Shown one piece after another: positions 1 through 64,000 of a stretch of DNA of 64,000 nucleotides. The translations under genes and the position numbers were made by a program. Below the pieces are notes generated by a model. It did not search any database and was not told the origin of the DNA. It was given only the letters and a program-made list of their open reading frames with translations. The stretch lies in the sequence record PZ386951.1; one strand, written 5' to 3'. This stretch comes from a phage. How positions within the stretch are numbered: the stretch's first letter is position 1; each line of letters opens with the position of its first letter.

Positions 1-11
1 TAATCTCTAAC

Positions 12-218
12 TCAGACATTTTCAATACTTATAATTTCAACATCAGCCCAATGACCATAGCAAGGAAGACGAAATTCAACTGGCCAGTTAGGGTCCTTTT
101 CTAATATAATAGACTTAACTTGTGGTTCTTCATGTTCATCAGTATATGGATTTTTATCTGTTACTTTATATGTGACCTTAATGTACTGAATTCCAAAAAT
201 CTTATTAATTATATTCAT
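12..218 (-). CDS. hypothetical early protein (68 aa)
   Basis: ORF in co-directional minus-strand array downstream of rIII (T4 30.x region); overlaps next ORF start; no motif recognised. Confidence 0.45.
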   Translation of the reverse strand: MNIINKIFGIQYIKVTYKVTDKNPYTDEHEEPQVKSIILEKDPNWPVEFRLPCYGHWADVEIISIENV

Positions 219-412
219 ACTAATTCCTTTAATCCGTAAATAGGAGATAATTCATCACCCATACGAAGGTCTTCATTTCCATCTACCCAGGAAACAATAT
301 AAGCCTCTTTTATTTGAATACCACTCCATTTAAATGGAGGTAGAACCTTAGAAATTAATCCAGGTATACCAACTCCCTTTAATTCAACAGTTTGACCTAA
401 AAAGAATTTCAT
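215..412 (-). CDS. hypothetical early protein (65 aa)
   Basis: ORF with start/stop overlaps to neighbours typical of T4 translational coupling. Confidence 0.4.
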   Translation of the reverse strand: MKFFLGQTVELKGVGIPGLISKVLPPFKWSGIQIKEAYIVSWVDGNEDLRMGDELSPIYGLKELV

Positions 413-699
413 TAAAACCTCATCTGAAAACCGTGCGATTTAACATTACCGCCGCCAATATCAGAAATATTAATTTCACGCGCAATTGAAGGGTCAATGT
501 CAATTTCACGATTGAGTTTAGTGATAGCTAAAGTATCGCGCCCATTTACAGTACGGAACTCTAAAGGACATACTACATTAACGTAGTTTTTAATCGATTC
601 GCTGGTAGGTTGCAAATGAGCAGGAAGGTCTTTAGGCGCCTTAGAGAAAACCACTTCACAGAAATTTTTGCGGGTGTCAAAATAAGTAGTCATAAACAT
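412..699 (-). CDS. hypothetical early protein (95 aa)
   Basis: ORF; GAGG Shine-Dalgarno about 8 nt upstream of ATG; preceded by UUCG hairpin. Confidence 0.5.
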   Translation of the reverse strand: MFMTTYFDTRKNFCEVVFSKAPKDLPAHLQPTSESIKNYVNVVCPLEFRTVNGRDTLAITKLNREIDIDPSIAREINISDIGGGNVKSHGFQMRF

Positions 700-716
700 A
701 GTATTTTCCTCAGTAA

Positions 717-730
717 GGGGCCGAAGCCCC
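717..730 (-). promoter_or_regulatory. intercistronic C(UUCG)G tetraloop hairpin
   Basis: GGGGC-UUCG-GCCCC just upstream of SD of 412-699 ORF. Confidence 0.6.
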
Positions 731-740
731 TCATTTTATT

Positions 741-1118
741 TTAAATATCAAATTCATTAAGAACTACATCAAAGATCGCTTCAAGATGCTCAGGTTTAGC
801 TCTGTTACTCAGAATATGACGAATCCAAGTTTTAACCAGAAGCTTGCGATTAACGCCATTCCAGCAAGGATGAGTCCCTAAATCGCGTTGACGAAAATCA
901 TCATCCAAAGCAATTTTGAAGTTGGAACCTTCCATTGTGATTGAAACCGTGATGCCATTTTCAAATCGCATATAAACGTAGTTAGGAGTCATATACTGTT
1001 CAATTTCGCATACTGATCCATTTTGATGTTTCCAAAGGCAGATAGTATCAATAGAACCTGCAATACCATTAGAAACATATTTACGTTCAAAGTTGATGTA
1101 GTTCATTTTATTCTCCAA
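741..1118 (-). CDS. hypothetical early protein (125 aa)
   Basis: ORF in early array; no motif recognised. Confidence 0.5.
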   Translation of the reverse strand: MENKMNYINFERKYVSNGIAGSIDTICLWKHQNGSVCEIEQYMTPNYVYMRFENGITVSITMEGSNFKIALDDDFRQRDLGTHPCWNGVNRKLLVKTWIRHILSNRAKPEHLEAIFDVVLNEFDI

Positions 1119-1173
1119 GATGTTTAATTGCGGTACAGGTATATAATATCATATCCTGTACCAAAGTAAACAA

Positions 1174-1506
1174 TTATTTTACTACTTTCCAGTGCTGCAT
1201 GTCAAGTTTACCAACTTTTTTCATCTTCTCAATTAAGCGTTCGGCACGTTGGCGAGCTGTAACATAATACCATTCACCCAATTCATTTTGTTCAATTTTT
1301 CCAACGATTACCGTATTCAATTCATAAATCCAACCAGTAAAGAAATTATGAACTTGAATTGTAAAGGTGAAATCTGTTCCCATGCCTTCTGTTGTTTCTA
1401 CTTCAATAATATCACCTTCAACTGCCATTAAGAACCACATAGTTTCATCATATTTACCATTGAAGCATTTAGTTTTAACTGCAGCGTTCAGATTAATCGT
1501 TTTCAT
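1174..1506 (-). CDS. hypothetical early protein (110 aa)
   Basis: ORF with AAGGAGA SD and early promoter immediately upstream. Confidence 0.55.
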   Translation of the reverse strand: MKTINLNAAVKTKCFNGKYDETMWFLMAVEGDIIEVETTEGMGTDFTFTIQVHNFFTGWIYELNTVIVGKIEQNELGEWYYVTARQRAERLIEKMKKVGKLDMQHWKVVK

Positions 1507-1523
1507 TTTATTCTCCTTTGTTT

Positions 1524-1564
1524 GTGTAAAATAATACTATCACAAAGGAGCTATACTGTAAACA
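1524..1564 (-). promoter_or_regulatory. early promoter
   Basis: GTTTACA -35 (plus 1558-1563) and TAGTATTAT -10 on minus strand. Confidence 0.55.
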
Positions 1565-1583
1565 ACTTTATGCAATCTTTGGA

Positions 1584-1611
1584 AAATAAAAAAGGACTCC
1601 CGAAGGAGTCC
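1584..1611 (-). terminator. rho-independent terminator (GGACUCC-UUCG-GGAGUCC + U-run)
   Basis: perfect 7-bp stem, UUCG loop, U6 tract on minus-strand transcript. Confidence 0.7.
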
Positions 1612-1616
1612 TCAAC

Positions 1617-1835
1617 TTATGCTTTCTGCTTACCAAAACGAGAAGCATCATCTCGAAGAACCGCACGTGCTCGGCGCATGATCTTCTCAACAGTTTGATT
1701 GATACGAGAGTTCGACCCACGCTTGTAGCCAGCGCGTTTAGAATCACCAACTTTCTTTTCAACTGCTTTCTTTGCTTTAGCTTGTTTTGCCATTATAAAT
1801 TCTCTTTTAAATGAAAATACAGGACTTATTGGCAT
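1617..1835 (-). CDS. hypothetical basic Lys-rich protein (72 aa ORF; likely true start ATG at 1793 giving 58 aa MAKQAKAKK...)
   Basis: ORF followed by rho-independent terminator at 1584-1611. Confidence 0.5.
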   Translation of the reverse strand: MPISPVFSFKREFIMAKQAKAKKAVEKKVGDSKRAGYKRGSNSRINQTVEKIMRRARAVLRDDASRFGKQKA

Positions 1836-2039
1836 TGCCTGCGCAAGCCCTCAAGGGGAACATAGGTTTTTGGATATTTAACGACCAGGATAACCATAAA
1901 CCCGTCATCATTCACATTCAAGAGGTACACCATAAAACTGCCGGGGATCTTAAAACTATAATGATTCGCAAATCATTAATCAGACAGTTCGATGGCTCCT
2001 CGATTTTAGCTCACACTAAGGCAGTGAATCTCCAATAAA

Positions 2040-2288
2040 TTACTTCAATGTTACCACAAAGTGACGAACTGCTTTTCGTGCAGCAGAAGCCAAAGGCTTA
2101 GCATATTTAAGTTCATCTTTTTCCTGAAGCTCGGCAGCTAATGCAGTTTGAGCAGGATTCAGATGTTTGAAATAACGCAGGATTTCAAGAGCTTCGGCTT
2201 CAACATCAATAGATGCGCCATAGTTTTCGTGACCATTATTCCATGCGTTTCGTTGCAGTTCAAGAGCGTGTTGTAATTGTTTAATCAT
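2040..2288 (-). CDS. rIII: rIII lysis-inhibition accessory protein (82 aa)
   Basis: 82-aa product directly downstream of gene 31, matching T4 rIII size and map position. Confidence 0.75.
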   Translation of the reverse strand: MIKQLQHALELQRNAWNNGHENYGASIDVEAEALEILRYFKHLNPAQTALAAELQEKDELKYAKPLASAARKAVRHFVVTLK

Positions 2289-2435
2289 TTAAAAATTCTC
2301 GTTAGAGATTAAAACTCGGTAGTCACGTTCTTCTGAATTTCATCTTCTTTCGACAGATCTCTCAGTTGTAGACTACCACATAGAATTGTTCGGTTAACTT
2401 ATTATTCCGACACCCAATTCATATTATTATTTATA

Positions 2436-2771
2436 TCACTTATAAAGACACGGAATAGCTTTATAGTGACAAGTAACGAATTTTTGTTTAATTTCTTTTG
2501 GCTGCTTAAGACCCAGAGCTACAAAAGGATGCGGAACATTTCGAATTTGACCAACTGGAAGAGAAGTCAAATCACCAACTTCACAGAAACCTTCAGGAAC
2601 ATCAGGACCAACAGAGTGAACTACACACAGTTCAGGAACTTCACCTTGAACACGTTTACCGATAATAAGTCCTGATTCTGTAACTTCTTCATCACCGGCT
2701 TGTGCAGGTTCAGAAACTAAAATAACATATTCACCGACAGCACGAATTGGTAGCTGTTGTACTTCAGACAT
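2436..2771 (-). CDS. 31: gp31 co-chaperonin (GroES-like, 111 aa)
   Basis: 111 aa, sequence as I recall T4 gp31 ([16 protein letters not shown]...); position between cd and rIII. Confidence 0.9.
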
Positions 2772-2827
2772 CGTTTTTCCTTTTTGTTAACAGATGAATT
2801 AATAATAACAAATAATTCTTAAAGCAT

Positions 2828-3136
2828 TTATTTACCAATAAATTGAAGCAAATGCTCAACTTTCATACCATTAACAGAAATCAATTTGTCAATAGAAAAA
2901 CCTCGCCAAGCGCCAAGTTCAACATCAAATACTGGAATCATATCCGTAGATTCTTTCCGAGTAGATTCAGTCAATTTACCGGTTTGCATGGTTGGCATAA
3001 AGTCTGCATCACGAGTACCTTTCATAGTACGAATAGTACCATCAGACTTTTCAAAAACTACGTTTGAAATACCCATGGACAATTTAGTTTTCAAAATTTC
3101 ACGAATTGCTACTTTCTGTTCAGTTGTCAGTTTCAT
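2828..3136 (-). CDS. hypothetical protein (102 aa)
   Basis: ORF between cd and 31 (T4 31.1/31.2 region). Confidence 0.5.
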   Translation of the reverse strand: MKLTTEQKVAIREILKTKLSMGISNVVFEKSDGTIRTMKGTRDADFMPTMQTGKLTESTRKESTDMIPVFDVELGAWRGFSIDKLISVNGMKVEHLLQFIGK

Positions 3137-3373
3137 TTATTTACCTATTACAGTTTTATGATAAATTGTTCCACGTTCTTTAAGAGTGGAAAGTAATTTT
3201 TGATATTTTTCTAAATCAGATTTCCAACTATGCGGTCTATCAATACAAACCCAGTTTGATTTATAATACTGTTTCCACCTAGAGAAAAAATATTTCTTAT
3301 ACTCTACAGCAAATGAAATGTTCTCGGTAGAATAAGAACTAATTGCTGTGAGCTGTACCAAACGAAATTTCAT
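3137..3373 (-). CDS. hypothetical protein (78 aa)
   Basis: ORF, stop/start overlap with cd. Confidence 0.45.
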   Translation of the reverse strand: MKFRLVQLTAISSYSTENISFAVEYKKYFFSRWKQYYKSNWVCIDRPHSWKSDLEKYQKLLSTLKERGTIYHKTVIGK

Positions 3374-3954
3374 TATTCACCACAGAATTCGTTGATATTT
3401 TCCCAGTTTAACTTATTCAAGTTTTTCTTAGGAACATTAAACACTTCAATACCTGCATTTCGCAGAATATCATCCCAGCCAGGTTTATTTTTATCGTATG
3501 TTTCGCAATAAACCAGCTTTTTAATTCCAGATTGAGCTATTGCTTTTGCACAATCTGGGCAAGGAGAAAGTGTTACATACATAGTAGCACCTTCAATAGA
3601 AGAACCATTTCGTGCAGCAAACAAAATTGCATTTAGCTCAGCATGAATTTCATTTTTAGACGACCATTCAGAGTGAGCGCTACGGTGTTCTTTCGCCAAG
3701 ACAAAGCGATCAGTTGAACCAAATGATACGCATTCAGGCTTATGGCCTTGAATGATAGTGTGTTTAGGCTTATTCAACAACCATCCTTGCTCAGCAGCAT
3801 AATCACAACAGTTCACACCCCCTGCGGGTGAACCATTATACCCAGTAGAAATAATACGTCCATTCTTTTCAATTACTGCTCCTACCTTCCAGGAGCAACA
3901 TTTTGATTCCTGCGATACTAAATATGCAATTTGAAGTACTGTACTCGCTTTCAT
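3373..3954 (-). CDS. cd: dCMP deaminase (193 aa)
   Basis: 193 aa; zinc-binding deaminase motifs HAELNAI and PCPDCAKA. Confidence 0.9.
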   Translation of the reverse strand: MKASTVLQIAYLVSQESKCCSWKVGAVIEKNGRIISTGYNGSPAGGVNCCDYAAEQGWLLNKPKHTIIQGHKPECVSFGSTDRFVLAKEHRSAHSEWSSKNEIHAELNAILFAARNGSSIEGATMYVTLSPCPDCAKAIAQSGIKKLVYCETYDKNKPGWDDILRNAGIEVFNVPKKNLNKLNWENINEFCGE

Positions 3955-4289
3955 TTCATAATCACCAGATAAGCAGATTTAGCAGTTTCAACACGATAAA
4001 TTTCGTGACGAAGTTTAGTTATACTTTTAATAACAGAACTAATTATATTCTGTCCATCTTTAAAGCGGTTTTTCTTATCAATAAAAACTGCGCCAGTCAT
4101 CTTTTTGTGAAGCTCAACTGGATACTTCGTCACAATAATAGCATCATACACAGAAGGATGAATACTATTCACCAGAGTATCATTCATTAAAGTTATTCTA
4201 ATGAACTTTGCTGTTTCAGAGTCAAGCGCTCTATGATCGCCAGTATCATTTTCAAGACAATTATCAATTATATCAGTTAAATTCATCAT
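3951..4289 (-). CDS. hypothetical protein (112 aa)
   Basis: ORF in pseT-cd interval (T4 cd.x region). Confidence 0.5.
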   Translation of the reverse strand: MMNLTDIIDNCLENDTGDHRALDSETAKFIRITLMNDTLVNSIHPSVYDAIIVTKYPVELHKKMTGAVFIDKKNRFKDGQNIISSVIKSITKLRHEIYRVETAKSAYLVIMK

Positions 4290-4525
4290 AGTACGCCATA
4301 CACCCTTTGTGCTTCAACTAATCCATCAAAATCCAGTTTAAGATGCGATATTTGATCGCCATCACCTGGATTCACAATTACTAATACTGAACGAGGAGTT
4401 TCGGTAATAACACGAACCGATGTTTCAGGAAATCGTTCAGAAACCTTATTTACTAATTCCTGTGCAAATAGTTTAACTTTTTCTTGGAATTCTTTAACAG
4501 TAATCGGTTTTTCACTTAGCAGCAT
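4286..4525 (-). CDS. hypothetical protein (79 aa)
   Basis: ORF with GAGGAAAA SD; early promoter at 4551-4584. Confidence 0.5.
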   Translation of the reverse strand: MLLSEKPITVKEFQEKVKLFAQELVNKVSERFPETSVRVITETPRSVLVIVNPGDGDQISHLKLDFDGLVEAQRVYGVL

Positions 4526-4550
4526 TTTGTTTTCCTCATTTGTTTGGTAG

Positions 4551-4584
4551 AGTTATAATATCACAACTCTACCGTAAAGTAAAC
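4551..4584 (-). promoter_or_regulatory. early promoter
   Basis: GTTTAC -35, TATTATAA -10. Confidence 0.55.
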
Positions 4585-4586
4585 TA

Positions 4587-4892
4587 TTAAATTGCTTTGA
4601 ATTCTGCTGTCTGCGATTCAAAACGAATATCGCCTTTGATAACTAGCTCAGCATCAAGACCGAATACAACAATGATATGCGCGGAACCTGGATACAGCGT
4701 AATGGCAACAGAATCCACCTGGTCTGGAAGCAAAGTATTCAATACATGAGTCACTTGAGCATGAATTCGAAGTTCAGCTGCATTATCAAGTTTTTCAAAC
4801 ATATTATTAGCGATAATTTGGCTAAACACTACTTCTACGATTTTAGAGTAAGTCGGAAACATATTTACCTCACATAATTTTCTTCGAGCCAA
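4587..4892 (-). CDS. hypothetical protein (101 aa)
   Basis: ORF in pseT-cd interval. Confidence 0.5.
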   Translation of the reverse strand: MARRKLCEVNMFPTYSKIVEVVFSQIIANNMFEKLDNAAELRIHAQVTHVLNTLLPDQVDSVAITLYPGSAHIIVVFGLDAELVIKGDIRFESQTAEFKAI

Positions 4893-4926
4893 TTAATAAT
4901 AGTCCAAGTTTCATGGTGCCAAGCCA

Positions 4927-6127
<1,201 letters not shown>

Positions 6128-6131
<4 letters not shown>

Positions 6132-6358
6132 TTATTTTTCTCAACCAATGATTGAATATAATCATGCAGGTCTTTAGATGCTTTGCCCCACTTATTTTGA
6201 TATTCATTTTTGAGATTAGCACGTGATTGAGCTAACAAAACATCATTAGTCGGAGGTAAAGATTCTAACCGCTGAATCTGGCGTCCATAAATCATTGCAG
6301 CCATCTCGGATTCATAAATCAATTCTTTGAGATGTTCAAATTGATGCCATGAAATCAT
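6128..6358 (-). CDS. hypothetical protein (76 aa)
   Basis: ORF, overlapping stops/starts. Confidence 0.5.
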
Positions 6359-6654
6359 TTACATTTATCCTCTTTTAACTCTTGACGATAATAACATATC
6401 ATAGTTTTCTGGTCATGTAAATATCGTTTTACATCATTAAGCCAAATACGAAATTCCTGGGAATCTTCAAATGGCATACCTACCCAAGCTTTACCATCGA
6501 TAACTTTAACTTGCCAAGATAGTTTAGCTTCATCATATGACTTTATCTGCACAGGCCAATTAGGATGAACTGTTTCTTTCTTTACTTCTAGAGGCTTTGT
6601 CGAACAACCAACTAGAAGACCAATAGATAATATTACTGCTGATAGTTTAATCAT
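6355..6654 (-). CDS. putative lipoprotein (99 aa)
   Basis: N-terminal signal with lipobox-like LLVGCS. Confidence 0.5.
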   Translation of the reverse strand: MIKLSAVILSIGLLVGCSTKPLEVKKETVHPNWPVQIKSYDEAKLSWQVKVIDGKAWVGMPFEDSQEFRIWLNDVKRYLHDQKTMICYYRQELKEDKCK

Positions 6655-7004
6655 TTAGAAAGGTCCTGGATGTCTTCTGCGAACTTGTTGAAGGAGTTGT
6701 TGATTTGTTTTTCAACCAATCCTGGCTTATGAGCCACCACATCCGCCTTCTTTGCGTCTTTGCGTAGTTTTTCATTTTCACGCTCAATAGCAGCAATTGC
6801 CTCACGATTTTTATTATTCATCGCATCAATATAATTATACTGAATTCGCAAATTATCTAATGCTAAAGCGTTTTCATTGGCCGTTTTTGTAATTTCTACA
6901 ACAGACGTTTCTAATCTTTCAATTTTATTTTTTAAAATTAAAGAAGTTCCGCCCAATGCAATTACAATTAATAACAAGCCTGCTGTCGTATTACTTAATT
7001 GCAT
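6651..7004 (-). CDS. hypothetical membrane-anchored coiled-coil protein (117 aa)
   Basis: hydrophobic N-terminus then charged helical region. Confidence 0.5.
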   Translation of the reverse strand: MQLSNTTAGLLLIVIALGGTSLILKNKIERLETSVVEITKTANENALALDNLRIQYNYIDAMNNKNREAIAAIERENEKLRKDAKKADVVAHKPGLVEKQINNSFNKFAEDIQDLSK

Positions 7005-7501
7005 AAAGTTTTAATAACCTCTATAATATCGTCTTGAGAAAGACCGTTAATTAAAATATGATGTTCAGCCGGAGATTTAGAAATTTTAAAGCATGCCTCA
7101 ACATCTTCTGCCATATCCGATGCACTACGATTTGGATTACTAATTCCAAGACGATGCTTTCCGGTCAAAGGATTAACGATGATATAGCATTTACAGCTAT
7201 TGATATGAACATTAGGCTGAGTCTGATTAATGAATACTTCACAATCATACTTAGCGAGTTGATTTTCTAAAAAGACTTTCATCTCCTCAACCGCATCAGG
7301 AAGCATATCACGGGCTTGCTCAAGACGACGATTTCGATATTCTTTAATGGTCGTTTTCCGCTTGACTTGCTTAGCTAAATCTTTCTTAAGATCGGTGATA
7401 TATCCAACTCGACGATTTCCTTTGAATACAGAAATCCCATCTGTAGTATCACCGTATGCTTCAACGACCATTTCAGTAGTAATAAGTTGTAAATCCATCA
7501 T
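6995..7501 (-). CDS. alc: putative Alc (host transcription shut-off) protein (about 167 aa)
   Basis: size and position between rnlA and the pseT.x ORFs match T4 alc; assignment by synteny only. Confidence 0.55.
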   Translation of the reverse strand: MMDLQLITTEMVVEAYGDTTDGISVFKGNRRVGYITDLKKDLAKQVKRKTTIKEYRNRRLEQARDMLPDAVEEMKVFLENQLAKYDCEVFINQTQPNVHINSCKCYIIVNPLTGKHRLGISNPNRSASDMAEDVEACFKISKSPAEHHILINGLSQDDIIEVIKTLCN

Positions 7502-7562
7502 AAAGTCCTCATGTTATGTCAGTAAGACTACTGTAACACAACACGAGGGACTTGTAAACAGC

Positions 7563-9150
<1,588 letters not shown>

Positions 9151-9158
9151 AATAAAAT

Positions 9159-9172
9159 GGGCCTTGCGGCCC
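9159..9172 (-). promoter_or_regulatory. hairpin between nrdB stop and denA start
   Basis: GGGCC-GCAA-GGCCC between GGAG and ATG. Confidence 0.55.
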
Positions 9173-9177
9173 ACTCC

Positions 9178-10356
9178 TTAAAAATATTTTTTAAAACTCA
9201 TCATAACTTTATCATCAACATCATTATCAATCTGTGCAACAAGGTAAGATGACAGTTCTACTTCTTGCGGTGCAGATTGAACATTATCAGAATTAAGATA
9301 TTCACGAATCCAAGGATATGGATGTTTAACCGGAGCATCGGTAATTGGGCATGGAAGACCACACTGTTTCATACGAGATACAGTTAAGTAATCAATAAAG
9401 CTCCACATGCTATTTGTATTTAATCCAGGAACATCGCCATCTTTAAATAAATGAACTGCCCAATCTTTTTCTTGGCGGTTAACTTCCATGAAAATATCAA
9501 CTGCTTCTTGTTCACACTCTTTGGCAATTTTAACCCATTCATCACCATCAGTGCCAAGTTGAAGTTGACGAATAATATATTGGGTGCCTTTAAGGTGAAG
9601 CTGTTCATCACGTGCAATGAACTTCATAATCTTGGCATTACCTTCCATGATTTCCATGTTCTTATGGAAGTTAAAGGTACATGCGAAAGATACATAAAAA
9701 CGAATAGCTTCCAATGCGTTGATTACATGCAAACAGAGGTAAAGAGATTTCATTAGCTCACGCTTCCAATATGTCTCATGCTCAATAGCATCTTCAATAA
9801 CGTCTTCGTCTGCATTAATTTCTTTTTGGTATTCGATATCAGCTTTAGCGTTTTCCCAATAACGAGTTTTAATCAGAACATCATCATAATAGCGACCGAT
9901 AGATTCAGCGCGTTTCATAATAGCTTCATCTAATACAATCTCATCAAATACCTTTGACGGATCAGTATAAAGATTTCGCATGATATGAGTATATGAACGA
10001 CTGTGAATAGTTTCACTAAAAGTCCATGTAGCAACCCATGTATCAAGACTTGGGTCTGAAATTAATGACATAAGTACAGCAGATGGCGCACGACCCTGAA
10101 TGCTATCTAAAAGTGATTGATACTTCAAGTTATTAGTAAAAATATTCTGCTGATACTGAGGAAGTTTATTAAACTGTGCAGCATCCATCATTAAGTTTAC
10201 TTCTTCAGGACGCCAGAAAAATGATAATTGCTTTTCGGTCAAATCTTCAAATACTCGATGCCGTTGAATATCATAACGCGCAATACCAAGACCTGAACCA
10301 AAAAACATAGGTTCTTTTAAAACATCAACTGGGTTTGTATTAAAAACTGTGCTCAT
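9178..10356 (-). CDS. nrdB: ribonucleotide reductase small subunit (392 aa, uninterrupted)
   Basis: di-iron/tyrosyl-radical R2 fold; position downstream of nrdA. Confidence 0.9.
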   Translation of the reverse strand: MSTVFNTNPVDVLKEPMFFGSGLGIARYDIQRHRVFEDLTEKQLSFFWRPEEVNLMMDAAQFNKLPQYQQNIFTNNLKYQSLLDSIQGRAPSAVLMSLISDPSLDTWVATWTFSETIHSRSYTHIMRNLYTDPSKVFDEIVLDEAIMKRAESIGRYYDDVLIKTRYWENAKADIEYQKEINADEDVIEDAIEHETYWKRELMKSLYLCLHVINALEAIRFYVSFACTFNFHKNMEIMEGNAKIMKFIARDEQLHLKGTQYIIRQLQLGTDGDEWVKIAKECEQEAVDIFMEVNRQEKDWAVHLFKDGDVPGLNTNSMWSFIDYLTVSRMKQCGLPCPITDAPVKHPYPWIREYLNSDNVQSAPQEVELSSYLVAQIDNDVDDKVMMSFKKYF

Positions 10357-10407
10357 AAATTTTCCGCTTAGTTAATAGTTGGTGACTCGTCCATGAGTCA
10401 AATTATA

Positions 10408-12672
10408 TCATAATTTACAGGATGAACAATCTTCAGCTTTAGGAGTTTCTATTTCATAATCATCAGTACCAGAACCATCACGGGTATTATGATAATAGAA
10501 ATTTTTTCCGCCAAAATACCAGAAATACAAAAGGTCATCAATCATTATTGACATTGGAACCTTTCCTTTTGGAAAAATCTGCGGGTCATAATATGTATTC
10601 GCTGAAGCTGATTGACATACCCATTTCAGCATAATAGCTACCTGCGTAAGATAAGGTTTATTACCTTTCTTAGCTAATTTCCACGTATAATCATATAGGT
10701 CTATGTTATGTTCAATATTGGGCACGACTTGATTAAAGGAACCCTCTTTTGATTCTTTAACAGAGACTGGTCCACGTGGAGGCTCGATACCGTTTGTACT
10801 GTTAGAAACTTGGGAAGATGACTCACACGGCATAAGTGCTGATAATGTGCTATTACGGATGCCAAAGAGCTTAAGGTCTTCCCGCAGCGACGACCAGTCA
10901 CAAACGTATTTTGGAGCTGCGATTTGGTCAATCTTTTTATTGTACCAGTCGATAGGTAATTCGCCTCGAGACCAACGAGTGTCTGAATAATATTCGCAAG
11001 GTCCTTTTTCTTTGGCGAGTTTAATGGATGCTTTAATGAGTCCATACTGTAATCTCTCAAATAGTTCATGTGTTAAATCATTAGCATCTTCATAAGAAGC
11101 AAAGTTACTTGCCAGCCAAGCTGCATAGTTGGTAACACCTACACCGAGGTTACGACGCTTTTTAGCTTTTTCTGCTTCAGGAACTGGATATCCTTGGTAA
11201 TCCAATAGATTATCAAGAGCACGAACTTGAACTTCTGCCAATTCATTAATTTTATCTTGGTCTTGCCAATCGAAGCTATCCAACACAAATGCAGATAACG
11301 TACACAATCCAATTTCAGCATCAGGACTATTCACATCATTTGTTGGAATAGCAATTTCACAGCACAAGTTACTCTGACGGATAGGTGCCTTTTCACGAAT
11401 AAACGGAGTGTAGTTATTCGTATTATCAATGAACTGCACATAAATCCTTGCTGTTCCTGAGCGTTCAGTCATGAGCAATTCAAATAGTTCACGGGCTTTA
11501 ATACGCTTTTTACGAATATTAGGGTCTTTTTCTGCTGCTTCGTATAATTCACGGAAACGGTCTTGGTCTTTAAAATAAGAATAATAAAGCTCGCCACCCA
11601 TTTCATGGGGACTAAATAACGTAATGTAATCGTTCTTTCCGAATCGTTCCATCATCAAATCATTCAGTTGAACACCATAATCCATATGACGAATGCGGTT
11701 TTCTTCTACACCTTTGTTATTTTTCAAAACGAGAAGATTTTCAACTTCCAAATGCCAAATAGGATAATAAGCAGTAGCAGCGCCGCCACGAATTCCACCC
11801 TGTGAGCATGATTTAACTGCAGTCTGAAAATGTTTCCAAAAAGGAATAACACCAGTATGGCGTACTTCGCCCATGCCAATCTTAGAACCTTCGGCACGAA
11901 TCATACCAACGTTAATACCAATTCCAGCGCGTTTAGAGATATATTCAACAATTGAAGCGGAAGCCTTATTGATAGACTTTAATGAATCACCTGCCTCAAT
12001 AACAACGCATGAACTAAACTGCCGAGTTGGAGTACGGCAACCAGCCATAATAGGAGTTGGCAATGAAATCTGTCGAGTAGATACTGCTTCATAAAAACGA
12101 ATAACATGTTTTAATCTATCAACAGGTTCATCTTGATGCAATGCCATTCCAATAGTCATAAATGCAAACTGTGGAGTTTCATAAATTTGACCAGTGGTTT
12201 TATCTTTAACTAGATATTTTTCTTTTAATTGCATCGCCCCGGAATAAGTAAATTCCATATCCCGCTCGTGCTTAATTTTTGATTCTAAAAATGTAATTTC
12301 TTCTGCTGAATATTTTGACAATAATTCAGGGTCATATTTACCTTCATTTACACAGTAAGAAATATGGTCAATAAATGAACGCGGTTCATACTGCCCATAA
12401 ACATGCTTACGAAGAGCAAACATTAAACAGCGTGCAGCTACATATTGATAATCAGGTTCTTCAACCGAAATAGAATTCGCAGCGGCCTTAATGACAATAG
12501 TCTGAATATCATCAGTTGTCATTCCATCACGGAGATAAGATTTAATATTTTCATATAATTCATAAGGATCTACTGATGTTCCCTCAGCTGCCCAAGATAA
12601 AACTTTAATAATTTTTTGTGGGTCAAAGCTCTGAGAAACACCACTACTTTTGATAACATTAATTAATTGCAT
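10408..12672 (-). CDS. nrdA: ribonucleotide reductase large subunit (754 aa)
   Basis: class I RNR alpha; 754 aa as T4 NrdA; active-site region NLCCEI; C-terminal CSSCKL tail. Confidence 0.95.
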   Translation of the reverse strand: MQLINVIKSSGVSQSFDPQKIIKVLSWAAEGTSVDPYELYENIKSYLRDGMTTDDIQTIVIKAAANSISVEEPDYQYVAARCLMFALRKHVYGQYEPRSFIDHISYCVNEGKYDPELLSKYSAEEITFLESKIKHERDMEFTYSGAMQLKEKYLVKDKTTGQIYETPQFAFMTIGMALHQDEPVDRLKHVIRFYEAVSTRQISLPTPIMAGCRTPTRQFSSCVVIEAGDSLKSINKASASIVEYISKRAGIGINVGMIRAEGSKIGMGEVRHTGVIPFWKHFQTAVKSCSQGGIRGGAATAYYPIWHLEVENLLVLKNNKGVEENRIRHMDYGVQLNDLMMERFGKNDYITLFSPHEMGGELYYSYFKDQDRFRELYEAAEKDPNIRKKRIKARELFELLMTERSGTARIYVQFIDNTNNYTPFIREKAPIRQSNLCCEIAIPTNDVNSPDAEIGLCTLSAFVLDSFDWQDQDKINELAEVQVRALDNLLDYQGYPVPEAEKAKKRRNLGVGVTNYAAWLASNFASYEDANDLTHELFERLQYGLIKASIKLAKEKGPCEYYSDTRWSRGELPIDWYNKKIDQIAAPKYVCDWSSLREDLKLFGIRNSTLSALMPCESSSQVSNSTNGIEPPRGPVSVKESKEGSFNQVVPNIEHNIDLYDYTWKLAKKGNKPYLTQVAIMLKWVCQSASANTYYDPQIFPKGKVPMSIMIDDLLYFWYFGGKNFYYHNTRDGSGTDDYEIETPKAEDCSSCKL

Positions 12673-12989
12673 AAGTCCTCAACTTGAAAATCGTCTTTAA
12701 ACAATCGGTTAACTATATGAGCTATTATATCACCATGACACGGCTTTGGTTTACATGTGCATCCTAGCCTCATTCCACGTAAAGGCTCTAAATGTGCTTT
12801 AGTTATTTCTCCGGATTTAATTCGACGTATAAAATCTTTTTTGAATAATTCAATGGCAGCCTCCCGGCTGCCAGCATCTTTACCGACGTAATTTCCCCAA
12901 AATGTACCGCGGTGAATATTAACATCAAAGTCGGATTTATATTTATTCACTACCCGGCATAAACGGCCCGCGCGGTTGTAGGTGTTCAT
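12663..12989 (-). CDS. hypothetical Cys/His-motif protein (108 aa)
   Basis: [12 protein letters not shown] motif; overlaps nrdA start. Confidence 0.5.
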
Positions 12990-13206
12990 ATTGTTCTTCC
13001 GTTAAAACAGTAATATCGTAGTAACAGTCAGAAGAAGTTTTAACTGTGGAAATTTTATTGTCAAAATACTCACGAGTCATTTTATAAGTATAATATTTTT
13101 TACCATAAATGGTAATAGGCTGTTCTGGTCCTGGAACTTCTAACTCGCTTGGGTTAGGAAGTGTAAAAAGAACAACGCCAGAAGTATCTTTAAATCGTAA
13201 AATCAT
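12943..13206 (-). CDS. hypothetical protein (87 aa)
   Basis: ORF between td and nrdA. Confidence 0.45.
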
Positions 13207-14063
13207 ATTGCCATTTTCCCTTTAATTGCTGAATGCGATTCATAATTTTCAAGGATAAAATCTTTCGGTTTCATGTATTCAGTTAACCAGTAAAGCTGTG
13301 TTTCGGTGTCACAATTTCCAAACTCTATAGGCCAATCAATTTTAAGTTCACATAGTTCTTTAGGCTCACGACGTAAAATTTCTTTACATTGCTCAGTATG
13401 ATTCATATAGATGTGAGTATTACCACCAGAAAATATCAAATCTCCTGGGATAAGATTACACATCTTAGCCACAATATGTGTCAAGGCAGCGTACGAGGCA
13501 ATGTTGAATGGCAATCCCAAGAAAACATCTACACTTCTTTGGTACCATTGTAAATCAAGATAACCATTACGCACATTAAACTGATAGAACATATGACAGG
13601 GCGGTAATGCCATTTGATTGATTTCAGCTGGATTCCATGCTGAAACGATTTGACGTCGATCAGTTGGTAATTTTTTAATACGATCAATAGTTTCAACTAA
13701 TTGATCCACACCACCGAAATCACGCCATTGTTTACCGTATATAGGACCAAGTTCACCGCTATGATATCCTAGGTCTTTAGCCTGGTTTTCATAGTTATCG
13801 TCCCAAATAGTTTTACCTTGAATAAGACTACCATGAGTGCGAAGACGTAAATCATTAACATTGGTAGAACCGGAAATAAACCATAGAAGCTCAGCAATAC
13901 ATGCGTTCCAGGCGAGCTTTTTAGTTGTTACTGCAGGAAAGCCTTTAGTTAAATCCCAACGCAATTTAGTACCGAACAAAGCGATTGTTCCTGTGCCTGT
14001 ACGATCATCGGTTTCATAACCATTTTCAAAAATGTCTTTAATTAAATCTTGGTATTGTTTCAT
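13203..14063 (-). CDS. td: thymidylate synthase (286 aa, uninterrupted)
   Basis: TS active-site PCH motif ([10 protein letters not shown]); 286 aa equals spliced T4 TS. Confidence 0.95.
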
Positions 14064-14078
14064 TTAACACCTATATAA

Positions 14079-15271
<1,193 letters not shown>

Positions 15272-15287
<16 letters not shown>

Positions 15288-15631
15288 TGAAATGGACCAG
15301 AAGCAAATCCGCTATCTTTAATCATTTTAACTAAAGTTACCATTCCTCTGTTAACTGCTTGTGCGATTTCATCAAAAACTTCATCACTATCACCATAAAG
15401 ATCGCTAAAAAGTTCTAACACGTTCTTCTGAACTTTTAATTTACAGCCAACAAATTCGCCTACAGTAAATTCGTTTCCGCCAACTCCAGCGTAAAACGTA
15501 ATTACACCAGTTAATGGTCTTTCACTAGAACATAGGTCGTGTGATAAATTAATATAAGCCGTCCCGGGTGCAGTTTTAAGTTGGCAACGAATACTTACTC
15601 GAGCAATTCCAGCTACACGAATGTCAGACAT
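15272..15631 (-). CDS. hypothetical protein (119 aa)
   Basis: ORF in frd-32 interval. Confidence 0.5.
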
Positions 15632-15641
15632 ATTATTTTCC

Positions 15642-15884
15642 TCAAACAGACTTTTTCACAATTTTCCAATCAGCTTTAAACTGCTCGACGTCAGAATGGT
15701 AAATCCAGAATCCTGCGCTTTCTCCATCCTTATAAAGAGGGCATCCATCGCATTCATCTTCCCATCCCATATCACGTAAAAGATGTTCAGCTTTTTCAAC
15801 GAGCTCAGAATCTTTACCGATGATATTAAAATACCATTTACCTCTAACTTCTGAATCTTTGATGCTCTGGCGTTGTAATCTCAT
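15642..15884 (-). CDS. hypothetical protein (80 aa)
   Basis: ORF with early promoter at 15912-15943. Confidence 0.5.
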   Translation of the reverse strand: MRLQRQSIKDSEVRGKWYFNIIGKDSELVEKAEHLLRDMGWEDECDGCPLYKDGESAGFWIYHSDVEQFKADWKIVKKSV

Positions 15885-15911
15885 TTTATTCTCCTCAGTA
15901 GTTGATAGAGT

Positions 15912-15943
15912 AATAGTATCACACTACTACCCTGTTGTAAACT
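15912..15943 (-). promoter_or_regulatory. early promoter
   Basis: GTTTACA -35; conserved start-region motif CAACTAC. Confidence 0.55.
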
Positions 15944-16307
15944 ACTTTTTGAAAGTTTTTCGCAAAAGTTCAATGATTTCATCTACATTGTTTTCGTCAA
16001 CAATGCAGTGAATTTTTGTTACGCCAGAAACCTCGTCTTCGATTTCATCTTCTTCAGAAGTCTGTTCTTTATACTCACGAAAACAATGAAATTCATCTTC
16101 ACAAATGTTAAAGTAAAAATGTTTTCCATTTGCGCATTCAATGTGTTTTATTGCTCTAAATCCATCAACAAAGAAAGCTTCTTTAACTTCAAACCATCCG
16201 CCATTTTCTTGAATAATTTTAACTATTGCTGAATTAGAACGTGGGCGATAATTAATAAATGTATCAATAAGTCTTGGAACAAGTTCATACTTTTTACCGG
16301 TATACAT
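15942..16307 (-). CDS. hypothetical protein (121 aa)
   Basis: ORF in frd-32 interval. Confidence 0.5.
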   Translation of the reverse strand: MYTGKKYELVPRLIDTFINYRPRSNSAIVKIIQENGGWFEVKEAFFVDGFRAIKHIECANGKHFYFNICEDEFHCFREYKEQTSEEDEIEDEVSGVTKIHCIVDENNVDEIIELLRKTFKK

Positions 16308-16351
16308 TGCGTTTTCCTCATTTTAATAGGGGCTTGATAGCCCCTTGATAA

Positions 16352-16579
16352 TTATTGTTCAATCAGTCCCATGTAAAATTCTGCGTCTTCGGCATCCATG
16401 CCATCACAATATTCATTAGCCATAAAGCGGGTGAGGTCTTCAAGAGGACCTTCAATAACGATTTGAATACTCCAAAACTTAGAATCTTGCACGCTTGTGA
16501 TACTAAGTTCAGGATAACGATTACGAATAATCTCTTCAATATATTCAAAATCAATGATGTCAATATCAACTTTAGCCAT
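16352..16579 (-). CDS. hypothetical acidic protein (75 aa)
   Basis: ORF with early promoter at 16621-16654. Confidence 0.5.
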
Positions 16580-16620
16580 ATTATTTTTCCCCTTTAATTA
16601 TCAGCAGTATTGCCGATAGT

Positions 16621-16654
16621 TGTATAATACCATGGAACGACAAGGATGTAAACA
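16621..16654 (-). promoter_or_regulatory. early promoter
   Basis: GTTTACA -35, TGG-TATTATAC -10. Confidence 0.6.
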
Positions 16655-16671
16655 GTTTTGTGAAAAAATTT

Positions 16672-16703
16672 TTAAAATAAAAAAGGGGACCTCTAGGGTC
16701 CCC
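16672..16703 (-). terminator. rho-independent terminator downstream of gene 32
   Basis: 7-bp GC-rich stem + U-run on minus strand. Confidence 0.7.
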
Positions 16704-16725
16704 GATTAATTAGTAATATAATCTA

Positions 16726-17634
16726 TTAAAGGTCATTCAAAAGGTCATCCAGGTCCGTGTCATCAGCACTAGATGAACTGCCAGAGCTTGAGCTCATAAA
16801 ATCATCTTCAGTTTTTGTTTTGAAGTCATCAACATTGAATGCATCCAAATCATCAGCAACTTTATCAGCTTTCTTAGCGGCAGTTGCTGCGGCACCACCC
16901 ATAGCAGCAGTTCCCATAACTTGACTGAACTTAGTGCTCAGTTCTTCAAACGATTTGAATTTATCTTTAGAAGTCATTTCAGAAAGGTCAACCATTTGTT
17001 CGAACAGTTCTTTCTGGAAAGATTCATCGTCAATGTTTGGAATCGCAGATTGATTCAGGAATTTAGATTCGTCGTAGTTACTAAAACCAGAAACTTGTTT
17101 AACTTTCAGTACAAAGTTAGCACCTTCCCACGGACAAGTTACATCAACTGGAGTTTCACCCATTTCAACATCAACTGCAATCATTGCATTGATTTTATCC
17201 CAGATTTTCTTACCGAAACGGTATTTAAATACTTTGCCTTCATTTTCTGGAGCAGCTGGGTCTTTTACTACAAGAATGTTAGCCCAGTAAGAAGTTTTAC
17301 GTTTAACAAGACCGTACTCTTTATTGTCAGTGTTGTACAAATCATTTTTACTGATGTACTGACATACTGGGCAAGAATCGTAATCACCGTGGGTAGATGA
17401 ACAGTTTTCAATATACCATTTACCATTTTTCTTGAAACCGTGATTTACAAGAATTGCAAATGGTGCTTGTTCATCATTTTTAGACGGAAGAAAACGAATT
17501 ACTGCTTGACCGTTACCCGCATTGTCGAGTTTCAGTTTCCACTCGCCTTTGTCTTCAGAAGAAAAACCACCTTTATTTCCAGCCAGTTTAGCCATTTGCG
17601 CAGCGAGTTCAGCAGTAGATTTACGTTTAAACAT
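16726..17634 (-). CDS. 32: single-stranded DNA-binding protein gp32 (302 aa)
   Basis: N-terminus [17 protein letters not shown]; zinc-binding H/C cluster; acidic Ser/Asp-rich C-terminus. Confidence 0.95.
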
Positions 17635-17725
17635 TTTTATTTCCTTTTTAATTTAATTAACAGTTGGTGCTATGACGATGTATGACCTCATAGCTGGTCA
17701 GTGAGATAATTATAATCTATTTATA
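17635..17725 (-). promoter_or_regulatory. gene 32 leader: A/U-rich translational operator region plus late promoter
   Basis: leader UUAAAUUAAAAAGGAAAUAAAAAUG; TATAAATA on minus strand at 17718-17725. Confidence 0.45.
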
Positions 17726-17733
17726 ATAAGCAA

Positions 17734-18387
17734 TTAATACTTGCAAGATTTCACAGTTTCAATAAAAACTTTTTTAGCTTCCTGTGAATCGATATTTAAA
17801 ATTTTTCTATAAGCCTTTAACTTTATAGAATAATTATTCCAGACTAAATTATCAGTCTGTTCATCATGTTTATCAATTATATTTAAAAACGAATCAAGCA
17901 AGATAAACGTCTCAAACGAAATTATATTCGATTGAAGTAGTTTAAAAATATAACTTGATTGAACTTTTGGATTATACTCAAAGATTTCTTTAAAAGCAGA
18001 AACTTCAACTTTTTTACTAAAATAATAAATGTTGCGAATATCTTCTTCAAACTTAAATTTAATTTGCTTTAAGCGTCCGATATATTCACGATAAAACACA
18101 AGTGCATCAGCGTCAGAGATGTCACCAATCCAAGCATCTTGGTTAGCAACCAAATTGCTTATAAAGATTAAAGCAAGTTCCTTTAATTTATATTTTTCTG
18201 ATAACTTCTGGAAAAAATACTTATCCCTTCGCTTTTGATAAGCGGCATCAGACACCCGCATGCACCAATTATACTTAATAACATCATACTTTCCATTCAT
18301 ATGTTGTTTTATCATTAAGTATAATTTATAAACTGATTTACCATCAATGTATCTTTCACCACCAGCAGGCATGCGGAGTTTAATCAT
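17734..18387 (-). CDS. 59: helicase loader gp59 (217 aa)
   Basis: 217 aa and position between 32 and 33 as in T4. Confidence 0.8.
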   Translation of the reverse strand: MIKLRMPAGGERYIDGKSVYKLYLMIKQHMNGKYDVIKYNWCMRVSDAAYQKRRDKYFFQKLSEKYKLKELALIFISNLVANQDAWIGDISDADALVFYREYIGRLKQIKFKFEEDIRNIYYFSKKVEVSAFKEIFEYNPKVQSSYIFKLLQSNIISFETFILLDSFLNIIDKHDEQTDNLVWNNYSIKLKAYRKILNIDSQEAKKVFIETVKSCKY

Positions 18388-18731
18388 AGTAGAAAATCTA
18401 ACGTATTCGTTTTTTCACATCTAACAACAGAAGGACGTAAAAGATTTTCGTCAATAGCTTCTGACTGAATTTTTTCAATTATACCCGAAGGAATAAATTT
18501 AGCAAATTGAGTTTCAGGAATAGAGTTTTCTTCCAAGAATGCTGTCGTAGCTTCAAGATAACTCATTCCAAACTCTTCTACCATTTTTTCAATAATAAAT
18601 CCATTTTCTTGACGATCAAGAAGCTTTGCAATTTCATCCTTTTCTTTCTTAATTGAAAGTTCTTTTTCTGAAAGACCGGTCTCATCGACCGGACGAATAT
18701 CATTTAGAGAAAACTGTGTCATAAAGTTCAA
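18384..18731 (-). CDS. 33: late-transcription co-activator gp33 (112 aa from MTQF)
   Basis: size and position; N-terminus MTQFSLNDIRPVDETG. Confidence 0.75.
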   Translation of the reverse strand: MNFMTQFSLNDIRPVDETGLSEKELSIKKEKDEIAKLLDRQENGFIIEKMVEEFGMSYLEATTAFLEENSIPETQFAKFIPSGIIEKIQSEAIDENLLRPSVVRCEKTNTLDFLL

Positions 18732-18969
18732 CTACCTCTTCAGTTTCAGCTTCAAACACATCACGGTTATCTTTATGATACAAAGCTAATAGACGATTAA
18801 ACATCTTACCATCAACACCGAGTTCATCTTTAGCACGAATTCGAATATCTTTAATCAGTTCATTATAACCGGAAATTTTCAGTTTATGATCAGATGCTTC
18901 TTTAATAAATTTAGCCAAGTCTTCGCCATGGATAGCTTCATCAAATTCAACCATTTCTTTTTTAGCCAT
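18700..18969 (-). CDS. dsbA: dsDNA-binding protein DsbA (89 aa)
   Basis: 89 aa, position between rnh and 33. Confidence 0.7.
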   Translation of the reverse strand: MAKKEMVEFDEAIHGEDLAKFIKEASDHKLKISGYNELIKDIRIRAKDELGVDGKMFNRLLALYHKDNRDVFEAETEEVVELYDTVFSK

Positions 18970-18977
18970 TATTCACC

Positions 18978-19910
18978 TCAAAATTCATTAATGCTATTAG
19001 TTAATTTAGAAAGACCCGCTTTTACAAAATATGAATAAATTTTGCCACGCGGTGGTAATTTATATGAATTATAGTAATTCACAATGTTTGAAGCAATATT
19101 ATCAGGAATATAATCAAAATCAATTAAAACTAAATTTTCTTTATAACGATTATATTCAGATTCTGTGAGAAGCACCTTAGCTTGCTCACGGTCATTAGCA
19201 ATAGCTTCAACGATTGAAGTTTTCATTGAAGGAGTTCGTTCACCTTCAACTCTGGTAAACCAAAAGTCAGACCGTACTTTAACTGAAGCAACGTTATCCT
19301 TTTTGTCGCCTTTAAGGATTTTAGTCATACAGTCAATTTCAGCAGAACCGCTTTTAATTTTAACCCATTTCTTATGCATCGGTGACCATTGCTTAACATT
19401 TGGGTATTTGTGAAGTTGAGTAAAGTCACCATCCGATGAAATGATTAAAATCTTGTGTCCTTCTAAAGAGAACTTTTTAACAAGAACAGCAATGTGGTCA
19501 TCTGCTTCATACTTATCAATATCCATAACAATGTATGGCATATAAGCTTTCAATTCATCTATAACTTTATGGCTGGATTCAAAATAACCTTCCCAGTCCC
19601 AAGTAGATTCTTCTCGTGCTTTTCCACGGTTTTTCTTGTAATAATACGCGAAATCACGACGCCAGTATCCAGATTTCGCGTTATCAATACACAGTACAAT
19701 TTTAGTGTATCCAAGCGTTTTTGCTTTTTTGACATTAAACTTAATTGAGTTCAATATCAAATGACGAACCATTGATAAATTAATTTTTTCTTTATCTGGG
19801 AAGTTTACCAGAGCAGTTGAAAGCGCAATTTGACTAAAGTCAATAAAGCAAATTCCTTCTTTGTAGTCTTCATCCAGCATCATTTCTAAATCCATATGAA
19901 CCTCGTTCAA
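18978..19910 (-). CDS. rnh: RNase H / FEN-family 5' nuclease (305 aa from MDLEMM at 19895)
   Basis: N-terminus and size match T4 RNase H; position adjacent to gene 34. Confidence 0.85.
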   Translation of the reverse strand: MNEVHMDLEMMLDEDYKEGICFIDFSQIALSTALVNFPDKEKINLSMVRHLILNSIKFNVKKAKTLGYTKIVLCIDNAKSGYWRRDFAYYYKKNRGKAREESTWDWEGYFESSHKVIDELKAYMPYIVMDIDKYEADDHIAVLVKKFSLEGHKILIISSDGDFTQLHKYPNVKQWSPMHKKWVKIKSGSAEIDCMTKILKGDKKDNVASVKVRSDFWFTRVEGERTPSMKTSIVEAIANDREQAKVLLTESEYNRYKENLVLIDFDYIPDNIASNIVNYYNSYKLPPRGKIYSYFVKAGLSKLTNSINEF

Positions 19911-19957
19911 TTAGTGAGATTTCTATTATATACCATCCAAATCTTAAAGTAAACAAG

Positions 19958-19965
19958 TATAAATA
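19958..19965 (+). promoter_or_regulatory. late promoter upstream of gene 34
   Basis: exact TATAAATA about 35 nt before ATG. Confidence 0.65.
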
Positions 19966-19999
19966 CTTATTATTGAAAACACAATAGGAGCCCGGGAGA

Positions 20000-22900
20000 A
20001 TGGCCGAGATTAAAAGAAAGTTCAGAGCAGAAGATGGTCTGGACGCAGGTGGTGATAAAATAATCAACGTAGCTTTAGCTGATCGTACCGTAGGAACTGA
20101 CGGTGTTAACGTTGATTACTTAATTCAAGAAAACACAGTTCAACAATACGATCCAACTCGTGGATATTTAAAAGATTTTGTAATCATTTATGATAACCGC
20201 TTTTGGGCTGCTATAAATGATATTCCAAAACCAGCAGGAGCTTTTAATAGCGGACGCTGGAGAGCATTACGTACCGATGCAAACTGGATTACGGTTTCAT
20301 CTGGTTCATATCAATTAAAATCTGGTGAAGCAATTTCAGTTAACACCGCAGCTGGAAATGACATCACGTTTACTTTACCATCTTCTCCAATTGATGGTGA
20401 TACTATCGTTCTCCAAGATATTGGAGGAAAACCTGGAGTTAACCAAGTTTTAATTGTAGCTCCAGTACAAAGTATTGTAAACTTCAGAGGTCAACAAGTA
20501 CGTTCAGTACTAATGACTCATCCAAAGTCACAGCTAGTTTTAATTTTTAGTAATCGTCTGTGGCAAATGTATGTAGCTGATTATAGTAGAGAAGCTGTAG
20601 TTGTAACACCAGCGAATACTTATCAAGCACAATCAAACGATTTTATCGTACGTAGATTTACTTCTGCTGCATCGATAAATATTAAGCTTCCAAGATTTGC
20701 TAATCATGGCGATATTATTAATTTCGTCGATTTAGATAAACTGAATCCACTTTATCATACAATTGTTACTACATACGATGAAACTACTTCAATACAAGAA
20801 GATGGAACTCATTCTATTGAAGGCCGTACATCGATTGACGGTTTCTTGATGTTTGATGATAATGAGAAATTGTGGAGATTGTTTGACGGGGACAGTAAAG
20901 CACGTTTACGTATTATAACAACTAATTCAAATATTCGTCCAAATGAAGAAGTCATGGTATTTGGAGCGAATAACGGAATAGCGCAAACAATTGAACTCCA
21001 GCTTCCAACTAATATTTCTGTTGGTGATACTGTTAAAATTTCCATGAATTACATGAGAAAAGGACAAACAGTTAAAATCAAAGCTGCCGGTGAAGATAAA
21101 ATTGCTTCTTCAGTTCAATTGCTACAATTCCCAAAACGTTCAGAATATCCACCTGAAGCTGAATGGGTGACTGTACAGGAATTAGTTTTTAACGGTGAAA
21201 CTAATTATGTTCCAGTTTTACAACTTGCTTATATAGAAGATTCTGACGGAAAATACTGGGTAGTACAGCAAAACGTTCCAACTGTAGAAAGAGTTGATTC
21301 TTTAAATGATTCTACTAGAGCAAGATTAGGCGTAATTGCTTTAGCTACACAAGCTCAAGCTAACGTCGATTTAGAAAATTCTCCACAAAAAGAATTAGCA
21401 ATTACTCCAGAAACGTTAGCTAATCGTACTGCTACTGAAACTCGCAGAGGTATTGCAAGAATAGCAACTACTGCTCAAGTGAATCAGAACACCACATTCT
21501 CTTTTGCTGATGATGTTATCATCACTCCTAAAAAGCTGAATGAAAGAACGGCTACTGAAACTCGCAGAGGTGTTGCTGAAATTGCTACGCAGCAAGAAAC
21601 TAATGCAGGTACTGATGATACTACAATCATTACTCCTAAAAAGCTTCAAGCTCGTCAAGGTTCTGAATCATTATCTGGTATTGTAACTTTTGTATCTACT
21701 GCAGGTGCTACTCCAGCTTCTAGCCGTGAATTAAATGGTACGAATGTTTATAATAAAAACACTAATAATTTAGTTGTTTCACCTAAAGCTTTGGATCAGT
21801 ATAAAGCTACTCCAACGCAGCAAGGTGCAGTAATTTTAGCAGTTGAAAGTGAAGTAATTGCTGGACAAAGTCAGCAAGGATGGGCAAATGCTGTTGTAAC
21901 GCCAGAAACGTTACATAAAAAGACATCAACTGATGGAAGAATTGGTTTAATTGAAATTGCTACGCAAAGTGAAGTTAATACAGGAACTGATTATACTCGT
22001 GCAGTCACTCCTAAAACTTTAAATGACCGTAAAGCAACTGAAAGTTTAAGTGGTATAGCTGAAATTGCTACACAAGTTGAATTCGACGCAGGCGTCGACG
22101 ATACTCGTATCTCTACACCATTAAAAATTAAAACTAGATTTAATAGTACTGATCGTACTTCTGTTGTTGCTCTATCTGGATTAGTTGAATCAGGAACTCT
22201 CTGGGACCATTATACCCTTAATATTCTTGAAGCAAATGAGACGCAACGTGGTACACTTCGTGTAGCTACACAGGTTGAAGCTGCTGCAGGAAAATTAGAT
22301 AATGTTTTAATAACTCCTAAAAAGCTTTTAGGTACTAAATCTACCGAATCGCAAGAGGGTGTTATTAAAGTTGCAACTCAATCTGAAGTTGTGGCTGGAA
22401 CGTCAGCGAATACTGCTGTATCTCCAAAAAATTTAAAATGGATTGTGCAGAGTGAACCTTCTTGGAGAGCAACTACTGCGGTAAGAGGGTTTGTTAAAAC
22501 TTCGTCTGGTTCAATTACATTCGTTGGTAATGATACAGTCGGTTCTACCCAAGATTTAGAACTTTATGAGAAAAATAATTATGCGGTATCACCATATGAA
22601 TTAAACCGTGTACTTGCTAATTATTTACCATTGAAAGCTAAAGCTGCTGATACAAATTTATTGGATGGTCTAGATTCATCTCAGTTCATTCGTAGGGATA
22701 TTGCGCAGACGGTTAATGGTTCACTAACCTTAACCCAACAAACGAATCTGAGTGCCCCTCTTGTATCATCTAGTACTGCTACGTTCAGTGGTTCAGTTTC
22801 GGTAAATACATTAACTATTTCTAAAACTGGAACAGCAGCTCGTCTGATTTTTGAGAAAGGACCTCAAACTGAAACTAACCCAGCGCAGACGGTGACTATC

Positions 22901-23866
22901 AAAGTTTGGGGAAATCAGTTTAGTGGCAGACCAGATTCAACACGTTCTACTGTATTTGAAGTTGGTGACGAAACATCTCATCACTTTTATTCTCAGCGCA
23001 ATACAGCTGGAAATATAATGTTTAATATCAATGGTACTGTAATGCCGATAAATGTAAATGCTTCGGGCTCATTGAATGCAAACGGCGTTGCAACATTTGG
23101 TAATTCAGTTACTGCTAATGGAGAATTTACCAGTAAATCACCAAATGCTTTTAGAGCAATAAATGGAAATTACGGATTCTTTATTCGTAATGCTGGTAAT
23201 GACACCTATTTTATGCTCACTGCAGCCGGTGATCAGAGCGGTGGATTTAATGGATTACGTCCATTATCAATTAATAATCAATCCGGTCAGGTTACGATTG
23301 GTGAAAGCTTAATTGTTGCCAAAGGTGTTACTATAAATTCAGGTGGTTTAACTGTTAACTCGAGAATTCGTTCTCAGGGTTCTAAAACATCTGATTTATA
23401 TACCCGTGTACCGACATCTGATACGGTAGGATTCTGGTCAATCGATATTAATGATTCAGCCACTTATAACCAGTTCCCGGGTTATTTTAAAATGGTCGAA
23501 AAAACTAATGAGGTGACTGGACTTCCATACTTAGAGCGTGGAGAAGAAGTTAAATCTCCTGGTACATTGACTCAGTTTGGTAACACGCTTGATTCGCTTT
23601 ACCAAGATTGGATTACTTATCCAACGACACCAGAAGCGCGCACCACTCGCTGGACACGTACCTGGCAGAAAACCAAAAACTCTTGGTCAAGTTTTGTTCA
23701 GGTGTTTGACGGAGGTAATCCTCCTCAACCGTCTGATATTGGTGCTTTACCATCTGATAATGCTACAATGGGAAATCTTACTATTCGTGATTTCTTGCGA
23801 ATTGGTAATGTTCGCATTGTTCCTGACCCAGTGAATAAATCTGTTAAATTTGAATGGGTTGAATAA
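20000..23866 (+). CDS. 34: long tail fibre proximal subunit gp34 (1288 aa)
   Basis: size; about 30-aa internal repeats (TPKKL...ATE..G...IAT); late promoter upstream. Confidence 0.95.
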   Translation: MAEIKRKFRAEDGLDAGGDKIINVALADRTVGTDGVNVDYLIQENTVQQYDPTRGYLKDFVIIYDNRFWAAINDIPKPAGAFNSGRWRALRTDANWITVSSGSYQLKSGEAISVNTAAGNDITFTLPSSPIDGDTIVLQDIGGKPGVNQVLIVAPVQSIVNFRGQQVRSVLMTHPKSQLVLIFSNRLWQMYVADYSREAVVVTPANTYQAQSNDFIVRRFTSAASINIKLPRFANHGDIINFVDLDKLNPLYHTIVTTYDETTSIQEDGTHSIEGRTSIDGFLMFDDNEKLWRLFDGDSKARLRIITTNSNIRPNEEVMVFGANNGIAQTIELQLPTNISVGDTVKISMNYMRKGQTVKIKAAGEDKIASSVQLLQFPKRSEYPPEAEWVTVQELVFNGETNYVPVLQLAYIEDSDGKYWVVQQNVPTVERVDSLNDSTRARLGVIALATQAQANVDLENSPQKELAITPETLANRTATETRRGIARIATTAQVNQNTTFSFADDVIITPKKLNERTATETRRGVAEIATQQETNAGTDDTTIITPKKLQARQGSESLSGIVTFVSTAGATPASSRELNGTNVYNKNTNNLVVSPKALDQYKATPTQQGAVILAVESEVIAGQSQQGWANAVVTPETLHKKTSTDGRIGLIEIATQSEVNTGTDYTRAVTPKTLNDRKATESLSGIAEIATQVEFDAGVDDTRISTPLKIKTRFNSTDRTSVVALSGLVESGTLWDHYTLNILEANETQRGTLRVATQVEAAAGKLDNVLITPKKLLGTKSTESQEGVIKVATQSEVVAGTSANTAVSPKNLKWIVQSEPSWRATTAVRGFVKTSSGSITFVGNDTVGSTQDLELYEKNNYAVSPYELNRVLANYLPLKAKAADTNLLDGLDSSQFIRRDIAQTVNGSLTLTQQTNLSAPLVSSSTATFSGSVSVNTLTISKTGTAARLIFEKGPQTETNPAQTVTIKVWGNQFSGRPDSTRSTVFEVGDETSHHFYSQRNTAGNIMFNINGTVMPINVNASGSLNANGVATFGNSVTANGEFTSKSPNAFRAINGNYGFFIRNAGNDTYFMLTAAGDQSGGFNGLRPLSINNQSGQVTIGESLIVAKGVTINSGGLTVNSRIRSQGSKTSDLYTRVPTSDTVGFWSIDINDSATYNQFPGYFKMVEKTNEVTGLPYLERGEEVKSPGTLTQFGNTLDSLYQDWITYPTTPEARTTRWTRTWQKTKNSWSSFVQVFDGGNPPQPSDIGALPSDNATMGNLTIRDFLRIGNVRIVPDPVNKSVKFEWVE
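21431..21570 (+). repeat. intragenic direct repeats in gene 34
   Basis: 20-bp exact repeat GCTACTGAAACTCGCAGAGG at 21431 and 21551 within periodic protein repeats. Confidence 0.7.
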
Positions 23867-23874
23867 GAGGTATT

Positions 23875-24990
23875 ATGGAAAAATTTATGGCAGAGTTTGG
23901 ACAAGGATATGTCCAAACGCCATTTTTATCGGAAAGTAATTCAGTAAGATATAAAATAAGTATAGCGGGTTCTTGCCCGCTTTCTACTGCAGGACCATAC
24001 GTTAAATTTCAGGATAATCCTGTCGGAAGTCAAACATTTAGCGCAGGCCTTCATTTAAGAGTTTTTGACCCTTCCACCGGAGCATTAGTTGATAGTAAGT
24101 CATATGCTTTTTCGACTTCAAATGATACTACATCAGCTGCTTTTGTTAGTTTCATGAATTCTTTGACGAATAATCGAATTGTTGCTATGTTAACTAACGG
24201 AAAGGTTAATTTTCCTCCTGAAGTAGCATCTTGGTTAAGAACCGCCGGAACGTCTGCTTTTCCATCTGACTCTGTATTGTCAAGATTCGACGTATCATAT
24301 GCTGCTTTTTATACTTCTTCTAAAAGAGCTATCGCATTAGAGCATGTTAAACTGAGTAATAGAAAAAGCACAGATGATTATCAAACTATTTTAGATGTTG
24401 TATTTGACAGTTTAGAAGATGTTGGAGCTACCGGGTTTCCAAGAAGAACGTATGAAAGCGTTGAGCAATTTATGTCGGCAGTCGGTGGAACTAATAACGA
24501 AATTGCGCGTCTACCAACTTCAGCTGCTATAAGTAAATTATCTGATTATAATTTAATTCCTGGTGATGTTCTTTATCTTAAAGCTCAGTTATATGCTGAT
24601 GCTGATTTACTTGCTCTTGGAACTACAAATATATCTATCCGTTTTTATAATGCATCTAACGGATATATTTCTTCAACACAAGCTGAATTTACTGGACAAG
24701 CTGGTGTTTGGGAATTAAAAGAAGATTATGTAGTTGTTCCAGAAAATGCAGTAGGATTTACGATATATGCACAAAGAACTGCACAAGCTGGTCAAGGTGG
24801 AATGAGGAACTTAAGCTTTTCTGAGGTATCAAGAAATGGTAGTATTTCGAAACCCGCTGAATTTGGTGTCAATGGTATTCGAGTTAATTATGTCTGTGAA
24901 TCCGCTTCACCTCCGGATATAATGGTACTTCCTACACAAGCATCGTCTAAAACTGGTAAAGTGTTTGGGCAAGAATTTAGAGAAGTTTAA
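23875..24990 (+). CDS. 35: long tail fibre hinge connector gp35 (371 aa)
   Basis: size and operon position. Confidence 0.85.
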   Translation: MEKFMAEFGQGYVQTPFLSESNSVRYKISIAGSCPLSTAGPYVKFQDNPVGSQTFSAGLHLRVFDPSTGALVDSKSYAFSTSNDTTSAAFVSFMNSLTNNRIVAMLTNGKVNFPPEVASWLRTAGTSAFPSDSVLSRFDVSYAAFYTSSKRAIALEHVKLSNRKSTDDYQTILDVVFDSLEDVGATGFPRRTYESVEQFMSAVGGTNNEIARLPTSAAISKLSDYNLIPGDVLYLKAQLYADADLLALGTTNISIRFYNASNGYISSTQAEFTGQAGVWELKEDYVVVPENAVGFTIYAQRTAQAGQGGMRNLSFSEVSRNGSISKPAEFGVNGIRVNYVCESASPPDIMVLPTQASSKTGKVFGQEFREV

Positions 24991-24995
24991 ATTGA

Positions 24996-25020
24996 GGGAG
25001 CCTTCGGGTTCCCTTTTTTC
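24996..25020 (+). terminator. rho-independent terminator after gene 35
   Basis: GGGAGCC-UUCG-GGUUCCC followed by UUUUUU. Confidence 0.7.
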
Positions 25021-25022
25021 TT

Positions 25023-25030
25023 TATAAATA
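25023..25030 (+). promoter_or_regulatory. late promoter upstream of gene 36
   Basis: exact TATAAATA right after terminator. Confidence 0.65.
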
Positions 25031-25053
25031 CTATTAAAATAAAGGGGCATACA

Positions 25054-25719
25054 ATGGCTGATTTAAAAGTAGGTTCAACAACTGGAGGCTCTGTCATTTG
25101 GCATCAAGGAAATTTTCCATTGAATCCAGCCGGTGACGATATACTCTATAAATCATTTAAAATATATTCAGAATATAATAAACCACAAGCTGCTGATAAC
25201 GATTTCGTTTCTAAAGCTAATGGTGGTACTTATGCATCAAAGGTAACATTTAACGGCGGTGTCCAAGTCCCGTATGCTGCAAACATCATGAGCCCATGCG
25301 GTATTTATGGGGGTAACGGTGATGCAGCTACTTTTGATACAGCAAATATCGATATTGTTTCATGGTATGGCGTAGGATTTAAATCGTCATTTGGTACAAC
25401 AGGCCGAACTGTTGTAATTAATACACGCAATGGTGATATTAACACAAAAGGTGTTGTGTCGGCAGCTGGTCAAGTAAGAAGTGGTGCGGCTGCTCCTATA
25501 GCAGCGAATGATCTTACTAGAAAGGACTATGTTGATGGAGCAATAAATAATGTTACAGCAAATGCGAACTCTAGAGTGTTGCGTTCTGGCGACACTATGA
25601 CAGGTAATTTAACGGCGCCAAACTTTTTCTCACAGAATCCTGCATCTCAACCTTCACATGTTCCACGATTTGACCAAATCGTAATTAAGGATTCTGTTCA
25701 AGATTTCGGCTATTATTAA
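25054..25719 (+). CDS. 36: long tail fibre small distal subunit gp36 (221 aa)
   Basis: size, position, own late promoter. Confidence 0.85.
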
Positions 25720-25727
25720 GAGGACTT

Positions 25728-28700
25728 ATGGCTACTTTAAAACAAATACAATTTAAAAGAAGCAAAACCGCAGGTGCACGTCCTGCTGCTTCAGTATTAG
25801 CCGAAGGTGAATTGGCTATAAACTTAAAAGATAGAACAATTTTTACTAAAGATGATTCAGGAAATATCATTGATCTAGGTATTGCTAAAGGCGGCCAGGT
25901 TGATGGTGATGTAACTATCAACGGTAAATTAACATTAAATGGCGCGTATGTTCAGACGCTGGCTGGTATTAATACCACGGGTGGTATTAATTCTGGAGCC
26001 GCTATAAGTGCAACAACTTATTATGCTCGGTCTGGTTCTTTTTATGCTCGTGCTCCAGATGCCAATGCGAATACACATGTTTGGTTTGAAAATAACAATG
26101 GTATAGAACGTGGTGTGATTTGGGCTGTTCCGAACACTTCAGACCTAGGCTCGGTACGTATTCGAGCAAAAACCGCAGGTGGTGTTTTTGCCGGCGAGTA
26201 CAGTTTCCGCTCTGATGGCCGATTTGATGTTCCTGTAGCAGTTAAAATCGGCGGAGCAGCGATGCTAACCAAAGATGGCAACATTACCTCTGGTTCTATG
26301 TTTGGCGGTAACCTTAACAACTATTTGACTTCTATTAAAAATGACATTGTTGCTGGTGATAATAAGAAAGTAAGTAAAACCGGTGACACGATGTCCGGTA
26401 ACTTGACTATTAACGCTAACTTAAAAGTCGAAAACTCTAATGGAACGTTTGTTGATTTAGGTTCAGAGAACTCTGATAAGTATAGCAGATTAACTCTTGC
26501 TCGTAAAATTGGCGATGGCGCTGGTGTAGCAATGCTTAAAGTTACTCCTGAAGGAAACGTGCAATTTGGTTATCAACCTACAGTTGCTACTCCATCTCCT
26601 ACCAAGTATATTCTAATTAAATCTAATGGTCTTGAAGTAGAAGGGGATTTAGTTTTTAAGCAAACTTATCGTGGTACTGAAGAAGCAATTGATATTACTG
26701 ATCAGACTATTGACCTTAATAGTCTGATCATTAGACACTCAGATTTAGGCACTCGTAAGCTGTATAAATGCAGATCATCTGGCGGTGGTTCTAATATATT
26801 GAACAAACCTACATCTGACGGCAACTTTACTCTTGAAGTTCTGTCTTTACGCAAGGTTTCTGATACCGATTGGTCATGTAAACAGACCTTTACTACAAAG
26901 AACAACAATGTCGTAGGCGTATATGTTCGCTACGGGCAAGGTGGCTCATGGTCTGCATGGCAAGAAGTTGTATCTGGTGTTCAACCAATTAATTTAGGTG
27001 GTACTGGAGCAACTTCTGTAGCTGCTGCCCGTAATAACCTTGGTATTGGTGCAGGCCAAACTGTAACATTCGGTAATTTAGTTACCACCGATTTAACCGT
27101 AAATGGAAATGCTAGATTAGTCGGAAGACTGAACTTTGGTTCTAATTCTCAGTCGGCTGGTGTATTACGAGCCAACGAAGGTGGGGCTGTTGTTTTAAGT
27201 TCTGCAAGTGGTGCAAACATCCACATCAGAGCGGACGGCGATACTTCTACCGGTGAAACTCGCTTTGAGCCAAATGGCAACGTTGTAGTCGGTGGTGCTA
27301 TTACAGCATCTCAGCGTATTACAGTTAATGCTGCCACCGATGCTATTGTTGTTAACGCTCCAACTCAAGCATCATCCAACTATATTCAGGGTCGTAAAGC
27401 TGGTGTCGCTAAATGGTATGTCGGCATTGGCGATGATGGTGATGCAGTACGTCTACATAACAATGTATATTACCATGGTATTGGATTGAGCGCTGATACT
27501 GTCGATATTACCAAGCCTCTTAAAATAGGAAATGTTAAACTAGGAACTGACGGTAATATCACCGGTGGTTCTGGCAATTTTTCTAACTTGAACACAACAT
27601 TAAACCGCAAAGTTAATGTTGGCGTATGGTCAGGTGTTGATAAAGTAGTAGGATGGTACTGGTACAAATTCGCTACTGTAACAATGCCACAATCTACATC
27701 TACCGCGCGTTTCAAAATTATCGGCGGGAATGGTTATAATGCTAATTCTCCTGAACAAGCATCTGTAAGTGAAATTGTTCTTAGAACTGGTAATAATAAT
27801 CCTAAATCTATTAATGCGGTGCTGTGGTCTAGCACTAGTACCAGCCCGTCAAACATTGCTACAGTGAATACATCTGGCGATAATTATGATGTATATGTAT
27901 ACATGGGCTCTTTTGCCCAATCTTTATTAGTTGAATATGATGCTACAGTGAATATTAGCGATATTTCGGTAATCGGTCTTAATGGTGCATCTCAATCACC
28001 GGTAGAAGAATTACCTGCAGACCATGTGCTTGGACACGTGTATAAGATGTATTCCGATGCTCAGATACCTTATCCTGTTGGCGCTCCTATTCCATGGCCG
28101 AGAGATTCAATTCCAGATGGATTTGCTTTAATGGAAGGCCAGACCTTTGATAAGTCTGCATATCCAAAGCTAGCTATTGCGTATCCTAGTGGTGTTATTC
28201 CTGATATGCGAGGCCAGACTATTAAGGGTAAACCGAGCGGTCGCGCAGTGTTGAGTGCTGAAGCTGATGGTATTAAGTCCCATACCCATATTGCCTCAGC
28301 ATCCACTACTGCTTTGTCTGGTACTACAAGCGCTACTGATTTAGGGACTAAAACTGTTAGTACAACAGATCTAGGCCGTAAACATACCAATCTTGCTGGT
28401 ATGCATACTCATACAGTATCCGGTACAACGAGTACTGACGGTAGGCACGCACACACTGCTTCACTTGGTAACAACGCTAACGTTCAGTCCGGTAGATTTG
28501 CAGCATCCAATTCCGGTCAGACAGCAACGACATGGACAAACGAGGATGGTCTACACTCACACACGTGGTCAGGTACTACGTCAGTAGGTCCAGAACATAG
28601 TCACTATACTGATATCGGTACACATAACCATACAGTGGCTATAGGTTCACATACTCACACGTTTTCTATTGCTGCTCATGACCATACGATTACTGTAAAT

Positions 28701-28766
28701 AGTACAGGTAATACAGAAAATACAGTTAAAAACATTGCTTTTAACTATATCGTTCGTTTAGCGTAA
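25728..28766 (+). CDS. 37: long tail fibre distal subunit gp37 (1012 aa), T4-type
   Basis: C-terminal His-x-His repeats ([30 protein letters not shown]) typical of T4 gp37. Confidence 0.9.
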
Positions 28767-28772
28767 GGAGAG

Positions 28773-28786
28773 GGGCTTCGGCCCCT
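28773..28786 (+). promoter_or_regulatory. hairpin splitting the gene 38 ribosome-binding site
   Basis: GGGGC-UUCG-GCCCC lies between AAGGAGAGG and ATG of gene 38. Confidence 0.65.
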
Positions 28787-28793
28787 TCTAAAT

Positions 28794-29345
28794 ATGAAAA
28801 TTTATCATTATTATTTTGACACGAAAGAATTTTACAAAGAAGAAAATTACAAACCGATTAAAGGCCTTGGTCTTCCTGCTCATTCAACAAATAAAAAACC
28901 TTTAGATCCTAAAGAAGGATACGCAGTTGTATTTGATGAACGTATTCAGGATTGGATTTATGAAGAAGACCATCGTGGTAAACGAGCATGGACTTTTAAT
29001 AAAGAAGAAATTTTTATAAGTGACATTGGAAGACCGGTTGGTATAACCTTTGATAAGCCCGGCGAATTTGATATATGGACTGATGATGGCTGGAAAGAAG
29101 ACGAAACATATAAACGTGTTTTAATTCGTAATAGAAAAATTGAAGAACTATATAGAGAGTTCCAAGTTTTAAATAATATGATTGAAGCTTCTGTCGCCAA
29201 TAAAAAGGAAAAATTCTATTATAAAAACCTTAAGCGGTTCTTTGCTCTTTTAGAAAAACATGAGCATTTAGGTGGTGAATTCCCTGCATGGCCTGAAAAA
29301 GAACAGAAGCCTTGGTATAAGCGTTTATTCAAGCATTACGTATAA
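28794..29345 (+). CDS. 38: tail fibre assembly chaperone gp38 (183 aa), T4-type
   Basis: 183 aa; hairpin between SD and ATG. Confidence 0.85.
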   Translation: MKIYHYYFDTKEFYKEENYKPIKGLGLPAHSTNKKPLDPKEGYAVVFDERIQDWIYEEDHRGKRAWTFNKEEIFISDIGRPVGITFDKPGEFDIWTDDGWKEDETYKRVLIRNRKIEELYREFQVLNNMIEASVANKKEKFYYKNLKRFFALLEKHEHLGGEFPAWPEKEQKPWYKRLFKHYV

Positions 29346-29348
29346 ATA
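29341..29348 (+). promoter_or_regulatory. late promoter upstream of holin t
   Basis: exact TATAAATA 19 nt before ATG. Confidence 0.65.
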
Positions 29349-29366
29349 TCTTAAAAAGGAGGGTCT

Positions 29367-30023
29367 ATGGCAGCACCTAGAATATCATTTTCGCCCTCTG
29401 ATATTCTGTTTGGTGTTCTAGATCGCTTGTTCAAAGATAACGCTACCGGGAAAGTTCTTGCTTCCCGGGTAGCTGTCGTAATTCTTTTGTTTATAATGGC
29501 GATTGTTTGGTATAGGGGAGATAGTTTCTTTGAGTACTACAAGCAATCAAAGTATGAAACATACAGTGAAATTATTGAAAAGGAAAGAAACGCACGCTTT
29601 GAATCTGTCGCCCTGGAACAACTCCAGATAGTTCATATATCATCTGAGGCAGACTTTAGTGCGGTGTATTCTTTCCGCCCTAAAAACTTAAACTATTTTG
29701 TTGATATTATAGCATACGAAGGAAGATTACCTTCAACAATAACCGAAAAATCACTTGGAGGATATCCTGTTGATAAAACTATGGATGAATATGCAGTTCA
29801 TTTAAATGGACGTCATTATTATTCCAGCTCAAAATTCGCTTTTTTGCCAACTAAAAAGCCTACTCCCGAAATAAACTACATGTACAGTTGTCCATATTTT
29901 AATTTGGATAATATCTATGCTGGAACGATAACCATGTACTGGTATAGAAATGATCATATAAGTAATGACCGCCTTGAATCAATATGTGCTCAGGCGGCCA
30001 GAATATTAGGAAGGGCTAAATAA
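29367..30023 (+). CDS. t: holin T (218 aa)
   Basis: 218 aa; single N-terminal TMD then large C-terminal domain; late promoter TATAAATA at 29341-29348. Confidence 0.9.
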   Translation: MAAPRISFSPSDILFGVLDRLFKDNATGKVLASRVAVVILLFIMAIVWYRGDSFFEYYKQSKYETYSEIIEKERNARFESVALEQLQIVHISSEADFSAVYSFRPKNLNYFVDIIAYEGRLPSTITEKSLGGYPVDKTMDEYAVHLNGRHYYSSSKFAFLPTKKPTPEINYMYSCPYFNLDNIYAGTITMYWYRNDHISNDRLESICAQAARILGRAK

Positions 30024-30296
30024 TTATTTGTTCGTATACATCTCTAGATATCGATATACACCCTCAAAACCCTCGTTGAATTCGTCGATGAGGGTTTTCT
30101 TATCTTCTTGAGTTAATTCAGAAACAATTTTACGGAATGAATTCTGATTTAATTTTCTACCTTCATGCGTTACTCCAATCTCATTCAGAAATGCAATAAA
30201 ATTAGCACGATTCTCAACAATATCTTCTCTGGAAAATTTAATCAAAATAGACGCAACAGTAATAATTTCACGAACTGTATCAATGTTTTTATTCAT
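30024..30296 (-). CDS. asiA: anti-sigma70 factor AsiA (90 aa)
   Basis: 90 aa, sequence as I recall T4 AsiA (MNKNIDTVREIITVASILIKFSREDIVEN...). Confidence 0.9.
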   Translation of the reverse strand: MNKNIDTVREIITVASILIKFSREDIVENRANFIAFLNEIGVTHEGRKLNQNSFRKIVSELTQEDKKTLIDEFNEGFEGVYRYLEMYTNK

Positions 30297-30308
30297 TAAC
30301 TATACCAC

Positions 30309-30461
30309 TCAATTAGCTGACTTTGTTATAATATCATCAGACGCTTGATTTGTAAACTGGTCTGTGTTATTTTCTTCAAAAATTTTTTCTACGAATTCCT
30401 TGAACGACTCACGTTCCTGAGCTACATTATGCTCGATTACCATTTCAAGATTATGACTCAT
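30309..30461 (-). CDS. possible small ORF (50 aa)
   Basis: ATGA overlap with arn stop, but contains the asiA early promoter; may be non-coding. Confidence 0.3.
   Translation of the reverse strand: MSHNLEMVIEHNVAQERESFKEFVEKIFEENNTDQFTNQASDDIITKSAN
30324..30358 (-). promoter_or_regulatory. early promoter upstream of asiA
   Basis: GTTTACA -35, TATTATAAC -10. Confidence 0.5.
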
Positions 30462-30736
30462 TCGAAATAATCTTCAATTTCATAATCATGGACATAAAAC
30501 ATTATAGTTTTTAATACATCATCAATACTTTTTCCTGGAGCTGGAATTACATAGAAATATCCTGCTTTTGAGAGGTCTTTATAAGTTCCAATCAAGAAAT
30601 CATTATTCTCGCGATGCAGTTCTTCAACTAATTCGTTAACAATTGAGTGGTATAAATTTGGTAGAAACTTATATAGCTTTTCTAGAATATCAATTTTGAT
30701 TGTGTATTGAACCACGGATTGAGAATCAATAATCAT
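30458..30736 (-). CDS. arn: anti-restriction nuclease Arn (92 aa)
   Basis: 92 aa acidic protein next to asiA, as T4 Arn. Confidence 0.75.
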   Translation of the reverse strand: MIIDSQSVVQYTIKIDILEKLYKFLPNLYHSIVNELVEELHRENNDFLIGTYKDLSKAGYFYVIPAPGKSIDDVLKTIMFYVHDYEIEDYFE

Positions 30737-30819
30737 AGACCTTCCCCTTATGTTTCTGTTTGCGATTAGATTCTTTAAACGCTTTCTTTTTATCTTTATG
30801 AACAGAAGCTTTATTAAAA

Positions 30820-31038
30820 TTATGTTTTGCGACTAAATTGTTCATAGTGCTGAATTACCTCTCTTAAACATTTGCATGTGAATGAAAACTTTTTAGCTAC
30901 ACCACATTCAAATATATGTTCTCTTAAATCACGTGTATCAGTATATCCCATCTCAACAATAAAATGCCTTATTAGATTTTTATCTTTATCATTGAGAGAA
31001 TTAAAATAATCAGATTTTGAATTAATTTCCCTGGCCAA
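30820..31038 (-). CDS. hypothetical protein (72 aa)
   Basis: ORF in arn-motA interval. Confidence 0.45.
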   Translation of the reverse strand: MAREINSKSDYFNSLNDKDKNLIRHFIVEMGYTDTRDLREHIFECGVAKKFSFTCKCLREVIQHYEQFSRKT

Positions 31039-31318
31039 ATTGAATCACCTTCAGTTGACGTTTTAATTCTTTTATCATTTCTTCGTTCATCGCAATATAA
31101 AGATCGCGTAAAGCAGGTTTTAGCATTCCATTTACTGGAGAACTAAATGGGCACACATAATCTTTTCCTACGAGCTTTTTAGTGAATTCCATATTACAGA
31201 ACTGAAATGCCGGTTCATTGGCATAAATTCCCCATTTGGTTGACATCATTTTATTAGCATATTCCAGCGCCTGGATTTGATTCATAATTCCATCAATTTG
31301 AAACTGTTTAATATTCAT
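31022..31318 (-). CDS. hypothetical protein (98 aa)
   Basis: ORF in arn-motA interval. Confidence 0.5.
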   Translation of the reverse strand: MNIKQFQIDGIMNQIQALEYANKMMSTKWGIYANEPAFQFCNMEFTKKLVGKDYVCPFSSPVNGMLKPALRDLYIAMNEEMIKELKRQLKVIQFGQGN

Positions 31319-31779
31319 TAGTAAAGGTCCTCAGAGTAAAGTTCTTTTTCACTACCACCACGTTCAATACGTACTTGTCCAGCGTAAGTTGCAATAATCA
31401 TTGCTTCTTCACGTGTCCAATAATTACTATATTGGTCAATAAACCCTTGGTCATCATCACAAACTTGCTGAGTAACTAATTGAGATTTAACTACATCTAA
31501 AACTTCTGCCATATCTTTAGAATAATGACGAGCACCTGGAATAATAAGAGTTCGTCCATCTTTTAATTTAAAACGGTTAGCTGCACAGACAATTCGTCGT
31601 TGATACTTTTGGTTTTCATCCCAGTATGCAGACTGCCAACAGATTTCAGGAACTTCATCTAAAACATTTTGTTCTGTATATTCACCGCCGTAAGAAGCTA
31701 ATTTAGCAGCCAGACTTTCCGGTGTCTCACGCGACAAAGCTTTATCTAACAGGGCTAAACGTTCTTTAAAAGTTTTCAT
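31318..31779 (-). CDS. hypothetical protein (153 aa)
   Basis: ORF, ATGA-type coupling. Confidence 0.5.
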
Positions 31780-32105
31780 TTAAACCATCCTTTAATACGT
31801 TGCCACAAAGTTTTCTGTTGAGCTTTGTTAACACCAATTGAACGAATAACCGGTTGAGATTCCTGGAATTCTTTATAATCAGCAAGGTAAATTTCGTAAG
31901 CTGCATCTGTAAAGGAACTTATCGCTGCCATAAAATTATTGCGAATACCTACTGGAGCATCTTTACTTTCACGAATAATCATGTATTTACCAGTCTTAAT
32001 CTTTACGATAGTTCCAAGATAAGCTCCATGGTACCAAATATCCCAACCCTCTTGAGTAGGTTCTGCGCAACGACGAAGTTCATTAACAATTTCTAACTTG
32101 TTCAT
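31776..32105 (-). CDS. hypothetical protein (109 aa)
   Basis: ORF immediately downstream of motA. Confidence 0.5.
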
Positions 32106-32115
32106 TATTTATTCC

Positions 32116-32751
32116 TCACAGTTCAGATGCTACAGTGATTACAGCTTCAATGTTTTCTGCCGAGCGTTTAATGTCAAGATACACATTACCGTTTTTAGCG
32201 ATTTTACAAGACATTCCGATATCAGTAAATTTCTGAATATGATGTTCCATCATTTTGTATCCAAAAATTCGCATATTTCCATTGTTGTTAATTTCAAAAT
32301 TACGAATTCCGTGAGTGCGTTTTTCTAAAATAGCGAGATAGTTACTGCGATAAGTTTCAATCTTTTTAAGAACAAATCCATTTTCATCTAAAAGTTTTAA
32401 CATGAAGTCTTTATCTTCTTCCATATCAGAAGTAATCTCACGAGCTTTACGAGTTGCTCGTTTTTTCAGCAGTTCCGGAGCATTTTCTTGTGCGTATAAA
32501 GTTGCTGCATTTGAAATAATATCCTGAGCTTCACCTGTAATGATTAATCCATCACCAGATTTCTCCACCAGGCCTTTTTTAATCAATACCCCAATATTAC
32601 TATTAACTACTGCGTTACCTAAATCTGGATGCACCTCACGAACTTCTGCAGCTGTAATGAAATCTTTCTTAGCAATAGTAATTAAAATCGCAGCAGTTTT
32701 TTCATTCAGAACAGCGTTAGAAGCTTTGATGATGTAAGTTACTTTAGACAT
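32116..32751 (-). CDS. motA: middle-transcription activator MotA (211 aa)
   Basis: 211 aa, sequence as I recall T4 MotA. Confidence 0.85.
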   Translation of the reverse strand: MSKVTYIIKASNAVLNEKTAAILITIAKKDFITAAEVREVHPDLGNAVVNSNIGVLIKKGLVEKSGDGLIITGEAQDIISNAATLYAQENAPELLKKRATRKAREITSDMEEDKDFMLKLLDENGFVLKKIETYRSNYLAILEKRTHGIRNFEINNNGNMRIFGYKMMEHHIQKFTDIGMSCKIAKNGNVYLDIKRSAENIEAVITVASEL

Positions 32752-32789
32752 TTTCTAATCTCCGTAATTCTGTATCAGTAGTTGATAGT

Positions 32790-32823
32790 TGTATAGTACC
32801 ACAGTATGCTTTGGTTGTAAACC
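32790..32823 (-). promoter_or_regulatory. early promoter upstream of motA
   Basis: GTTTACA -35, TGG-TACTATAC -10. Confidence 0.6.
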
Positions 32824-32844
32824 GTTTTGTGAAAAAATTTTTGA

Positions 32845-32873
32845 AATAAAAAAGGGAGAGCCTCGGCTCTCCC
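32845..32873 (-). terminator. rho-independent terminator after gene 52 operon
   Basis: 8-bp stem GGGAGAGC + U-run; directly upstream of motA promoter. Confidence 0.65.
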
Positions 32874-32878
32874 TAAAA

Positions 32879-33028
32879 TTACTGCATGACTGTGATAACT
32901 GTCATGATAACACGTTGAATTCCGAACGCAAGAAGACCTCCTGCTACGGCTGGAACAACACCTAAACCCGCCAGTAAAATGCTACCGGATACTAATGCAG
33001 CGCTTGTAATACCAATGAATGGACTCAT
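32879..33028 (-). CDS. small hydrophobic protein (49 aa), below ORF-track cutoff
   Basis: ATGA overlap with gene 52 stop; followed by terminator. Confidence 0.5.
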   Translation of the reverse strand: MSPFIGITSAALVSGSILLAGLGVVPAVAGGLLAFGIQRVIMTVITVMQ

Positions 33029-34353
33029 TTGATTTCCTCTAAATCTTTGGTGTATTCTGTAACTACATCAGTAGTTTTCCAATATTCGTTTTCTTCTTTT
33101 TTAGCTTTAGCTTCTTCTGCAAGTTTCTTTGCTTCGTCGGAAGTCATATGAAAAATATTCATTCCGACTAGTTTATCAACATAAGAAGAATACATATCGA
33201 TTTTCGAAAGTTCTTCGGTCAGTTCTTTACGAGTTTTACCCTGTACAACAATTTCACCTGAAATTACTTTCTTAATGAAATGCGCCTTGGCAAAGGCTAA
33301 ACGAAAAGCGGACTCAGTTTCTTTAATTTTGTTATCAATTCGTTTTTGGACATAAGTTTTACGAACTTCAACAAAGTCTTTAATTAAATCAACTACGTTA
33401 TCGTAAACTTGTAGTTTTCCTTTCTCATTAATAACGGTAATATTCTGAGAACGACGCTCAATCAACCCGAAGTCTTTCATGATTTTTGCATGGCGTTCTT
33501 CTTCGTTATCGCTCAAAGAGTATTCTTTGCGGAATTTAACTTTAAAGCCAAAACCATGCTCACCACAAGCATCATCCCATGTAATGAAGCCTTTATCTTC
33601 AAGCGGGTCTAAGATTTTACTCACATAAGTTTCACGATCATACTTATACGGAATCTCGGTGATATGCATTTGAGTTCGTGAAGTAAACTTATATGTTCCA
33701 CGAATTTCATATTGCCCATCAATTTCAACGACTTCACCACGAAATTCTGGGAATTCTACCTTCGGTTTAGTTACTTTCTTTCCTTGAAGAGCTTGCAGTA
33801 CAGCTTTCTTGACAGAAGAAACACTATGAGGAAGAATGTAAGTTGCATAACCAGTTGCAATACCGGAAACACCATTAAGAAGAACAGTAGGAATAATAGG
33901 CAAATAGAAAGCAGGCGGAATGTGTTCTTTATCTTGATGTACCGGAGCATATTCAGTATCTTTATATACGTTATAGAAATTTTTACTTACACGAGCAAAA
34001 ATATAACGACTTGCCGCTGCCTTTTGGACAGTACGAGAACCGAAGTTTCCTTGACCATCTAACAGAGGAAAGTTATTATTCCAAGTGTTAGCCATCAAAG
34101 CACCTGCGTCTTGCGCAGAGTTTTCACCATGATGATACCCAAGGTCCGCTACACCACCTGCAATAGAAGCAAGTTTGTGAAACTTATCTTTATTTCCTCG
34201 TGCTAAATCAAGGGCTCGAGCAATAACAAATCGTTGAACTGGCTTAAATCCATCAATCATATTTGGAATGGCACGATTTTCAACCGTGTACATAGCATAA
34301 GCCAATGCTTCATTATCAATGATACTTTTTAAATCGCGATTATTCAGTTGCAT
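33025..34353 (-). CDS. 52: DNA topoisomerase II medium subunit gp52 (GyrA-like, 442 aa)
   Basis: 442 aa; GyrA-like cleavage/religation domain. Confidence 0.9.
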   Translation of the reverse strand: MQLNNRDLKSIIDNEALAYAMYTVENRAIPNMIDGFKPVQRFVIARALDLARGNKDKFHKLASIAGGVADLGYHHGENSAQDAGALMANTWNNNFPLLDGQGNFGSRTVQKAAASRYIFARVSKNFYNVYKDTEYAPVHQDKEHIPPAFYLPIIPTVLLNGVSGIATGYATYILPHSVSSVKKAVLQALQGKKVTKPKVEFPEFRGEVVEIDGQYEIRGTYKFTSRTQMHITEIPYKYDRETYVSKILDPLEDKGFITWDDACGEHGFGFKVKFRKEYSLSDNEEERHAKIMKDFGLIERRSQNITVINEKGKLQVYDNVVDLIKDFVEVRKTYVQKRIDNKIKETESAFRLAFAKAHFIKKVISGEIVVQGKTRKELTEELSKIDMYSSYVDKLVGMNIFHMTSDEAKKLAEEAKAKKEENEYWKTTDVVTEYTKDLEEIK

Positions 34354-34357
34354 AAAT

Positions 34358-34498
34358 TTACCATACTAGTGAATGTAGTGCCATAATAACATCAGAAATG
34401 AAAAGCACGACTTGAATTAATCCGAACATTACTCCATAATATAGTGCTACCAATAAAGTAGCAAGGGCTAGTGAATAGCCCAAGATTTTCTTAATCAT
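34358..34498 (-). CDS. small hydrophobic peptide (46 aa), below cutoff
   Basis: ATGATTAA overlap with ac stop. Confidence 0.4.
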   Translation of the reverse strand: MIKKILGYSLALATLLVALYYGVMFGLIQVVLFISDVIMALHSLVW

Positions 34499-34649
34499 TA
34501 GTAGATAACAGCACAAATGTTAAATATGCACACATACCCTGGGCTAAAGCTTGTGAAAACACACTGCTAGCATCGATACAGATAGTTAAAACACATGCTA
34601 CTATCCAACAAATAAATGAAATAACTCCTAATAATTTTGCGATATTCAT
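34491..34649 (-). CDS. ac: small membrane protein (52 aa), probable Ac (acridine sensitivity)
   Basis: hydrophobic 52-aa ORF adjacent to stp, size/position like T4 ac. Confidence 0.5.
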   Translation of the reverse strand: MNIAKLLGVISFICWIVACVLTICIDASSVFSQALAQGMCAYLTFVLLSTND

Positions 34650-34656
34650 ATTTTCC

Positions 34657-34737
34657 TCACTGGCGTCCGAAGACGCCTTTGGTTTTAAGATTGTTACGAT
34701 AGAACTGCATCACGTGTTCGTTGTGGAAATTACTCAT
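34657..34737 (-). CDS. stp: Stp peptide (26 aa), activator of host PrrC anticodon nuclease
   Basis: translation [26 protein letters not shown] matches T4 Stp as I recall it; TAATG overlap with ndd. Confidence 0.8.
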
Positions 34738-35195
34738 TAATATGCCTGTAAAACAAATTTAAAGTTATCAGCCAACATACGATTCATTTCTTCAAGCGTT
34801 TGATACTCAGAATGATGATTACGAGTAAACGCTAAAGCTAACTGTCCTTTTCCAAATCCCGTCGTCAGAGGTTTCATCTTAGAAGCAGGCAGATAAAATA
34901 CTGTGTATGGAACATTGTTATTTGCAATAGTACGTGCAAGCTGAGACCGACGTTGACGAATATGACTTAGAACTGCGCTGAATCCTTGCTTAGAACGTTG
35001 ATTACCTACATAAAATCGTGCTGACACACATGGATTACTAAATGGACGACCATCTAATTTACTTACTAAAAAGTAAAATCCAGGTTTAGATAAAATATCT
35101 TTATGCGGAGTTCCCAAAAACCACTCACCACCCTTGATTGTACCAATAACAGTAGCGCCTGCGTTGTTCAGATCAGTAACAGTCATGTATTTCAT
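34737..35195 (-). CDS. ndd: nucleoid disruption protein Ndd (152 aa from MKYM; ORF track extends to 35243)
   Basis: size and position; SD GAGG before the MKYM start. Confidence 0.7.
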
Positions 35196-35227
35196 ATTAA
35201 TTTCCTCTAAATTATTTTCTACTCCAA

Positions 35228-35249
35228 GGCCGCATGAATACATGCGGCC
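35228..35249 (-). promoter_or_regulatory. 9-bp-stem hairpin upstream of ndd
   Basis: GGCCGCATG-aata-CATGCGGCC. Confidence 0.5.
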
Positions 35250-35255
35250 GATAAA

Positions 35256-35471
35256 TTAATCGTCGCAGTCGACGCTCAATTCCCAAAACTCTTCCACAGT
35301 ATAAGTTTCAGTATCATTTTCAATACAGAAACGTTCATTACTGTTATTTGCTAAAGTAGCATTAACTGTCGGTTTCTCGCTAGTGCTCTTAAGAGGTGAA
35401 ATACGAATTAACTGATCACCGTTATCTAAACAGAAAATTTCACCAACTTTTACATCTTTAAAACTTTTCAT
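35256..35471 (-). CDS. hypothetical protein (71 aa)
   Basis: ORF upstream of ndd. Confidence 0.5.
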   Translation of the reverse strand: MKSFKDVKVGEIFCLDNGDQLIRISPLKSTSEKPTVNATLANNSNERFCIENDTETYTVEEFWELSVDCDD

Positions 35472-35586
35472 AATTTACCTCAAGGAGTATAAAATCCGAA
35501 TGCAGTTGTTGACCATCCCATCCAATATGGAAAATTTGCACCAATGTAAAACATAAGAATATAAAACCAAATGTTTAGTAAATTCA

Positions 35587-35805
35587 TCATTTTACACCAT
35601 TCCAAATTGTTTCAACCACAGATTTTAAACCATTTTGATGAATATCCATTCCGACTACCGCCATCAAATAGATTCCAACTACAACTGAACCTAAGGCAAA
35701 AATCAGCATGAAAATGAATAAAGCCGGAAAAATATTATCGAAAAACCATTCAATAAATGTAAAAGCACTGCGTTTACGCTTCATATTTTCCTCACATAAA
35801 TCCAA
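35587..35805 (-). CDS. small membrane protein (72 aa ORF; possibly shorter from MKRKR)
   Basis: hydrophobic ORF. Confidence 0.45.
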   Translation of the reverse strand: MDLCEENMKRKRSAFTFIEWFFDNIFPALFIFMLIFALGSVVVGIYLMAVVGMDIHQNGLKSVVETIWNGVK

Positions 35806-35905
35806 AGTAAGCGTTTAATACATCAATCATTAAAACGATTGGGAATATACTCAAAACTATTAGTATTATAACTACATTCCATATAACTTTAATAATCTTT
35901 TTCAT
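35792..35905 (-). CDS. small membrane peptide (37 aa, MKKIIKV...)
   Basis: GGAGG SD right after the early promoter at 35930-35964; the 82-aa track ORF looks like an upstream over-extension. Confidence 0.4.
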   Translation of the reverse strand: MKKIIKVIWNVVIILIVLSIFPIVLMIDVLNAYFGFM

Positions 35906-35929
35906 TTTCTGTTCCTCCGTAGTTGATAG

Positions 35930-35964
35930 GGTAATAGTACCACGGAAGAACAGTCTTGTAAACA
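35930..35964 (-). promoter_or_regulatory. early promoter
   Basis: GTTTACA -35, TGG-TACTATTAC -10. Confidence 0.55.
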
Positions 35965-36148
35965 ACTTTTTTAAAAATATTCGTAATAAATGTGAATACC
36001 AATCACGACTGCCGAAACTTGCGCAACCCACCATGCACAAGCAATAAGTACAGAATTCAAAATTTTCATAATAACCTCATTACAAAAGTAAATGTTAAAC
36101 AAATTACTGGAATACTAATTAACCAAACAAAACACCACCACAATGAAC

Positions 36149-36412
36149 TCATAGTTCAATCTCAGCGATTTTCATTTCATTACTATTAATAGCCGCTTTA
36201 AGACTATCTGAAAGAATTACATCCCAATGGTCATTCATATAACCATTAACTAAACGTGTAATTTCTTCAGGAGTTGAAAAATAAGGCGTATCAGACTCCC
36301 AATGCGATAATCCTAAGCGAGTATAAATCATACCTTCATCATCGCTAGAATATTCAACTGACACAAACTCATCAGTTATTTTATGTTTAGCGTAATAAAA
36401 TTTAAATTTCAT
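36149..36412 (-). CDS. hypothetical protein (87 aa)
   Basis: ORF with early promoter at 36438-36471. Confidence 0.5.
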   Translation of the reverse strand: MKFKFYYAKHKITDEFVSVEYSSDDEGMIYTRLGLSHWESDTPYFSTPEEITRLVNGYMNDHWDVILSDSLKAAINSNEMKIAEIEL

Positions 36413-36437
36413 TTTCCGCTCCTCCGTAGTTGATAGT

Positions 36438-36471
36438 TGTATAGTACCACAGTCCTTGTGGTATGTAAACC
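36438..36471 (-). promoter_or_regulatory. early promoter
   Basis: GTTTACA -35, TGG-TACTATAC -10. Confidence 0.55.
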
Positions 36472-36487
36472 GTTTTGTGAAAATTTT

Positions 36488-37045
36488 TTAAATGGAAAGA
36501 TACCATCCGTTGTAGTTGCTTTTTCTTACAACCTTACGAAGGTCTTCTCTATCACCGATGAACTTCGGAGTGTACTGGATGACACCTGGGTGAATTTCTT
36601 TAGTGTTGAATATAATTATACAGTCAGCGACCTGATGATTCAGAATGGGCCCTAGATTTATTCCAGAACCATATGGATACTCTCCGCTGCATCCCGTTGT
36701 TACAGAAATCCAACGTGAGTCAGTTTGATGTGTCTTAACTTCTACACGAAGCCCGCAGTATCTTGGATGCGCCAATACATCCCATGCGTATGTATACGGG
36801 TCATTAACGTCCTCTTGGCCTTTGTTAACATACCCGCTTAGCCAATCTGCTACAAAAAACTCTGCGTACACCGCGATACGGCATCTTTCGATAACTTCTG
36901 CTTTATCCTGGTTCGGGTTTTGTTTTAAAGAGTATCTTGCTGTATCAGCAATTTTGACCTTCATTTCACTAGTCAAGTCACTGTTAGATAGGGTAAATGA
37001 CGGAATCTGAAATAGTCTCTGTAAACCCGGATTCGTTTTCTGCAT
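36488..37045 (-). CDS. denB: endonuclease IV (185 aa)
   Basis: 185 aa and position between rIIB and ndd as T4 denB. Confidence 0.7.
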   Translation of the reverse strand: MQKTNPGLQRLFQIPSFTLSNSDLTSEMKVKIADTARYSLKQNPNQDKAEVIERCRIAVYAEFFVADWLSGYVNKGQEDVNDPYTYAWDVLAHPRYCGLRVEVKTHQTDSRWISVTTGCSGEYPYGSGINLGPILNHQVADCIIIFNTKEIHPGVIQYTPKFIGDREDLRKVVRKSNYNGWYLSI

Positions 37046-37113
37046 TTAAACTTTCCTTTATGTCGGAATCACTGATATTCATATAATAAATCATAATTTC
37101 TCTTAAAACAAAA

Positions 37114-37125
37114 GGGCCGAAGCCC
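37114..37125 (-). promoter_or_regulatory. intercistronic UUCG hairpin
   Basis: GGGC-UUCG-GCCC + short U-run. Confidence 0.5.
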
Positions 37126-37130
37126 TTATT

Positions 37131-37325
37131 TTATTTGAATTGTGCAATTCTTTTCTCTAGACATTCAGCATAAGATTTCATTGAAATGAACTGTGAAAGC
37201 AGCAGTTCTTGCTCAACTGTACTAACCGTTAGAAACTTTGCGCTTTCTAAAAATTTGCTCAGTGCATTAATTTTGAGCATTAATTGATCGTATTCTTCTT
37301 TTACTCGTGCTTGATAACCTAACAT
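37131..37325 (-). CDS. hypothetical protein (64 aa)
   Basis: ORF flanked by two GGGC-UUCG-GCCC hairpins. Confidence 0.5.
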   Translation of the reverse strand: MLGYQARVKEEYDQLMLKINALSKFLESAKFLTVSTVEQELLLSQFISMKSYAECLEKRIAQFK

Positions 37326-37341
37326 AATTTTCCTTAGTTAA

Positions 37342-37353
37342 GGGCCGAAGCCC
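37342..37353 (-). promoter_or_regulatory. intercistronic UUCG hairpin directly after rIIB stop
   Basis: same 12-nt element as 37114-37125. Confidence 0.5.
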
Positions 37354-38292
37354 TTATTTAAATTGTTCAGTAACGTCTTCAACTACTTCGTATTGGCAGG
37401 TACGCATTTTAGCATCGTTGTAATCAATCGGAATTGATACTACATCACGCGGATGTACTTTAACTTTTACAACTCGGCTAGTTGAACTGCCAAAGTGGCG
37501 AATATAAGATTTAGAACACACATGCAGACCACGAGAACAAGTTTGTGTATCATCGTCATTCACACGAGTACGTGGCATTTTAACTACTTTACCCGGACTG
37601 TTATCAAAGGTGTTTGAGTGACAGTCAAAGTAGTTGTCACGAACTACTTTCCAAGCATAGAAGTAACCATCTTCGGTGATTTCAATATCGTTTGCTACCA
37701 AGAAATCAAAAAGTCGAGATACCGCTTTCTGGCTTGGGTTTTCCAGCAGATTTTCCAAGAACGGAAAATAAAATTCAAAGTTTTCACCTTTTTCCATCGA
37801 GTCAAGAATACGATCAACTAAACCGGACCGCAATTCGATATTTTGATAGAACAAGCTTCCACCTTCAATTCGAACATCGCCGGAAATATATTTTTCAACA
37901 GCGCGACGAACATTAATTTTTTGTGCCGCTTCTTCCAACTTATCTGCTACAAGCAGATTAAGAATTTCCTGGAAGTTTGAATGAGTATTAGGAGTTGCGT
38001 TATAAGTTACACCGTCAACAGTAATTGAAATGAATTTTTTAGAAGCATTCCAAATAATATCAGATTTAGCAACTGGAGCAATAGCTACATCGCTATTAAC
38101 TTTAACTGTAATGTCACCGCTAATAGTAACTGCAGAGCGTTCTGCTTCTTCAGCATTTTTCAAAACACGACGGATTGTGTCAACCGATACACCTTGCCAA
38201 TCAGCCAATTCCTGCTGAGTGTAATTACCACTTGAATACAGTTTAACAATTTCAGCTTGTTCGTTTTTGGTCAGGCATTTAATATTGTACAT
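37354..38292 (-). CDS. rIIB: rIIB protein (312 aa)
   Basis: 312 aa, N-terminus MYNIKCLTKNEQAEIVKLY as I recall T4 rIIB. Confidence 0.85.
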   Translation of the reverse strand: MYNIKCLTKNEQAEIVKLYSSGNYTQQELADWQGVSVDTIRRVLKNAEEAERSAVTISGDITVKVNSDVAIAPVAKSDIIWNASKKFISITVDGVTYNATPNTHSNFQEILNLLVADKLEEAAQKINVRRAVEKYISGDVRIEGGSLFYQNIELRSGLVDRILDSMEKGENFEFYFPFLENLLENPSQKAVSRLFDFLVANDIEITEDGYFYAWKVVRDNYFDCHSNTFDNSPGKVVKMPRTRVNDDDTQTCSRGLHVCSKSYIRHFGSSTSRVVKVKVHPRDVVSIPIDYNDAKMRTCQYEVVEDVTEQFK

Positions 38293-38303
38293 AATTTTCC
38301 TTA

Positions 38304-40481
38304 TTAGGTCGCAAGGGCCTTCATAGTTTTGGCGATTTGGGAAACTTCATCATCACTTAAAGAGTTGCGATATCCGATGAAGTCGGAAACAATACGGAAT
38401 TTCTTGGTAAACTCAGCAACCATTTTATCACTGTTTTTTGAAGCATTATTTGATAATACATCAAAAAGATTAGTTACTGTCCAGATGTCATGACCGATGG
38501 TATCTTTTCCACCGTTGAAATATACACCCTGTAATGAACTAACCATATTAGCGAGTCGTGTATATTCTTCAGAAACTTCATCTACACTGAAGTACTTCAT
38601 CATAAAATCTAACTCAGGATACTTGATAATTTTATCAATATATCGTTTAGCTGAACTTGAATAACCTACATACTTATCATAATCTACATCATCAAAAGCA
38701 TCTACATATAAATCACGCAAAGCTTCAAAAATACATTGGCACTGACCGAGTTCTTTTACCTTTTTCTGTAAAAGCGGACGAATAACATAAAATTCATTAA
38801 TGCCAATAAGATTAGCCATACGAATCAAAATATTCATAGATGGATGACAAAGAGATGTAGTACCATCCATAGAGAAAATATCAGAACGATGCATATACGC
38901 TACATAACCAGTAATTTCATCTGCTTCTGACGTAAGTGTAAATAGTTCCTCTTTTTCCCAGCGCCCGTCTTTAATTTCAAATTTAAATGCTGTAGCAGCT
39001 TTAGGACGAGGAGCTTTACTTTTAATTACCTTTGGAATATAGCTTTTAACTAAAGCTTCAATTTCTGACAAATAATGAATGTTAACTTCATCACTTTCAA
39101 ACATCGCCATAATATCAGGAAGCAAATCAATCTGCGATTCTACTTCCGGATTAATAAACAGAAGACGCTCATTGTGATGAATATTTAAAGTGTTATTAAA
39201 TTCACTATCATCTAACGCATGTGCTAATCCACGGACAATATTAACACGATTTTTAATATTATCAATAACGATATTAATTTTTGTTGTATTAATACCAAAC
39301 AGACGATAACTTGATGCAACGGCTGAAGTTTCATGACTTTGCTTAATGCGTTTCAGTCGAGGGTCAAGATTTACTTCATACACAACCCCTGCATTACATA
39401 ACTTACTATCAGGTTCAAACATACTCTGCATCTTCTTATATGACAGATTTTTAGTCGTGAATTTGACTGAATTACTAATCATATAATCTCGAGCAGAATA
39501 CCCCATCTTCATCAATTCACGATATGTATGACGGGGAGATGTAGATTCTTTAAATCGTTTTACATCTTCATTAAATGCTTTCTCACTGAGTTCTTTAACT
39601 CGTTCAATAATATTTTTACGAGTGCGATCATCTAGTGAAAGAGCCTCGCGAGATGGAGCAATATCAAGTGAACCCATTGGAAACTTAATGTAATTCACTT
39701 CATTGCGAATGCTTAGCCAGTTACGGTCTCTAATAACACCATCGATAGGATAAACAATACCGCCATAGATAGCATATAATCCGCCGCGATCTGGCCAGTA
39801 TCTTTCTGGATTTACACCGTAATAATCATCAAAATCCGGAAAATAATCAATTTCGCGGTCAAGACCATTAATGATAGCCAAATCTTTGAACGGTCGCATG
39901 ATATAAGAAACTTCATAAGCAAAGTTTCTAAAGTCTTTTTCTTCAACTGGAACTACGATTTCAATACCAGTTTTATCATCTGGACCCATTTCTTTTACGA
40001 ATGTAGGTTTAATCTGCGGACCATCGCCATCCATGTAAGCTACATAACCACGAATTTCACCTTTATGATACGAAGTAATACTAAATGTATCAGTATAACT
40101 AAACGGAGATTTAGAACCTAAACCAAATCCGCCAATGAAATCGTTAGATTCAGCCTTAGATGAACTGAAGTATGAATTATACAGCCCAGGAGAATTATCA
40201 TCACCCTGAATATCAAAATCACTCATACCCGGACCAAAATCTCGACAAACAAATCGTGGATCTAAACGTCCAGGAACTTGAATGATAAATTTTTCAGGAT
40301 TTCCATTGAGAGCATGAGCATCAATCATGTTAGTAATTAATTCACGGACTACTGCGCGAATTTTGTTTGTATACAAATCAGATGACAGAATTTTAAATAC
40401 TTTAGGAGATGCTGTGATGCTAAATGCTTTTGATTTAGAACCATTACCAAGAATTGTTTCTTTTTCAGTGGTGATAATCAT
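38304..40481 (-). CDS. rIIA: rIIA protein (725 aa)
   Basis: 725 aa; N-terminal GHKL-type ATPase-like region. Confidence 0.9.
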
Positions 40482-40491
40482 AATTTCCTCA

Positions 40492-40695
40492 TTAATTCAT
40501 ATTACGCTTAATAACTTCAGCAACTTCTAGTAGTTCATCTTTAGTTGCGGTGTCGGATTGAATTTTATCTCTAATATCCTTAAAGCGGTTTTTAAATTCT
40601 TCGGCTTCTCCCATATCGAAAAAGCGTTGAATGATTCTATATTCTCGATGAACTGCTTTATCAAAAAGTTCTAAATTTACTTTATATGATTTCAT
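40492..40695 (-). CDS. hypothetical protein (67 aa), rIIA.1-like
   Basis: ORF immediately upstream of rIIA. Confidence 0.5.
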
Positions 40696-40719
40696 TCCAA
40701 TATCCTCATTTGCCCAATT

Positions 40720-40751
40720 AATTATACCACATCCTTGTGGTAAAGTAAACT
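40720..40751 (-). promoter_or_regulatory. early promoter upstream of rIIA.1/rIIA
   Basis: GTTTAC -35, TGG-TATAAT -10; overlaps gene 39 3' end. Confidence 0.55.
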
Positions 40752-42570
40752 ACTGGCTCATCCATTCTTTACGAAGGTCAGCATTATCTCCCATGAGCAT
40801 TTCAAAAAGCTCTTTCCAGTTCTCAGGAAGTTTAACAACATCATATACTGGATTTTGAATCATTTCACGATATTCAGATTTTTCCAAAGAGCCAAGTCCT
40901 TTAATATAACGGATGCTATGTTTAGGTAGAGCATCTTTGGCACTCTCATATTCAGCGACTGTATAAAACCATTCTTGTTTTTTACCGACCTGAGCGATGA
41001 TTACAGGAGTTTTGACAAAGCGAATTCGTCCTTGCTCAAACAATTCTGGCCAATTACTAAAAAATCCGAGCAGAGAAGGATAAATGCTTCCTAGACCATC
41101 ATAGTCAGCATCAGTCATAATAGCAATATTGCGATAATTCAAGTTTTCAGCTTTTTCACCAAGAACTAGACCAGTGATTGCGCAAATATCAAACAGTTCT
41201 TTGTTTTTAAGCATATCAGCATATGACATACCCCAGCTATTAAGAACTTTACCGCGTAATGGATAACCACCATGAAGTTCTTTATCGCGAACATCAATAA
41301 GATATCCGATAGCAGAATCACCCTCAGTCAAGAAAAGAGTAGTATCAGCATCTTTACCACAAAGATTCGCTTTAATATGTTTATGAACCTTAGCTTTAGA
41401 AGCCTTTTTAGCTGCTTTAGTTTCTGCCGCTTTTTCTGCCGCCAATTTACGAGCTAGTGCAGCTTCAATAATCGGCATCAAAATCGCTTCATTATTCAAA
41501 ATAGCACGTGAAATCTTTTTAGCATCAAGTTGAATATGACTACGGATTTCACCAAATGGAGAAGTCAAACGCTCTTTAGTTTGAGAATCAAATCGCATGT
41601 TTTTCATATCACGAACAAACATAACGATAGTCAAACATTCTTTAACGCGTGCTTTAGTTACATCAATTTTGAACTTACGTTTGATTTGTGGAATAAGGTC
41701 TTCACAAATATCATCCATAACACAATCAATGTGATGGCCACCATTCTTAGTATGAATGTTATTCACATAAGTTAATTGACGAAAACCATCCGGTGAACGA
41801 CCAACCGCAATAGAACAATTTTCTTGCTCTTGAACAATAGCATGTTCATCATACTGTCGTGCATATTTCTTAAAATTGCCCTGAACCTTTTTACCATTAA
41901 AGGTAAATTGAATATCAGGATAAACAACAGCAAGTGTCTGGAGACGATCTAATGTAATGTCAAGATAAACTTGGGACAGCTCATTAGTTTCAAATGTCAT
42001 AAAATCAGGAATGAAAGTAACACGGGTTCCTTTCCATTTTCCAGGAATATCTTCCCATGATTTATTTTCCATGCCATTTGAACAACGAACTACAATATTA
42101 TTTTGACCGTCGCCAGTTTCACCAACAAACATCACAGAAAAAATATTTGTCAAACTAGAACCAACACCATTCATACCGCCAGTGACGCGTTCTTTATCAT
42201 CACCAAAGTTACCACCTGCTTTTGGAATAGTCCATGCAGCAACAGGACCAGGAATTTCTTCACCGGTAGGTGTTTTAACCATCGCCTGTGGAATACCGCG
42301 ACCGTTATCTTCAACTGTTACTTGATTGTTTTTAATAGTAACATTAATTTTATTTGCGAATTTAAACTTAGTACGAATACCTTCATCGACTGAGTTATCG
42401 ATAATTTCATCAATAAGCTTAACAAGACCAGGTACATACTGAACACTTTCCCATTTACCAAACAGAAAGCGCTCATGCATTTCATTAGCTGAAGAGCCAA
42501 TGTACATGCCGCTACGCTTTTTGATATGTTCAATATCGCTCAGAATTTTAATTTCATTCTTAATCATCAC
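40750..42570 (-). CDS. 39: DNA topoisomerase II large subunit gp39 (GyrB-like ATPase + Toprim, contiguous 606 aa)
   Basis: GHKL ATPase motifs (GGMNGVGSS) and Toprim (LTEGDSA) in one ORF. Confidence 0.9.
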   Translation of the reverse strand: MMIKNEIKILSDIEHIKKRSGMYIGSSANEMHERFLFGKWESVQYVPGLVKLIDEIIDNSVDEGIRTKFKFANKINVTIKNNQVTVEDNGRGIPQAMVKTPTGEEIPGPVAAWTIPKAGGNFGDDKERVTGGMNGVGSSLTNIFSVMFVGETGDGQNNIVVRCSNGMENKSWEDIPGKWKGTRVTFIPDFMTFETNELSQVYLDITLDRLQTLAVVYPDIQFTFNGKKVQGNFKKYARQYDEHAIVQEQENCSIAVGRSPDGFRQLTYVNNIHTKNGGHHIDCVMDDICEDLIPQIKRKFKIDVTKARVKECLTIVMFVRDMKNMRFDSQTKERLTSPFGEIRSHIQLDAKKISRAILNNEAILMPIIEAALARKLAAEKAAETKAAKKASKAKVHKHIKANLCGKDADTTLFLTEGDSAIGYLIDVRDKELHGGYPLRGKVLNSWGMSYADMLKNKELFDICAITGLVLGEKAENLNYRNIAIMTDADYDGLGSIYPSLLGFFSNWPELFEQGRIRFVKTPVIIAQVGKKQEWFYTVAEYESAKDALPKHSIRYIKGLGSLEKSEYREMIQNPVYDVVKLPENWKELFEMLMGDNADLRKEWMSQ

Positions 42571-42620
42571 TTATCCTCGTTTGGTTTCGGGAATATTATA
42601 CTCCAATAATCATAAAGCTA

Positions 42621-42636
42621 AAGGCCCGAAGGCCTT
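42621..42636 (-). promoter_or_regulatory. intercistronic UUCG hairpin upstream of gene 39
   Basis: AAGGCC-UUCG-GGCCUU. Confidence 0.5.
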
Positions 42637-42906
42637 TTATTTAAAACGAATAGTCGAATCCTTGAAGAATAGTCCAGAACATACTGTTCCTTCTACTTTC
42701 TGCCCAGTAGGTCCAATAGCACGAAATCCAGTATGCTGGAAATCATTTTCAGAGCAACCGAACCAATTATATCCAGTGATTTCAATATTAGTAAAACCAC
42801 TTGAAGACAAAACTTTGGTTGCATTATCAGCATCAGTACATCCTATTAAAGACACTGCTAATACTAATGCTGCAATAGAACGATTAATATATTTCATAAT
42901 TTTCAC
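42637..42906 (-). CDS. putative lipoprotein (89 aa)
   Basis: signal peptide with lipobox LIGC. Confidence 0.5.
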   Translation of the reverse strand: MKIMKYINRSIAALVLAVSLIGCTDADNATKVLSSSGFTNIEITGYNWFGCSENDFQHTGFRAIGPTGQKVEGTVCSGLFFKDSTIRFK

Positions 42907-43280
42907 TTAAATTTAATGGCTTGAAGAAGACTAATAACTCTCAAGCGGCTTCTTTCATCTTTAACTGTAAAGGAAAGAGGGTCACCAGATTTCATAGTGA
43001 TAGTGCATTCAAAATCAAAATCTTCAGGAACTTCTTCGAAGAAGTCAAATTCTTCATCATAAATTAGAACATTACTTTGAAAACTGTGAAGAATTTTTCC
43101 ATCATTTCCAGATGCTGTACTAATCATTGTAACATTATGGCCTTTCATATCTTCAACGATAAATTCGCTTGTAGATATTACAGCATTAATAGAACCATTC
43201 CTATAAATAGCAGACATTAGATATTTCTTTTCTTCACCTTCGCGAATACGGTATTTCTTACCAATTTTAAACATAATCAC
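42903..43280 (-). CDS. hypothetical protein (125 aa; track start is GTG, probable ATG start at 43274)
   Basis: ORF upstream of gene 39. Confidence 0.5.
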   Translation of the reverse strand: MIMFKIGKKYRIREGEEKKYLMSAIYRNGSINAVISTSEFIVEDMKGHNVTMISTASGNDGKILHSFQSNVLIYDEEFDFFEEVPEDFDFECTITMKSGDPLSFTVKDERSRLRVISLLQAIKFK

Positions 43281-43453
43281 CCTTTAAGTAAATCGTAAAA
43301 ACCACCATTCACATGCTTAGGAGCAGAAACTAACCGAATAGCAATCCGATGACAATCAGGACATACATCAGTATCCCTTTCAGAAATTTTCTTGATTTTT
43401 TCGTATTCTTTTGCACAGTCTTTGGATTGACATTTATAATCATAAAGAGGCAT
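43277..43453 (-). CDS. small zinc-ribbon protein (58 aa), below cutoff
   Basis: translation MPLYDYKCQSKDCAKEYEK...CPDCHR has CxxxxC-x17-CxxC; TGA overlaps next start. Confidence 0.5.
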   Translation of the reverse strand: MPLYDYKCQSKDCAKEYEKIKKISERDTDVCPDCHRIAIRLVSAPKHVNGGFYDLLKG

Positions 43454-43455
43454 AA

Positions 43456-43875
43456 TTATTCCTTAAAGTGAGCTTTCAACATTTGATACAAGGACCATGC
43501 TTGTTCATTATTTTCAATAGTAACTTTCATTACCGGGAATTCTGTGAAATCTTCTATTTGTTCTTGCTCTTCCTGCTCTTGTTCTTCAGCAGCCTGATAT
43601 GGATTTTCAACTTCATCAAAGAACCCAGCTTCGTTAGTAGAGAGCCAGATAAAGTTTTCGTCAAGGATATCACCACCGGCACAACGTTTGAGCACACCTA
43701 TGGATGTCATAATTTTAGTAGGACGCCCAAGATAATCAGCATCTAAAATTTTAAAAGGCTCCATACCTAAACGTCGTGCATAGATTCCGTTATCAGTATG
43801 GTCTTTAATAAAATTTTCTTGAGCTTGTTTATTTTTAAATTGATACCATTTATTAACTTCAAATTTAATAGCCAT
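43456..43875 (-). CDS. hypothetical acidic protein (139 aa)
   Basis: ORF; [10 protein letters not shown] acidic tract. Confidence 0.5.
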
Positions 43876-44093
43876 TAATAAATTTCCTTCCAGTAAGTTG
43901 TGCCATCTTCAGTAATTTCACGAAATACACCGTAAATTGGTTGTTTATCACCGACTTTCTCATACACATAAACCGAAGTCAAGTGAGTAAACTTGCTAGT
44001 ATGTTCCTTTTGAACTACTACCAAATCTGGATCGAATAATACATCTTCAAATTCATCATTAGTGCAATTCTGAACAATTTTACGTTTCATCAT
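43875..44093 (-). CDS. hypothetical protein (72 aa)
   Basis: ORF. Confidence 0.5.
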
Positions 44094-44189
44094 AATTTCC
44101 TCATTAATTGAACATTGGAGAGATGCGTTTCAGAAGAGTATCAGCACCTTTAACGAATTATCCATTTTATTCTTCAAGTTGTTTTCTGT

Positions 44190-44245
44190 ATCAGTAGTTG
44201 ATATTGATATAGTACCATAATCAACTACTGATGTATATAGTTTTA
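44190..44245 (-). promoter_or_regulatory. early promoter with flanking 13-bp inverted repeat
   Basis: TGG-TACTATAT -10; ATCAGTAGTTGAT / ATCAACTACTGAT arms at 44190-44202 and 44220-44232. Confidence 0.45.
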
Positions 44246-44263
44246 TGAAAAAAATTTTAAACT

Positions 44264-44755
44264 TTATGCATAGCGAGCTTTGCTGTAGTGTTTAATCCAA
44301 CTTTCAGGAATGACTTTGTATGTTCCTAAAAATACCACATTGTACAGCTTAACACCATCTTCTACCCATTGATCAGTAATGTATGCACACATAGCGCGAG
44401 TACGCTGAGGAAGTGGTTGTCCACCTTCGGTAAATTCAAACTCATAAGGAGCAACGAACTTGATAGCTTGACCGAGTTTCCACTTAAAGTCTACACCTAC
44501 GTGCGAAGTATCAATTGTTTCAATTCCTTTAGCAGGAACATCTTTCAAAAACGCAGATTCAAGAAATTTCGCACGAACATAGCCAAACTGAGGTTTAGAC
44601 TTTCCATCTTTAGGAATGATACGAACTTTTACTTCAGAATCTTCATCTTTAACACCATGCTTAAGCTGAATGCTTACAATTTCGACCAATTTTCCTGCTG
44701 CTTTAGAACGGGATTTATCAGATACACGAGCAATTTCACCAATATTAATAATCAT
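44264..44755 (-). CDS. hypothetical protein (163 aa), paralogue of 44829-45263
   Basis: shared C-terminal motif TDQW(V/I)EDGV.L.NVV..G.Y.V.P. Confidence 0.55.
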   Translation of the reverse strand: MIINIGEIARVSDKSRSKAAGKLVEIVSIQLKHGVKDEDSEVKVRIIPKDGKSKPQFGYVRAKFLESAFLKDVPAKGIETIDTSHVGVDFKWKLGQAIKFVAPYEFEFTEGGQPLPQRTRAMCAYITDQWVEDGVKLYNVVFLGTYKVIPESWIKHYSKARYA

Positions 44756-44828
44756 AGTTATCTCTCACTTGTTAAAAAGATTTTATACTCCACAGGACCA
44801 TTATACTCTGGTCCCAAGAGTTTGTAAA

Positions 44829-45263
44829 CTAGCTTACACGAACATTAATCACTGCGCTGCGAGGAACTACTGAGTACTCTCCAGCATGAACTACATTAAG
44901 AAGTTCAACGCCATCTTCGATCCACTGATCAGTTACCCAACCGCCAATCGGATTCGCGAATGGACGACGAATGTAAACTGCCTTACACAACAAATCAGTC
45001 GGGTCTTCAGGTTTTTCAATTTCTGTCAATAGATTAAAATCTTCTTCATAGATGATGAATGATGATACCCTTCCATAATAGTTTCTAATTTCCATGTACA
45101 CTGTACCAATGAGAATTCCGCTATTAACACTAATAACAGTAAAAGGATATCCGCCAGTTGTACCAAGAAGTTCCCAAAATTTGCTATCAGTCGTATTCGA
45201 CATTGTCTGGAAATCAATTTCAGATGGTTTTTTCATTTGATACGCAGTATTAATTTTAATCAT
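44829..45263 (-). CDS. hypothetical protein (144 aa), paralogue of 44264-44755
   Basis: shared C-terminal motif with neighbour. Confidence 0.55.
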   Translation of the reverse strand: MIKINTAYQMKKPSEIDFQTMSNTTDSKFWELLGTTGGYPFTVISVNSGILIGTVYMEIRNYYGRVSSFIIYEEDFNLLTEIEKPEDPTDLLCKAVYIRRPFANPIGGWVTDQWIEDGVELLNVVHAGEYSVVPRSAVINVRVS

Positions 45264-45273
45264 AATTTTCTCT

Positions 45274-45813
45274 TTAGTTTAAGGTAATAAAGCCTTTTAG
45301 TTCGGCATAGGATTTACGGAACATTACTTGATGCCCGCCAACGATAACTTGGTCATCTGGTACTTCGTATATAGCAAGATAAAATCCTTTCGAAGCTAAT
45401 TCTTCACGCTCTTCTCGTGTGAACCATCTCATCATATCATATTCGCTAGCGAAAGCAAAATGATAAAGAGCTATAAACCATCCTGGAATATGATATTCTA
45501 CTCCAACATAATCTTTCTTGAACTTAGTATTAATTACTATATTAGCGTTTTTAACTAATAGTTTATCTTCGTGTGGTAAAGGAATTCTTTTATTATTATC
45601 GCTATGATGCATAAAATTAGGTCTGTCATAACCTACGTGTAATAGCCACTCTTCGCTCCATGAATCTATTATACTCCTGTACGGCGTTATTTGAACACAA
45701 AGATTTCGACGTATTGTTATAGCATCTTCATAATCAAGAATACTAAACGATGATTCAACACGATAAATTTTCATTTTATTATCCTCAGTAGCTATGGTGT
45801 TATAATACCACAA
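45274..45813 (-). CDS. hypothetical protein (179 aa)
   Basis: ORF with early promoter at 45800-45832. Confidence 0.55.
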   Translation of the reverse strand: MWYYNTIATEDNKMKIYRVESSFSILDYEDAITIRRNLCVQITPYRSIIDSWSEEWLLHVGYDRPNFMHHSDNNKRIPLPHEDKLLVKNANIVINTKFKKDYVGVEYHIPGWFIALYHFAFASEYDMMRWFTREEREELASKGFYLAIYEVPDDQVIVGGHQVMFRKSYAELKGFITLN

Positions 45814-45832
45814 CTAACCGAGGAAGTAAACA
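45800..45832 (-). promoter_or_regulatory. early promoter
   Basis: GTTTAC -35, TGG-TATTATAAC -10. Confidence 0.55.
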
Positions 45833-45837
45833 ACTTT

Positions 45838-46521
45838 TTATCGTTTTGTTGGAAGAGATAGAGGATCGCAATCTTCCTCTGACGGAGCATCTTCAAGACC
45901 CATAGCGTATCGCAAAGCATACTTCATCATCAGGATGTCTTTCGCACAGTCATGAATAGAATCATGCGCAACGAATCCATCTAAAGTTCCTTTTGGAAGA
46001 GGACACGTGGTCATATCACGAACAAGCAGAAGTGCTTCAATTCTGGTACGAATATCACGCTGATTCCAGAATTTACATGGTTCTAACTTAAATGTGTCAA
46101 GTTCATTCTCAGAAACACCATTAAGACGTTGAATATCACGAATGAGATCGACTAAAATTGGAAAATCAAACGACATTCCACGGCACCAGCCTTGAGATTT
46201 CCAAGGATCGATATTATGCGCATTGATGTAATCATTAAATTTTGCAATACCGTCAATAGTGCTTACATCTTCATCTGATGGTGCAATATTTTTTCGAGCT
46301 TCAGGTGATTGATTTTTCCACCATTCGATAGTGCTTTTAGTAAAAAGACGATGTCCTTTTTGGCTTTTTAAATCAAATTTGATTTTAATGCCACGTGAAA
46401 CTAATTCATCAAATGTTTCAACTACTTCTGGATTAGGATCAAAGGCAATAACAGCCAAATCAATAACAGCTGCTTTTTCACCGCTTCCCATTGTTTCAAA
46501 ATCTATAATAAAATCAAACAT
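45838..46521 (-). CDS. dexA: exonuclease A (DnaQ-like 3'-5' exonuclease, 227 aa)
   Basis: 227 aa; N-terminal DFET exonuclease motif (FIIDFETMG). Confidence 0.85.
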   Translation of the reverse strand: MFDFIIDFETMGSGEKAAVIDLAVIAFDPNPEVVETFDELVSRGIKIKFDLKSQKGHRLFTKSTIEWWKNQSPEARKNIAPSDEDVSTIDGIAKFNDYINAHNIDPWKSQGWCRGMSFDFPILVDLIRDIQRLNGVSENELDTFKLEPCKFWNQRDIRTRIEALLLVRDMTTCPLPKGTLDGFVAHDSIHDCAKDILMMKYALRYAMGLEDAPSEEDCDPLSLPTKR

Positions 46522-46796
46522 TAAATTTTCCTTGCTAAATCGCGAATTTGACCTACAGTATAATCTTGGATATAAACTTTATTAATAGGCTCATCAATAA
46601 ATTTTGCCATAGATTCAATATCTTTTTGCATCTCTTCAAGACTGTATATTATCTTTAAAGCTTTTTCGCGAATAGTAATATTTTCAGGACCAGAATTTTT
46701 CTCAATGACAGCTTTAACATTTGTCATAAGAGATTTAAACTGACACCAACTTAATTCAATCATTAATAACCGCCTTATAAAGATGGCTAATTTCAC
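46521..46796 (-). CDS. hypothetical protein (91 aa)
   Basis: ORF between dda and dexA. Confidence 0.5.
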   Translation of the reverse strand: MKLAIFIRRLLMIELSWCQFKSLMTNVKAVIEKNSGPENITIREKALKIIYSLEEMQKDIESMAKFIDEPINKVYIQDYTVGQIRDLARKI

Positions 46797-47016
46797 CTAA
46801 AACATAATCGCTGATTGTAACAGTTTTTACTTCACCACAAAAGAATTCTAACGCAATCAAATCTCGTTCAATTTCTTCCAATTGAAGCATTAACTTGCCT
46901 GATTCAGTTTTCACATTTTTGCGATTTTTGCTATAAGCTATTTCATAAATTTCGCTTACTTTATCTTGAAGAAGATAAAACTGATCTTTAGTTATTTCCA
47001 CGAATAGCTTCCTCAA
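46756..47016 (-). CDS. hypothetical protein (86 aa)
   Basis: ORF between dda and dexA. Confidence 0.5.
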   Translation of the reverse strand: MRKLFVEITKDQFYLLQDKVSEIYEIAYSKNRKNVKTESGKLMLQLEEIERDLIALEFFCGEVKTVTISDYVLGEISHLYKAVIND

Positions 47017-47022
47017 ATTTAA

Positions 47023-48342
47023 TCATACATAAAATACATCATAACGACCACGGGTAACACCAACATAAAGAAGTTGTTGAGCTAATTCAGCATCTGCATA
47101 ATGAATACAAGGCGTATAAATGAAAGCACGGTCTACAGACATACCCTGAGCTTTATGGAATGTTGATGCAGGAAGTGCTTTCACTTTACTAAACTGTGAT
47201 TTAGCATCCCAAAAATCACTCCATGGAGCTTTTCCGCCTTTATTCCAGTTCTTATAAGTTTCTGCCGTTTTACCTAAAAATAGGTTAAACTTATACAGCT
47301 CTTCATCAGATGAAATTATTTTAATCTTTTCACGATAATATTCATCATCGCCGTAAGTTTCTACTGTTAAATCCCAATGACGAATTAAGTATTCTCCAGA
47401 AACACCACGAGCTTTAACAAAGGTTGATGTATACTCTGCTTCTATAATACGAACTAATTGTCCGTTATTAAAAATAATTTCTGACACAGGCTTTCCATCA
47501 ATTTTATATGTTTTAATTAATGGTTCCTGCATTACAATAATTTCACCGACAATAAAATCTTTATCAGTTTCAAAAATCTTTTTACGAATAATGCTATTTA
47601 ACTTGTCAACAGATTTATTCGTAAATGCCATTACACGATTTTCAAACAAATCATCTAGTGATTTGACGATTGAAAAATAATTTACCATAAAATCGCGTAA
47701 AGCGGTATCACCAGTAAATCCACGTACTCCATGACCGTCAACAACTTTATCATAAATCCACTTACCGTTGCGAACATCAGTAGCTACATCAATAATAGGA
47801 GCATTACTGCGTTTAACTTCAGTAAGTTCACATTGATAAAAATCTTTATGTGTAAAGAATGGACTGATATAAGCAGTATTTTCTCCTGGATCAACAGGTC
47901 TAATTTGCTTATTATCACCTATTCCAATTATTGTGCACCACGGTGGAATAGTTGAAAGCAAAATTTTGAAGAGCTTTCTATCATACATTGACCCTTCGTC
48001 GCAGATTAATACCCTGCATTTAGCTAAATCTGGTACTTCTTTTTGTTCAAAAAGAACGTTTTCTTCATATGTTACTGGGTTAATTTTAAGAATACTATGA
48101 ATAGTACTCGCTTCTTTCCCTGATAGTTTTGAAAGAATCTTTTTAGCTGCATGAGTAGGAGCTGCTAAAATAATACCAGTTTCACCCGTAGATATTAAAG
48201 CTTCAATGATGAACTTAGTAAGAGTAGTCTTACCGGTACCGGCAGGTCCATTAATAGTTACATGGTGTTTCTTTTCTTTAATAGCCTTCATAACGATGTT
48301 AAAGGCATTTTTCTGGCCTTCGGTCAAATCATCAAATGTCAT
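47023..48342 (-). CDS. dda: Dda SF1B DNA helicase (439 aa)
   Basis: Walker A GPAGTGKTT; 439 aa as T4 Dda. Confidence 0.95.
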   Translation of the reverse strand: MTFDDLTEGQKNAFNIVMKAIKEKKHHVTINGPAGTGKTTLTKFIIEALISTGETGIILAAPTHAAKKILSKLSGKEASTIHSILKINPVTYEENVLFEQKEVPDLAKCRVLICDEGSMYDRKLFKILLSTIPPWCTIIGIGDNKQIRPVDPGENTAYISPFFTHKDFYQCELTEVKRSNAPIIDVATDVRNGKWIYDKVVDGHGVRGFTGDTALRDFMVNYFSIVKSLDDLFENRVMAFTNKSVDKLNSIIRKKIFETDKDFIVGEIIVMQEPLIKTYKIDGKPVSEIIFNNGQLVRIIEAEYTSTFVKARGVSGEYLIRHWDLTVETYGDDEYYREKIKIISSDEELYKFNLFLGKTAETYKNWNKGGKAPWSDFWDAKSQFSKVKALPASTFHKAQGMSVDRAFIYTPCIHYADAELAQQLLYVGVTRGRYDVFYV

Positions 48343-48650
48343 CGTAAATTCCCTGCAATTGGTATACTAACAATACGCCCAGTATCTAAAATTCGCTGAT
48401 ATAATCTTTGTGTGTCTACGTCAGGCTTAACATGTTTAACTTCTATTTTATTAAACCAAAACTTGCGTGGAGTCTCAACTAATCTTGGAATTCCCTTACC
48501 TAAAGCTAGTTGATACTGCTCTTTAAGAGTGGTAAATACTTTATCAGCAATCTTCCATTCAAAAAATACAGCAGGACGATGTTCATCAAGCGGAACTGGC
48601 GCAGTAAATCCGTCTTTGTCTCGGTAAACTATCGCATATACATAAACCAT
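48339..48650 (-). CDS. hypothetical protein (103 aa)
   Basis: ORF coupled to dda. Confidence 0.5.
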   Translation of the reverse strand: MVYVYAIVYRDKDGFTAPVPLDEHRPAVFFEWKIADKVFTTLKEQYQLALGKGIPRLVETPRKFWFNKIEVKHVKPDVDTQRLYQRILDTGRIVSIPIAGNLR

Positions 48651-48651
48651 A

Positions 48652-49398
48652 TTATCCTCGGATAAGTTTAAAAATTGAACAATTTAGCGGGTATCCTCTT
48701 TTCAGTTTAAGTTTATCAATAAATGATAAGTTTTGAAACCGCTCTACACCTTGAATAATTTTATCACACATATCATATTGCATTTCTGCTTCTGACAACT
48801 TTTTCACAATTTTCCAATCCGAACCTTTAAGAAGAACGTTCAGTTTAACAACTTCAGCGCCTTCTGCTATACGAGAACCATCAATACGAGCTTTAAGTGC
48901 TACAATAGTTAATTTAATATCAGCGGTTTGTTTTGATTTAGAAAGCTGAGAAATGTGTTCAATTCGATTTTCACGCTTTTTCTGTATAGCTTTAATTTGA
49001 TTATAAGTCTTTTTGATTTTAGCCCATTTCTTTTCATCTAAATTTAGTTTATGAACTTTTTTCGCAGATGAACGACCAATTCGCAAAGCAAATAAATCAC
49101 GCTTTTCAATCAACTCTTCTAAAGTATAATCAGAACGAAATGTATTATACTTTTTCTTTACTGCAATAACATTCCCTTTAATGTATCCAACGTTATTATC
49201 AAAACGTTCTAATGATAATTTCTCTCCTTCAATACGATTATCAAAAGGTTCTCCCGAGTAAGCACAAACTTTTTGATCTAAAATGTTCTTAATGTAATTG
49301 AAGTCTAAGTTAAAATCTTTAGAACGTCTTTGTGCAGATGCCTGAGTGTGCTCTAAACGACGTTTAATTTTACGAATTTGATTATTAGACAGTTTCAT
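48652..49398 (-). CDS. srd: Srd-like protein (248 aa)
   Basis: size/position between modA and dda; basic, helical. Confidence 0.55.
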   Translation of the reverse strand: MKLSNNQIRKIKRRLEHTQASAQRRSKDFNLDFNYIKNILDQKVCAYSGEPFDNRIEGEKLSLERFDNNVGYIKGNVIAVKKKYNTFRSDYTLEELIEKRDLFALRIGRSSAKKVHKLNLDEKKWAKIKKTYNQIKAIQKKRENRIEHISQLSKSKQTADIKLTIVALKARIDGSRIAEGAEVVKLNVLLKGSDWKIVKKLSEAEMQYDMCDKIIQGVERFQNLSFIDKLKLKRGYPLNCSIFKLIRG

Positions 49399-49523
49399 AT
49401 TTTTCTCACATCTTACGGACGATTTAATACTTTATTACTATAACATTTTTACCTTAACTTGTAAACAACTTTATGTAAAAATGCTTTAAAACTTTCATGG
49501 TATAATGAATCTAAGTCCTTCCA

Positions 49524-50126
49524 TTATAGATTAAATCCTTCAAAATCAAGAGTATAGATAGTGTATGCTGAATACTTTTTGTACTCATATCTATCTGCAA
49601 TTCTAAATACACTTCCAGCTGGTATCATTACTTCTTGTTCATCTGAAACTAATTCCATATTACGATAACGATGGCTATCCGGAAACTTAAAGTTTGGATT
49701 GTATTCTTTACAGCGTAGAGCTTTTATAGCATACTCCTGGAAATTGAATACCATAGGAGCTTTGAATTCAAAAATAACTTGTGTGTTATACTCTAAACCG
49801 GAAGCAAAATGTAGAGCTATATTTTTATCATATGAAGCTGATACGACTTTATCAAATGTAATAATATCAATTCCTTGATTTAATACTTGCTTAGTCTCAG
49901 CTGGAACACCTCTCCAAAGAGGTTTATCGTTTGGGACCAAACGAGATTTGATTATTTCATTTAACCAAGTATGGTCATCTGGCTTATTAGTAATACAATG
50001 AATTAAAAGTTCAATTTCAGATAAATTAAACCCTTCAGAAAGTAATTCTTCACGAATAGAAGCACGCACCGATGCATCCATTGATTTTATTTTAAAATCT
50101 TTTAGTTGCATTACTGAGTATTTCAT
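49524..50126 (-). CDS. modA: ADP-ribosyltransferase ModA (200 aa)
   Basis: R-S-ExE signature (LWRG, SASY, EQEVMIP); 200 aa. Confidence 0.75.
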   Translation of the reverse strand: MKYSVMQLKDFKIKSMDASVRASIREELLSEGFNLSEIELLIHCITNKPDDHTWLNEIIKSRLVPNDKPLWRGVPAETKQVLNQGIDIITFDKVVSASYDKNIALHFASGLEYNTQVIFEFKAPMVFNFQEYAIKALRCKEYNPNFKFPDSHRYRNMELVSDEQEVMIPAGSVFRIADRYEYKKYSAYTIYTLDFEGFNL

Positions 50127-50746
50127 TCAACTACCTCAATATCATAAACTTTAAATGTTCCAAACGAATCGTGTAATTTTTCTTTTGAAATAGAAGTTAT
50201 TCTATACTTTCCAATTGGAATCATCCATTCTTGTTCACGCACAATCATCATTAAGTTATCAGTACGCTCTGAATCTAGCCCATCAGTATCTTCATACGTG
50301 TACTTGAACTCAGTATTAGGAGAAGAAAGTATAATATCGCTGATATGGTCAGAATAATTAAAAGCTTTATCAGTTTTTAAGCGAAATATTATTTCAGTGA
50401 AATACTCAACATAAGAAAAACCACATGCTGTGAGTAAACTAGTAGTAAATGAATCTACCCTGTTCGTTGAAAACACTTCTCCAACTTGTAAATCTTTAAT
50501 AAGTTCTTCTGTTGATTTTGATATACCACGATATAACTGATAAGGCGATTTAGTTAAATGCTTTTTAACGATTTTATTCAACTGCTGATGAAGAGCTTCA
50601 TTCTTTTTGGCTTCCATACATTGCCAAAGAATTGACTGTTCAAAGTCAGTAAATTTTTCACAGACCTTTTTATACATATCATATTGAAAATCAACACTTT
50701 CAGCTTTTATAGATAACTGTTCAACATCTGCAAGATTAATAATCAT
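50123..50746 (-). CDS. modB: ADP-ribosyltransferase ModB (207 aa)
   Basis: R-S-ExE signature (LYRG, FSTNRV, EQEWMIP); 207 aa. Confidence 0.75.
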   Translation of the reverse strand: MIINLADVEQLSIKAESVDFQYDMYKKVCEKFTDFEQSILWQCMEAKKNEALHQQLNKIVKKHLTKSPYQLYRGISKSTEELIKDLQVGEVFSTNRVDSFTTSLLTACGFSYVEYFTEIIFRLKTDKAFNYSDHISDIILSSPNTEFKYTYEDTDGLDSERTDNLMMIVREQEWMIPIGKYRITSISKEKLHDSFGTFKVYDIEVVE

Positions 50747-50769
50747 GATAGCCTCCGTATACTTCAGAA

Positions 50770-50803
50770 GCTATCATATCATCGTTAGAAAGGAAAGTAA
50801 ACA
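50770..50803 (-). promoter_or_regulatory. early promoter upstream of modB
   Basis: GTTTAC -35, TATGATAG -10. Confidence 0.5.
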
Positions 50804-50813
50804 ACTTTTTGAA

Positions 50814-50996
50814 TTATTTTGCCCAGGGAGCCCAGGGCGGAGGGTCAAGATGGTATGAAGCTAGTTCTTCTAGAAGAGCATCTGGGGCTTCAATTCCATA
50901 ATTCTGTAATACTATACGGTACTCTTTCTTATAATCACTAGAATCATTCTGGATATTCGTAGAATGATTATCTTCTAACATCTCAAATAAATCCAT
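50814..50996 (-). CDS. hypothetical protein (60 aa)
   Basis: ORF. Confidence 0.4.
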   Translation of the reverse strand: MDLFEMLEDNHSTNIQNDSSDYKKEYRIVLQNYGIEAPDALLEELASYHLDPPPWAPWAK

Positions 50997-51004
50997 ATTA
51001 ATTC

Positions 51005-51475
51005 CTAGCGATAAAAACCAAAGTGACGATTAGTTTCAATGATCTTTCTTTCTTCTTCGGACATTCTCCAGCGTAGTCCAACATCAAAATGAGCCCAGAC
51101 CATCTTAACAAATGCGTGTATGTCTTTAATATCTTCAATAATGAATGTTTTACTTTTCGAAGGTTGACTCGCTAATTTAACTTTATCATCTTCAAACAGG
51201 TCAAAAAGACCATATTCATGAGCTCTTTTATAGCCTTTAATAGCTAAAGCTTCAGAAGAAGAAAACGGTGAATCAGTATTCTGCAAAATATCTTCAGTAT
51301 GCTTTATAATTAGAATAATATTTTCTGGATATTTTCTTTCTTTTATATCTTTAATTAAAAAATCCGGATTTTCTGCTAAAGGAATAATCAATGAGCAATT
51401 TTTATCAAGCGTATTTACTGATTTACCTTCTTTGGACATAAATTCTATTGAATAGTGTTTTGCTACTTCAATCAT
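51005..51475 (-). CDS. hypothetical protein (156 aa), possibly Mrh-like
   Basis: size and position relative to modB only. Confidence 0.45.
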
Positions 51476-51632
51476 GTGATTTCCTTTTGCCTACTAATGG
51501 ACCATCAGGAATTTTGTTTTCCTGGATATATTTCTCATTTTCTTCCATCATTTTACTACCTATTTTAAGAAGCAAATCCATTGCTTCATTTGCTTTTGCT
51601 TTAGCCTCTTCCAATGTCATATCTTTGTTCAT
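51468..51632 (-). CDS. small ORF (54 aa), below cutoff
   Basis: ATGA overlap upstream, stop overlaps next start. Confidence 0.4.
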
Positions 51633-51832
51633 GATTTATCACCATAGATGTCTCTTATCAATTTAAGCGCTGAGCGTTCTAATTTCTTTTCTTTCTCAGC
51701 ACTAATCATTGATTTCATCCATTCTTCCGATTCGTTCTGCATTTCTTTATTTGCCTGTTCAACCCAACCATCATCAATATACATTGAGTTTGGTCTATTG
51801 AACCATTCAAACATTTTCTTCAGAACTTTCAT
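51629..51832 (-). CDS. hypothetical protein (67 aa)
   Basis: ORF. Confidence 0.45.
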
Positions 51833-52304
51833 TTGTTTTACCTAAAACAATAGTAGGATTATCATCAAATTCATGAATTTTGAGTAAATTTGGATTTAAA
51901 CTATTCCATACAGAAGAAATAAAGTATGATAAAGCATCTTCACTCACAATTATAAACTTATTTCCTTTATCTATTTTCCAACTATATACCGAATCATATG
52001 AATAGAAAGATAAAGGTTTATCATTATATTTTTCTGTGTTAACATTAATGTATTCGGATTTAGTAAATGCTTCAATTGCTCTAAACGGAATATTTGGCAC
52101 AGTTTCAATAATTCCGATCTTTTTAAGTTTTATTTCAGCATCTTCTGGAACTGGCATTGAAACGAAATTTTCTACGAGATACATTGGGTCACAATAACCC
52201 TTATCAATCATTACGGCTACAGTAATTGGAACATCTTTAGCAAACGACATGCTATTACTGCTAATATACATTTCAAACAAAATCGCTTCCATAATTTTCC
52301 TCAA
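51807..52304 (-). CDS. hypothetical protein (165 aa)
   Basis: ORF. Confidence 0.5.
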
Positions 52305-52645
52305 TCACAAGATGTAGATGAACAACTAGAATCACAAGAACTTCCACATGAATCGCCCGTCCATACATGAACAGGAACATTAGTATCATATGAATCAGAA
52401 CTAGACTGTGTATTCTGTGTGTTAGATGATGTAGTAGGTACTGACCAGCGCCAAGGATTTTTATAATATTCTTGGGCTTCTTCATAAGTCATAGTAACTG
52501 CTTCTATTGTTCCATCTCCCATATAAACATACTCAACTACAGTTAAAGGAAGGTAGTCATTTGAAATAGGAACTACACCTTCCCCAGGAGTTGTAAAGAA
52601 AAAATCCGTAAAGAAACTTTTAAACCAATTAAAGATAAACATCAC
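52301..52645 (-). CDS. hypothetical protein with Cys/Ser-rich C-terminal tail (114 aa)
   Basis: tail [18 protein letters not shown]. Confidence 0.5.
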
Positions 52646-52854
52646 AAAAATCCTCTTTGAAATTCGACTCTTTGAAATCCACCCCAGTCAGTATATCGCA
52701 TTTCAGCATTGAACTCGACTGAACCATCTGTATGCATCATGAATGAATGCGTGACGACATCACAATCCCAGCTTTTCATACCCCATTTATCAGCGATAGC
52801 TTTATCAAGAACCTTCTGGAGGTCTTCATTTGGTTTAATCCAACGATTTAACAT
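52642..52854 (-). CDS. hypothetical protein (70 aa)
   Basis: ORF with early promoter at 52880-52911. Confidence 0.5.
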   Translation of the reverse strand: MLNRWIKPNEDLQKVLDKAIADKWGMKSWDCDVVTHSFMMHTDGSVEFNAEMRYTDWGGFQRVEFQRGFL

Positions 52855-52879
52855 AGTGTTCTCCTCTATAAGATATTTT

Positions 52880-52911
52880 TATTATACCACACTCATTTTG
52901 ACATGTAAACC
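52880..52911 (-). promoter_or_regulatory. early promoter
   Basis: GTTTACA -35, TGG-TATAAT -10. Confidence 0.6.
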
Positions 52912-52914
52912 ATA

Positions 52915-52945
52915 AAATGAAAAAAGGAACCCCGAAGGATTCCTT
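52915..52945 (-). terminator. rho-independent terminator after soc
   Basis: hairpin with UUCG loop + U-run. Confidence 0.65.
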
Positions 52946-52950
52946 AAATT

Positions 52951-53208
52951 TTAACCACCAATACCTGGAGTTGGCGTAACAGTCCAAAGACCTTCATTTG
53001 CAGTAATCCAATCAGCACGCTGATTTTCTTCATATACTGTTGAATATGCTGCTTTTTCTGAAGGAAATGTCTGATAATGAGCCCCAGAAATTTTGTGAAC
53101 ATCAGAATAAAGAGGGAAAGCTACAGAAATTTCTTTACCCTGAATTTTACCACCGTTAACTGCTTGGTCAAATGTTTTAATATTAACATAACCGCGAGTA
53201 CTAGCCAT
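52951..53208 (-). CDS. soc: small outer capsid protein Soc (85 aa)
   Basis: sequence as I recall T4 Soc (MASTRGYVNIKTF...EISVAFPLYSDVHKISGAHYQTFPSEKAAYSTVYEENQR); late promoter upstream. Confidence 0.85.
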   Translation of the reverse strand: MASTRGYVNIKTFDQAVNGGKIQGKEISVAFPLYSDVHKISGAHYQTFPSEKAAYSTVYEENQRADWITANEGLWTVTPTPGIGG

Positions 53209-53238
53209 GTAATTCTCCTTTTATTTAAATTACATGAC

Positions 53239-53246
53239 TATTTATA
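53239..53246 (-). promoter_or_regulatory. late promoter upstream of soc
   Basis: TATAAATA on minus strand about 30 nt upstream of soc ATG. Confidence 0.6.
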
Positions 53247-53276
53247 ATAAATTCTCGCGGCTTTTAAGACGAGCTG

Positions 53277-53795
53277 TTAATAACCTCGGTCTTGACGTGC
53301 GAAATTTTCAGCATTTTTCAGATAATAAAGTTTAAAGATTTCTTCTGCTGTAAGACCAAGACCCTGGAACATATTCAGAACGAAATGAAGAATATCAATC
53401 ATTTCAAACTTAATTTCCAGTTGGTCTTGTGGAGACAAATCAGTAATCAGAGTTTCACGACGTTCACCATGCTGCGACTTCCAAGGTTTCCATACAGCAG
53501 ATGCGTCTTTTTCACCATTACTCATACCACCAAGAGAAGTCAGAAGTTCACGGAATTCATCATCAATATAATCTTTCTGATTACGCAGCCAATCAACAAC
53601 TTCACCTGCAGTAGCCAAATCATCAGGATGACGGTTATATTCAGGTTTATCTTTAGCTAAACGAATCTGCAGAGATTTCTGCATGTCAAGCATTACCTGC
53701 AGCGGGTCTTTTTCATCACCGAGAATATCCCAATATTCATTTTGAGCTTTATCAGCGCCTTCAATCAGTTGTGAACATTCGTTAAAGTAAGCCAT
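53277..53795 (-). CDS. 56: dCTPase/dCDPase gp56 (MazG-like, 171 aa from MAYF)
   Basis: size, position next to dam/soc. Confidence 0.8.
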   Translation of the reverse strand: MAYFNECSQLIEGADKAQNEYWDILGDEKDPLQVMLDMQKSLQIRLAKDKPEYNRHPDDLATAGEVVDWLRNQKDYIDDEFRELLTSLGGMSNGEKDASAVWKPWKSQHGERRETLITDLSPQDQLEIKFEMIDILHFVLNMFQGLGLTAEEIFKLYYLKNAENFARQDRGY

Positions 53796-53855
53796 TATTT
53801 TTCCTTTCAATTCATCAATAAGTTAAATAATTATATCATTTGAGTATGTAAGCAA

Positions 53856-55195
<1,340 letters not shown>

Positions 55196-55217
55196 TATAT
55201 CATCCTCAGCAATTTAT

Positions 55218-55251
55218 TTTATAATACCATAACAAGCTGAGAAAGTAAACA
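55218..55251 (-). promoter_or_regulatory. early promoter upstream of the PD-(D/E)XK-like ORF/dam
   Basis: GTTTAC -35, TGG-TATTATAA -10. Confidence 0.55.
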
Positions 55252-55285
55252 AATTTATGATAAATATTAATTTAAAGGAGGACAT

Positions 55286-55486
55286 ATGGTACAAAAATTA
55301 ATGGCACTTGTTAATGCCATAAAAGGTAATAAGAAACGTATAGCTTTTACTATTTCTGCTATGATAGGAATTTTACTTTGGAATTTTGTTTTATCGCCAG
55401 TTGCTATTGCTCATGGCGTTAGTATTCCAGTAGTTACTCTTGATACATTCGTAGATTTAGCATTTGCTTTAGTTGGGTTAATTTAA
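55286..55486 (+). CDS. small two-helix membrane protein (66 aa), opposite strand to surrounding genes
   Basis: AAGGAGG SD 4 nt before ATG; two hydrophobic segments; stop overlaps gene 61 stop. Confidence 0.5.
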   Translation: MVQKLMALVNAIKGNKKRIAFTISAMIGILLWNFVLSPVAIAHGVSIPVVTLDTFVDLAFALVGLI

Positions 55487-56511
55487 ATCTTAGCATATTT
55501 AGATAGCCGCATTTTAGCCATTAACCCCTGGGCAATATTATTTTTCATATATTCCATAATTTGTTCAGGGGTTGCACCTTCCTTTCTAATCATATCATTA
55601 ACATCTTTTGATTTCCAGGGAGATTTATCCCAAAACATAACCCTTTCTCCTGCATCAACTAATTTAGTCATTCGCTTAATAGTGTCAGGATGACGAGGTT
55701 CATTATCTAAAACCCACACACGTCTATCTTTAAATGGAACAACTTCTAGGTCTAATTGACCACCCGTAATAGCTATACCATTTTCAATAAAAAGTGAATC
55801 TATAGGTCCTTCTAGAACATATACATCACCATCTTTAACTCGTTCGACTCCATAGATTTTTGTTGCCTCAGGATAAGCTTTGATGGTGATATATTTTTGA
55901 GGAGCATCTTTCTTTAATGCACGCCCTTGAAAAGACTCAGCTTTTCCATTAGCATTATAAATTGGAATAACAAGACGAGGCTCAGAAATTTCCATTTTAT
56001 ATGTTCCCGGTGCTATGCTATTAACCAATTTAGGCCATTCGGTTGTAAACCAAAGATATTTCCATTTATCCTTTGGAATACAACGAGCTTTTACATATTT
56101 TATAATTGGATGGTCTTCCGCCAGTTTATCTAATCTAACACATGACGGAAGAGATTTAATTATTTTCTTCTCAAGTTGTTTAGGAAGTTCTTTAGGTTTT
56201 TCTACTGGACGACTTTTACCTTTTTCTTTTCTTATTTCAAAGATATACTCACGATATAAATCAGGTTCAAACTCCTTTAAATATATTCCGATTGGTGCAT
56301 GATAGTTACAGTTATAACAATGAATATTTCCTTCATTATTATCACCATAATACCATCCACGGGCTTTATTTTGGTCGGTTTTTGAATCTCCACACACTGG
56401 GCATCTAAACCGTAATTTAAAAGTTGAACTATTATTTACTTGTGTGAATTTAGGTAAATGAGCTAATGCACGGTATGCAAACTCATTATCAATCCAAGGT
56501 ATTGATGACAT
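55483..56511 (-). CDS. 61: DNA primase gp61 (342 aa)
   Basis: N-terminal zinc finger CPVCGDS...CYNC; 342 aa. Confidence 0.9.
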   Translation of the reverse strand: MSSIPWIDNEFAYRALAHLPKFTQVNNSSTFKLRFRCPVCGDSKTDQNKARGWYYGDNNEGNIHCYNCNYHAPIGIYLKEFEPDLYREYIFEIRKEKGKSRPVEKPKELPKQLEKKIIKSLPSCVRLDKLAEDHPIIKYVKARCIPKDKWKYLWFTTEWPKLVNSIAPGTYKMEISEPRLVIPIYNANGKAESFQGRALKKDAPQKYITIKAYPEATKIYGVERVKDGDVYVLEGPIDSLFIENGIAITGGQLDLEVVPFKDRRVWVLDNEPRHPDTIKRMTKLVDAGERVMFWDKSPWKSKDVNDMIRKEGATPEQIMEYMKNNIAQGLMAKMRLSKYAKI

Positions 56512-56513
56512 TT

Positions 56514-56678
56514 TTACTCTTCTTTTTCTTTAGATTCCTCTTTTTTCTTTTTAGGAATCTGTTCAGGACCTTTATTTACTACAGCGCCTGATGTTGTTCC
56601 AGTAGAGATATTTTCAGGACTACCACCTGAATCTCCAGCGACCATATCTTCTTTGATAAATTCTTTATATGTTTTCAT
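56514..56678 (-). CDS. small hydrophilic protein (54 aa), below cutoff
   Basis: AGAGG SD; Lys/Glu-rich C-terminus; stop next to gene 61 ATG. Confidence 0.45.
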   Translation of the reverse strand: MKTYKEFIKEDMVAGDSGGSPENISTGTTSGAVVNKGPEQIPKKKKEESKEKEE

Positions 56679-56690
56679 ATTAGCCTCTAA

Positions 56691-56984
56691 TTATTCACCT
56701 ACCACTTCAGCGATGATATTTTTATTATTGAAGTTTTTATCACAATACAGAACGTAATTATACTGCATTACACCACCAGACTTAAGCTGTTTTTGTACTT
56801 CAGCTTTCATTTCAGGGCGATCACGCTCAACGATATTCATAATATCTGCTTCAATCTGAGTTTCAACCTCAGTCTGATCTGCAGTCATAGACCATTCGCA
56901 CAAATCTTTATCATAACCTGCCATAGCAGGCTGAGCAGCACAAGAAGCTAAAGCAAAAATTGCAGCAAAAACAAATTTTTTCAT
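56691..56984 (-). CDS. sp: periplasmic Spackle protein (97 aa)
   Basis: signal peptide; 97 aa; position between 61 and 41. Confidence 0.75.
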   Translation of the reverse strand: MKKFVFAAIFALASCAAQPAMAGYDKDLCEWSMTADQTEVETQIEADIMNIVERDRPEMKAEVQKQLKSGGVMQYNYVLYCDKNFNNKNIIAEVVGE

Positions 56985-57044
56985 GATAATCTCCTCAGTA
57001 GTTTATGTTTATATAGTATCTCAATTTCCAACAAAAGTAAACAG

Positions 57045-57302
57045 TTATTTTAAAACTTCTGCATAATCACATGTTACAAACTGTTTCTCTAGCTTGACGA
57101 TTTTACGAAAGTATCTTTTGCATTGACGAATCTGCCGCTTCGTAGGACGTACAGCAAACTTAATAAATTCCACTCGACCAAATGGAGGACTTTCTTCTGC
57201 TGGAATATCTAACACCAATTCCCACGTATCCGCAATAAGTGCCTTGAATTGAGTATTTTTCCTAACATTATACGGAGTAGGTTTAAATAAAACAATATGC
57301 AT
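57045..57302 (-). CDS. hypothetical protein (85 aa), 61.4-like
   Basis: ORF between sp and dmd. Confidence 0.5.
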   Translation of the reverse strand: MHIVLFKPTPYNVRKNTQFKALIADTWELVLDIPAEESPPFGRVEFIKFAVRPTKRQIRQCKRYFRKIVKLEKQFVTCDYAEVLK

Positions 57303-57303
57303 A

Positions 57304-57486
57304 TTATCCTCGGCAATCTACTTCATATACTTTCTTGTCATCAATGAAAGCTTTAACTAATGCTTTATTAACTTCAGCATATTGCGTAGTAGCCCATTGA
57401 ACGTCATCTTTCATCATTGTGATTTCTTTAGTAAACATGCTTTCATTCTTAAACCACCCCATAAAAACTACCTTTACCAATTCCAT
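57304..57486 (-). CDS. dmd: Dmd antitoxin (60 aa)
   Basis: 60 aa, position just downstream of gene 41 with own early promoter. Confidence 0.7.
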   Translation of the reverse strand: MELVKVVFMGWFKNESMFTKEITMMKDDVQWATTQYAEVNKALVKAFIDDKKVYEVDCRG

Positions 57487-57511
57487 AACAATCTCCTCAT
57501 TTAACCAACAA

Positions 57512-57545
57512 GACTACTATACCATAGTCTTGTCAGCTTGTAAAC
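57512..57545 (-). promoter_or_regulatory. early promoter upstream of dmd
   Basis: GTTTACA -35, TGG-TATAGTAG -10. Confidence 0.55.
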
Positions 57546-58972
57546 TAAAATTTTAATTCATTTGCCAAAGCATCTAACTGAGCTCGAGTGGATTCATTTC
57601 TTTGATAGCGATTCTGCTCAGCTTGTATCTGTTGTGAACCTGCTACCTCACTCACTTCAGTTGGAGTAGAATCTTGCTCAATTTCTACCCATTTTTGATT
57701 TCCTTTTTGAACACCCATCAAAAACTTATTCCACTTATTCTTATCACCATATCGTGATTTGATTTGCTTAATGAGTTGTTGTTCAGCAGCTGCTAGCTCC
57801 TCGGTTTCAATGACCGCAAGCATAAAATCAGCTGTTGCTGGAAGACCAGCAGATTCTGCGATATCACTCATGTTAACATCAGAAGAATCCCAAGCTTGTT
57901 TGCCGACCTGCGCTGCAGTCCAAAGAACAGTTTCAGTTTCAACAGCAAGAGCACGCAATTCCTCTGCAATAGCTTTAACAGTTGTGTAACTATTTTCTGA
58001 ATAAACTCTGATGCGGCAAGATTTACAAATACCTAGATAGTCGACAATAATGATTGTTGGAACAAAATTCTTTTTGAGCTTCAATTCATTCAAGAGAGAC
58101 CTGAATGTGTTAGCATCTGCCCCACCAGTAGGGTACTGTTTAACAATTAAACGACCGAGAGTAGATTTCTCACGCCATTTTTCCATTTTTCCTTTATACT
58201 CAGCGTAAGAAATGTGTCCATCATCAATGTCATCAAGAGAAACATCAAGCATATTAGCATCAATACGCTTAGCACAGACTTCTTCTGCCATTTCCATGGA
58301 AATGTAAAGAACATTATGTCCGAGCTGCAAATAATCTGCTGCCAATGAACACAGACCTAATGACTTACCAACGTTAACGCCAGCCATTAAAACGTTCAGT
58401 GTTCCAGTTTCAGCTCCGCCTTTCGTAATTTTGTTTAGAATTCTGAGTTTAAATGGAACCTTACGAGCTTTATTCATATAAGATAGCCAACGTGCTTCGT
58501 AGTCATCCATCCAATCATGACCAACGTAACTATCAAATGAAATAGATAATGCCTGGCGCATGATGTCAGGAATAGCACCAACATCCGGCATTTTCTTATT
58601 TCGTTTTTCCGGAGGAAGTTCAGCATTAGTTTGAATTTCGATTATTTTAGACGTAGCATTAAACATCGCCCTTTGCTGAACATATTTTTCTGTTTCTTTT
58701 ACTAACCAGCTGTGGTCTTCCGGAGAATCAGCCAGTTTTGAAATAAGTGTTTTTACACCAGAATATTCTGTTTCAGTAAATGAACTATTTTCTAATGCAA
58801 CATTTAACGCATTAATAGATGGAACGCTATGATACTCATTAACATGAGATTTAATTAATTTGAATGTATTTTTAGCTGGACCACTTTCAAAATATTCTGA
58901 ATCCATATATGGCCAAACTTTTGAAAAATAAGCTTGATCAAATATGAGATGAGAAAGAATAATTTCTACCAC
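57545..58972 (-). CDS. 41: replicative DnaB-like helicase gp41 (475 aa)
   Basis: Walker A GVNVGKS; 475 aa. Confidence 0.95.
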   Translation of the reverse strand: MVEIILSHLIFDQAYFSKVWPYMDSEYFESGPAKNTFKLIKSHVNEYHSVPSINALNVALENSSFTETEYSGVKTLISKLADSPEDHSWLVKETEKYVQQRAMFNATSKIIEIQTNAELPPEKRNKKMPDVGAIPDIMRQALSISFDSYVGHDWMDDYEARWLSYMNKARKVPFKLRILNKITKGGAETGTLNVLMAGVNVGKSLGLCSLAADYLQLGHNVLYISMEMAEEVCAKRIDANMLDVSLDDIDDGHISYAEYKGKMEKWREKSTLGRLIVKQYPTGGADANTFRSLLNELKLKKNFVPTIIIVDYLGICKSCRIRVYSENSYTTVKAIAEELRALAVETETVLWTAAQVGKQAWDSSDVNMSDIAESAGLPATADFMLAVIETEELAAAEQQLIKQIKSRYGDKNKWNKFLMGVQKGNQKWVEIEQDSTPTEVSEVAGSQQIQAEQNRYQRNESTRAQLDALANELKF

Positions 58973-58981
58973 ACTTACTCC

Positions 58982-59344
58982 TTAAAAGAATTTAAATTTT
59001 TTCTTTGACCTTTTATTAAATGCATCTTGTAGTTGCATTGTAATACATTTTTCTACATGAGGAGCTAACTCAGCTTTTCTTTCTTGGTCAAGAACAGCAA
59101 AGTCCATTACAACCTTTCCATCAACCCAATCTAATTTTGTCACATATACAATGTGTGTAGAACCATCTTCTAGTTTAATGACAATCTCCTGGATAACATT
59201 TTCCATAGCGGATTTAATTATCTTAAGAGACTCATTAAAAAGACGTTCTTTTCTTTCTTCTTCCCCCTCCGAAGAGGGGGATTCATCGATAATTTCTAGA
59301 TCTAAATCTAAATCATCTTTATTCATTAAATTCTTCCATATCAC
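58982..59344 (-). CDS. 40: gp40 head assembly protein (120 aa)
   Basis: size and position between uvsX and 41. Confidence 0.6.
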   Translation of the reverse strand: MIWKNLMNKDDLDLDLEIIDESPSSEGEEERKERLFNESLKIIKSAMENVIQEIVIKLEDGSTHIVYVTKLDWVDGKVVMDFAVLDQERKAELAPHVEKCITMQLQDAFNKRSKKKFKFF

Positions 59345-60500
59345 TTAACTGTTCTAGGTCAGTTTCTAAATCAGCTGCTGATTTACTTTTACTTTCTGGA
59401 GATTTAAATTTTTCAACCTTTGAGTTAATTAATTCATCGACTTCAGCTTCAACAATTTCATTACTATCAATAGCACCTAACTGATAAGCACGTTTAATAG
59501 CATCTCGGAATGGCTGATGTTTAAATAAAGGACCCCAGAATGTAGTGCAGTTAGTATCTTTTGCACGCCAAGATTTTTCTTCGCGAATCATCTCGCCAGT
59601 TTCTTCGTCAAGAAATTCACGAGCATACCAACCATTTTTAGGTTTTACAACAAATCCTAATTCTAGAGCCATATCTAACAATCCAGAATAAGGATCGATG
59701 CCACCGTCAAATTTAACATCAATAAAGAATTTACTTTTTTCTTTAACGGTACGAGATTTTTCTACATTTAGAACAAATTGATACCCCTGAAGATCAGAAC
59801 CATCTTTAATCTGACGTTTACCGATAATGAATACGGTATCAGCCGAATACATTACGCCTGTACCACCTGTCATCACGGTTTTACTAAACATTTCAATTGT
59901 TTCAATTGTATGGTTAACCGCAACACATGGAATATTTTTAATGCTAAAGTAAGGAGTAACAATACGGAATAATGACTTCAGTGATTTAGCACGAGTCATA
60001 TCTGCCACAGATTTTTCATTCAAGGCATCTTCCGTTTCTTTCTTAGAAGCCATATTACCAATTGAATCGATGAATACAATAACTTTTTCACCACGCTCAA
60101 TAGCTTCAAGCTGGTTCACCATATCAATTTTCAGCTGTTCAACTGACTGAATTGGCGTATGAATTACTCGTTCCGGGTCAACTCCCATGGATCGCAAATA
60201 AGCTGGAGTAATACCAAATTCGCTATCATAGAATAGACAAACCGCGTCAGGATATTTGTTCAAATATGCCGCAACCATAGTCAAAGACATATTTGATTTA
60301 AAGTGTTTAGAAGGCCCTGCGAAAATAGTTAAACCAGACTGCATACCGCCATCAATCGCACCAGAAATAGCAATATTAAGCATTGGGATTTTTGTACGGA
60401 TTACATCCTTTTCATTAAAGAATTTAGATGTAGTCAGTTCAGCAGTCATTTTAGAAGTGGAAGCTTTAATCAAACGGGATTTTAAATCTGCAATAGACAT
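59319..60500 (-). CDS. uvsX: UvsX recombinase (RecA-like, 393 aa)
   Basis: Walker A GPSKHFKS; N-terminus MSIADLKSRLIKASTSK close to T4 UvsX. Confidence 0.95.
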   Translation of the reverse strand: MSIADLKSRLIKASTSKMTAELTTSKFFNEKDVIRTKIPMLNIAISGAIDGGMQSGLTIFAGPSKHFKSNMSLTMVAAYLNKYPDAVCLFYDSEFGITPAYLRSMGVDPERVIHTPIQSVEQLKIDMVNQLEAIERGEKVIVFIDSIGNMASKKETEDALNEKSVADMTRAKSLKSLFRIVTPYFSIKNIPCVAVNHTIETIEMFSKTVMTGGTGVMYSADTVFIIGKRQIKDGSDLQGYQFVLNVEKSRTVKEKSKFFIDVKFDGGIDPYSGLLDMALELGFVVKPKNGWYAREFLDEETGEMIREEKSWRAKDTNCTTFWGPLFKHQPFRDAIKRAYQLGAIDSNEIVEAEVDELINSKVEKFKSPESKSKSAADLETDLEQLSDMEEFNE

Positions 60501-60577
60501 TCATTTTTTCCATAGGCATCATTATATTTTCCTCACTGGTTAAAGATAGAGTAATTATAACACAATAAATTTAGGCA

Positions 60578-61426
60578 TTAATCAACTGCTATTGGATGAA
60601 TAGCATTAAACTTATGAAATGCTTCTGATTTTTCTTTACGCGAAACACACATGCGAAGAACCTTTAGTGGTTCATCTTCTTCACCCAACGATTTTCGTTT
60701 TTCAATATTTGAAGTTTTCCAACGAGCTTGCTCTGGAAACTCTCTATTGATTTGCTCGAGCGCTCTATTATGTTTAGAATTACTACGAATTGAACTGCAC
60801 CCGCCAGGAGCTTGTGCTTTTCCAGATACAACTAGATATTTGAACAAGGCCAAATGCGGATAACCTTGATTAATTAAATTGAGAAATGCATACATATCTT
60901 CACATAAATCAATTTTTCCATACCCAATTTGTTCTGTCGTAAGTTTTCCGAGGTCATACCATGTATTCGTGAATCCATATGAGTTTTCACGATAATTACC
61001 CCAAGATGAAGTAATTTTAAAAATTGGTAGACGAGCATGGCCATGATAATACCCGCAATCCATGGCATCCTCAACGTATTGAATCAATTCATAGAACTGT
61101 TCACGAGTCAATTGATTGACTTTATCTACACATCGGCGATCATCTCTTTTTCGCATTGAACTCATACGAATAGTAGTATCATCGTCAATCATCCAGATTC
61201 GTTGACCTGCATACATATCAGTAATTGCTTTACGAGTACCGGCAATTCCATTAACATCATCAGGAATAGTTACAATTTTAGCTTTAGACCCATAGGCATC
61301 ATAATAAGCTTTTTCTTCATGTTCACGCACTACAATATGCGGTTCATAATCAGTCGGAAACATATCAAGGGCAGAAACTGCCCCTACGCGTTGATAGCTT
61401 GGAATTACGAATTGAATCATTTCCAC
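60578..61426 (-). CDS. DxD-motif glycosyltransferase (282 aa) at the beta-gt locus
   Basis: IWMIDDDTTI motif; lies between uvsX and 42; not the 351-aa T4 beta-gt. Confidence 0.55.
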   Translation of the reverse strand: MEMIQFVIPSYQRVGAVSALDMFPTDYEPHIVVREHEEKAYYDAYGSKAKIVTIPDDVNGIAGTRKAITDMYAGQRIWMIDDDTTIRMSSMRKRDDRRCVDKVNQLTREQFYELIQYVEDAMDCGYYHGHARLPIFKITSSWGNYRENSYGFTNTWYDLGKLTTEQIGYGKIDLCEDMYAFLNLINQGYPHLALFKYLVVSGKAQAPGGCSSIRSNSKHNRALEQINREFPEQARWKTSNIEKRKSLGEEDEPLKVLRMCVSRKEKSEAFHKFNAIHPIAVD

Positions 61427-62157
61427 TCACCGTTATAATCTTTTTTCACAATATGAGTTTCGCCAGTATTCCACCAATGATCAACCAAGTAAAAATGACG
61501 AGAATATACATGAAGACTTCCAACATTCCATATAATAGAACCTGCTTTATACTGACGAGTTGAATCGCCTGCATTCAAATCAGATACTAATTTATCTAAT
61601 ACGTATTTTTGCCATGCATAATCATTACGGAATCCGAAGACCACGTCATTTGAGCGCATGCTTACTACTGCATTGACTTTCTTATCACGAATCAGGTACT
61701 GTACTGTATTCGTACACATGAAATCTGACATACCATCTTTATTGTAGTCAAATTGCATGGATGGACGAGTATAAATCATGATACCACGTCGAGAATCAGG
61801 ATTTTGACCAAGTTCAGCTAAACACATGTCATATTGAGCATAGTTATCTTCTGACCAGATAGCCCAACCATAATTCGAGTTAATTTCACCTTTAGAAGAT
61901 GCTACCTGCTGCCAAATCTTTGGTGTTTCACCCGGAATATCTTTAACGAACAAGCTCTTAGATTTATACCATTCAAGTTCACGCTGAATGTATTCATCAT
62001 TAAGAGCGCCAAAAATAAACGGTTCATCTGCTACAAATGATGCGCCAATAATTTCAATAGTTTTAACACCAGTTTTATCAACTACGAAATCTTTTTCTTT
62101 TAATGCAAGCCCCAAATGAAGACGGATTTCTTCAACTGTCATAGAGTCACTAATCAT
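61417..62157 (-). CDS. 42: dCMP hydroxymethylase gp42 (246 aa)
   Basis: 246 aa, N-terminus MISDSMTVEEIRLHLGLAL as T4 gp42. Confidence 0.95.
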   Translation of the reverse strand: MISDSMTVEEIRLHLGLALKEKDFVVDKTGVKTIEIIGASFVADEPFIFGALNDEYIQRELEWYKSKSLFVKDIPGETPKIWQQVASSKGEINSNYGWAIWSEDNYAQYDMCLAELGQNPDSRRGIMIYTRPSMQFDYNKDGMSDFMCTNTVQYLIRDKKVNAVVSMRSNDVVFGFRNDYAWQKYVLDKLVSDLNAGDSTRQYKAGSIIWNVGSLHVYSRHFYLVDHWWNTGETHIVKKDYNGEWK

Positions 62158-62164
62158 TTAAACC

Positions 62165-62314
62165 TCAATTGATACATTCATATTTAACTTGTAACAGTAA
62201 TAAACCCCAACCTAAAATAATAGTTGGAATCATAAGAGGAACCGTTACACTATAGTATATACTTATTATAACCATCAAGATTAAAAGCAATGCTGCTATA
62301 ATTTTGCTTTTCAT
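62165..62314 (-). CDS. small membrane protein (49 aa), below cutoff
   Basis: ATGA overlap with imm stop; strongly hydrophobic. Confidence 0.4.
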   Translation of the reverse strand: MKSKIIAALLLILMVIISIYYSVTVPLMIPTIILGWGLLLLQVKYECIN

Positions 62315-62562
62315 TCCTTCTCTCTGATGATAATTACCTGATTTGGCTGCGCAGACTTTTTAGTTTCACCTGCAATTGACCAAATAAATGTAATAAACCA
62401 ACCAATAATTGACCAGTTAAACAGTAAAGATGTGAAAAAGATTCCTACTGTCGATTTTGACCCACGCATCAAGGCGATAAACCATGGAAGCATGTATATA
62501 ATAATAGCCAACACGCCTGAAACTAAAACCATAAAAATTGAACCTGCTACTAAAGTTTCCAT
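62311..62562 (-). CDS. imm: immunity to superinfection protein Imm (83 aa)
   Basis: 83-aa two-TMD protein between 43 and 42. Confidence 0.75.
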   Translation of the reverse strand: METLVAGSIFMVLVSGVLAIIIYMLPWFIALMRGSKSTVGIFFTSLLFNWSIIGWFITFIWSIAGETKKSAQPNQVIIIREKE

Positions 62563-62569
62563 GTTTTCC

Positions 62570-62962
62570 TCACTTAGTCAAATTTTTTACACATGAATTA
62601 TAAGAATTCACTACATACTCCATCGGAGCATTTTTACCTGTACGCCATTGATAATTATTAGCCCAATTTGCCCAAAGTTCTGCACAGTAGTTTTCAATTT
62701 TTTCTTCGTGTGTAATTACATCCGAATTACGATATGCTTGAGCAGATTCATCTGGACGAATAGCTTCGTCAAAATTCGCCTGCATTTGTTCTACTGTCTG
62801 CTTTGGAGCTTCTTTATAACACTTGACATTAGGATTATAAAATTTGCTTGAACAGTTTACAATTTTTCCTACATCAGACTGATTTACTACCGGTCCTTGA
62901 GCTACACAACCAGTAAGACCTAATGCAATAATCAAAATAGCGATTTTCATTTCATTCTCCAA
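62570..62962 (-). CDS. putative lipoprotein (130 aa)
   Basis: signal peptide with lipobox LTGC. Confidence 0.5.
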   Translation of the reverse strand: MENEMKIAILIIALGLTGCVAQGPVVNQSDVGKIVNCSSKFYNPNVKCYKEAPKQTVEQMQANFDEAIRPDESAQAYRNSDVITHEEKIENYCAELWANWANNYQWRTGKNAPMEYVVNSYNSCVKNLTK

Positions 62963-62983
62963 ATCTGTATCAGTAGTTGATAG

Positions 62984-63018
62984 TTGTATAATACCACAGA
63001 GGAACAGTCTTGTAAACA
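62984..63018 (-). promoter_or_regulatory. early promoter
   Basis: GTTTACA -35, TGG-TATTATAC -10. Confidence 0.6.
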
Positions 63019-63098
63019 GTTTTGTGAAAATTTTTTAGGGAATTCTAAAGGTCCAGAATCATCTGTTTTTCATAAGTATAGATTTATATTACTTGTAT

Positions 63099-63120
63099 GA
63101 AAAAGGGACCCGGAGGTCCC
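63099..63120 (-). terminator. rho-independent terminator after gene 43
   Basis: GGGACC-UCCG-GGUCCC + U-run. Confidence 0.65.
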
Positions 63121-63133
63121 TAGATTTATTCTA

Positions 63134-64000
63134 TCAGCCAAACAGGAAGTCTAACGAAGCTTTTTCTTCATAGTCCATACCAGCCGATTCACACATGCCT
63201 GCAAGCGGTTTAACAAACGATTTTTGGAACAAAGTTGAGTAGTCAATCCAAGACAGTACGTCAGAACGAATTTCTTTTGGAAGTTCTGTACCCGACGGCC
63301 AAGCAATGCATTTGTCACCAAATGGATTTCCTTCACGTAATGGAAGAACCATTACTTTATTTCCATCCAAAATTGGAGCTACACCTAAACCGCTAACAGC
63401 TCGACGATAAGTTAACACCCCACGAATATGGAACGGGCATTTAAATCCTGGCCAACCTTTATCATCATATTTCGCTATATCGTTCGCAGTTTTTACTTCA
63501 GCGATAACTTTATAGTCAAGTTGACGATATTCTTTCTCAAAGTTCTTATAATATTCTTGAACAGACTCTTCGCCTTCTTGAAGAATACGACGGATACTTT
63601 CTTCAAGAGCTTCTTGGACCGCTTTAGGCGTTGAACTCTGCTGAGTTTCCATACCCATGATTTTTAGATGCGGTTCAGCAAATCGCTTATCTTCCATATC
63701 ATAAACGTTCAGAGCATAACGCTTTTTCGCTTTCCAAAATCCACCGACACCCTTTGAACCAAGCGGAGGACAAGAAATAGCTTCACGGTCCATATGCATC
63801 AGATGCTCGCGATTATTCATATAATCACATAACTCACGATATGCAACATCAATCATAGGTTCCATCTTTTTCTTACCGAACTGATTCATGAATTCAACTA
63901 AATCGTTCTGCTCTTTGAATCGGTCAAGACCTACTTTTTCAATAACTTTATCTACACAAACATATACCGAATCAGTATCACCTGCTGCGATGAAATCTTC
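63134..64000 (-). CDS. 43: DNA polymerase gp43, C-terminal part (partial; frame open to window end)
   Basis: family B polymerase motif C (GDTDS) in 63890-64000 extension; C-terminal SLDFLFG tail. Confidence 0.9.
   Translation of the reverse strand, partial: EDFIAAGDTDSVYVCVDKVIEKVGLDRFKEQNDLVEFMNQFGKKKMEPMIDVAYRELCDYMNNREHLMHMDREAISCPPLGSKGVGGFWKAKKRYALNVYDMEDKRFAEPHLKIMGMETQQSSTPKAVQEALEESIRRILQEGEESVQEYYKNFEKEYRQLDYKVIAEVKTANDIAKYDDKGWPGFKCPFHIRGVLTYRRAVSGLGVAPILDGNKVMVLPLREGNPFGDKCIAWPSGTELPKEIRSDVLSWIDYSTLFQKSFVKPLAGMCESAGMDYEEKASLDFLFG

Follow-up and report, generated by a model that had tools for sequence, protein, structure and literature searches.

The closest described counterpart of the locus considered here is the stp gene of bacteriophage T4, a gene delineated by mutations that suppress pnk- and rli- defects on prr+ hosts (PMC3014915; PMC1484252), genetic evidence that is accompanied by work with a synthetic peptide (PMC3014915). 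The 26-aa T4 Stp is both necessary and sufficient to activate PrrC, the latent tRNA-Lys anticodon nuclease, and it alleviates the restriction exerted by EcoprrI and EcoR124I, which are of type Ic, whereas type Ia restriction persists (PMC3014915; PMC1484252). Because type Ic restriction is relieved and type Ia is not, Stp is assumed to act on the restriction complex in which PrrC is masked. Loss-of-function mutations in stp cluster at residues 4–14, according to the account of Penner et al. (1995) that is cited in PMC3014915, and deletion of the last eight codons reduces activity only moderately (PMC3014915; PMC1484252). The mode of EcoprrI inhibition by Stp was still described as unknown in a 2025 review (PMC12707154). 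The activity of Stp becomes apparent only if the host is prr+.

T7 Ocr mimics DNA and targets type I enzymes in general. Ocr and the PARIS system appear to follow the same logic as Stp and PrrC, in that the host detects an anti-restriction protein made by the phage and responds by cutting tRNA. Ocr is nevertheless unrelated to Stp, a type Ic-specific peptide of 26 aa, and in the Stp system PrrC forms a physical complex with the restriction enzyme.

For ac, the gene that follows stp in T4, expression has been found to sensitize Escherichia coli to acriflavine, and T4 lacking ac is acriflavine-resistant (bioRxiv 10.1101/2025.06.30.662393). A block of AcrAB-TolC by Ac was proposed in one 2025 preprint (bioRxiv 10.1101/2025.06.30.662393), and the proposal is repeated in a 2026 PNAS paper (PMC13250531). 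Ac, the acridine-sensitivity determinant, is a small peptide of the inner membrane; it renders infection sensitive to acriflavine, for which blocked AcrAB-TolC efflux is the proposed reason. A literature search found no functional data for gp52.1, the product of the gene next to ac.

In the current study, a 64,000 nt stretch of phage DNA, referred to here as the window, was compared with T4. Over T4 160,000–168,903 the two sequences are collinear, with 95–96% nt identity, and all T4 genes of that interval were recovered in the window, other micro-ORFs included. ORFs of at least 20 aa were listed on the minus strand, and positions 34100–35100 were read directly. The minus-strand gene order is ndd-stp-ac-52.1-52, matching the order of the T4 RefSeq annotation. 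Positions 34200–35000 matched 564 phage records by megablast, nearly all of them Tequatrovirus, and 445 of these records were 95–99% identical to the query. The region 34358–34737 almost certainly holds stp, ac and 52.1 as known from T4, and the genome is that of a Tequatrovirus about 96% identical to T4. As all three genes are annotated in the T4 RefSeq record, their identification here, although correct, recovers known genes and brings no discovery.

The flanking genes also have close T4 counterparts. Upstream, ndd (34737–35195, minus strand) encodes a nucleoid disruption protein that is 98% identical to T4 Ndd and matches PF06591 (E 1.4e-95). Its reading frame remains open for 16 codons 5' of the start annotated in T4 (35196–35243), as far as an ATG at 35243, so that the product would have 168 aa from 35243 and has 152 aa from 35195. 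The start at 35195, which is equivalent to that of T4 and has a GAGG Shine–Dalgarno sequence ahead of it, appears the likelier of the two. Downstream, gene 52 (33025–34353, minus strand) encodes the medium subunit of DNA topoisomerase II, with 442 aa and 99.8% identity to T4 gp52.

Further T4 micro-ORFs of fewer than 60 aa are also conserved in the window, namely asiA.1, arn.1, motA.1, ndd.2, ndd.2a, ndd.3, ndd.4, ndd.5 and ndd.6. They lie in the regions 30312–30461, 30826–30951, 32882–33028 and 35483–36152, and encode products of 26–50 aa that are 92–100% identical to those of T4. An 87-aa ORF (36149–36412, minus strand) is present between ndd.6 and denB, within some 240 bp of sequence missing from T4. 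A 264-nt hypothetical gene is annotated at this position in other Tequatroviruses, such as phage PaulHMueller.

The initial annotation had read a 26-aa ORF on the minus strand as T4 Stp, and alignment bears this out. The stp gene (34657–34737, minus strand, ATG start) is a free-standing 26-codon ORF between ndd and ac, as in T-even phages, and its product is identical to T4 Stp (NP_049878) at all 26 residues. The peptide scores 75.3 bits against PF08133, 'Anticodon nuclease activator' (Nuclease_act; cut-off 25, E 2e-21), with residues 1–26 aligned to model positions 1–26, and it also matches PHROG 6763. It is hydrophilic and basic, and its N-proximal 18 residues are intact and identical to those of T4. 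In both phages stp also lies between ndd and ac, shares 1 nt with the ndd stop and contains an embedded hairpin; the two genes differ by two synonymous substitutions in the DNA and not at all at the protein level.

The second ORF, a hydrophobic one of 52 aa previously considered a probable ac, is indeed ac (34491–34649, minus strand, ATG start). Ac is identical to T4 Ac (NP_049877) at 49 of 51 residues (96%) and is one residue longer than the 51-aa T4 protein owing to an inserted Thr, ending …LLSTND where T4 has …LLSND. This form is common to other Tequatroviruses, including PaulHMueller, whose Ac is identical to that encoded here. No Pfam family was matched by Ac; it does match PHROG 2501 (E 3.7e-25). 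Like T4 Ac, which shares its position and its overlap with 52.1, it is hydrophobic throughout (GRAVY 1.42). In Mosigvirus-like phages (L064:2202–2363) the ac position is occupied by an ORF for a hydrophobic 53-aa product (MVILVFIELIMAI…KTIKND). This gave no tblastn alignment with T4 Ac; it resembles Ac in its size, its C-terminal ND and its overlap with 52.1, and could be either a strongly diverged Ac or an analogous peptide.

The third ORF, a hydrophobic one of 46 aa that had been left unnamed, corresponds to T4 52.1 (34358–34498, minus strand, ATG start). In the mechanical ORF list this frame is extended to a TTG start at 34516. The product, a predicted membrane peptide, is hydrophobic throughout (GRAVY 1.68) and is identical to T4 gp52.1 (NP_049876) at 45 of 46 residues, the single difference being Ala to Thr at residue 14. 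It matches DUF7396 (PF24129; 81.9 bits, cut-off 27, E 3.5e-23) and PHROG 3595, and most likely forms a membrane hairpin of two helices. As in T4, 52.1 lies directly upstream of gene 52, and it is kept in this position in many more Tevenvirinae than carry stp or ac.

Substitution patterns point in the same direction for these small ORFs. Between stp and its Kagunavirus copy, 14 of 75 nt differ with one amino acid change, and between stp and a Mosigvirus-like copy four nt differ, all synonymously; dN is far below dS. Comparison of 52.1 with Mosigvirus-like copies gives dN of 0.04–0.06 and dS of 0.6–0.7 (0.039 and 0.68 for one copy), a dN/dS ratio of about 0.06–0.1 for close pairs. Judged on the T4 identities, the family matches and these comparisons, the stp, ac and 52.1 ORFs are not chance frames and are under purifying selection.

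The initial annotation described the small ORFs as all linked by overlapping stop and start codons, which is correct for two junctions only. The ndd stop and the stp start share 1 nt (TAATG), and ac and 52.1 overlap by 8 nt (ATGATTAA), with the ATG of 52.1 inside the end of ac. By comparison, 7 nt separate stp from ac (GGAAAAT, in the arrangement UGA-GGAAAAU-AUG), and there is a 4-nt gap between 52.1 and 52. Ac has its own Shine–Dalgarno sequence, GAGG, located 5 nt ahead of the ATG and overlapped by the stp stop codon (UGAGG). No recognizable Shine–Dalgarno sequence was seen in the sequence upstream of stp or of 52.1. Since these two genes lack such a sequence and overlap the stops of ndd and ac, respectively, they probably start by termination–reinitiation at those stops. 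The literature consulted had nothing relevant on small T4 proteins in ribosome profiling.

We infer from the sequence that stp, ac and 52.1 would be read from one leftward early transcript. In a scan for middle promoters, the sole MotA-box match upstream of stp was at 38445–38422, far off and beyond rIIB, and the number of sigma-70-like sites equalled that expected from shuffled sequence. No promoter was therefore assigned.

The window also encodes the tRNA repair pair, at the coordinates given in the initial annotation. The pseT/pnk gene (4927–5832, minus strand) encodes polynucleotide 5'-kinase/3'-phosphatase, with P-loop kinase (AAA_33) and HAD phosphatase (HAD_PNKP) domains and a match to the T4 Pnk structure (PDB 1LTQ, E 1.1e-189). 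Gene 63/rnlA (7563–8687, minus strand) encodes RNA ligase 1, with adenylyltransferase (RNA_lig_T4_1) and T4-specific C-terminal (T4_Rnl1_C) domains and a match to the T4 Rnl1 structure (PDB 2C5U, E 1e-250). The N terminus of Pnk, MMKK…, has one Met more than the T4 structure sequence. In addition, residues 40–90 or so of Pnk form a divergent patch with a one-residue length difference relative to that sequence.

From its 100% identity to the T4 peptide, Stp of this phage would be expected to inhibit EcoprrI and EcoR124I and to activate PrrC. The N-proximal 18 residues of Stp would bind and inhibit EcoprrI, a restriction enzyme of type Ic; where the host has a prr locus, this inhibition would unmask latent PrrC, which would then cut tRNA-Lys 5' of the wobble base. 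Pnk would heal and Rnl1 seal the cut tRNA-Lys, and because of this repair the wild-type phage would escape PrrC. The earlier description of Stp simply as the peptide that activates PrrC agrees with the literature as regards activation, but omits the step that comes before it, the inhibition of EcoprrI (PMC3014915; PMC12707154). Stp, PrrC, Pnk and Rnl1 together are a standard example of a defence triggered when restriction is inhibited, and their phage-encoded members are expected in a T4-like genome. The DNA of T-even phages is modified with glucosyl-HMC and is largely resistant to type I restriction, which calls into question what the present phage would gain from anti-restriction.

Outside the T-even phages, Stp is more widely distributed. 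A tblastn search with Stp against 50,697 phage records matched 799, many siphoviruses of 40–50 kb among them. Free-standing Stp ORFs of 25–27 codons are present in three further groups, Kagunavirus, Drexlerviridae and Swiduovirus-like phages (loci L004:2501–2581, L005:1401–1481, L006:2501–2581, L100 near 43.07 kb, and L008–L058), and the siphovirus ORFs carry no annotation at the loci read. The Kagunavirus peptide, for example that of Raoultella phage RP180, has 25 aa. In Drexlerviridae the C-terminal part follows the pattern [QHY]RIKK[IM][LI]NSTNC. The Swiduovirus-like peptide is MSNWHNEHIMQWYRRRIKAIINSYEV, and the pattern in the group of Swiduovirus-like, Salmonella D10 and Klebsiella YX3973 phages is MSNWHNEHIMQWYRRRIKAI[IT]NSYE[AV]. 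Among 16 distinct sequences from all groups, the residues M1, H5, N6, E7, H8, M10, Q11, Y13, R14 and K18 are invariant, and all ten fall within the functionally mapped N-proximal 18 residues. The siphovirus peptides exceed the PF08133 threshold over positions 1–18. A literature search found no description of Stp homologues outside the T-even phages, which is not proof that they are unreported.

The Stp core, searched as a degenerate DNA pattern (HNEH[VI]MQ[FW]Y), had no match in 185,579 bacterial and archaeal genomes (596 Gb) and 52 matches in IMG/VR. With none in 596 Gb against 52, the IMG/VR matches are homologues and not noise. A search of plasmids for the same core gave one match, at CP088689.1:40360–40434 (PLSDB), with 24 of 25 residues identical. 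This record is a 44,086 bp E. coli 'plasmid' classed as non-mobilizable; its size and its Stp variant suggest that a Kagunavirus genome was probably submitted under the label of a plasmid.

Among the Tevenvirinae, only Tequatrovirus and Mosigvirus-like loci have stp at the junction of ndd and 52. In three Mosigvirus-like ones (L051, L063 and L089) the ATG is replaced by CGG in an otherwise intact stp frame and the ndd junction is rearranged, which looks like recent inactivation of the gene.

Two proposals concerning the neighbours of Stp in siphoviruses were considered and rejected. In a mobile ndd-stp module, the protein upstream of the T1-like Stp would be an Ndd homologue, but this protein gave no Pfam match. 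Carriage of the T4 repair pair by siphoviruses with Stp was also rejected, as the 'polynucleotide kinases' annotated close to some of the stp copies contain the HAD phosphatase domain only. A tblastn search of four siphovirus genomes or loci detected neither the T4 Pnk kinase domain nor Rnl1.

The 3' end of stp also contains a C(UUCG)G hairpin (34662–34677, no strand assigned), in which GGCGUC and GACGCC form 6 bp closed by a UUCG tetraloop. It lies within codons 21–26 (GVFGRQ) and ends 2 nt ahead of the stp stop, just upstream of the ac Shine–Dalgarno sequence. The hairpin is present in the minimum free energy (MFE) and centroid folds of both strands. It is terminator-like on the plus (antisense) strand, where a T-rich tract follows it; no U tract follows it on the sense strand. 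It is invariant in all Tequatrovirus and Mosigvirus-like copies seen, and missing from Kagunavirus copies, in which the same residues are specified by different codons. An Rfam scan of the whole window gave no family match, which leaves the hairpin outside the curated RNA families.

This arrangement raises the question of whether stp might serve mainly as a leader ORF, with translation through the hairpin setting the translation of ac and 52.1 or the stability of the mRNA, and with activity against EcoprrI secondary. The hairpin occupies the last six stp codons and does not vary in T-even phages, the stp stop overlaps the ac Shine–Dalgarno sequence, and the MFE fold pairs that sequence weakly with sequence upstream. 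In the centroid fold, however, the ac Shine–Dalgarno sequence is not sequestered, and the z-score is only -2.1. Moreover, the siphovirus homologues keep the peptide with neither the hairpin nor ac as a neighbour, and the conservation pattern of stp is that of selection at the amino acid level. A leader function as the main role of stp is thus very unlikely.

Gene callers such as Prodigal report no ORFs shorter than 90 nt. The lack of an stp annotation in many records is more simply explained by a small ORF below such a size limit than by the absence of a gene. A reading of the 81-nt ndd-ac stretch as non-coding, with a conserved terminator-like hairpin and an incidental 26-codon frame, would account for the strength and invariance of the hairpin in T-even phages and for the many GenBank records with nothing or only 'terminator' at this position (in phage G2540 the hairpin is annotated as 'terminator' and the stp ORF is not called), but it has next to no credibility and is in practice already refuted by the retention of the peptide in the hairpin-less Kagunavirus copy despite 14 nt differences (one amino acid change), the ORF length of 25–27 aa held across four divergent phage groups, the lack of a U tract after the sense-strand hairpin, and the T4 genetics and synthetic peptide that define Stp (PMC3014915).

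For the locus described here, stp-ac-52.1 as T4-type peptide genes, the significance is one of annotation only. Many deposited T4-like genomes lack stp, or have its hairpin labelled as a terminator, because a 60-aa cut-off, like many existing annotations, misses the gene. More broadly, Stp could represent a widespread and almost wholly unannotated family of 25–27-aa anti-type-Ic peptides in virulent enterobacterial phages, in which anti-restriction is ancestral and PrrC activation reflects a host guard; we consider the case for and against this proposal to be evenly balanced. The failure to detect the T4 Pnk kinase domain or Rnl1 in the four siphovirus genomes or loci fits with anti-restriction as the ancestral, selected function of Stp, and the T4-like phages would then be those known to counter the PrrC guard by tRNA repair. 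The wider distribution of Stp-like peptides in siphoviruses offers a modest lead for research on anti-restriction and on type Ic enzymes.

Follow-up and report, generated by a model that had tools for sequence, protein, structure and literature searches.

A conserved palindrome centred on the -10 element of a predicted early promoter of cef in a T-even phage

The motB-cef junction and its early promoter

The window, a stretch of 64,000 nucleotides of phage DNA (sequence record PZ386951.1), belongs to a T-even phage, and the region considered here shares 94% identity with T4 and 98-99% with T6-like phages. The early genes of the window are read on the minus strand, where, following the T4 record, they stand in the order dexA (45838-46521), motB.2, motB.1, motB, cef, and goF. 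All three of cef, goF, and motB behave as early genes in T4, by RNA as well as by protein (PMC9697503 supplement). The palindrome examined here lies in the 170-bp gap between the motB stop codon (TAA, 44266-44264) and cef, and starts 31 nt downstream of the end of motB. Read on the minus strand, this gap has the sequence gtttaaaatttttttcataaaacTATATACAtcagtagttgattaTGgTACTATatcaatATCAACTACTGATacag. The features of the junction, in minus-strand order, are:

44264 to 44755, minus strand: motB, the upstream gene, 163 aa (from the list of open reading frames; 94% DNA identity to T4, in which motB is annotated at the matching position)
44238 to 44262, minus strand: A/T-rich UP-like region gtttaaaatttttttcataaaacta, 88% A+T, homologous to the aaaaattttttcacaaaac segment of sibling early promoters
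44232 to 44237, minus strand: -35 hexamer TATACA, matching TTTACA at 5/6 positions (T-even consensus, TTTACA/T)
44220 to 44232, minus strand: 5' arm of the hairpin, ATCAGTAGTTGAT, promoter positions -30 to -18, within the 17-bp spacer between -35 and -10
44203 to 44219, minus strand: hairpin loop TATGGTACTATATCAAT, positions -17 to -1, containing the extended -10
44217-44216 (TG) and 44214-44209 (hexamer TACTAT), minus strand: extended -10, in the hairpin loop
44190 to 44202, minus strand: 3' arm of the hairpin, ATCAACTACTGAT, the conserved start region of T-even early promoters, predicted +1 to +13
44130 to 44165, minus strand: 11-codon vestigial ORF, ATGGATAATTCG...TGA (from alignment with T2, PYps14T, and UViG_2938479101, and from the annotation of T2 and RB10)
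43875 to 44093, minus strand: cef, 72 aa, the first intact downstream gene, which the promoter would serve (from the list of open reading frames and the comparison with T4)
43456 to 43875, minus strand: goF, following cef

To judge by its sequence, the minus-strand site is a T4-type sigma-70 early promoter, TATACA-17-TGgTACTAT, directed at cef (44093-43875). It combines a -35 hexamer, a 17-bp spacer, an extended -10 (TGn) with a hexamer of the form TAnnAT, a UP-like tract, and the start region, and its UP-like tract, TGn, -10, and start region align with the sibling promoters of the window. The predicted start is the A at 44202, seven bases past the -10, which corresponds approximately to T4 coordinate 6588. 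A weight matrix built from 13 other early promoters of the window gave the cef promoter 43.4 bits, placing it 10th among ~128,000 positions on both strands, with a clear gap to the background and above four of the promoters used for the matrix. The T4 listing of middle promoters has no entry between 5349 and 10058, and full-text literature searches turned up no experiments on where transcripts start or terminate at this site in T4.

This layout revises the assignment made in an earlier note on this DNA, according to which the promoter drives the open reading frame at 44264-44755. That frame is motB, which is encoded on the minus strand and ends upstream of the palindrome. Since the palindrome follows the motB stop codon and precedes cef, it cannot be the promoter of 44264-44755. 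The note had apparently read the plus strand, which reverses the roles of the two arms and yields the wrong gene. A plus-strand promoter for 44264-44755 was rejected: the frame runs on the minus strand, and the plus-strand mimic at the site is weak, scoring 7.5 bits with the same matrix and lacking a -35.

Other observations in the note held up well. The -10 element does lie in the 17 bp between the arms, as the minus-strand hexamer at 44214-44209, and one arm is indeed the conserved start region common to other early promoters, in which the same 13-mer follows the -10. On the minus strand, exact copies of ATCAACTACTGAT occur at 32774-32786 and 62969-62981 and a one-mismatch copy at 15894-15906, with near copies at 35915 and 36422. 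Each of the other copies of the 13-mer directly follows a -10, and none has a complementary 13-mer upstream. The note was thus right that other promoters carry a single copy, but its label of that copy as the downstream one is reversed: since the other copies are all on the minus strand, the homologous copy is the one at 44190-44202, and the extra, inverted copy is the one at 44220-44232.

A hairpin around the -10 element

The repeat itself was described accurately. It is a 13-bp perfect inverted repeat, with ATCAGTAGTTGAT at 44190-44202 and ATCAACTACTGAT at 44220-44232 on the plus strand and 17 bp between them, and a repeat finder extends the arms to 20 nt at 85% complementarity. The last base of the -35 hexamer is also the first base of the 5' arm, and the symmetry centre of the perfect repeat with its 17-nt spacer falls at about -8.5, within the -10 hexamer. 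The stem is A/U-rich, with 4 G-C pairs among 13. Its loop can be counted as 17 nt; with the predicted inner helix of 5 bp (UGGUA/UAUCA), it becomes an internal loop topped by an apical loop of 3 nt.

The palindrome is non-random. The window contains three perfect inverted repeats of at least 13 bp with a loop of 3-40 nt, compared with 0.18 +/- 0.50 expected from 60 dinucleotide shuffles of the window, among which the maximum was two. Folded as RNA, the hairpin reaches -23.5 kcal/mol (z = -5.0), and as DNA -11.5 kcal/mol (z = -5.6); in both cases, 0/200 shuffles were as good. A search of 43800-44900 against Rfam gave only a chance match to mir-217 (22 bits, against a gathering score of 70).

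Hairpins recur at the sibling promoters. The window holds 15-16 early promoters, and at six of 16, the segment from -30 to +26 folds with z < -3, as opposed to 1.7% of random 62-mers (Mann-Whitney p = 0.003 for the enrichment of hairpins at early promoters); several more have weaker hairpins. The following pairs of arms were read at siblings:

-10 at 4555: GGTAGAGTT / AACTCTACC
-10 at 1143: GGTACAGG / CCTGTACC
-10 at 1534: CTCCTTTG / CAAAGGAG
-10 at 35934: CTGTTCTTCCGT / ACGGAGGAACAG
-10 at 45802: CCTCGGTTAGTT.. / ..AGCTACTGAGG

The weaker hairpins include those at 55221, at 15913, and at the motB promoter (GGGACCA / TGGTCCT around TATAAT, 44800-44828). At the hairpin-bearing siblings, the 5' arm invariably falls within the spacer and precedes the start region, and each promoter has an arm sequence of its own; the 5' arm of the cef promoter, ATCAGTAGTTGAT, is absent from every other promoter in the window. 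Several strong early promoters have no hairpin, for example those with the -10 at 62988, 52881, and 32793. The 3' arm covers the Shine-Dalgarno sequence at four siblings (-10 at 35934, 45802, 1534, and 55221), so that, of the seven to nine promoters of the window that bear hairpins, four would have this sequence masked by the fold in read-through RNA.

These comparisons speak against the earlier proposal that the palindrome could be an operator. In such a reading, a dimeric phage or host regulator of the promoter would bind the two 13-bp half-sites. A perfect palindrome overlapping a promoter, with half-site centres 30 bp apart (about three helical turns) and next to motB, which encodes a DNA-binding protein (PMC6070864), has the look of such a site. 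However, the 5' arm is not reused at any other promoter of the window, the arms of the siblings are unrelated to it (GGTAGAGTT, GGTACAGG, CTGTTCTTCCGT), and the 3' arm is conserved at promoters without a partner arm. Across genera, as described below, pairing rather than sequence is conserved, and G.U pairs are tolerated. We therefore disfavour an operator and consider it extremely unlikely.

Conservation of the hairpin across Tevenvirinae

The earlier note had named the absence of the upstream arm from close relatives as one observation that would speak against a role, but T4, T2, RB10, pSs-1, and PYps14T keep both arms. T4 is identical across the whole element, which is also unchanged in T2, RB10, pSs-1, PYps14T, ASO78A, and IMG/VR Tequatrovirus contigs, and both arms are intact in 15/15 Tequatrovirus copies read one by one. 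Over a 55-nt core, 440 of the 499 matching phage records are 100% identical. Among the 59 database variants with one or two differences, four 1-nt variants (98% identical) were examined, and each carries its change in the loop or flank, never in an arm. Similarly, a loop-anchored scan of IMG/VR returned five orthologous copies, all with identical arms, in addition to unrelated promoters. The arms of the exact 13-bp version thus never vary within Tequatrovirus, and no covariation is seen there.

To look beyond this genus, we located the orthologous junction through homologues of Cef and MotB in named genera and at 42 IMG/VR loci, reading Mosigvirus-like phages, Dhakavirus, Kanagawavirus, Karamvirus, Moonvirus, Gelderlandvirus, Roskildevirus, Gaprivervirus, and unclassified Klebsiella phages. 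In at least ten other genera of Tevenvirinae, the junction carries a hairpin centred on the -10, whose arms are different and compensate each other. Nearly all of the orthologous junctions read GTTTAC-N17-TACTAT, with the -10 at the hairpin apex; the -35 is TATACA or TGTACA in Dhakavirus-like and Mosigvirus-like phages, and TTTACT occurs among the other genera. Examples of the arm pairs are:

Kanagawavirus (L014): TGGTGTAGGAcCATG / TATGtTCCTACACCA
Klebsiella phage kv_tblp5 (L015): GGTAGGAGCATG / TATGTTCCTACC
Karamvirus (L016/L017): AGGGCTATG / TATAGCCCT
Gelderlandvirus (L021): AGGGTTATG / TATAACCCT
Mosigvirus-like (L013): GGTCTATG / TATAGACC
Dhakavirus VR5 (L010): GATAGGGTA / TACCCTATC
IMG/VR contig (L076): TGGTAGAAGACTGTG / TATGGTCTTCTACCA

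RNAalifold found three covarying pairs among nine orthologous sequences. In a set of 15 sequences pre-selected for one pairing register, 89.7% of the cells are paired and double changes occur in 6/11 pairs; 0/500 shuffles reached these values, and registers slid by 1-3 columns pair at 38-50%. This pattern indicates that the hairpin is under selection. It also bears on the possibility of a functionless, chance complementarity between a variable spacer and the conserved start region. Such an origin would be easy in one respect, as only one arm had to evolve in an A/T-rich genome while the other was conserved for promoter reasons. However, with 0.18 such repeats expected per window, arms and core as constant as described above within Tequatrovirus, and equivalent hairpins of other sequences at the orthologous position in ten or more genera, chance is disfavoured and extremely improbable.

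Three lineages depart from the common arrangement. In Gaprivervirus, the hairpin GATAGGGTA-loop-GCCCTATC (GATAGGGTAatttGCCCTATC) is kept, with no recognizable promoter. In Erwinia phage Cronus, a canonical terminator stands separately upstream, yet a small -10-centred hairpin is retained, which hints at a role beyond termination. Finally, in one distant lineage (L082), the promoter overlaps a genuine terminator, AAAGAGG-loop-CCTCTTT with the T-rich tract TATTTTGTATT behind it and the -35 in the terminator loop.

The last case is one point in favour of reading the hairpin in the window as a canonical Rho-independent terminator of the motB transcript. In the record of phage ASO78A, the sequence (51 nt) is annotated as 'rho-independent terminator; WebGeSTer', and, like intrinsic terminators, the cef site has a stable hairpin shortly past a stop codon, at a distance of 31 nt. 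It differs from them in its A/U-rich stem, its long loop, and its tail, ACAGAAAACAAC, which has no U in the first 12 nt; the orthologous hairpins likewise lack a U tract, and a consensus terminator scan does not report the hairpin. A canonical terminator was rejected for want of a U tract after the stem; it is a disfavoured and very unlikely reading.

A PeSL cassette and the possible roles of its hairpin

In its organization, the element appears as a promoter-early stem-loop (PeSL) cassette, of a kind already described in T4-like phages. PeSLs were defined in RB49 and phi1 as strong early promoters with stem-loops in intergenic cassettes (Arbiol et al. 2010, PMC2839356). There, the stem-loop lies mostly between -35 and -10 or overlaps the -10, and one RB49 stem-loop, the only one assayed for terminator activity, cut downstream lacZ expression as strongly as rrnB T1 (PMC2839356). 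In both PeSLs and the cef site, a stop codon is followed by an A/T-rich region, -35, -10, and a Shine-Dalgarno sequence with ATG, with a stem-loop embedded; at the cef site, the bounds are the stop codon at 44264-44266 and a Shine-Dalgarno-like sequence with an ATG at 44165, and the hairpin (44190-44232) lies over the -10. Many copies per genome are also common to both, here 15-16 early promoters in the window with six hairpins of z < -3, as are small ORFs gained, lost, or replaced between close relatives. The stems differ: those of RB49 consist of G-runs and C-runs around a near-perfect sigma-70 promoter, whereas that of the cef site is A/U-rich, perfect over 13 bp, and built from the conserved start region.

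PeSLs have been extended to PST/T4 and nt-1/KVP40 (Comeau et al. 2014, PMC4122927). In that paper, the PST/T4 examples are described as having short AGNA...TCNT stems 'just upstream' of the promoter rather than centred on the -10. The elements of the T-even IP locus (Repoila et al. 1994), as summarized in PMC2839356, are PeSL analogues that use T4 early promoters; their stem-loops are weaker and richer in A/T, and the small genes that the elements flank are highly variable. By that summary, they differ from the cef cassette in lying at another locus. The Hinton 2010 review makes no mention of inverted repeats in early promoters.

Exchange between PeSLs accounts for gene gain and loss, and PeSL mini-circles and stem-loop crossover points have been reported in RB49 and phi1 (PMC2839356). 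This matches the earlier suggestion of a recombination site. In such a reading, the cassette, and possibly its stem-loop, would serve mainly for homologous or targeted recombination that swaps, deletes, or inserts small neighbouring genes, the palindrome being maintained for this purpose or hitch-hiking. Three arrangements follow the invariant cassette among Tequatroviruses: an intact 89-aa ORF in T2, RB10, and an IMG/VR contig; its 11-codon vestige, left by an internal deletion of ~210 bp, in the window and T4; and a direct fusion to cef in PYps14T. In addition, a half-cassette from the -10 to the ATG, with a non-complementary spacer, recurs in T2L (86% identity over 106 nt) and in a Mosigvirus, at an unrelated locus where it precedes an unrelated ORF, and in the comparison with RB10, identity jumps from only 60-82% in the adjacent motB 3' end to 100% at the edge of the cassette. 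The suggestion therefore fits the PeSL literature and the three arrangements. The deletion endpoints that can be read, however, lie outside the palindrome, since the deletion of the window and T4 is internal to the ORF and the PYps14T junction falls between two Shine-Dalgarno regions. Moreover, homologous exchange needs a conserved cassette rather than an intramolecular inverted repeat, and it leaves the compensatory change of the arms across genera unexplained. Recombination is thus a possible role of the palindrome, though we doubt it.

A different precedent comes from the T4 genes e, soc, 49, and I-TevI, in which the promoter lies in the 5' strand of a hairpin, which confines folding to the long transcripts and leaves the short ones open (PMC3014915). 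The cef site shares this logic of a promoter inside a hairpin that only read-through RNA can fold; it differs in that the promoters of those genes are late or middle ones and their hairpins sequester the ribosome-binding site. At the cef site, the 5' arm occupies -30 to -18 and the 3' arm begins with the predicted start, which would leave the shorter transcript without the 5' strand. The 3' arm ends at 44190, at least ~14 nt before the nearest Shine-Dalgarno-like sequence, and the Shine-Dalgarno sequence of cef itself, at ~44101-44104, lies ~85 nt past the arm. Translational masking therefore does not apply at the cef promoter.

On balance, we lean towards a role at the level of RNA, in which the early promoter of cef is nested in a hairpin formed only in motB read-through RNA, acting as an intercistronic attenuator and/or as a barrier protecting RNA ends. 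The promoter would start transcripts at ~44202 that serve cef and goF. As the 5' arm lies upstream of this predicted start, the promoter's own RNA, which would begin at the 3' arm, could not fold the hairpin. RNA reading through from the upstream promoters of motB.2, motB.1, and motB would instead carry both arms and form an interrupted stem of 18 bp. On such RNA, the hairpin may act as an intercistronic insulator that attenuates read-through, and/or it may protect the 3' end of the motB message and block the spread of decay into the cef message. Wrapping the hairpin around the -10 would save space in a genome whose genes leave almost no room between them.

Several signatures are consistent with a structure made in RNA. 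In stems outside the promoter consensus, we counted 22 G.U pairs versus 8 A.C with symmetric scoring (binomial p = 0.016), counts drawn from related sequences and hence not independent. Such a bias is expected of an RNA structure on the early-transcript strand. At the promoters of the window, sense hairpins are more stable than antisense ones by raw energies (p = 0.0015), and composition-matched z-scores average -2.19 and -1.66, respectively (p = 0.065), a difference that is suggestive. The automatic extraction of hairpins also caught some non-target ones, and we prefer the symmetric G.U/A.C count. Together with the 17-nt central spacer and the promoterless lineage that keeps its hairpin, the G.U bias favours an RNA structure on the early-transcript strand.

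The same palindrome could in principle act in DNA, where a cruciform or single-strand hairpin in supercoiled phage DNA would modulate open-complex formation at the -10; extrusion could silence the promoter or, alternatively, offer sigma the -10 within a loop. The perfect repeat with its centre inside the -10 hexamer and its strong DNA fold (z = -5.6) fit this idea, as does the hairpin centre at ~ten sibling and orthologous promoters, always at about -12 to -3. The persistence of the -10-centred hairpin in Cronus despite a separate terminator points the same way, and the shut-off of T4 early promoters is not completely understood (PMC3014915). Against it stand the several strong early promoters without a hairpin, the Gaprivervirus hairpin with no promoter to regulate, and the many orthologous G.U pairs that are A.C mismatches on the other strand (22 vs 8). 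In addition, a centre as long as 17 nt, whose inner helix depends on a G.T pair, is unfavourable for the extrusion of a cruciform. The synthetic cruciform-controlled promoter of E. coli that Horwitz and Loeb reportedly described in 1988 likewise has its inverted repeat across the -10; that promoter is said to have been engineered with a short central spacer, its extrusion being shown by experiment. The RNA-level signatures at the cef site argue against the likeness. The cruciform raised in the earlier note is thus possible but disfavoured by the long spacer, the excess of G.U over A.C, and the promoterless lineage, and we regard action in DNA as unlikely.

Returning to the RNA-level reading, one may ask whether it extends beyond cef. 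We consider it improbable that -10-centred hairpins are a general, selected device of Tevenvirinae early promoters that marks RNA by its origin, initiated RNA being open and read-through RNA folded, rather than terminators that happen to overlap a promoter. If true, it would extend the logic of e and soc to early genes, each of which would then rely chiefly on its own promoter for expression. More speculatively, these dyads might work in DNA and contribute to the abrupt shut-off of early promoters.

Overall, the site is a clean, strongly conserved example rather than a new kind of element. It offers a textbook-quality T-even PeSL and corrects a mis-assigned promoter direction. The modest comparative addition is a junction hairpin that is maintained by compensation across at least ten genera and persists after promoter loss. 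The sequence also calls for caution in annotation, as deposited records label it 'rho-independent terminator' and 'attL'. Finally, with genetics and transcript mapping being easy in T4, the junction may provide a handle on the function of PeSL stem-loops in this phage, whether in attenuation, protection of mRNA ends, or translational masking.

Inverted repeats at and beyond the cef promoter

The palindrome of the cef promoter (an early promoter in the motB-cef gap, minus strand, with arms at 44220-44232 and 44190-44202) carries two deposited labels among relatives: "rho-independent terminator (WebGeSTer)" in the phage ASO78A record (L011, locus 482-532) and "attL" in the T2 record AP018813 (L012, locus 383-402). 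Both labels mismatch the sequence features. Beyond this palindrome, the window contains only two further short-loop perfect 13-bp inverted repeats, each within coding sequence:

26699-26730, TGATCAGACTATT/AATAGTCTGATCA, 6-nt loop, within the 1012-aa ORF 25728-28766 on the plus strand
18267-18326, AATTATACTTAAT/ATTAAGTATAATT, 34-nt loop, within the ORF 17734-18387 on the minus strand

Half of the cef promoter cassette, from the -10 to ATGGATAAT, recurs in the e.8-rnaC region of T2L (L009; 86% over 106 nt) and in Mosigvirus vB_VIPECOMC06 (L090). There, the -35 is the consensus GTTTACA, the spacer lacks complementarity to the start region, and the ORF that follows is unrelated (MDNYGELFNFF...). 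From this recurrence, it looks as though half-cassettes have been swapped between loci.

The motB-cef junction in some other lineages takes different forms. Upstream of a distant cef homologue in IMGVR_UViG_2706795719_000001 (L082, ~300-360) lies a true terminator-like hairpin, AAAGAGG-loop-CCTCTTT, whose stem is followed by a T-rich tract (TATTTTGTATT). Its loop contains the -35 hexamer GTTTAC, and TATTAT comes after the hairpin; this element is an overlapping terminator and promoter in a different register. Gaprivervirus P896 (L022) and L007 retain in the gap a hairpin, GATAGGGTA-loop-GCCCTATC, with arms identical to those in Dhakavirus, and no -35/-10 is recognisable in the motB-cef gap of either.

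Variable small genes around cef and gene 39

Between the cassette and cef, the window encodes an 11-codon ORF, MDNSLKVLILF* (44130-44165, minus strand), which is what remains of an ORF of 89 aa. T2, RB10 and an IMG/VR contig keep the longer ORF intact between the cef promoter and cef. It carries a ~210-bp internal deletion in both T4 and the window, and it is wholly gone from PYps14T, where the Shine-Dalgarno region of the cassette is fused to cef.

Gene 39 (topoisomerase large subunit) is a single 606-aa ORF in the window (40750-42570, minus strand); in the T4 record it is annotated as an N-terminal portion that an insertion has split off. Between gene 39 and a 39.2-like zinc-ribbon ORF (43277-43453), ORFs of 89 and 125 aa occupy 42637-43280 (minus strand); the T4 counterpart of this interval holds just the short 39.1. 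This region is a further variable patch of small early genes.

Repeats at sibling early promoters

Many further early promoters on the minus strand of the window possess an inverted repeat of their own, listed here by -10 hexamer:

1143-1148, minus, early promoter
1534-1539, minus, early promoter, 3' arm over Shine-Dalgarno
4555-4560, minus, early promoter
15913-15918, minus, early promoter
35934-35939, minus, early promoter, 3' arm over Shine-Dalgarno
44800-44805, minus, motB promoter
45802-45807, minus, early promoter, 3' arm over Shine-Dalgarno
55221-55226, minus, early promoter, 3' arm over Shine-Dalgarno

The repeat sequence differs from one promoter to the next; the 5' arm falls within the -35/-10 spacer, and directly past the -10 comes the 3' arm. 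Since the 3' arm covers the Shine-Dalgarno at 35934, 45802, 1534 and 55221, the ribosome-binding site would be masked in read-through RNA, which starts at upstream promoters and contains both arms. Promoter-proximal RNA at these four sites would leave it unmasked.

Follow-up and report, generated by a model that had tools for sequence, protein, structure and literature searches.

The 66-codon open reading frame (ORF) on the plus strand at positions 55286-55486 of the window, by which we mean the whole 64,000-nt stretch of T4-like phage DNA (Tequatrovirus; 35% GC) analysed here, is almost certainly a genuine gene encoding a small membrane protein. The explanation that we favour for the data as a whole, and consider probable, is that this small ORF belongs to the accessory genes of T-even phages (Tevenvirinae), encodes an inner-membrane protein of 63-74 aa, is expressed late and is dispensable. 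As a sequence feature the small ORF is already known, being annotated as a hypothetical family in hundreds of T-even genomes, and proteins 100% identical to the window copy have already been deposited for ECML-123-2 and vB_EcoM_G8.

The coordinates of the small ORF and its ribosome-binding signal, as described in the initial annotation, agreed exactly with the sequence and the ORF list. The ATG (55286-55288) follows a Shine-Dalgarno (SD) sequence that can be read directly, AAGGAGG (55275-55281, plus strand), and a 4-nt spacer, ACAT, and the GGAG(G) core of this signal was kept upstream of the start in all genera compared. The TAA stop codon (55484-55486) had been described as overlapping the stop of gene 61, the convergent DNA primase gene on the minus strand (55483-56511), and the two genes do share a 4-nt overlap, TTAA, of which 2 nt are common to both stop codons. 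The minus-strand genes around the small ORF are arranged in the order gene 56 (53277-53810), dam (53856-54635), an ORF of 186 aa and gene 61, followed by 61.1, sp (56691-56984, ~1.2 kb from the small ORF), 61.4, dmd and gene 41. Across positions 30024-64000, minus-strand ORFs of at least 60 aa cover 89% of the bases, and each plus-strand ORF that reaches 75 aa or more is a shadow of a larger minus-strand ORF. Of the plus-strand ORFs that are located for the most part in gaps and are no shorter than 35 aa, only the small ORF combined an ATG with an SD sequence. The proposal that it is the sole plus-strand coding candidate in a minus-strand array thus holds in this survey, and the small ORF is the only credible plus-strand gene within ~34 kb of minus-strand genes. 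A plus-strand ORF of 136 aa (42500-42910) was considered as a second gene and rejected as a shadow, having no PHROG match while the minus-strand ORFs that overlap it do match.

The length of the ORF alone is within chance at 35% GC, and it is conservation that identifies the small ORF as a real gene. The window copy matched the family phrog_2024 with an E value of 8.1e-31 (residues 2-66 versus profile positions 1-65 of 65), and the syntenic copies of KP1079, CGG4-1 and UPEC01b matched it with E values of 1e-24 to 1e-28. A tblastn search recovered the small ORF from 693 phage records, next to the primase gene in every case and, in 686 of the 693, with coverage of at least 80%, and a 1.2-kb query spanning the small ORF recovered 504 phage records at an identity of at least 90%. 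The same locus, lying between gene 56/dam and gene 61 and on the strand opposite to them, is occupied in five Tevenvirinae genera: Tequatrovirus, Mosigvirus, Gaprivervirus, Jiaodavirus and Gelderlandvirus. Amino-acid identity to the window copy was at least 86% in Tequatrovirus, ~54% in Mosigvirus (RB69ORF029w) and ~48% in Gaprivervirus (VR7ORF033w), and between-genus identities ranged from 30 to 55%; the copies of Klebsiella (Jiaodavirus) and Salmonella (Gelderlandvirus) phages showed weak identity (~32%), were syntenic and matched phrog_2024 with E values of 1e-24 to 1e-25. The orthologues RB69ORF029w, VR7ORF033w, RB32 ORF030w and bas37_0144, all named as hypothetical proteins, share the full-length family, the position and the orientation beside gene 61, and no substantive difference separates the phrog_2024 family from the window copy. 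This is a very narrow family, confined to T-even phages: when 1.84 billion representative proteins were searched with a profile HMM, there were six hits, all from the family itself, and a word-indexed search returned T-even relatives only. In Gaprivervirus, two tandem paralogues, type A and type B, are present (UPEC01, locus L007 1495-1692 and 1701-1901), and type B resembles the single copy of Salmonella Gelderlandvirus. In VR7 (locus L005 1584-1970), the second copy is frameshifted near the C-terminus and is unannotated.

The pattern of substitutions was that of a coding sequence. In frame +1, pN/pS was 0.16 within Tequatrovirus (n = 9) and 0.45 across genera, and in the six-frame control frame +1 alone was free of stops and had the lowest pN/pS, the values in the other frames being 0.24-1.98. 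Pairwise dN/dS was 0.13-0.32 and third-position changes dominated; between the window and RB69, the differences at the first, second and third codon positions numbered 31, 12 and 44, respectively. The initial annotation had made its reading depend on conservation of the ORF as coding sequence among relatives, and on this point the outcome clearly favours coding.

It is very improbable that the interval holds no protein gene and is conserved instead as a set of RNA or DNA signals, namely the gene 61 3'UTR with its terminator, minus-strand promoters and a late antisense RNA. Signals of this kind are indeed found at the locus. A terminator-like hairpin with a T-run on the minus strand (55291-55320), also annotated in the fPS-65 record, sits within codons 2-12 of the small ORF and is the probable 3' end of gene 61 transcripts; minus-strand promoters adjoin the 5' side of the ORF, and a late transcript would run antisense to gene 61. 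However, the hairpin was found in Tequatrovirus only and is absent from RB69 and VR7, where the ORF is nonetheless open at 48-54% amino-acid identity, and it therefore does not explain the conservation at the protein level; a minus-strand terminator as the cause of the N-terminal conservation is ruled out on the same grounds. Furthermore, the substitutions are codon-periodic and specific to frame +1, the protein motif is kept in the tandem paralogues, and no Rfam family was matched, a scan of 55150-55600 having returned nothing relevant.

An intact small ORF, whose product differs from that of the window at four residues, is present in reference T4 at NC_000866 17738-17938, but NC_000866.4 and AF158101.6 both leave it unannotated and show nothing in the 309 bp that separate dam from gene 61. 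Automated annotation of one T4 clone and of hundreds of relatives names the product "hypothetical protein", and a few records name it "putative membrane protein", "holin" ('Holin' in OE5505 and 'putative holin' in KP1079) or "head morphogenesis protein". These names are automatic transfers and putative only. In the T6 RefSeq record (NC_054907; locus L006 1501-1503), ATT stands where all relatives have the ATG start, and the record carries a shorter CDS from Met6 under the name 'putative head morphogenesis protein'; three metagenomic contigs with a T6-like context (L011-L013) keep the ATG. In CGG4-1 (locus L009 1771-1995), the RefSeq name 'dCTP pyrophosphatase' on a 74-aa phrog_2024 protein is a slip from the adjacent gene 56. 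As a consequence of the omission from reference T4, annotation-driven T4 studies have never interrogated the small ORF. In the work consulted, the guide design of CRISPRi-ART was limited to annotated CDSs. HIDEN-SEQ worked, in its T4 arm, from an annotation without the small ORF (bioRxiv 10.1101/2025.11.20.689424). Our search of the literature on T4 Ribo-seq, small-protein, TSS and antisense data, and of the ORF names, found no characterisation of the small ORF; in the literature on CRISPRi-ART and T-even accessory-gene screens, only the HIDEN-SEQ supplementary tables were informative on it.

In these tables, the annotation of Bas37 (GenBank MZ501089) places bas37_0144 at 91945..92145 on the plus strand with a 4-nt overlap with the primase gene (bioRxiv 10.1101/2025.11.20.689424), and translation confirmed it as the orthologue of the small ORF. 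The same tables report insertions at 20 of the 24 TA sites of bas37_0144 and class it as 'Non-essential', and they give no phenotype in three host comparisons (log2FC +0.33, +0.20 and -0.28; adjusted p = 1 each) (bioRxiv 10.1101/2025.11.20.689424). Damaged copies also occur now and then in natural isolates, including the ATT start in the T6 RefSeq record, frameshifted C-termini and a deletion of 3 aa in the transmembrane (TM) segment. The insertions in Bas37 and the natural damaged copies together indicate that the small ORF is dispensable under laboratory conditions, yet it is widely retained. A gene that is conserved yet dispensable on K-12, whose surroundings hold many anti-defence genes (dmd, for instance) and that has undergone tandem duplication and divergence in Gaprivervirus might encode a counter-defence factor, directed against membrane-associated host immunity or abortive infection and needed on particular hosts only. 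We regard this as an unlikely explanation, given that the HIDEN-SEQ tables record no depletion on three clinical or other hosts, that late timing would be atypical for such a factor and that no supporting homology was detected.

The initial annotation had also suggested that the small ORF might form an accessory module with the neighbouring ORF, which it described as PD-(D/E)XK-like. The description of the neighbour was borne out. The 186-aa product of this minus-strand ORF (54635-55195) is a type II restriction-enzyme-like nuclease of the PD-(D/E)XK class, carrying the D...(D/E)xK motif on an alpha/beta restriction-endonuclease-like fold: residues D72, E85 and K87 are invariant, the AF2 model (pLDDT 79) matched PD-(D/E)XK nucleases exclusively in Foldseek, and the PADLOC model REase_II was matched with an E value of 9e-5. 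The match to Pfam DpnII (PF04556) stayed below the cutoff (16.8 bits versus 23; E 0.0045; profile positions 152-235 of 278). The module, on the other hand, did not survive comparison with other genomes. A two-gene accessory module, for instance a toxin with a nuclease, would agree with the adjacency of the two genes, seen in the window and another ~155 Tequatrovirus genomes, but whereas 693 phage records have the small ORF, the nuclease occurs in only 164, T2 included, so that ~77% of the genomes with the small ORF have no nuclease. T4, T6, RB69, VR7, KP1079 and CGG4-1 all have the small ORF without the nuclease, which in the last five is entirely absent. In T4 (locus L003 3127-3435, equivalent to T4 17626-17934), a deletion of ~536 bp (window 54723-55258) with a junction ending exactly at GATAAATA and with TGAT/CGAT microhomology at its flanks left a C-terminal remnant of 20 codons, and in Bas37 a different deletion of ~356 bp (about 54834-55189) left a 61-aa remnant, bas37_0143 (locus L017 869-1054). 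The nuclease gene has thus decayed independently in the T4 and Bas37 lineages, and both deletions spared the small ORF. The T4-type deletion junction is common to some relatives (L010). Moreover, the two genes lie on opposite strands with promoters of different types, and the stop of the nuclease gene overlaps the start of dam (ATGA), pointing to translational coupling and to dam, not the small ORF, as the functional partner of the nuclease. This distribution effectively refutes the module, which we regard as extremely unlikely.

The sequence upstream of the small ORF points to late expression. A putative gp55-type late promoter core, GATAAATA (55259-55266, plus strand), matches TATAAATA, which T4 late genes carry at -13 to -6 relative to the transcript start, at seven of eight positions, lies 19 nt upstream of the ATG and includes the heptamer ATAAATA (55260-55266). 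This heptamer is rare on both strands of the window, with 14 copies observed against 36.7 expected and at least 14 in all 100 shuffles, a depletion consistent with selection against spurious late promoters. Copies of it precede the ATG of the late genes g34, g36, t and soc by 18-34 nt, and the layout at the small ORF, GATAAATA-ttaattt-AAAGGAGG-acat-ATG, is nearly the same as at gene t, in which the core lies 18 nt from the ATG. Among 19 loci from four genera, N-ATAAATA was present 12-33 nt upstream of the start in 18, with diverged flanks, the exception being Gelderlandvirus CGG4-1, which has ATTAAATA only. The base at -13 was G, A or C and never T in any genus; T at this position is poorly conserved among T4-like phages (Nolan et al., 2006, PMC1524935). 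The HMM-based list of late promoters of RB69 has no entry at the locus of the small ORF, and the motif abuts a minus-strand middle promoter of RB69, Pm:16038 (Nolan et al., 2006, PMC1524935), so that minus-strand promoters could account for some of the conservation of AT-rich sequence.

No conserved and convincing sigma-70 promoter was found on the plus strand, and no plus-strand terminator was found within 2 kb downstream of the small ORF. We propose that the small ORF may be transcribed late from its own gp55-type promoter, N-ATAAATA, with a leader of ~13 nt that would bear the SD sequence, as in the holin gene t; given the lack of a detected plus-strand terminator, the late transcript would continue antisense into gene 61. 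Four copies of TATAAATA, at 8100 and 43203 on the plus strand and at 17724 and 2434 on the minus strand, have no ORF start close downstream, and these might give rise to antisense or long-leader late transcripts. Near-identical intergenic repeats of ~70 nt were also observed at 32770-32840 and 62965-63035, reading GTTTACA...TGGTAnTAT on the minus strand. These repeats, and with them the repeated 20-mer upstream of the plus-strand pseudo-ORFs at 32789 and 62984, were set aside as ordinary, being the shared consensus of strong minus-strand T4 early promoters.

The proteins of the family share a basic N-terminal helix, which in the window copy contains all five K/R within the first 18 residues, and a hydrophobic helix ending in the invariant motif W-N-[FYL]-x3-P-[LI]-A, followed by a loop, (H/Q/K)-G-x-x-[LIV]-P-x-[VM], and a C-terminal helix. 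In the AF2 model (pLDDT 77), helices span residues 2-14, 16-42 and 52-65. Two TM helices had been predicted in the initial annotation, and only the first stood. TM1 (about residues 19-42) is robust, with a Kyte-Doolittle value of ~2.0 and a Hessa deltaG of -1.5 to +2.9 kcal/mol, and a single TM at 21-41 was predicted for RB69ORF029w (Nolan et al., 2006, PMC1524935). The second hydrophobic segment (47-66) also reaches a Kyte-Doolittle value of ~2.0 in T4-type copies, but its Hessa deltaG of +4.4 to +9.9 kcal/mol is unfavourable owing to the conserved acidic residues D53 and D57, its helix in the AF2 model has only 14 residues, and in the type-B paralogues the segment is hydrophilic. The second TM is thus doubtful.

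The positive-inside rule points to an N-in, C-out topology. The lysine/arginine-rich N-terminal helix would accordingly stay in the cytoplasm, a single TM helix would carry W-N-[FYL]-x3-P, and the short H/Q-G-x-x-[LIV]-P loop, together with the helix at the C-terminus, which is acidic and amphipathic, would form a tail of ~25 residues facing the periplasm or the membrane interface; this last helix may re-enter the bilayer in T4-type copies. Taken jointly, late expression and the N-in/C-out topology are reasonably probable. Scans of the 66-aa protein against Pfam, NCBIfam and PADLOC gave no hits, a Foldseek search of the AF2 model against BFVD returned the family itself and non-significant small helical proteins only, and no similarity to characterised proteins was found in Pfam, NCBIfam, PADLOC, BFVD or the PDB.

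These features bear on whether the protein could be a holin or a pinholin-like pore former. With 63-74 aa and two hydrophobic stretches, it resembles class II holins and pinholins such as phage 21 S68, which have about 65-70 aa, two hydrophobic stretches and the late expression that is predicted here; in addition, its promoter layout is like that of gene t, and the homologues in OE5505 and KP1079 bear holin names. These names, however, are automatic and putative. Class II holins have two bona fide TMs (N-in, C-in), and the second segment of the small protein is not TM-competent by its deltaG and is hydrophilic in type B; they have a charged C-terminal tail, and the small protein ends in ...AFALVGLI, its charge being at the N-terminus. 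No endolysin or spanin gene adjoins the small ORF, which is flanked by dam/56 and the primase gene instead of belonging to a lysis cassette. The phages already have holin T (29367-30023 in the window), and the Bas37 orthologue is non-essential. The small protein is therefore very probably not a stand-alone holin, and a pore-forming role of this type is quite unlikely.

Another parallel may lie in the T4 holin T and antiholin RI, which are late, N-in bitopic membrane proteins that set the time of lysis. The layout of late promoter, short leader and strong SD at the small ORF is almost identical to that of gene t, and in the small protein a basic N-terminus in the cytoplasm and a single TM would be followed by a C-terminus on the outer side. 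However, no sequence or fold similarity to T or RI was detected, T and RI have entire domains in the periplasm where the small protein is predicted to have only ~25 residues, and the small ORF is non-essential. To our knowledge, no genetic link of the small ORF to lysis exists, and no rapid-lysis mutant maps to its interval. We tentatively suggest that the small protein is a dispensable factor whose short periplasmic segment would modulate envelope or lysis events late in infection, such as lysis timing, lysis inhibition or the integrity of the envelope. In a more explicit version, which we hold to be less likely, this late inner-membrane factor would be an additional player in lysis timing or lysis inhibition, for instance, its acidic periplasmic helix acting on holin T or antiholin RI, and its transcript might also silence gene 61 by antisense pairing.

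The neighbourhood of the small ORF also brings to mind superinfection exclusion or immunity, in which secondary phage DNA entry is blocked, as by T4 Imm and Sp. Like these, the small protein is a small, non-essential envelope protein, and its gene lies ~1.2 kb from sp in the same accessory-rich region, together with dmd and 61.4. Imm and Sp are made early, whereas the sole conserved promoter signal of the small ORF is of the late type and the ORF lies on the strand opposite to the early array; furthermore, the protein has no similarity to Imm, Sp or any Pfam, NCBIfam or PADLOC model. The apparent late promoter is a mild argument against classical superinfection exclusion, and we consider this explanation improbable, to about the same degree as counter-defence. 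Roles in superinfection exclusion, counter-defence or toxicity are conceivable but speculative.

An accessory gene for a late, dispensable inner-membrane protein thus remains the explanation that we prefer for the small ORF, which is one of very few plus-strand genes, probably late, within the early region. In practical terms, the reference T4 records omit this gene, and reference T4 should carry the small ORF. The small ORF has been kept ever since the ancestor shared by at least five genera, which indicates that the membrane role of its protein is likely real but conditional. If a part in lysis timing or lysis inhibition is true, T4 and its relatives would encode a late membrane factor that has been overlooked through missing reference annotation.

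Follow-up and report, generated by a model that had tools for sequence, protein, structure and literature searches.

Here, we report that positions 56514-57486 of the window, i.e., of the whole 64-kb stretch of phage DNA that was analyzed out of a genome of roughly 168 kb, constitute, with a probability of about 90%, the Tequatrovirus accessory-gene island of the 41-61 interval, composed of dmd, tifA, sp, and 61.1, with adfA absent. In T4, dmd (61.5) inhibits RnlA, tifA (formerly 61.4) inhibits ToxN, and adfA (61.2) counters DarT (PMC9391042); LsoA is likewise inhibited by Dmd (PMC8266594), and the region has been termed a possible "anti-TA island" (PMC9391042; Srikant et al. 2022). The original prediction had named these same targets for Dmd, 61.4, and 61.2, in agreement with the literature, and had proposed a small-gene cluster between primase 61 and helicase 41 corresponding to the T4 61.1-61.5 region. 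All four ORFs, i.e., gp61.1, Spackle, gp61.4/TifA, and Dmd, are indeed found on the minus strand exactly where it had placed them, with family matches, and each aligns with its T4 protein. The expected T4-like complement stands for 61.1, sp, 61.4, and dmd and fails for 61.2, a gap that had gone unremarked; the anti-toxin role ascribed to several of the 61.x genes applies to dmd and tifA and not to Sp, which belongs to superinfection exclusion. Of the anti-TA genes named above, the interval has dmd and tifA, and the third, 61.2/adfA, is missing from it. The cluster is otherwise ordinary and already known, and gp61.1 is its one new testable side lead.

The island is flanked by gene 61, encoding the DNA primase (55483-56511, minus strand; 339/342 residues identical to T4T gp61), and by gene 41, encoding the replicative helicase (57545-58972, minus strand; 474/475 identical to T4T gp41). 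Between them, on the minus strand, lie dmd (57304-57486, 60 aa), tifA (57045-57302, 85 aa), sp (gene 61.3; 56691-56984, 97 aa), and 61.1 (56514-56678, 54 aa), with spacers of 1 nt between dmd and tifA, 60 nt between tifA and sp, 12 nt between sp and 61.1, and 2 nt between 61.1 and the primase ATG. The island reads leftward as a single compact unit, dmd-tifA-sp-61.1-61, with transcription predicted to start at an early promoter just past gene 41 and to come also from read-through. The encoded proteins are 96-99% identical to those of T4T (59/60 for Dmd, 84/85 for gp61.4, 94/97 for Sp, and 52/54 for gp61.1); the substitutions relative to T4 are C54Y in Dmd, I83V in TifA, I5V/T8A/K53E in Sp, and F4Y/N20S in gp61.1, and the 60-bp tifA-sp spacer shows no difference from T4T. 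No database record is more than 96.8% identical over 8.5 kb.

The missing gene 61.2 (adfA) occupies 627 bp between sp and 61.1 in T4T; in the window, the slot is reduced to a 12-nt spacer, TTAGAGGCTAAT (56679..56690, minus strand). A tblastn search of the whole 64-kb window with AdfA of T4 and T-01 and with the short paralogs gave a best E of ~1. The empty junction is common to 28 phage records, including RB3, RB7, phiC600P9, RPN226, KNP5, and a Hafnia phage, full-length AdfA occurs in 487 records, and a short paralog in 306. The slot is empty in RPN226, holds a 108-aa ORF together with 61.2 in T-01, and holds a 118-aa ORF in EH2/T2 that shows homology to AdfA within the C-terminal half of the latter (33% identity over 103 aa, E=5e-9). 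In other phages, a 14-16-bp ribosome-binding-site cassette, TAGAGGTTA(A/G)TATG, is repeated at both borders of the slot. Judged from the records compared, the empty slot is a natural polymorphism; it appears to have arisen by recombination between two ribosome-binding-site cassettes that elsewhere flank cargo, which for the evolution of the island would mean that cargo genes are exchanged in and out between such repeated cassettes.

One could argue instead that the T4 set 61.1-61.5 is complete, i.e., that adfA resides elsewhere in the genome or that the gap is an artefact of assembly or of deletion in the laboratory, considering that the search covers 64 kb of the roughly 168 kb and that microhomology deletions arise readily in T4 under laboratory conditions (PMC9391042). 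However, AdfA is single-copy in all 487 records (487 places) and sits beside sp in the T4-type records listed, the junction is identical and contiguous in 28 records of different sources, and adfA is reported to be naturally absent in T2 (PMC11257639), all of which makes a complete set very unlikely. The identity of the junction did raise the question of an RB3-type phage, since it is 100% alike there, but RB3-group islands differ outside the junction, where their Dmd has diverged and one more ORF, of 84 aa, is present, and the window is therefore not RB3-type.

For this interval, we predict no counter-defence against DarT via AdfA. The loss of adfA is probably of small practical weight, because T4 shows no phenotype when adfA is deleted and the factor that has been identified as acting against DarTG1 in T-even phages is AdfN (gp30.3) (PMC11257639). 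adfN (30.3) was sought within the 64-kb window and not found there; gene 30.9 is located at 1620-1835, and 30.3 would therefore fall just past the left end of the window.

Because they are 97-99% identical to the T4 proteins used in experiments, Dmd, TifA, and Spackle can be assigned functions, all of which are transferred by homology. Dmd matches PF17587 over its full length (1-60 of 60, E=6.5e-45) and is 59/60 identical to PDB 5hy3_B "Antitoxin Dmd"; its sole difference from T4 is C54Y, at a site that aligns with a Phe in RB3. From this identity, we infer that the 60-aa dmd product is an antitoxin-like protein acting on the endoribonucleases RnlA and LsoA, i.e., Dmd would bind and block both RNases, and counter-defence against RnlAB/LsoAB is predicted. 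The tifA ATG follows the dmd stop after 1 nt, indicating a co-operonic gene directly downstream. TifA matches DUF7279 (PF23945, E=2.3e-20); NCBIfam gives no match, and no solved structure was matched by sequence. By homology, this RNA-binding protein of 85 aa would inhibit the endoribonuclease ToxN, which it would bind together with RNA and so trap. K55, R56, and R59, the basic residues mutated in the RNA-binding-deficient TifA-RB69 variant, are retained, and residue 41 is Phe, i.e., the weak T4 allele, in which F41S/H strengthen ToxN inhibition (PMC10853763). toxIN restricts wild-type T4, which has a single-copy F41 tifA (PMC9391042; PMC10853763). As the same allele is present here in single copy, evasion of ToxIN is probably dose-limited as in T4, and the presence of tifA alone does not amount to evasion; ToxIN is predicted to be evaded only when TifA is over-produced. 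The host-range prediction that follows is of a phage with an RnlA/LsoA inhibitor and a weak-allele ToxN inhibitor and without AdfA.

Sp had been called periplasmic in the original prediction, and the protein bears this out: PF25676 is matched over residues 1-96 (E=4.8e-45), i.e., the full-length Spackle profile, and the hydrophobic N-terminus MKKFVFAAIFALASCAAQPAMA is a signal peptide. It also matches PDB 6x6o "Protein spackle" (E=6e-61), and the mature-form construct 7cn6 begins at residue 23. By homology, sp likely encodes a periplasmic protein that inhibits gp5, the tail lysozyme, when another phage superinfects; Spackle would be exported to the periplasm and there block the tail lysozyme of later-arriving phages.

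Dmd had also been credited with an early promoter of its own, and in fact no promoter-like site in this region is as strong as the one directly upstream of dmd (57516..57544, minus strand). The -35 TTTACA (57544-57539) begins one base past the gene 41 stop and is followed by a 17-nt spacer and the -10 TATAGT (57521-57516), with TG before the -10; at 10/12, this early-type promoter of the dmd-tifA operon is the top sigma-70-like site in a scan of 56300-57800. A single base of the 41-dmd intergenic sequence differs from T4T, downstream of the -10, and in T4, dmd and 61.4 are known to be driven by an early promoter that precedes dmd (PMC9391042). The promoter spacer and the -10 are enclosed by a 15-bp hairpin, AGCUGACAAGACUAU / AUAGUCUUGUUGGUU (57503..57538, minus strand); the fold of 57560-57480 has a free energy of -21.2 kcal/mol (z=-4.79), and 0/200 shuffles are as stable. 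By this modelled fold, the hairpin would form in gene 41 read-through RNA. A weak promoter candidate, TTTACT-17-TACTAT (57013..57041, minus strand; 8/12, below the scan threshold), lies in the tifA-sp spacer, and a promoter downstream of tifA is mentioned in T4 (PMC9391042). The promoter sites found by the scan are early-type only. The late promoter TATAAATA does not occur in 56.5-58 kb; its 8 copies elsewhere in the window are no more than expected by chance.

The 54-aa Lys/Glu-rich ORF of the original prediction exists and is gp61.1. It has three parts: an N-terminus resembling a capsid-targeting sequence (CTS), which reads MKTYKEFIKE; residues 8-42, which copy the maturation site and N-arm of gp23; and a Lys/Glu tail of mixed charge with the C-terminal KKKKEESKEKEE. 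Pfam and NCBIfam gave no match to gp61.1; the profiles matched are phrog_1823 (E=2.4e-33) and phrog_2086 (E=2.3e-16). Aligned with gp23, gp61.1 gives a Smith-Waterman score of 75, which 0/5000 shuffles reach, and profiles of the gp61.1 family run against all PDB sequences matched only gp23, with E=2.9e-5 and then E=1.2e-12. The motif aligns with gp23 residues 62-97, spanning the gp21 cleavage site, and its conserved Glu falls on gp23 E65. Mimicry of the Gol peptide, through which gp23 activates the Lit protease, is not claimed for gp61.1; gp23 residues 62-97 presumably lie directly ahead of the Gol core or reach its margin. The matching gp23 segment is disordered in the unexpanded head and is thought to lie inside the shell, touching the scaffolding core (PMC9546572). 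gp23 has an HK97-fold body, whereas in gp61.1, which is without it, the motif is followed by the Lys-rich tail.

The family motif reads [LI]-x-E-x-M-V-A-G-D...NIA.G.TSG...GP, then the Lys-rich tail, and is encoded beside primase gene 61; Glu stands 3-4 residues ahead of the AGD anchor in 65/66 members, with L/I two residues earlier in 40/65. In Aeh1 and JS09, the family member is a neighbor of the primase gene, and, as far as these comparisons reach, this location is conserved across T4-like phages. We regard gp61.1 as the ancestral resident of the 41-61 interval. In other genera, the family has an unrelated N-terminal domain of ~100 aa (phrog_2086). A rival reading is that gp61.1 has no function of its own, being either a leader ORF whose translation is linked to that of primase gene 61 or what is left, in decay, of an old duplication of gene 23. 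Gene 61.1 stops 2 nt ahead of the primase ATG, its 54 aa in T4-type phages would be a remnant of an ancestral form of roughly 155 aa, the model is mostly disordered, and the tail varies, that of T6 looking frameshifted (P0002). We nevertheless regard a functionless gp61.1 as unlikely: relatives as distant as 61% identity still agree at 22/54 positions, the motif persists in 50 representatives when clustered at 50% identity and in 599 phage records, and the nucleotide identity of genes 61.1 and 23 is just 57/111, so that the likeness at the protein level has been upheld over a long divergence.

The N-terminus points to the T4 internal proteins. In their CTS, positions 4 and 7 are reported to govern targeting and positions 8 and 10 processing, and gp21 cuts after L/I-x-E. 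MKTYKEFIKE is 8/10 identical to the MKTYQEFIAE of IPII/IPIII, the next best among the 2602 ATGs reaching 5/10; gp61.1, with Y4, F7, I8, and E10, is also the sole one of these 2602 that has Y or F at position 4, F at 7, I or L at 8, and E at 10. At the DNA level, the opening 30 nt of gene 61.1 agree with both ipII and ipIII at 25/30 positions. gp61.1 shares with the internal proteins this N-terminus (MKTFKEF in IPI) and the L/I-x-E site, at residues 8-10. In contrast to them, gene 61.1 lies outside any ip locus, and while the T4 internal proteins are basic, the predicted mature gp61.1 of 44 aa has a net charge of -2 (7 Lys/Arg and 9 Asp/Glu in residues 11-54, the tails of relatives being more basic) and is predicted to be unstructured; its AlphaFold model is of low confidence and mostly coil (mean pLDDT 62, pTM 0.17).

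gp61.1 would enter the prohead core, be cut by gp21 after Glu10, and stay in the head. The predicted gp21 product starts at Asp11, DMVAGDSGG(N/S)PENISTGTTSGAVVNK. Packaging is the most likely role that we infer for gp61.1, tentatively and at less than even odds. Counting against it are the net charge of -2, the low-confidence model, the want of a late promoter, and the want of a virion report, the literature searched having yielded no report of gp61.1 in virions and no functional gp61.1 data; with no TATAAATA site in 56.5-58 kb, expression of gp61.1 at prohead assembly is not assured. Also less likely than not is the wider proposal that gp61.1 is the T4-type form, fused to a CTS, of a gp23-mimicking mini-protein conserved across T4-like phages, either a packaged/injected internal peptide cut by gp21 or a gp21 decoy against CBASS-like immunity.

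A purely cytoplasmic gp61.1 would be a gp21 decoy or buffer sparing sensors such as the tripwire loop of the CBASS CD-NTase, or a competitor of gp23 for scaffold or chaperone. The CBASS EcCdnG is activated when gp21 cuts it at I/LxE within a loop that is disordered (PMC12991175), and gp61.1, expressed from early/middle transcription units within an island of counter-defence genes, has its gp21 site conserved in register with gp23 E65. The idea is, however, entirely inferential, and the capsid-targeting determinants of the T4-type N-terminus would be needless in a cytoplasmic decoy; we consider it distinctly improbable, and packaging remains the role that we favor. An ORF of T4 without a function since it was sequenced now has a concrete, cheap hypothesis, which if true would add either a new member to the packaged T4 head proteins or a protease decoy.

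Compared with known systems, the island shares with the T4 anti-TA island its position between 41 and 61, strand, gene order, promoter sequence, and proteins 96-99% identical, and differs in that adfA (627 bp) is present in T4 and missing in the window. With the PeSL cassettes (Arbiol 2010; Comeau 2014, PMC4122927), it has in common an early promoter, TTTACW-N17-TAYWAT being matched 11/12, and a stable stem-loop associated with the promoter at the border of a variable region. The published PeSL stem-loops are directly upstream of the promoter, whereas the hairpin of the window overlaps the spacer and the -10, and it is ribosome-binding-site repeats rather than PeSLs that bound the indel. The arrangement of T2/EH2 (PMC11257639) is alike in the rest of the island and in having no full-length AdfA; its slot holds the 118-aa ORF, whereas that of the window holds no ORF, and the junction of the window is the remainder expected if the T2/EH2 ORF were removed between the flanking TAGAGGTTA.TATG cassettes.

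The interval between genes 41 and 61 corresponds to a T4 gene cluster that is already known and has been characterised by experiment, present here as a natural variant without adfA. It is flanked by helicase gp41 (475 aa, 57545-58972) and primase gp61 (342 aa, 55483-56511), which match the T4 comparison phage T4T at 474/475 and 339/342 residues, respectively. Between them, on the minus strand, lie Dmd (60 aa, 57304-57486; PF17587, E=6.5e-45; T4T identity 59/60), gp61.4 or TifA (85 aa, 57045-57302; DUF7279, E=2.3e-20; 84/85), Spackle or Sp (97 aa, 56691-56984; PF25676, E=4.8e-45; 94/97), and gp61.1 (54 aa, 56514-56678; phrog_1823, E=2.4e-33; 52/54), whose profile matches are confined to PHROG families of unknown function. 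The original prediction had described these ORFs correctly in every particular, as the profile scans and T4T identities show, and each of the four aligns with its T4 protein. The genes are packed head-to-tail on one strand, with spacers of 1 nt (dmd-tifA), 60 nt (tifA-sp, identical to T4), 12 nt (sp-61.1), and 2 nt (61.1-primase). Megablast with 56400-57600 matched 503 phage records, almost all of them Tequatrovirus, at identities of 90-99%.

The functions of Dmd, TifA, and Spackle are taken from the literature and transferred to the window proteins by 97-99% identity. Dmd directly inhibits RnlA (PMC9391042) and also LsoA (PMC8266594), as the original prediction had stated; T4 Dmd, 59/60 identical to the window protein, is seen in complex with LsoA in PDB 5hy3. 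The action of 61.4 against ToxIN named there holds with a qualification: gp61.4, renamed TifA, binds ToxN together with RNA, the toxin being trapped within a ribonucleoprotein complex (PMC10853763), but toxIN still restricts wild-type T4, the sole escapes being amplification of dmd-tifA or F41S/H changes (PMC9391042, PMC10853763). The window TifA has F41 and keeps K55, R56, and R59, so its protection would be expected to be T4-like, i.e., dose-limited.

Spackle, a periplasmic protein, inhibits the gp5 tail lysozyme and mediates superinfection exclusion; it is therefore not a factor against toxin-antitoxin (TA) defences. Its structures have been solved (6x6o, 7cn6). In the RB69-like phage JS09 (sequence L010, 1095-1773), imm and imm.1 (superinfection immunity) adjoin sp in the island, as in RB69-like phages, and the 41-61 interval thus gathers superinfection-exclusion and anti-TA genes.

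Between sp and 61.1, T4T carries gene 61.2 (208 aa). It is adfA, the anti-DarT factor (PMC9391042, PMC11257639), in agreement with the activity that the original prediction gave for it. In the window, the gap between the sp stop codon and the 61.1 ATG is only 12 bp (56679-56690), and a tblastn search of all 64 kb with T4 AdfA found no homolog (best E about 1); adfA is absent, which corrects the picture in the original prediction. Close relatives differ at this slot, which is polymorphic: it is empty in RPN226 and the RB3 group, holds a 118-aa ORF in EH2 and T2, 61.2 alone in T4, and a 108-aa ORF plus 61.2 in T-01. Full-length AdfA occurs in 487 records of the phage collection and a short paralog in 306, often beside full-length adfA. 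The empty slot is a minority natural allele and not an artefact, because 28 of the 32 records matched by a 60-bp junction probe span the window's junction. Every cargo gene is bordered by one cassette, TAGAGGTTA(A/G)TATG, i.e., a Shine-Dalgarno sequence with a start codon, and the window junction GGTGAATAATTAGAGGCTAATATGAAAACA is the remainder expected from recombination between the cassette copies flanking the T2-type ORF. We observe the cassette structure itself; the recombination event we infer.

The loss of adfA probably has little functional effect, since T2 is naturally without the gene, T4 deleted for it shows no phenotype, and the anti-DarTG1 element that has been identified in T-even phages is AdfN, gp30.3 (PMC11257639). 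Gene 30.9 is at 1620-1835, which would place 30.3 (adfN) just beyond the window's left end; along 1620-3954 on the minus strand, 30.9, rIII, 31, and cd are found at 98.6-100% T4 identity, so the window opens inside the 30.x cluster, with adfN expected a short way outside it.

The 118-aa ORF of T2-type phages is the short paralog and is related by homology to AdfA's C-terminal half (33% identity over 103 aa, E=5e-9). In EH2 (L004, 1781-2137) and also in T2, its last 12 residues are identical to those of AdfA, IDDQIFNAFMNRG being common to both. T2 has been described as adfA-less (PMC11257639), and the short form that it carries is a possible candidate for activity against DarT. The whole 41-61 interval is mosaic at the scale of a few hundred bases. 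The empty sp/61.1 junction of RB3 is 100% identical to the window's; compared with the window, RB3 (L005, 4922-5176 and 5484-5675) carries one more ORF (84 aa) between sp and 61.4, and its 61.4 of 80 aa with a different C-terminus and its divergent 63-aa Dmd-like protein also set it apart.

Beyond the primase gene, a 186-aa ORF (54635-55195, minus strand) shares an ATGA overlap with the dam start codon. It is missing from T4T, where dam.1 directly follows dam; 164 phage records, T2 among them, contain it, and its annotation is hypothetical in every case. It falls in phrog_8706 (unknown function), gives a weak, sub-threshold match to PF04556 (DpnII, a GATC restriction endonuclease; E=0.0045), and could act as a GATC-related nuclease partnering the phage Dam methylase.

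Against all PDB sequences, gp61.1 has a single match, gp23, T4's major capsid protein (E=0.046), and this similarity accounts for the name 'major capsid domain-containing protein' that gp61.1 bears in some records. The local alignment of gp61.1 2-38 with gp23 57-93 scores 75, while all 5000 shuffles score 54 or less (Gumbel p about 9e-7) and six control proteins 22-43. With a profile from 12 close relatives gp23 is the sole match (E=2.9e-5), as it is for a profile of 51 motif segments against the whole PDB (E=1.2e-12). Searching 1.84 billion representatives exhaustively with a profile yielded 50 family members. Many members are 120-250 aa long (phrog_2086), an unrelated N-terminal domain of about 100 aa preceding the motif; there are 599 records of this long form, from T4-like phages with Escherichia, Klebsiella, Acinetobacter, Vibrio, Aeromonas, and other hosts. 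A long-form relative is the sole gene between helicase 41 and primase 61 in Aeromonas phage Aeh1, and in JS09 the long form is directly upstream of the primase gene; this makes gp61.1 the ancestral occupant of the interval, into which the defence-related genes were inserted later.

In the profile alignment, the conserved Glu of the family pairs with gp23 E65 and the Leu before it with L63. The Glu stands 3-4 residues ahead of an AGD anchor in 65/66 members, and the position two before it is Leu/Ile in 40 of 65 (Leu/Ile/Met/Phe/Val in 54). The prohead protease gp21 matures gp23 at E65/A66 (PMC9546572), cleaving after L/I-x-E (PMC9026906); gp23 66-105 is disordered in the unexpanded head, is thought to lie inside the shell touching the scaffolding core, and later forms the N-arm and N-fist (PMC9546572). 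The gp23-like core seems fixed and the tail free to vary. T6-type gp61.1 (P0002, P0004; 62 aa) has KKKKRNLKKKKSKNVINTLD in place of the Lys/Glu tail, which looks like a frameshift in an A-rich run extending the ORF into the primase gene start. Some family members (P0031, P0052, P0055, P0057; 149-251 aa) carry an extra C-terminal domain of about 100 aa past the Lys-rich tail (e.g., ...FKQFVE...SFKS.G.NSVVVEA...), so the gp23-like motif can be an interdomain linker with a protease site.

The N-terminus of gp61.1, MKTYKEFIKE, resembles those of the T4T internal proteins IPII/IPIII (MKTYQEFIAE; 8/10 residues, 25/30 DNA bases) and IPI (MKTFKEF). Among the window's 2602 ATG codons on both strands, the runner-up matches at 5/10, and gp61.1 alone combines an aromatic residue at 4 with F7, I/L8, and E10. 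The first 10 residues of IPIII suffice for packaging, positions 4 and 7 governing targeting and 8 and 10 processing (PMC9026906, PMC8442874). Many short-form relatives in other phages have an M-K-x-F-x-E/D-F-like start. Judged by its sequence, the T4-type N-terminus is a predicted capsid targeting sequence. The relationship that links gp61.1 to the maturation site of gp23 and to the capsid targeting sequence is statistically solid and apparently undescribed before.

We consider the best-supported mechanism to be that gp61.1 would enter the prohead core and be cleaved after Glu10, so that a peptide of 44 residues would remain. Early gene 40 (58982-59344), which lies nearby, encodes a head-assembly factor, so a head-related gene would not be foreign to this neighbourhood. 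Packaging has four points against it: the interval has no match to the late-promoter consensus, the predicted mature peptide lacks a basic character, the structure model is mostly coil and of low confidence, and we found no literature report of gp61.1 in virions. Alternatively, gp61.1 may serve gp21 as a decoy substrate in the cytoplasm. A 2026 preprint lends this reading some colour, in that a CBASS CD-NTase there senses T4 through gp21 cutting an I/LxE loop (PMC12991175); prohead entry with Glu10 cleavage stays our preferred reading.

The top sigma-70-like site in 56300-57800 (TTTACA-17-TATAGT with an upstream TG, 57544..57516, minus strand) begins one base past the gene 41 stop codon, in a 41-dmd spacer that equals T4 bar one base downstream of the -10 element. 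In T4, dmd and 61.4 form a two-gene locus under an early promoter upstream of dmd (Srikant et al., PMC9391042). A 15-bp hairpin (57503-57538; -21.2 kcal/mol, z=-4.8) overlaps the promoter spacer and the -10 element. The likeness to the PeSL promoter/stem-loop cassettes of T4-like phages is a resemblance only, since there the stem-loop precedes the promoter (PMC4122927), whereas here the hairpin overlaps it. As a cluster already known, the interval is of modest interest; what is added here is its precise gene content, with predictions down to single alleles, the empty slot bounded by cassettes, and the relationship of gp61.1 to gp23 and to the targeting sequence.

Follow-up and report, generated by a model that had tools for sequence, protein, structure and literature searches.

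The gene between uvsX and gene 42 in the 64,000-nucleotide stretch of phage DNA that we analyzed (sequence record PZ386951.1; hereafter, the window) almost certainly encodes a T2/T6-type beta-glucosyl-HMC-alpha-glucosyltransferase, an enzyme that transfers a second glucose onto alpha-glucosyl-hmC to produce alpha-gentiobiosyl-hmC. The presence of this gene (TAGT) in place of beta-gt is the normal state in T4-like coliphages and an already known feature; its apparent oddity stems from taking T4 as the reference. Knowledge of the gene in T2 and T6 goes back to the classical T-even studies (reviewed in PMC6024577); the gene occupies the position of the beta-GT of T4 (PMC13390438) and was knocked out, modelled and surveyed in papers published in 2024-2026. 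In a survey of phage genomes, the usual arrangement was an alpha-GT or a beta-GT paired with TAGT, and the T4-type pair of alpha-GT and beta-GT was present in 6 of 753 genomes (PMC13216743). The biological role of TAGT was described in the same survey as "yet to be defined" (PMC13216743).

Gene model and organization of the locus

The mechanical list of open reading frames (ORFs) placed the gene at 60578..61426 on the minus strand, with a GTG start and 282 aa. The ORF list, Pfam assignments and the comparison of gp42 agree with the initial annotation that the ORF is real and sits between uvsX and gene 42. Nor is the ORF a product of chance, as indicated by its full-length conservation across 477 phage records and by homologues with as little as 28% amino acid identity in metagenomic proteins. 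The annotated length of 282 aa describes the mechanical ORF correctly, but the product is likely to have 280 aa and to start at ATG 61420, which follows the GTG by two codons. We favor this start codon because it overlaps the TGA stop of gene 42 as ATGA and because all of the annotated homologues that we examined carry an 843-nt CDS (8 of 8 records: RB32, JK08, T2, EH2, NR1, Solly, Geo and PYps5T). The features of the locus are as follows:

59319..60500, minus strand: uvsX recombinase, the downstream flank (Pfam T4_UVSX_C and RecA)
60501..60577, minus strand: 77-nt spacer from the transferase stop to the uvsX start, without a segA-type homing endonuclease, unlike T4
60578..61420, minus strand: probable ba-gt / g-gt / TAGT coding sequence (PF20691), 280 aa plus stop; the mechanical ORF reaches the GTG at 61426
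61169..61198, minus strand: codons of IWMIDDDTTI, residues 75-84 in the 280-aa numbering
61178..61186, minus strand: codons of DDD, residues 79-81 (GAC GAT GAT), a putative DxD motif for metal/UDP-sugar binding that follows beta-strand 4 of the GT-A fold
61417..62157, minus strand: gene 42, dCMP hydroxymethylase, 246 aa, the upstream flank (Pfam Thymidylat_synt; 97% identical to T4 gp42)

The wider gene order in the window (41, 40, uvsX, transferase gene, 42, 42.1, imm, imm.1 and 43) puts the transferase gene in the slot that it holds in Tequatrovirus genomes. The interval between uvsX and gene 42 is plastic, and the window holds a minimal form of it, comprising only the 77-nt spacer and the ATGA overlap in addition to the transferase gene. 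In T4, segA and b-gt fill the interval; in PYps5T, two additional small ORFs separate the transferase gene from gene 42; and in WL-3, an intron-like endonuclease adjoins the transferase gene. Upstream, gene 42 and imm are separated by a 49-aa hydrophobic ORF (62165-62314, minus strand), which overlaps the stop codon of imm. This ORF is annotated in RB32 (as 42.1) and in Geo; the T4, T6 and T2 records have an unannotated gap of ~150 nt at this position.

Scanning positions 60300-62400 for promoters and terminators gave counts that did not exceed those of shuffled sequences. A terminator-like hairpin was flagged within the transferase gene, at 61366-61386 (minus strand; codons 12-19). The hairpin (TAGGGGCAG-TTT-CTGCCCTTG) has a stem of 9 bp; the fPS-65 record, too, has a terminator annotated beneath its match. 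The spacer upstream of uvsX (60501-60577, minus strand) reads TGCCTAAATTTATTGTGTTATAAT, which, judged by eye, resembles a T4 middle promoter with a MotA box and a -10 element. This candidate was absent from the output of the sigma-70 scan.

Family assignment and relatives

BLAST comparisons with the T2 and T6 ba-gt proteins returned gap-free matches over the full length (276/280 residues for T2 and 98% identity for T6), and these identities of 98-99% bear out the T2/T6-type reading that the initial annotation had put first. Using the 280-aa window protein as the reference for pairwise comparison, we found 0 differences in the protein of the Yersinia phage PYps5T (100% identical), 1 in RB32, 2 in both EH2 and Solly (K46R and V50I, both conservative), 3 in NR1, 4 substitutions in T2 (98.6% identical), 5 in T6 and 7 residue differences in Geo. 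The assignment is further supported by a match to the Pfam family PF20691 (TET-associated glycosyltransferase) at 38.1 bits against a gathering threshold of 27.5 (E 2e-9; profile positions 2-205 of 205), and by a match to PHROG 842, annotated as beta-glucosyl-HMC-alpha-glucosyltransferase (9.8e-90).

The gene is also widespread. Of the 479 phage records in which Megablast recovered it, 477 matched over the full length, and nucleotide identity was 90-99% in 475. Most of the records are from Tequatroviruses of Escherichia, Shigella, Yersinia and Salmonella, and the informative annotations among them name a beta-glucosyl-HMC-alpha-glucosyltransferase. Searches with tblastn widened the set to 689 records, including copies with ~65% identity in CC31-type phages of Klebsiella and Enterobacter and a copy with 48% identity in a Serratia phage.

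Fold and putative sugar-nucleotide binding motif

The GT-A type DDD motif (IWMIDDDTTI) noted in the initial annotation is present, and the model of the protein falls in the GT-A fold class. Residues D79, D80 and D81 are invariant in a 10-sequence alignment, and a strand at residues 74-77 of the predicted structure precedes the motif; the protein combines a GT-A fold with a DxD motif. Confidence in the model is moderate (mean pLDDT 69.7, with residues 126-150, 194-211 and the C-terminus below 50), and we relied on the model to assign the fold class but not to judge the geometry of the active site. The alignment used for structure prediction was shallow because the homologue search yielded only 11 clusters. 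Among deposited structures, which include those of T4 alpha-gt and beta-gt, a PDB sequence search returned only two chance matches (E 1.6-2); by sequence, therefore, the protein has no solved relative. The invariant DDD would bind a divalent metal together with the diphosphate of the UDP-sugar. The mechanism would be inverting, going from UDP-alpha-glucose to a beta product, which fits the GT2-like structural neighbors of the model.

Partner enzymes and predicted DNA product

The adjoining gp42 is 97% identical to the T4 dCMP hydroxymethylase and, thus, hmC is expected in the DNA of this phage. In the proposed pathway, gp42 would make hydroxymethyl-dCMP and hmC would then go into DNA; an alpha-gt encoded ~12-13 kb away, outside the window, would place an alpha-glucose on hmC; and TAGT would then move a second glucose from UDP-glucose onto this alpha-glucose in beta-1,6 linkage, yielding alpha-gentiobiosyl-hmC. 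A tblastn search of the 64-kb window for alpha-gt gave no match, and the window stops inside gene 43. We therefore infer from its relatives that this genome has alpha-gt: the gene lies 12-13 kb beyond the transferase gene in all four that we checked (JK08, PYps5T, T2 and T6).

For the reaction, the phenotype of the knockout and the nucleosides of phages with near-identical enzymes, we draw on published work. An alpha-glucose is attached to hmC by alpha-gt in T2 and T6, and ba-gt joins a second glucose to it through a beta-1,6 linkage. The resulting gentiobiosyl-hmC accounts for 5% of the hmC of T2 and 72% of that of T6 (PMC6024577). When ba-gt is deleted from T6, alpha-glucosyl-hmC alone remains (PMC11078745; bioRxiv 10.64898/2026.02.25.707755). 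HPLC/MS analyses of the Durham Collection Tequatroviruses EH2, Solly, NR1 and Geo detected hmC, alpha-glucosyl-hmC and alpha-gentiobiosyl-hmC (PMC13390438). In EH2, Solly and NR1, approximately one-third was hmC and two-thirds alpha-gentiobiosyl-hmC, alpha-glucosyl-hmC was present in traces and beta-glucosyl-hmC was absent; the ratio in Geo-type phages was ~1:2:2 (PMC13390438). Because the window enzyme differs from those of EH2 and Solly at two conservative positions only, a similar sugar pattern is expected by analogy for this phage, with about two-thirds gentiobiosyl-hmC, about one-third bare hmC and no beta-glucosyl-hmC. The extent of gentiobiosylation is not readable from sequence, however, given the 1:2:2 ratio of Geo-type phages and the contrast between T2 and T6, whose enzymes are 97-98% identical to each other despite gentiobiosyl shares of ~5% and ~72%.

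The same contrast raises the question of whether the gene is weakly active or inactive, as in T2 (~5% gentiobiosyl), leaving mainly alpha-glucosyl-hmC in the DNA. The T2 gene is 98.6% identical to the one in the window, yet makes little gentiobiosyl-hmC (PMC6024577), and the apparent lesions of the gene in two public T6 records suggest that its loss is tolerated in the laboratory. We consider this outcome unlikely because the gene is intact in the window, carries the consensus residue at every invariant column, including R11 and P251, where T2 departs, and is closest to the enzymes of the high-gentiobiosyl phages EH2 and Solly (PMC13390438).

The two public T6 genome records each have a different apparent lesion in the transferase gene. 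In MH550421 (4138-4980 of locus L002, minus strand), codon 10 is TAG and the CDS is annotated from Met20; in AP018814 (301-1140 of locus L006, plus strand), the invariant DDD is one Asp short (two codons instead of GAC GAT GAT). These lesions may be laboratory-stock changes or sequencing artefacts. The T2 record MH751506 (3286-4128 of locus L005, minus strand) differs from the window at R11H and P251S. R11 is invariant and P251 near-invariant in the 10-sequence alignment, and these substitutions are candidates that might cause the low gentiobiosylation of T2 (~5%) compared with T6 and EH2-type phages. It is very unlikely, in our estimation, that the full genome lacks alpha-gt or has a variant of it, with TAGT then using another acceptor or producing a sugar pattern new to the literature, or that natural variants at positions like R11 and P251 set the level of gentiobiosylation. 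The latter, if true, would account for the long-known gap between T2 (5%) and T6 (72%).

Alternative transferase activities

The slot of the transferase gene is syntenic with that of T4 b-gt, as could be expected if the protein were a diverged counterpart of T4 beta-gt with the same function, placing a single beta-glucose straight onto hmC. In addition, some phages carry solitary TAGT homologues without an alpha- or beta-GT, and distant members of the family could act directly on the base (PMC13216743). Still, such an activity is highly improbable for the window protein. BLASTP comparisons of this protein with T4 beta-gt and with the alpha-gt of T6 and JK08 gave chance matches only (E >3), and a search of the 64-kb window with T4 beta-gt found nothing. 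The initial annotation was right to separate the gene from the T4 beta-glucosyltransferase, whose length it gave correctly as 351 aa and which occupies the syntenic slot together with segA: the two proteins are unrelated both in sequence and in fold (GT-A vs GT-B). Moreover, beta-glucosyl-hmC is undetectable in phages with near-identical enzymes (PMC13390438), and the T6 delta-ba-gt mutant lost the second glucose alone (PMC11078745). T2 and T6 also retain ~25% bare hmC, sites that ought to be filled by a beta-glucosyltransferase acting on hmC itself.

The probability of an arabinosyl-type transferase of the RB69/Mosigvirus kind, which would put arabinose instead of glucose on the DNA and which the initial annotation had offered as an option, is negligible: T4-like phages do vary in sugar chemistry and the uvsX-43 interval of RB69 carries an arabinose module (PMC6024577), but the window protein is 98-100% identical to the enzymes of phages measured with gentiobiosyl-hmC (PMC13390438) and has a GT-A fold, whereas RB69 ORF003c is a predicted GT-B (PMC6024577). 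Further, arabinosylation in Mosigvirus targets 5-hydroxy-dC from a distinct synthase (PMC13390438), while the gp42 in the window is a hydroxymethylase of the T4 type. The RB69 module found no match in the window: ORF003c, 050c, 052c and 053c have no homologue there and none resembles the window protein, and ORF048c is just 25% identical to the window gp42, which shares 97% identity with T4 gp42.

Significance for defense and comparison with known systems

The identification of the gene as a T2/T6-type transferase has value chiefly for annotation and reveals no new biology. It predicts alpha-gentiobiosyl-hmC and bare hmC in place of the mix of alpha- and beta-glucosyl-hmC of T4. The altered sensitivity to restriction and defense put forward in the initial annotation is correct and already documented for Brig1, BapA and GmrSD. 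Brig1 did not degrade gentiobiosyl-hmC DNA in vitro, though T6 was still sensitive in vivo (PMC11078745), and BapA was unable to free glucose from such DNA (bioRxiv 10.64898/2026.02.25.707755); GmrSD-family enzymes, on the other hand, still target it (PMC13216743; PMC13390438). Hence, the sugar pattern bears on defense, with Brig1 and BapA poor or inactive on gentiobiosyl-hmC and enzymes of the GmrSD/BrxU type still cutting, and it also bears on restriction enzymes, Cas nucleases and sequencing chemistries.

The closest known systems are the ba-gt (also ggt) enzymes of T2 and T6, which the window protein matches in length (280 aa), uvsX-42 locus, DDD motif, PF20691 and PHROG 842; the codon-10 amber and the DDD-to-DD deletion of the T6 records are both absent from the window gene. 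Synteny is identical with the TAGT loci of the Durham Collection Tequatroviruses (EH2, Solly, NR1 and Geo), and no record in the collection exceeds ~95-96% identity with the wider 25 kb of the window. T4 beta-gt (GT-B, 351 aa, PDB 1JG7) shares with TAGT the slot beside gene 42, the use of UDP-glucose and the beta linkage, but its acceptor is the hydroxyl of hmC, whereas that of TAGT is the 6-OH of the alpha-glucose on hmC (PMC6024577; PMC13216743). The putative arabinosyltransferase ORF003c of RB69 is likewise a sugar-modification enzyme for T-even-like phage DNA, yet it is encoded elsewhere (adjoining gene 39) and works with another base precursor and another sugar (PMC6024577; PMC13390438). 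Finally, cellular inverting GT-A enzymes of the GT2 family (such as BcsA, GlfT2, TarP and TarS) are structural neighbors at just 7-16% identity; unlike them, the window protein has a DNA-borne sugar as its acceptor, not a polysaccharide or lipid, and it has no membrane or polymerase domains.
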